Assembly: GCA_040905425.1 (NCBI GenBank)
Contig: JBBDRO010000081.1
Coordinates: 19,598 to 31,921 of the forward strand
Source of the DNA: Gemmatimonadota bacterium
GTDB lineage: Bacteria > Gemmatimonadota > Gemmatimonadetes > Longimicrobiales > RSA9
Length of the DNA: 12,324 nucleotides
Direction of reading: 5' to 3'
Position 1 is the first letter of the stretch; every line of letters begins with the position of its first letter. This document shows, piece after piece, positions 1 through 12,324 of the stretch. The position numbers and the translations under genes are program-made. The notes below the pieces were generated by a model. That model was given only the letters and a program-made list of their open reading frames with translations, was not told the DNA's origin and made no database searches.

Positions 1-48
1 GCGCGCCGTGCCATGACGCCGGTGAACCCCAGCGGAGTCCACAGTTGA
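1..48 (+). CDS. 3' end of an upstream gene, product unknown (partial)
   Basis: Frame 1 is open from base 1 (ARRAMTPVNPSGVHS) to TGA at 46-48. This stop overlaps the TTG start of lepB in a TTGA arrangement typical of coupled genes. Too short to identify. Confidence 0.3.
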   Translation, partial: ARRAMTPVNPSGVHS

Positions 49-800
49 GCCGATCCAAGCCCGTGCAGCCAGAAGCTGCCGAGAGCGGCACCAAGCAGCC
101 GTCCGCGGAGCCGCCCTCCATGCGCCGTACGCTAGTGGAATGGACCAAGTCCATTGCCGTGGCGTTCGTGCTGCTGGTGATCATCAAGACGTTCATCTTC
201 CAGATGTTCACCATCACCTCCGGATCCATGGAGGGCACGCTGCTGGTGGGTGACTTCCTGGCGGTGAGCAAGTCCGCCTACGGTGCCACCGTTCCCGGCA
301 CGGGTGTCCAGTTCCCCGGCTACAGCGAGCCGGACCGCGGGGACGTCATTGTCTTCCGCGGCCATCACGAACCCATCGACCTCGTGAAGCGGCTGGTAGG
401 CATGCCCGGGGACACACTCGAGATGCGCCGTGGCGTGCTGCACGTGAACGGTGAGGCGCAGGAAGAGCCGTACGTCCGCCACACCGTGCCGGACAGTGAC
501 ACGAGCCACGCCTGGATGCGCTGGCAGCGGGATTATCTCATCGGGCAGGCCGCGGAGAACGCCAGCAGCTACTTCCCCACGCGGGACAACTGGGGACCTA
601 TCGTGGTGCCGGCGAACCGCTATTTCGTCATGGGAGACAACCGTGACGAGAGTCTGGACTCGCGCTACTGGGGCTTCGTGCCGCCCGAGTCCATCAAGGG
701 CAAGGCCGTCTTCCTGTACTTCTCCTACGACCGGAGCAGCGCCGGCTTCCCGGTGCTGGGCTCCATCCGCTGGGACCGGCTGGGCACCCTGCTACGCTGA
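45..800 (+). CDS. lepB: Signal peptidase I (S26)
   Basis: One N-terminal TM helix (IAVAFVLLVII), catalytic Ser box (ITSGSMEGTL), box C (RGDVIVF), catalytic Lys (LVKRLVGMPGD) and box E (GDNRDESLDSR). GGAG lies just upstream of the TTG start. Confidence 0.96.
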   Translation: MSRSKPVQPEAAESGTKQPSAEPPSMRRTLVEWTKSIAVAFVLLVIIKTFIFQMFTITSGSMEGTLLVGDFLAVSKSAYGATVPGTGVQFPGYSEPDRGDVIVFRGHHEPIDLVKRLVGMPGDTLEMRRGVLHVNGEAQEEPYVRHTVPDSDTSHAWMRWQRDYLIGQAAENASSYFPTRDNWGPIVVPANRYFVMGDNRDESLDSRYWGFVPPESIKGKAVFLYFSYDRSSAGFPVLGSIRWDRLGTLLR

Positions 801-822
801 CACGGCCGGCGCCACGCGCGCG

Positions 823-1217
823 CTATCCCGCCCGCAGCCAGAGCGTGAACACCGAACCCTCCCCGAGCTGACTCCGCACGGTCACGTGGCCGCCCATGAG
901 GCGGGCCAGGCGGCGGCTGATCGTGAGTCCCAGGCCGGTGCCGCCCACCTTGCGGGTGTTGGCGTTGTCCACCTGCACGAACGGCTGGAAGATGCGCTCG
1001 AGCTGGTCAGCGGCCACCACAGGAACATGGGGTAGCGGGAGTTGAGCAGGGTGGATACGGTGGTGCGCAGGCTGTGCGACCTCGTCTCCACGGGCCCGAG
1101 CGGCGTGGCGGCCCAGTCCAGTGCGCGGCATAGCTTGCCCATCTCCCCGCCTCCGGTGAATACCGAGTCGGGGGATTCGTCCAACTGCTCGAGAATGTCG
1201 GCGTCGGCCGGAGTCAT
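823..1217 (-). pseudogene. Internally deleted sensor histidine kinase remnant (N-terminal pre-PAS segment fused out of frame to the HATPase_c C-terminus)
   Basis: From ATG 1217, 68 codons read MTPAD...GGGEMGKLCRALDWAATPLGPVETRSHSLRTTVSTLLNSRYPMFLWW, the typical N-terminus of many PAS sensor kinases. At ~1014-1017 the coding signal jumps frame to VAADQLERIFQPFVQVDNANTRKVGGTGLGLTISRRLARLMGGHVTVRSQLGEGSVFTLWL (F box, G2 and G3 boxes), with stop at 823-825. PAS core, HisKA and N/G1 boxes are absent. Confidence 0.85.
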
Positions 1218-1275
1218 GCTGCACGCTCGGGTCGGATGGTCCCATTGGCTCGCGCACGGGCCGTGCCCGGGCCAC

Positions 1276-1283
1276 ATTATATT
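1276..1283. promoter_or_regulatory. Overlapping divergent -10-like hexamers between the kinase remnant and the DUF885 gene
   Basis: Only AT-rich patch in the intergenic region. TATAAT reads on the minus strand (1281-1276) and TATATT on the plus strand (1278-1283). No convincing -35 for either. Confidence 0.4.
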
Positions 1284-1307
1284 TACATCCTTCCACTGGA
1301 GCCGTCG

Positions 1308-3128
1308 ATGTACGCACACCGCTTCGCCGCCGCCGGCCTCACGCTCGCCCTGCTGGGCGTGGCGCTCACCACGCCGGTGTCCGCGCAGGCCACGCGCCCG
1401 CAGTCGGGCAACGACCCGACCGTCCCGGACGCCGCCGAACTGGCCCGCCAGCAGGAGAGTACGCTGGCACCTCTGGTGGAGCGCTACACGACCGACCGCC
1501 GCGCCGTGCCGCGCCGCTACGACGCGGACTACTCCCCCGAGCGGCGTGCCCGGCTGCGGAGCTTCCTGGAGACGTGGCGCGCGGAGCTGACGGACGTCGC
1601 TTTCCAGAAACTGGGGCGGGAAAGCCAGATCGATCATGTGCTCCTGGACAGCGAGCTGCGCTACGAGCTGGCACTGCTGGACCGGGAGGAGCGCGAGTGG
1701 CGGGAGATGGCTCCCCTGCTACCGTTCGCCCCCGCGCTGATCACCCTGCAGGAGGAGCGGCGCGCCATGGCGCCGGTGGCGCCGCGCGAGACGGCCCGCC
1801 TGCTGACCGACGTGGCCGCGCAGGTGGACTCGCTGCGGGAGGAGCTGGAGCGGATGCCACGCGACGGGTCGGCGGCGGAGCGGCTGGGCACCACGCAGGT
1901 GATTGCCTTCCGCACGGCCAACACGGTGGAGGGGCTGCGCCGCATGCTCTCCCGCTGGCACGGCTACTACGCCGGCTACGACCCGCTCTACACGTGGTGG
2001 GTGCGGGAGCCGCACGAGCGCGCCGACGAGGCGCTGCAGGCGTACGCGCGCGCGATCCGCGAGCGGGTGGTGGGAATCCGCCAGGGTGAGGCCGAACCGA
2101 TCATTGCCGACCCCATCGGCGCTGCAGGCCTGGCCGCCGATCTCGAACACGAGATGATCCCCTACACGCCCCAGGAGCTCGTGGCCATTGCCGAGAAGGA
2201 GTTCGCGTGGTTGGACGAGCGCATGCTGGAGGCGTCACGCGAGCTGGGCTACGGGGCGGACTGGCACGCCGCGCTCGAGCACGTCAAGAACTTGTACGTG
2301 GAGCCCGGAGACCAGCCGGAGCTGATCCGGGAGATGGCGCTGGAGGCGGCGGAGTTCGTGAAGGCGCGGGACCTCCTCACCGTGCCGCCGCTCGCCGAGG
2401 AGATCTGGCGCATGGAGATGATGACGCCGGCGGCCCAGCTGACCAGTCCCTTCTTCCTGGGCGGCGAGGTCATCCGCGTGTCCTACCCCACGGACGCCAT
2501 GGCCCACGAGGACAAGCTCATGAGCCTGCGCGGCAACAACCCGCATTTCTCGCGGGCCGTCGTTCACCATGAGCTCATCCCGGGGCATCACCTGCAGGGC
2601 TTCATGAATGACCGCTACGCCACGCACCGCGGCCTCTTCCGCACCCCCTTCTGGACCGAGGGCTGGGCGCTCTACTGGGAGATGCGGCTCTGGGACATGG
2701 ACTTCCCGCGCGGCCCCGAGGATCGCATTGGCATGCTCTTCTGGCGTATGCATCGGGCGGCCCGGATCATGTTCTCGCTGAACGTGCACCTGGGCAACTG
2801 GACGCCGCAGGAGGCCATCGACTTCCTGGTGGAGCGCGTGGGCCACGAACGCGCCAACGCCGAGGCGGAGGTGAGGCGTTCCTTCAACGGCAGCTACCCG
2901 CCGCTCTACCAGGCCGCCTACATGCTGGGCGGCATGCAGTTCCGCGCGCTGCAGCGGGAGCTGGTGGAATCCGGCCGCATGAGCGAACGGGACTTCCACG
3001 ACGCCATCCTGCGCGGCGGCACCATGCCGGTAGAGATGGTGCGCGCGCGCCTGATACCGGAGGTGGAGCTGAGCCCGGGGCACCGGGGGGCGTGGCGCTT
3101 CGACGAGGCGGCGGCCTCGGGGCGGTAG
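1308..3128 (+). CDS. Secreted DUF885 family protein (putative zincin-like metallopeptidase), 606 aa
   Basis: GGAG at 1298-1301 precedes ATG 1308. Sec signal peptide MYAHRFAAAGLTLALLGVALTTPVSA|Q. DUF885-type motifs HHELIPGHHLQ, TEGWALYWE, RAARI and YQAAYMLG. Confidence 0.9.
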   Translation: MYAHRFAAAGLTLALLGVALTTPVSAQATRPQSGNDPTVPDAAELARQQESTLAPLVERYTTDRRAVPRRYDADYSPERRARLRSFLETWRAELTDVAFQKLGRESQIDHVLLDSELRYELALLDREEREWREMAPLLPFAPALITLQEERRAMAPVAPRETARLLTDVAAQVDSLREELERMPRDGSAAERLGTTQVIAFRTANTVEGLRRMLSRWHGYYAGYDPLYTWWVREPHERADEALQAYARAIRERVVGIRQGEAEPIIADPIGAAGLAADLEHEMIPYTPQELVAIAEKEFAWLDERMLEASRELGYGADWHAALEHVKNLYVEPGDQPELIREMALEAAEFVKARDLLTVPPLAEEIWRMEMMTPAAQLTSPFFLGGEVIRVSYPTDAMAHEDKLMSLRGNNPHFSRAVVHHELIPGHHLQGFMNDRYATHRGLFRTPFWTEGWALYWEMRLWDMDFPRGPEDRIGMLFWRMHRAARIMFSLNVHLGNWTPQEAIDFLVERVGHERANAEAEVRRSFNGSYPPLYQAAYMLGGMQFRALQRELVESGRMSERDFHDAILRGGTMPVEMVRARLIPEVELSPGHRGAWRFDEAAASGR

Positions 3129-3136
3129 GAGGGTGC

Positions 3137-3185
3137 CCCCTGCCAAACAGGCAGCCATCCGCCGCACCCCTGCCGTTCCGCCAGC
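3137..3185. promoter_or_regulatory. Tandem dyad sites (candidate enhancer/UAS for a sigma-54 activator)
   Basis: CCCCTGCC-AAACA-GGCAGC (3137-3155) and CCCCTGCC-GTTCC-GCCAGC (3167-3185), 30 bp apart. Each has a CTGCC-N5-GGCAG dyad core (one mismatch in the second copy). Confidence 0.5.
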
Positions 3186-3285
3186 ACTCCGCGACCCGGC
3201 GTGCAGACGCCCGCCGCTCCATATGCCCGCCGCGGAGGCCGCCCGCCCCACTCCCCCAACGCCTTCGCGGCCGGCGCCGCCGCGC

Positions 3286-3300
3286 TGGCAAGGATACTGC
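3286..3300 (+). promoter_or_regulatory. Candidate sigma-54 (-24/-12) promoter of lon
   Basis: TGGCAAGGATACTGC has GG and GC separated by exactly 10 bp, matching TGGCACG-N4-TTGC. It ends 75 bp before the lon ATG. Confidence 0.55.
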
Positions 3301-3375
3301 CCTCTTCAGGCGCTGGATTCGCGCGTACCCGCCACATCGTCGCACGGGTGCGCGCCTCGTAACCGAAGGAGTATC

Positions 3376-6012
3376 ATGCCCAAGCCAGAGACTCTGCCCG
3401 TCCTCCCCATGCGGGACACCGTCATATTCCCCGGCGTAGCCATCCCCATCAACGCCGGCCGCCCGGGCACCCTGGAAGCCATCAAGGCGGTGCTGGACGG
3501 AGACCGCCGCCTCTTCGCGGTCTGCCAGCGCGAGAACGTGGATGATGTGGAGCCGGCCAACCTCTACGAGACCGGCGTGATCGTCCACATCGTGCAGGTG
3601 CAGCGCGGCTCGGGCGGCCTGCAGCTGGTCATCCAGGGTGAATCGCGCGCGCGTGCCATGTCCTATGACACGGCTGGCGAGACCATGCTGCAGGCGGAGG
3701 TGGTGCCCGTCAGTGTGGACGAGCCCGACCTGGAGGAGGACCCCGCCCTCACCGCCCTGGATCGCGAACTGCGCGAGCGCTCCGCCGAGTTGGCCCGCCG
3801 CCGCGGCATGCCCGCCGAGGTGCTGGACCAGATCGTCCGCAACGTGGAGACGCCCGGCGCCTTCGCGGACCTGGTGGCCTTCTACCTGGACATGGAGTCC
3901 GAGGAGAAGCAGCAGCTGCTGGAGATGCTGAACGTCCCCGAGCGCATGCGCCGCGTGCTGGTGGGTGTGGAGCAGGACATCCTGCGGCTGGAAGCGCAGC
4001 AGGAGATCCAGGAGACGGTACAGAAGGAGCTGGGTGAGAAGCAGCGCGAGATGGTACTGCGCGAGCAGATGAAGGCCATCCAGAAGGAGCTGGGGGAGGA
4101 GGAGGGGGAGGACATCGAGGAGCTGCGCGAGCGCATCGAGGCGCTGGAGCTGCCCGACGCCGCCCGTAAGGAGATCTTCCGCGAGCTGGGGCGCCTGGAG
4201 CGCTCCAACCCGCAGTCCGCCGAGTATCAGGTGCTGCGCACCTACCTGGAGTGGGTGACCGAGCTGCCGTGGGGCGCGCGCACCGAGGACAAGATTGACC
4301 TGGACCAGGCCGAGGTCATCCTGGAGGAGGACCACTACGGGCTGGAGGACGTCAAGGACCGCGTGCTCGAGTTCCTGGCCGTGCGCAAGCTGCAGGCGGA
4401 ACGGGCGGCCGAGGAGGCCGAACTGGAAGCCGCGCAGGATGAGGCGCGCCTCAGGGGTGAGGACGTGATCGGGAGTATCCAAGCTGCGTCGCCTGAAAGC
4501 GACGATGGCGACGCCGACTCCTTGGCAGTCCCCGGGCCCAACGCCGCGGCCGACCACATGGACACGTCCGACGAGCACGATCCCGACGTGGATCCCCAGA
4601 CCCGCGAGAAGCGCGCTCGCGCGCGCGCCGTGGGGCGCGGGCCGATCCTGCTCTTCGTGGGTCCGCCGGGCGTGGGCAAGACGAGCATTGCCAAGTCGAT
4701 CGCGCGGGCGCTGGGGCGCAAGTACGTGCGCATGGCGCTGGGCGGTGCGCGCGACGAGGCGGACATCCGCGGCCACCGGCGCACCTACGTGGGCGCCATG
4801 GCCGGCCGCATTCTGCAGGGGCTGCGGCAGGCGGGGACCAAGAATCCCGTATTCCTGCTGGACGAGGTGGACAAGCTGGGTGTGTCGCTGCAGGGAGATC
4901 CCTCCGCGGCGCTGCTGGAGGTGCTGGACCCGGCGCAGAACCACTCCTTCACGGACCATTACCTGGGCGTCCCCTTCGATCTCTCGGAGGTGCTCTTCGT
5001 GGCCACCGCCAACTGGCGGGACCGCATCCCGGCGCCGCTGCTGGACCGCATGGAGACGGTGGACTTCAGCGGTTACACCGAGCAGGAGAAGCTGGAGATT
5101 GCCAAGCGCTACCTGCTGCCCCGGCAGCGTGAGGAGAGTGGCCTGAAGGTAGAGGCCTTCCAGGTGAGCGACGACGCCGTGCGGCGGATCATCAGCGAGT
5201 ACACCCGCGAGTCGGGCGTGCGGCAGCTCGAGCGCGAGCTGGGCAAGCTGGCCCGCAAGGCCGCGCGCAGGATCGCCACCAGCCCGGAGCTCGCGGCCGT
5301 CCATCTGGAAGCGGATGACGTCCAGCCGCTGCTCGGCCGCGCCCGCGTGCACCCCGAGCGGGCCGCGGTGGAGGACAAGGTGGGCGTGGCCACCGGCATG
5401 TACTACACGCCCATGGGGGGTGACATCATGTTCGTGGAGGCCAGCGTCTACCGGGACGCCAAGGACAACCTGATCCTCACCGGCCAGCTGGGTGACGTGA
5501 TGAAGGAGTCCGCGCGCGCCGCGCTGACGTACGCCAAGACGTACGCCAGCCGCCTGGGCATCGACCCCAGGACGCTCAAGGACGTGGAGCTGCACGTGCA
5601 CGTGCCGGCCGGTGCCGTCCCCAAGGACGGCCCCTCGGCGGGCGTGGGCATGGCCACCGCCATCGTCTCGGCGCTCTCCAACCGCCCCGCCCGGAACGAC
5701 GTGGCCATGACCGGGGAGATCACCCTGACCGGACGCGTGCTGCCGATCGGCGGCGTGAAGGAGAAGGTGCTGGGCGCCTACCGCGCCGGCATCCGCGAAA
5801 TCATCCTGCCCGCGGACAACGAGCCGCACCTGGATGACCTCCCGGAGGCCATGCGCAATGAGATGACCTTCCACCCCGTCTCGGAGCTGGGCCAGGTGCT
5901 GGCGCTGGCGCTGCGCGGCGCGGCGCTGGAGGAGGGGAGCATCGTCTACCCGGAGGGCATCGTACCGCCGGGCAGGGAGTTCGATGGCGGGGAGCCGCGG
6001 CTGCATCACTGA
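3376..6012 (+). CDS. lon: ATP-dependent Lon protease (endopeptidase La), 878 aa
   Basis: AAGGAG SD before ATG 3376. Lon N-domain ([14 protein letters not shown]), [18 protein letters not shown], Walker [20 protein letters not shown], Walker B LLDEVDK, catalytic Ser (PKDGPSAG) and Lys (IGGVKEK). Confidence 0.98.
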
Positions 6013-6043
6013 GGTCCGAGCGGGAACCTGGCACGCCCTTCCC

Positions 6044-6085
6044 TTGTGGCCAAGCCCTCCTGAGGGCACCTTACTACAAGTAAGG
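6044..6085 (+). promoter_or_regulatory. Toxin-antitoxin promoter with palindromic operator
   Basis: TTGTGG (6044-6049), 17-bp spacer, CACCTT (6067-6072). A perfect inverted repeat CCTTACT-ACA-AGTAAGG (6069-6085) overlaps the -10/+1 region. A second dyad GCCCTC-CT-GAGGGC (6054-6067) lies in the spacer. Confidence 0.6.
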
Positions 6086-6104
6086 CGACTCTGAGAGGAT
6101 AACC

Positions 6105-6368
6105 ATGGAACGCGAGGTCACGCTCACCTCGAAGCGGCAGGCCACCTTCCCGGCCGCGCTGTGCCGGGAGCTCGGGATCCGGCCCGGTGACAAGCTGGTG
6201 CTCGAGCGGCGCGACATCGACGGTGCGCCGGCCTGGCTGCTGCGTAAACCGCGGCCGGACTGGTCGTGGGCGGGATCGCTCGGGTGTTACGCGGCGGGGC
6301 GGACGCACGACTGGGAGGCCATCGAACGGAGCATCGAGCGCGGGCGCACGGATGAGCCTGGGGCTTGA
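6105..6368 (+). CDS. AbrB/MazE/SpoVT family DNA-binding antitoxin (VapB-like), 87 aa
   Basis: GAGAGGA SD. N-terminal VTLTSKRQATFPAALCRELGIRPGDKLVLE matches the swapped-hairpin AbrB pattern. The gene overlaps a downstream PIN gene. Confidence 0.9.
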   Translation: MEREVTLTSKRQATFPAALCRELGIRPGDKLVLERRDIDGAPAWLLRKPRPDWSWAGSLGCYAAGRTHDWEAIERSIERGRTDEPGA

Positions 6369-6738
6369 CACCTCCGTCGTGGTGCGCCTGCTGGTGGGTG
6401 AGCCCGCATCCCAGTACAGATCGGCCAGGGAGCGGCTACAGCGTGCGCACGCGGAGGCGGAGCCCGTCCTGGTGACGGACCTGGTGGTGGTCGAGAGCTA
6501 CTTTGCGCTGCGCCACCATTACGGTGTTCCCGAAGAGGAAGCGCGGACGCGGCTGGCCCAACTGCTCTCCTCCGGCGTGGTGGATCCCTCCCCACCGGAC
6601 CTTGGCCGCGTGCTTGCGCTGGCAGCCCCGCCCGGGCTGGCCGACCACCTCATCCACCACCGCCACGCGCACCTGGACGCCACCACGGTGACGTTCGATC
6701 GGGTGCAGGCCGGGCTCGAGGCCACCGAACTGTTGTGA
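6352..6738 (+). CDS. vapC: PIN-domain toxin (VapC family), 128 aa
   Basis: ATG 6352 lies within the antitoxin 3' end (17-bp overlap). PIN acidic residues appear in GLDTSVVVRLL, LVVVESYFAL, GLADHLI and VTFDR. Confidence 0.88.
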   Translation: MSLGLDTSVVVRLLVGEPASQYRSARERLQRAHAEAEPVLVTDLVVVESYFALRHHYGVPEEEARTRLAQLLSSGVVDPSPPDLGRVLALAAPPGLADHLIHHRHAHLDATTVTFDRVQAGLEATELL

Positions 6739-7650
6739 GCACGGAACGGCCCCGCCGCGGCAGCTTGCCGGATCCCGTCCGGACCGATCCGCCTGACGCG
6801 TCCGGCCGGGACACCGCATCCCCCTTGTGCGTGACATGCGGTACGGCGCTCAGCGCCCGCTACTGCCACGCCTGCGGCGAGCGCGTCCTTACCCCGCGGG
6901 ACAACCGCCTCAGCGCCTTCCTCCGGGACGCGCTCGCGGGCGTACTCGACCTGGATTCGCGGCTGTGGCGGAGCTTTCGCGCGCTTGTGATGAAGCCGGG
7001 GCTGCTCACCGCCGAACATATCCGGGGCAGGCGACGCCCCTACCTCGGCTCCCTGCAGGTCTTTCTGCTGGCCAACCTGGCCTTCTTTGCCGTTCTCACG
7101 ACCATCGGCGGCTTCAACACCTTCACCACCCAGCTTCGCTACCATGTAGGCCAACCGGTCTACGGAGAAGTGGCGGAGCATCTCGTGGCACGCTCGGGCA
7201 CACCGGAGAGCCCGGAGCGCGCGGCCTAGGCGCCGCTTCGATGAAGCCACGGAGCGCTATGCCAATTCACTCGTGATCCTCATGGTGCAGCTGTTCGCGG
7301 TGTTGCTCTGGCTCCTGTACGGAGGGCGCAGGCCATTCGTGCACCACACCGTGATGGCGCTCCACTTCCACGCCTTCCTCCTGCTGGTGATGATCGGACT
7401 ACCGCTACTGATCCGGATGGCGGGCTGGGTGGCACCCGCCGCCGCGGTGCGGATGGAATCGGATCTCGTGCTGGCCGTGATCCTCACTGCGGGTCTCGGG
7501 TTCTACCTGGCCGCCGCGCTGCGGCGCGGCTTCGGCAACGGCGCGGCCGCCAGCCTGGTTCGTGGCCTCGCGGGTGTGGTGGCCTTCTTCGCGGTCCTCA
7601 CCATCTACCGCATGCTGCTCTTCTTTGCCGTCTACTTCACGCTGGATTGA
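6735..7650 (+). pseudogene. DUF3667-like zinc-ribbon membrane protein gene split by a frameshift/stop at ~7227-7230
   Basis: GTG start overlaps the vapC stop (GTGA). The 5' part has CVTCG...YCHACGE, LDSRLWRSFRALVMKPGLLT and GRRRPYLGSLQVFLLAN. After TAG (7227-7229) and one extra G, a shifted frame continues RRFDEATERYANSLVILMV... through several TM helices (HTVMALHFHAF) to TGA 7650. Confidence 0.75.
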
Positions 7651-7656
7651 GCGGGC

Positions 7657-8841
7657 TCATCCAGCACCGCCCCGCACCACCCGCCAGCGCACGATGGTGG
7701 GCACCCCCAGCTCATCCGTGCGGGTGCCCCACACGTGGTCCCCGTCGAGGGTGAGCAGCTCCGCATCCCCGGGCACGTCCACCACCGCGCTGCGGCCCGC
7801 CGGCTCCACCACGTCCCAGCGGCCGGTCTCCCGCTCCACCCAGACCACATCCCCCGCGGCCGCGCGCACGGTGCGGGCGAACGCGCCTGCCGGCCGGGTG
7901 GTGGTGGGCGGCTCGTAGGCGGGCGGGTCGAAGGCCTGGCGCACGGCCCGCTCCCAGGCGCCGCGACTGGTCACGCCCCGCTCGATCAATCCTGCACCCG
8001 GGCTGCGCTCACCATCTACCTGCCGCGCCACCCACGCGTCCACCTCCGATGAGGGTACCGGCACTGGATCATACCGGACGCTCGCGCGCCACAGCTCCGC
8101 CCCGTGCGGATTGAGCACCCGGACGTGGTAGGCGGCGCTGTCGGGATGCGTGGGTACGGGCCGCTCCAGCACCGCCAGTTGGGAGCCGTCCGGGGCCAGG
8201 GCCACCAGGTCGCCCGTCGGCCAGGGATTGCGCAGGTAGCTCTCCACGCCCGGCACCACCACGCGCACATTGCGGTCTCCCCAGCGCGTGTCCGCGAGCT
8301 GCGTATGCCTGAGCCCCTCCAGACGCTCGAAGGAGAAGACCGTGTGGGACGTATCCAGGACGGCCACCAGCGGCGCGCCATCGGCCAGCACACCGGCCAG
8401 CTCCCATTCCCCGTGCGGGAAGCGCGCGCGGGCCGCCTCCAGGTGCTCGGCCGTACCCACCACACGTCCGTCCACGAAGCGCGTGGTACGGTAGTGCCGC
8501 CCGTCCGCCACCCAGAGGGTGTCCCCCAGCAGGCCGATGGCCACCACGCGCCGGAACTCCCCCGGACCGTCTCCCTCCCCGCCCACACGGCCAAGGTAGC
8601 TGCCGGCCGTATCGAAGCGGAGCACGGCCGCCGTGCGGCCGTCCACCACGAGGAGCTGGCCGTGGCCGGTGGGCAGGATGAAATGGACGGCGGTCAGCGG
8701 TGCCTCGTCGCTTGGAGAAAAGACGCGCGCCTCGGCGAGCGTCCAGCGCTCGGCCTCAGTGGCTGTGTGCGCGGGCGGCCCCTCGGCGCACGCGGCCAGG
8801 GCCAGGCACGTCCAGGCGGCAAGCATCGGCTTCGGCTTCAT
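7657..8841 (-). CDS. Lipoprotein with NHL/6-bladed beta-propeller-like repeats, 394 aa
   Basis: GGAGG SD. Lipobox LAAC at residue 18. Propeller-type motifs VLRFDTAGSYLGRVGGEGDGPGEF and GDTLWVADG, with C-terminal DELGVPTIVRWRV. Confidence 0.82.
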   Translation of the reverse strand: MKPKPMLAAWTCLALAACAEGPPAHTATEAERWTLAEARVFSPSDEAPLTAVHFILPTGHGQLLVVDGRTAAVLRFDTAGSYLGRVGGEGDGPGEFRRVVAIGLLGDTLWVADGRHYRTTRFVDGRVVGTAEHLEAARARFPHGEWELAGVLADGAPLVAVLDTSHTVFSFERLEGLRHTQLADTRWGDRNVRVVVPGVESYLRNPWPTGDLVALAPDGSQLAVLERPVPTHPDSAAYHVRVLNPHGAELWRASVRYDPVPVPSSEVDAWVARQVDGERSPGAGLIERGVTSRGAWERAVRQAFDPPAYEPPTTTRPAGAFARTVRAAAGDVVWVERETGRWDVVEPAGRSAVVDVPGDAELLTLDGDHVWGTRTDELGVPTIVRWRVVRGGAG

Positions 8842-8886
8842 TGGCTACCTCCGTGCGGGCGCGGCGCGGGAACCGGCACGTGGACC

Positions 8887-8915
8887 TTGACCTCCAGCCC
8901 CGCCGCCGCTACTTT
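8887..8915 (+). promoter_or_regulatory. Sigma-70 promoter of the cold-shock gene
   Basis: TTGACC (8887-8892), 17-bp spacer, TACTTT (8910-8915). Predicted +1 near 8921-8922, exactly where the structured leader begins. Confidence 0.75.
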
Positions 8916-8921
8916 CAATCT

Positions 8922-9111
8922 TGCACGAGTGAGGCTTCAGGCCCAACCGGGCCCTGGAGCGAAGAAACAAGGACCAGGGCGCTCGCGCTCAGGTCCTTTT
9001 TTTTCATTCGCTGCACGCCCGCGGCGGGGGGCGAAAACGCCCGCACAGTGATGATCGATGGGTACGGACATACCGCACCTCGAGTCATCCACACCCAGAG
9101 GAGTTGGTATG
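8922..9111 (+). promoter_or_regulatory. Structured 5' leader of the csp gene (attenuator plus SD/AUG-masking switch)
   Basis: Hairpin 8934-8960, terminator hairpin 8969-8998 with T8, alternative pairing 8951-8957 with 8974-8980, closing helix 8922-8932 with 9004-9015, and CATACC/CCTC complementary to the AUG and SD regions. Confidence 0.65.
8969..9004 (+). terminator. Intrinsic terminator inside the csp leader
   Basis: AAGGACC-A-GGGCG-CTCG-CGCTC-A-GGTCCTT, with a run of 8 T at 8997-9004. Confidence 0.75.
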
Positions 9112-9318
9112 CGTACCACGGGAACCGTGAAGTGGTTCAATGACAGCAAGGGCTTCGGCTTCATCACGCCGGAGGACGGTTCGAAGGACTGCTTCGTCCA
9201 TCACTCGGCCATCCAGGGCAGCGGCTTCAAGTCGCTCGCCGAAGGTGATCGCGTCGAATTCGACATGATCGAGGAGGCCAAGGGCCCCAAGGCCCAGAAC
9301 GTCTCCCGCGTGGAGTAG
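9109..9318 (+). CDS. cspA: Cold-shock protein (CspA family), 69 aa
   Basis: GAGGAG SD and ATG 9109. [11 protein letters not shown]1 KGFGFI, RNP2 [21 protein letters not shown] and KGPKAQNV. The exact csp paralog cannot be assigned. Confidence 0.97.
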
Positions 9319-9324
9319 TTCAGC

Positions 9325-9390
9325 CGGGCGGCCTTGAGCCGCCCGAGCACAGAGGAGCCCACTCCGCCACGTGCGGGGTGGGCTCCTTTG
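9325..9390. terminator. Tandem hairpins / terminator between the convergent csp and 91-aa genes
   Basis: CGGGCGGC-cttga-GCCGCCCG (9325-9345), then AGGAGCCCACTCCGC-cacgt-GCGGGGTGGGCTCCT (9353-9387) followed by a short T tract. Confidence 0.7.
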
Positions 9391-9414
9391 CGTGGGGGCA
9401 CTGCCGCGCCGGAC

Positions 9415-9690
9415 TCAGCCGCGGAAATCGCTCGGCGCCACGAGCACGTTGGATGCGGCCGCGAAGAACGGCTGCTTGGGCCGGTCCGTGAACGCCAGCT
9501 CGAGGAGGCGGCTGCCGTCGCCCGTCCTGCCCAGGATGCGCACCACCTCCGCCAGCCCCTCGGAGCACTGCACGTGCCCGCCCACATCCGGCAGACGCTC
9601 CGCGCCGCTCACCCAGCCGGGCCGTTCGGCCGCGAGCACGCGCAGAGTCTCGGGCGCGATGCGTTTGCTGGTATTGCCGTAATCGGACAT
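9415..9690 (-). CDS. Small hypothetical protein, 91 aa (possible small beta-barrel)
   Basis: Fills the gap between the csp terminator and the next gene, with GC3-biased codons and protein-like composition (VGGHVQCSEGLAEVVRILGRTGDGSRLLELAF...FFAAASNVLV). Has its own promoter candidate upstream. Confidence 0.7.
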   Translation of the reverse strand: MSDYGNTSKRIAPETLRVLAAERPGWVSGAERLPDVGGHVQCSEGLAEVVRILGRTGDGSRLLELAFTDRPKQPFFAAASNVLVAPSDFRG

Positions 9691-9744
9691 GGAGCCTGTT
9701 GGCCGCGGGAATCCGACGGCGGGACGTGTTCCCGCCGCTGCATA

Positions 9745-9773
9745 AATCTAGCACCGGAGGAATGGATCACCAA
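9745..9773 (-). promoter_or_regulatory. Candidate sigma-70 promoter of the 91-aa gene
   Basis: Minus strand TTGGTG (9773-9768), 17-bp spacer, TAGATT (9750-9745). An 8-bp hairpin (9717-9737) would sit at the transcript 5' end. Confidence 0.5.
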
Positions 9774-9785
9774 AGGCGGGAGTCG

Positions 9786-9814
9786 TTGCCACCGCCCCAG
9801 CCGCGTCCTACCTT
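9786..9814 (+). promoter_or_regulatory. Sigma-70 promoter abutting the start codon (leaderless-type)
   Basis: TTGCCA (9786-9791), 17-bp spacer, TACCTT (9809-9814). ATG 9823 follows 8 nt later with no SD. Confidence 0.6.
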
Positions 9815-9822
9815 CGCGCACC

Positions 9823-10332
9823 ATGCTGACGATACGTACATCGACGGTGCTGGTCTGCGTGCTCTGTGCCGGCTGCGCGTCCGTGGGTGGCAGGCAGGAC
9901 CGGACCCTCACAGCCGAACAGGCCCGCGAAGAGGCCGCCGCCCTCGAGGTGGCGCACGCTGCACTCGCGGCGATCAGCCGCGAGGACATGGTGGCGTTCA
10001 CGGATCTCATGATCGATGAGGCACTGGTCCTGCCGGTCTGGGAGCAAAACGGCACGGTGCGCTACAACGCTAGGACGCGTGCGGCGGAGCGGGCGCGCAC
10101 CCTCGACGCGGACATCGTGGAGCGCGGCTTCGATCCGACCGTGCGCGTCTCCGGCCCGGTCGCTTCGGTCTGGCTCCCATACGATCTCTACATCGATGGC
10201 GCGTGGTCCCACTGCGGAGTGGACACGTTCACGATGGTGCGCGTCGACGGCGCGTGGCGTATCGCGTCGTTGGCGTGGACGGTGGAACAGCCGCCGCAGT
10301 GCAGGCGGCATCCTGACGGTCCGCCGCCATAG
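9823..10332 (+). CDS. NTF2-like (SnoaL/DUF4440-like) lipoprotein, 169 aa
   Basis: Hydrophobic signal with lipobox CAGC. NTF2-like strands PTVRVSGPVASVWLPYDLYIDGAWSHCGVDTFTMVRVDGAWRIASLAWT. The upstream part of the 9334 ORF is not protein-like. Confidence 0.85.
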   Translation: MLTIRTSTVLVCVLCAGCASVGGRQDRTLTAEQAREEAAALEVAHAALAAISREDMVAFTDLMIDEALVLPVWEQNGTVRYNARTRAAERARTLDADIVERGFDPTVRVSGPVASVWLPYDLYIDGAWSHCGVDTFTMVRVDGAWRIASLAWTVEQPPQCRRHPDGPPP

Positions 10333-10345
10333 CGCGCTGGGCCCG

Positions 10346-10374
10346 TTGCTTGGGACCACCCGCTCCCCTACCTT
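10346..10374 (+). promoter_or_regulatory. Sigma-70 promoter of the TPP riboswitch-thiC transcript
   Basis: TTGCTT (10346-10351), 17-bp spacer, TACCTT (10369-10374). Predicted +1 near 10380-10381, immediately before the aptamer P1. Confidence 0.65.
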
Positions 10375-10381
10375 CGAGAGA

Positions 10382-12324
<1,943 letters not shown>

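Follow-up and report, generated by a model that had tools for sequence, protein, structure and literature searches.

A terminator-like hairpin within a predicted three-way junction in the leader of a Gemmatimonadota cold-shock gene

To our knowledge, the control of cold-shock (csp) genes outside a few model bacteria is largely unknown. The stretch of Gemmatimonadota DNA considered here (12,324 nucleotides of contig JBBDRO010000081.1, assembly GCA_040905425.1; hereafter the window) carries a csp gene in front of which the initial annotation saw a complete transcription attenuator: a promoter, a first hairpin (1:2), a terminator (3:4), an antiterminator made of strands 2 and 3, and a helix closed by the 5′ end of the RNA in read-through transcripts only. 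Is this leader really an attenuator and, if so, what would set the balance between termination and read-through? The answer that we favour, with a probability of roughly 55% for the explanation as a whole, is that positions 8922-9015 form module 1 of a structured csp mRNA leader of about 187 nt, kept in a subset of the Gemmatimonadota, and that this module holds a leaky or factor-controlled intrinsic terminator inside a junction masking the RNA's 5′ end.

Table 1. Positions, in the window, of the predicted elements of the leader and of the csp gene
Feature	Position	Strand	Remarks
Promoter: TTGACC 8887-8892, 17-nt spacer, TACTTT 8910-8915	8887..8915	+	Predicted start at ~8922
P0 5′ strand, TGCA-CGAGTGA	8922..8932	+	First nucleotides of the predicted RNA; MFE pairing with 9004-9015 in the fold of 8922-9016
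P1 hairpin	8934..8960	+	MFE fold; sequence variable among leaders
Purine-rich linker, GAAGAAAC	8961..8968	+	Pairs with the U run in predicted folds
P2, terminator-like hairpin 8969-8998 and T8 run 8997-9004	8969..9004	+	A-A mismatch 8976/8991
P0 3′ strand, TCATTCG-C-TGCA	9004..9015	+	Transcribed past the U run
P3 hairpin, GCGGGGGGCG-AAAA-CGCCCGC type	9024..9044	+	Fold and alignment; in long-form leaders, not in short-form leaders
Local hairpin holding the conserved box 9061-9083	9048..9092	+	-16.6 kcal/mol at 37 °C
Translation start region: GGAG 9100-9103, ATG 9109-9111, codons 2-3	9098..9117	+	Predicted pairing with the box
csp gene, 69 aa	9109..9318	+	Translation; Pfam CSD 5.6e-31

The features listed in that annotation were all found again where it had placed them (Table 1), among them the near-consensus promoter and the distance of about 105 nt from the terminator to the csp AUG, i.e. 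the ATG at 9109. A simple pattern scan of the window did not list the promoter, because TACTTT has only three matches to the six -10 positions. With a relaxed pattern (a TTGAC-like hexamer, a gap of 15-18 nt and a -10-like hexamer), a promoter-like match was present at the equivalent place in 50 of 56 related leaders, and the predicted start in these relatives lies 35-53 nt upstream of P2, at the 5′ strand of P0. The minimum free energy (MFE) structure of 8922-9004 consists of the two hairpins first drawn as 1:2 and 3:4, which we call P1 (8934-8960) and P2 (8969-8998); its energy of -39.3 kcal/mol (z = -3.44) was equalled by none of 200 shuffled sequences. P2 alone has an energy of -17.7 kcal/mol and is followed by T8, and a simple terminator scan detected only the inner 5-pair part of it. 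Judged by sequence, P2 with its U run has every feature of an intrinsic (Rho-independent) terminator. Transcription would be expected to end at the U run itself, and such termination may not be regulated at all.

Is the arrangement peculiar to one genome? Six of 40 relatives were matched by blastn, and in five of the six the match fell within an ortholog's csp leader of the same layout. A larger set was gathered through the downstream box, which in the alignment is better conserved than any other part of the leader. A 22-nt pattern of the box occurred at 30 loci in one-genome-per-species contigs and at 27 in metagenome contigs, and the set comprises 59 distinct leaders, each of which precedes a csp start and has the same orientation; they come without exception from MAGs or metagenome contigs, of which the titled ones are mostly Gemmatimonadota. 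Because the leaders were selected by the downstream box, module 1 was no selection criterion, and yet P2 and its U run are found in 56 of the 59, together with the 5′ strand, a variable P1, the linker and the P0 3′ strand. The three others (L061, L073 and L082) contain the box module without the terminator. Long and short forms of the leader were distinguished by eye. The family is patchy in distribution. A covariance model, R1, made from 10 short-form leaders, matches 8 of the 121 genomes of the class, including the window's own, where the match is on the reverse strand; the eight further matches, in the seven other genomes, are all upstream of csp. In the window's genome, which has five csp paralogs, R1 matches only the leader of the csp gene at 9109-9318. 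The exact 18-nt box, a string too strict to gauge prevalence, occurs in 7 of the 401 genomes of a phylum sample. One locus, L022:53-137, was considered as a second leader and rejected: it is downstream of csp, matches on the other strand too, and is taken to be the csp gene's own 3′ terminator.

The module can be judged by comparison of its relatives. MAFFT alignments misaligned P0 and P1, and RNAalifold then recovered P2 only; covariance models were used instead. R1 imposes the P0 register of the short forms on the long-form leaders and, because P2 is nearly palindromic, also matches the reverse strand (in the window, 32.6 bits on the minus strand vs 29.0 on the plus strand); for these two reasons, clean alignments were made by E-value cut-offs. 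In 47 leaders aligned to model R2, 89.3% of the cells of P0, P1 and P2 are paired, vs 75.2% in shuffles, and 148 cells are changed on both sides, vs 51 in shuffles. None of 500 shuffles gave covariation as high, a count that is not to be read as a probability since the leaders are related sequences, and sliding of the partners gives at most 53.3% paired. In the same 47 leaders, P0 is paired in 94.7% of cells and has changes on both sides in all four of its pairs; for P1 the values are 82.9% and six of six model pairs, for the helix between the linker and the segment behind the U run 73.6% and four of four, and for P2 96.6% and five of ten. In P2 it is the outer stem that is conserved in sequence and the inner stem whose pairs have changed on both sides. 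An alignment of 17 sequences agrees with the pair counts from the 47 leaders, both alignments leaning towards the model since they were fitted to it. Covariation speaks for three of the four helices originally drawn, namely 1:2, 3:4 and the closing helix; the complementarity for the fourth, 2:3, stays at chance level among 56 leaders. Sequence conservation of the P2 outer stem and of the linker CCAG goes beyond the needs of a plain terminator, which points to a specific partner; the conserved part could be a protein site.

The closing helix, P0, was proposed to form between 8922-8932 and 9004-9015 in read-through RNA only. This holds in the window, where P0 is part of the MFE structure of 8922-9016 (-50.3 kcal/mol, vs -38.7 kcal/mol for 8922-9003, at 37 °C), and it is supported across the family both by the covariation and by the folding of chimeras that join the 5′ part of one leader to the post-P2 part of another. 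Cognate combinations gained -9.23 vs -6.75 kcal/mol, 40 of 56 cognates had at least five pairs between nucleotides 1-18 and the post-P2 segment, and none of 20 000 permutations attained the cognate energy or pair count; a version with 32 sequences likewise supports the helix. The chimeras replaced two noisier duplex tests: RNAduplex on wide windows (cognate -18.5 vs -16.5, with 3 of 10 000 permutations reaching the cognate value) and a crude comparison of the P0 duplex with shuffles, whose signal was weak (mean z -0.63; 11 of 56 below -1.64). Leader L073, by its sequence, keeps a P0 of 9 bp without any U run. Because P0 can be finished only past the termination point, it cannot decide termination; and because one of its strands lies behind the U run, its covariation needs read-through RNA.

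RNA data on this region come from four runs, as assembled contigs. One contig, 225 nt long, of depth 278 and from an ice metatranscriptome (X8), aligns with 8953-9155 with five differing letters and one gap, and so spans P2 and the U run into csp; it is the sole contig that crosses the terminator, comes from one study and, as a contig, cannot show ends, strand or level. Upstream, it has 23 further letters unlike the window and would end about 8 nt past the predicted start. It carries an A at position 9011, the bulged C of the P0 3′ strand, so that the helix remains intact. Such a contig fits read-through. The other runs (X18-X20) gave no cover upstream of 9050, and none of the four runs gives cover upstream of 8934, which, for assembled contigs, is no evidence either way.

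Could the main product be an independent, trans-acting RNA of about 80 nt, made of the 5′ tail, P1, a single-stranded ACCAG and the terminator, with read-through into csp merely incidental? A promoter of its own and a strong terminator-like hairpin followed by a U run would suit such an RNA, as would the conservation of the linker motif and of the P2 stem, since the seed and scaffold of small RNAs are often conserved. Location, however, argues otherwise: rather than being untied to one downstream gene, the module always immediately precedes csp, in the same orientation (59 of 59 box-selected leaders, and all eight R1 matches elsewhere in the class). No second conserved promoter was seen by eye between the U run and csp, the covarying P0 requires an RNA that has been read through, and one RNA contig crosses the terminator. 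We therefore regard this possibility as unlikely, while adding that a small-RNA role and a csp leader role are compatible and not mutually exclusive.

Equally improbable in our estimation is a purely structural element at the 5′ end of the mRNA, whose three-way junction would serve stability or as a protein-binding or RNase-processing site, and in which P2 with its U run would bring about no useful termination in this organism. Several facts would be well explained in this way: P0 pairs the first nucleotides of the RNA and can act only after read-through, P2 is extended by pairing of the linker with the U run and the sequence that follows, L073 has preserved its P0 in a leader that lacks the U run, and the P2 stem is conserved together with an internal U-G pair (U-G in 30 and U-A in 8 of the 47 leaders), as in a recognition site. 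But it is hard to see why 56 of 59 leaders, from high-GC genomes, should then have a run of 5-8 U behind a GC-rich hairpin, when pairing to a purine linker needs no such run. Moreover, the hairpin energies, between about -14 and -25 kcal/mol, are typical of working terminators.

The attenuator of the initial annotation is an RNA switch, in which pairing of 8951-8957 with 8974-8980 would exclude both 1:2 and 3:4, with temperature or Csp tipping the balance. In the window itself the proposal has support: GCCCTGG at 8951-8957 is indeed the exact reverse complement, over 7 bp, of CCAGGGC at 8974-8980, and the upstream 32 nt pair with the P2 5′ strand at -16.6 kcal/mol, better than shuffles (z = -3.5; 200 mononucleotide shuffles), as they do in the near-twin L068 (z -3.2). 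This complementarity was above chance only in these two leaders. Over the 56 leaders it does not exceed chance (mean z -0.26; 6 of 56 below -1.64). In L016, the nearest other relative of the window's type, z is -0.8. The initial annotation had itself listed non-conservation of the 2:3 pairing among the results that would overturn its model. Most relatives have at the linker position a nearly invariant (A/G)CCAG, absent from the window, whose tetrad (CCAG in 34 and CCGG in 6 of 47 leaders) could pair with CUGG of the P2 5′ strand. The combination of tetrads is CCAG/CUGG in 32 of 47 and CCGG/CUGG, which is G-U compatible, in 6 of 47, and the window has the reverse order, with CUGG located upstream and CCAG within P2, as if the two had been swapped in a compensated way. 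When the P2 3′ strand is withheld, 27 of 32 leaders have at least five of the nine P2 5′ nucleotides paired with upstream sequence. Against this, the helix available to the whole family is just 4 bp with a long loop, L037 and L058 have CCAG opposite CCGG without compensation, the 2:3 helix of the window would need P1 to be broken as well, and folds without P2 are on average 12.5 kcal/mol poorer (range 8.0-18.1 kcal/mol over 32 leaders). Another candidate, an antiterminator formed by the 5′ strand and P2, was rejected (5′ 16 nt vs the P2 hairpin in 56 leaders: mean z -0.06, none below -1.64; 442 of 10 000 permutations reached the cognate mean). Thus, neither the upstream 32 nt nor the 5′ 16 nt of the 56 leaders contained a conserved competitor of P2, i.e. 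the conserved helix excluding the terminator by which a classical attenuator is recognized. We consider a switch of this kind quite unlikely.

The last alternative, in which a dimeric transcription factor would bind the conserved inverted repeat GGACCTGG...CCGGGTCC, downstream of the start site, as its DNA operator, is very improbable: the outer 8 bp of P2 are conserved beyond stem needs and the repeat is near-palindromic enough for RNA models to match the reverse strand too, but the half-sites differ consistently (T on one side and a G-pairing C on the other, giving U-G in RNA), the inner stem pairs change on both sides, and the U run is on one strand only, in a repeat nested within the covarying P0 and P1, all of which are properties at the level of RNA.

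How, then, might a leaky or factor-controlled terminator in a junction operate? A sigma-70-type promoter would start the RNA at the P0 5′ strand, and P1, the linker and P2 with its U run would be made next. Polymerases that stop at the U run would release an RNA of about 80 nt, whereas those that read on would make, directly behind it, the P0 3′ strand; this would pair with the 5′ end of the RNA and hold P1 and P2 fast in a three-way junction, where the linker would also be paired with the U run. P0 would most likely act on the full-length mRNA, either by covering its 5′ end, with an effect on stability, or by making a compact platform for protein binding. As no RNA antiterminator is conserved, the fraction of read-through is most likely set by a factor acting on P2 and the U run, or else by temperature. 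Csp is the most plausible factor, because Csp proteins melt RNA and, in E. coli, make polymerase read through terminators; such read-through of intrinsic terminators was reportedly seen there by Bae et al. in 2000. Control by Csp or by temperature is what we infer from this, and both the nature of the effector and an influence of P0 on mRNA stability are to be taken as presumptive. A more ambitious version, which we put forward tentatively and hold to be possible rather than probable, is that the leader represents an undescribed kind of csp riboregulator in which the terminator is an arm of the junction, Csp or cold gates the U run and the closing helix, which passage of the U run creates over the 5′ end of the mRNA, links attenuation with mRNA stability; the terminated RNA of about 80 nt may double as a small RNA.

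Downstream of module 1, the leader appears to contain a second module, in which the box would pair with the SD, the AUG and codons 2-3, or else fold locally. In all 58 leaders considered, predicted pairing with the box takes in at least 10 of the 26 nt between -14 and +12 (mean 17.1), so that, by prediction, the anti-RBS arrangement of the S. aureus cspB/cspC kind of thermoswitch exists in every one of them. Leader L053 has AUGCCG in its box opposite CGGCAU at its start, where the other leaders have AUACCG and CGGUAU, a difference shared by box and start region. For the window at 37 °C, the local hairpin of the box has -16.6 kcal/mol vs -22.3 kcal/mol for pairing of the box with the start, and the ranking does not change at 10 or 25 °C.

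Is the leader already known under another name? The question of novelty raised by the initial annotation was addressed with cmscan against Rfam 15, and no family reached its gathering score over 8922-9015. The best overlaps were ar35 (19.2 bits, E 0.25), htlv_FSE (17.1 bits, E 1.7) and Thr_leader, matched on the minus strand (13.9 bits, E 8); each of them falls far short of its gathering score. Elsewhere in the window, a TPP riboswitch is the only match at gathering level. The cspA thermoregulator, RF01766, matches 9049-9390 with 44.9 bits (E 2.9e-10), below its gathering score of 78: as in E. coli cspA, a csp gene here has a long structured 5′ UTR, but the match covers the box module and the coding region, and module 1 is without a counterpart in the model. 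In the non-subscription literature searched, we found neither a description of this leader nor a csp gene having, in its own leader, an intrinsic terminator that is read through by Csp; neither 'csp' nor 'cold shock' occurs in PMC11109978. A new RNA family entry could be started from alignments A5 and A7 together with models R1 and R2.

Three known systems invite comparison. For module 2, the likeness is to the cspB and cspC thermoswitches of S. aureus, which involve an anti-RBS element and CspA (Catalan-Moreno et al. 2021, PMC8034633). As described there, the anti-RBS is either in a hairpin of its own (open form) or paired with the RBS (locked form), and Csp is proposed to bind a U-rich motif and thereby favour the locked form. 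The predicted layout of the box module, 9048-9117, is similar, but the resemblance does not extend to 8922-9015, since the S. aureus elements are described as translational switches and the abstract mentions no terminator. For the effector step proposed here, the parallel is with intrinsic terminators of E. coli that are read through by the action of Csp (Morita et al. 2022, PMC9765468), where Csp-family proteins reportedly reduce termination at hairpins; the targets in that case are the terminators of other genes or of small RNAs. A further parallel is with the csp leaders of enterobacteria, as they are summarized in passages of a review (PMC12360218). Premature termination in E. coli csp leaders was shown only in 2024, by Delaleau et al., who described Rho-dependent switches in cspA, cspB and cspG of E. 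coli and Salmonella; in the E. coli leaders it is relieved by cold and restored by CspA, and in both species refolding in the cold and binding of Csp to its own leader set the level of read-through. Premature transcription termination inside a csp leader, here a predicted one, is the feature common to both. They differ in that a putative intrinsic terminator, a hairpin with a U run about 80 nt past the start, here takes the place of a Rho loading site, and in that this hairpin would form one arm of a three-way junction that the 5′ end closes; in sequence the two are unrelated. Combining a hairpin terminator, a covarying helix of the 5′ end and a separate module predicted to mask the start, the Gemmatimonadota leader would offer a compact, sequence-defined alternative to Rho-dependent control in a phylum that is common in soil and sediment.

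In the leader of the cold-shock gene csp, the promoter, both hairpins, the run of eight T, the complementarity between strands 2 and 3 (the 2:3 helix) and the strands of the closing helix were all found at the coordinates given in the initial annotation. The DNA is part of a high-GC contig from a 4.1-Mb MAG. The fold of RNA 8922-9004 consists of two hairpins (-39.3 kcal/mol, z -3.44, equalled by 0 of 200 shuffles), and extension to 9016 is predicted to add the closing helix with a gain of 11.6 kcal/mol at 37 °C. Since the gene upstream of the leader, at 7657-8841, lies on the opposite strand, the hairpin and T run are not the end of an upstream gene. The element had been put forward as a candidate new cis-regulatory RNA; 8922-9015 reaches no gathering score in Rfam 15, and no credible family covers it at permissive thresholds either. 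The cspA thermoregulator RF01766, at permissive thresholds, scores 44.9 bits over 9049-9390, below its gathering score of 78, and its alignment sits downstream of 8922-9015 and extends through the coding region. The only match of the window at gathering thresholds is a TPP riboswitch (RF00059, 10378-10480, 64.3 bits), which precedes a ThiC gene at 10429-12324 (Pfam ThiC_Rad_SAM, 7.2e-187); as the listed ORF start falls within the riboswitch, the gene must in fact begin further downstream. Directly after the csp stop codon (9354-9389), inspection by eye shows a GC-rich hairpin and then TTT, with only weak, sub-threshold overlaps to Rfam small RNAs; it is probably csp's own terminator.

Features of the csp leader and gene (window positions)
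Feature	Position	Strand	Description	Basis
Promoter	8887-8892 and 8910-8915	+	TTGACC, 17-nt spacer, TACTTT	sequence
Closing helix (P0)	8922-8932 with 9004-9015	+	TGCA-CGAGTGA with TCATTCG-C-TGCA	sequence, fold
First hairpin (P1)	8934-8960	+		sequence, fold
2:3 complementarity	8951-8957 and 8974-8980	+	GCCCTGG, exact reverse complement of CCAGGGC	sequence
Second hairpin (P2)	8969-8998	+	followed by eight T, 8997-9004	sequence, fold
Box	9061-9083		complementary to Shine-Dalgarno, ATG and codons 2-3	
csp	9109-9318	+	ATG at 9109; 69-aa product	Pfam CSD, 5.6e-31

A blastn search against 40 relatives gave six matches. Five lie in front of a csp ortholog, itself 75-81% identical, with the parts in the same order: a TTGAC-type promoter, the 5' strand, a small variable hairpin, the linker, a P2-type hairpin (GGACCTGG...CCGGGTCC) with its T run, the strongly conserved box, the Shine-Dalgarno and the ATG. 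The sixth (L006) is limited to 26 nt of promoter sequence and lacks a csp. Further leaders were collected with the box alone, used as an exact pattern of 19 specified bases, which returned 30 loci from a one-genome-per-species collection (28 bear titles of Gemmatimonadota MAGs at differing ranks, one is titled Rhodothermales and one 'uncultured bacterium') and 27 from metagenome contigs. Once 9 duplicates were dropped there were 59 distinct leaders, each with a csp start behind it; since it was the downstream box that selected them, they sample the upstream module without bias. A hairpin with a U run is present in 56 of the 59 (the automatic finder reported 54, misplacing that of L069 although a real hairpin exists there, and L060 and L065 were added by eye). 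Because the other three, L061, L073 and L082, carry the box module without it, the two modules are separable; in L073 the 5' end still forms 9 bp with a downstream strand. The full layout also occurs in L031, on the contig titled Rhodothermales, outside Gemmatimonadota, which could reflect mis-binning or transfer.

The leader family is patchy rather than phylum-wide. The exact 18-nt box occurs in 7 genomes of the 401 sampled from the phylum, and R1, a covariance model of the upstream module, matches in 8 of 121 genomes of the class, counting the window's own by its reverse-strand match. By family, the matches amount to 3 of 4 genomes in the window's own, 1 of 27, 1 of 3, 1 of 24 and 1 of 31 in four others, and 0 of 10, 18, 2 and 1 in the rest; outside the window's genome, all eight match places are upstream of csp. 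Among the five csp paralogs of that genome, the model matches at this one only. Another paralog (L049, contig C37) also has a terminator-bearing leader, about 280 nt upstream of that paralog, with a TTGACA-N17-TAGCTT promoter, a ACCAGCAAGG linker and a different GC hairpin then T7; both R1 and the second model, R2, miss it.

The models were built because MAFFT failed to align P0 and P1: R1 from 10 short-form leaders (those lacking the P3 hairpin, 9024-9044) with the structure written by hand, R2 from the 17 best R1 matches. Of 60 loci searched, R2 detects 54 at E up to 1e-3, missing L002, L032, L060, L061, L073 and L082, and its 47 matches at or below E 5e-7, every one of them on the csp strand, were used for pair counting. 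Such counts lean towards structure, since the alignments are model-fitted and the sequences related: paired cells made up 89.3% (shuffles 75.2%), and both sides had changed in 19 of 24 pairs and in 148 cells (shuffles 51), with none of 500 shuffles as high by any measure and at most 53.3% paired when partners were slid by 1-3 columns. The share of paired cells and the number of pairs changed on both sides were 94.7% and 4 of 4 for P0, 82.9% and 6 of 6 for P1, 73.6% and 4 of 4 for the linker with the segment behind the U run, and 96.6% and 5 of 10 for P2, where the outer pairs are near-invariant and one internal pair is U-G in 30 leaders, U-A in 8, C-G in 2 and something else in 7. The 17-sequence set gave the same picture. 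Both models also score the minus strand at 8958-9042 (32.6 and 30.2 bits); a near-palindromic P2 and the resemblance of the downstream GC hairpin to P1 account for this match, an artefact to be expected in searches with this family. A secondary match downstream of csp in L022 (53-137, 29.5-29.8 bits), where the opposite strand matches too, was rejected as a second leader and is probably that gene's bidirectional 3' terminator.

In an alignment-free test, the 5' part of one leader was joined to the 32 nt following P2 of another and folded. The gain was -9.23 kcal/mol for cognate versus -6.75 for non-cognate combinations, and nt 1-18 formed 5 or more pairs with the post-P2 segment in 40 of 56 cognates versus 54% of non-cognates; none of 20000 permutations reached either mean. 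For 32 sequences the result was 27 of 32, with 0 and 1 of 20000 permutations. A wide-window duplex test of P0 (cognate value reached by 3 of 10000 permutations) and a duplex-against-shuffle test (mean z -0.63) were weaker and in the same direction. By eye, the P0 strands are highly divergent between leaders yet complementary, forming 11 bp in L005, 10 bp in L031 and 8 bp in L011 from unrelated sequences. The closing helix, originally predicted for read-through RNA, is thus upheld by folding, pair counts and the chimeras. A promoter-like match to a relaxed pattern (TTGAC-like hexamer, 15-18-nt gap, -10-like hexamer) lies ahead of 50 of the 56 modules, and the predicted start lies at the first strand of P0.

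The initial annotation had read this arrangement as an attenuator with 2:3 as antiterminator. Leader, terminator-like element and closing helix stand, and P1 (1:2) and P2 (3:4) covary, but the 2:3 pairing is not conserved and is confined to the window's lineage. The window (-16.6 kcal/mol, z -3.5) and its near-twin L068 (z -3.2) both show it strongly; the next relatives of this type are unremarkable (z -0.8 in L016, -0.7 in L002, +1.1 in L060), and complementarity of the 32 nt upstream to the P2 5' strand is at chance over 56 leaders (mean z -0.26, 6 of 56 below -1.64). A second candidate is the linker CCAG, near-invariant in most leaders, which could pair with CUGG of the P2 5' strand. Linker and P2 read CCAG/CUGG in 32 of 47 leaders, CCGG/CUGG in 6, CAGG/CUGG in 3, CCAG/CCGG, uncompensated, in 2 and other combinations in 4, among them the window's lineage, with CUGG upstream and CCAG in P2. 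With a single apparent compensated swap, two uncompensated changes and no more than four pairs in the helix, the evidence was judged insufficient to claim this pairing; read-through folds also pair this CCAG with the stretch that follows the U run. Pairing of the 5' strand with P2 was at chance. Removal of P2 costs 8.0-18.1 kcal/mol in the 32 leaders tested, and no conserved RNA competitor of the terminator was found.

Part of the stretch is present in 22 public runs, six of them RNA libraries, all as contigs, and four RNA runs were compared with 8780-9420. An ice metatranscriptome (X8) holds a 225-nt contig of depth 278 that aligns to 8953-9155, with 5 other letters and a T run one T shorter, and thus extends from P2 across the U run as far as csp; the other 23 letters do not resemble the window, in keeping with the variability of P1, and their end would fall about 8 nt past the predicted start. 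Contigs of the four runs leave the promoter and the divergent gene without cover. Contigs show neither ends nor strand and X8 is one contig from one study, so this is a weak hint of read-through transcripts beginning near 8922.

As the only conserved promoter is upstream of P0, transcription of csp must pass P2 and the U run. Some polymerases would be expected to stop at the U run, releasing an RNA of about 80 nt; in read-through RNA, the strand right behind the U run would pair with the first nucleotides and the linker with the U run, giving a closed three-way junction. Being completed past the termination point, P0 would have no influence on termination, and its conservation must serve the full-length mRNA, most plausibly by covering the 5' end or by forming a compact protein-binding site. 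Since no RNA competitor is conserved, stop-or-go is most likely set by temperature or by a factor that acts on P2 and its U run, for which a Csp protein would be the obvious candidate. Conservation of the linker CCAG, of the P2 stem sequence and of the U-G pair within it goes beyond what a plain terminator would explain and points to a specific partner. The control could be positive feedback, an antitermination cascade among the five paralogs, or negative.

The second module is predicted to mask the translation start. In the minimum-free-energy folds, the box pairs with 10 or more of the 26 nt between -14 and +12 in each of 58 leaders (mean 17.1), and L053 has box AUGCCG opposite start CGGCAU where other leaders have AUACCG and CGGUAU. 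In the window, the alternative for the box is a local hairpin at 9048-9092, predicted at -16.6 kcal/mol versus -22.3 for box and start region, an order predicted to be unchanged at 10 and 25 °C.

No published description of this leader was found in the open-access literature searched. One study describes S. aureus cspB and cspC thermoswitches in which an anti-RBS alternates between a hairpin and the RBS, a layout that the predicted folds of the Gemmatimonadota box module match, and proposes that CspA binds a UUUGUUU motif there (PMC8034633). In many leaders (e.g. L004, L017, L019, L024, L036 and L053) the U run is continued by GUU(G/U), as UUUUUGUU(G/U), which resembles that putative site and may serve as a lead; the window has UUUUUUUUCAUUCG in its place. 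Premature, Rho-dependent termination under CspA control is described for the E. coli cspA, cspB and cspG leaders (PMC12360218), and Csp proteins are reported to lower termination at an intrinsic terminator (PMC9765468). Regulation in csp leaders, premature termination included, is of an already known kind, and the unusual feature here is a terminator embedded in a junction that pairs the 5' end of the RNA.
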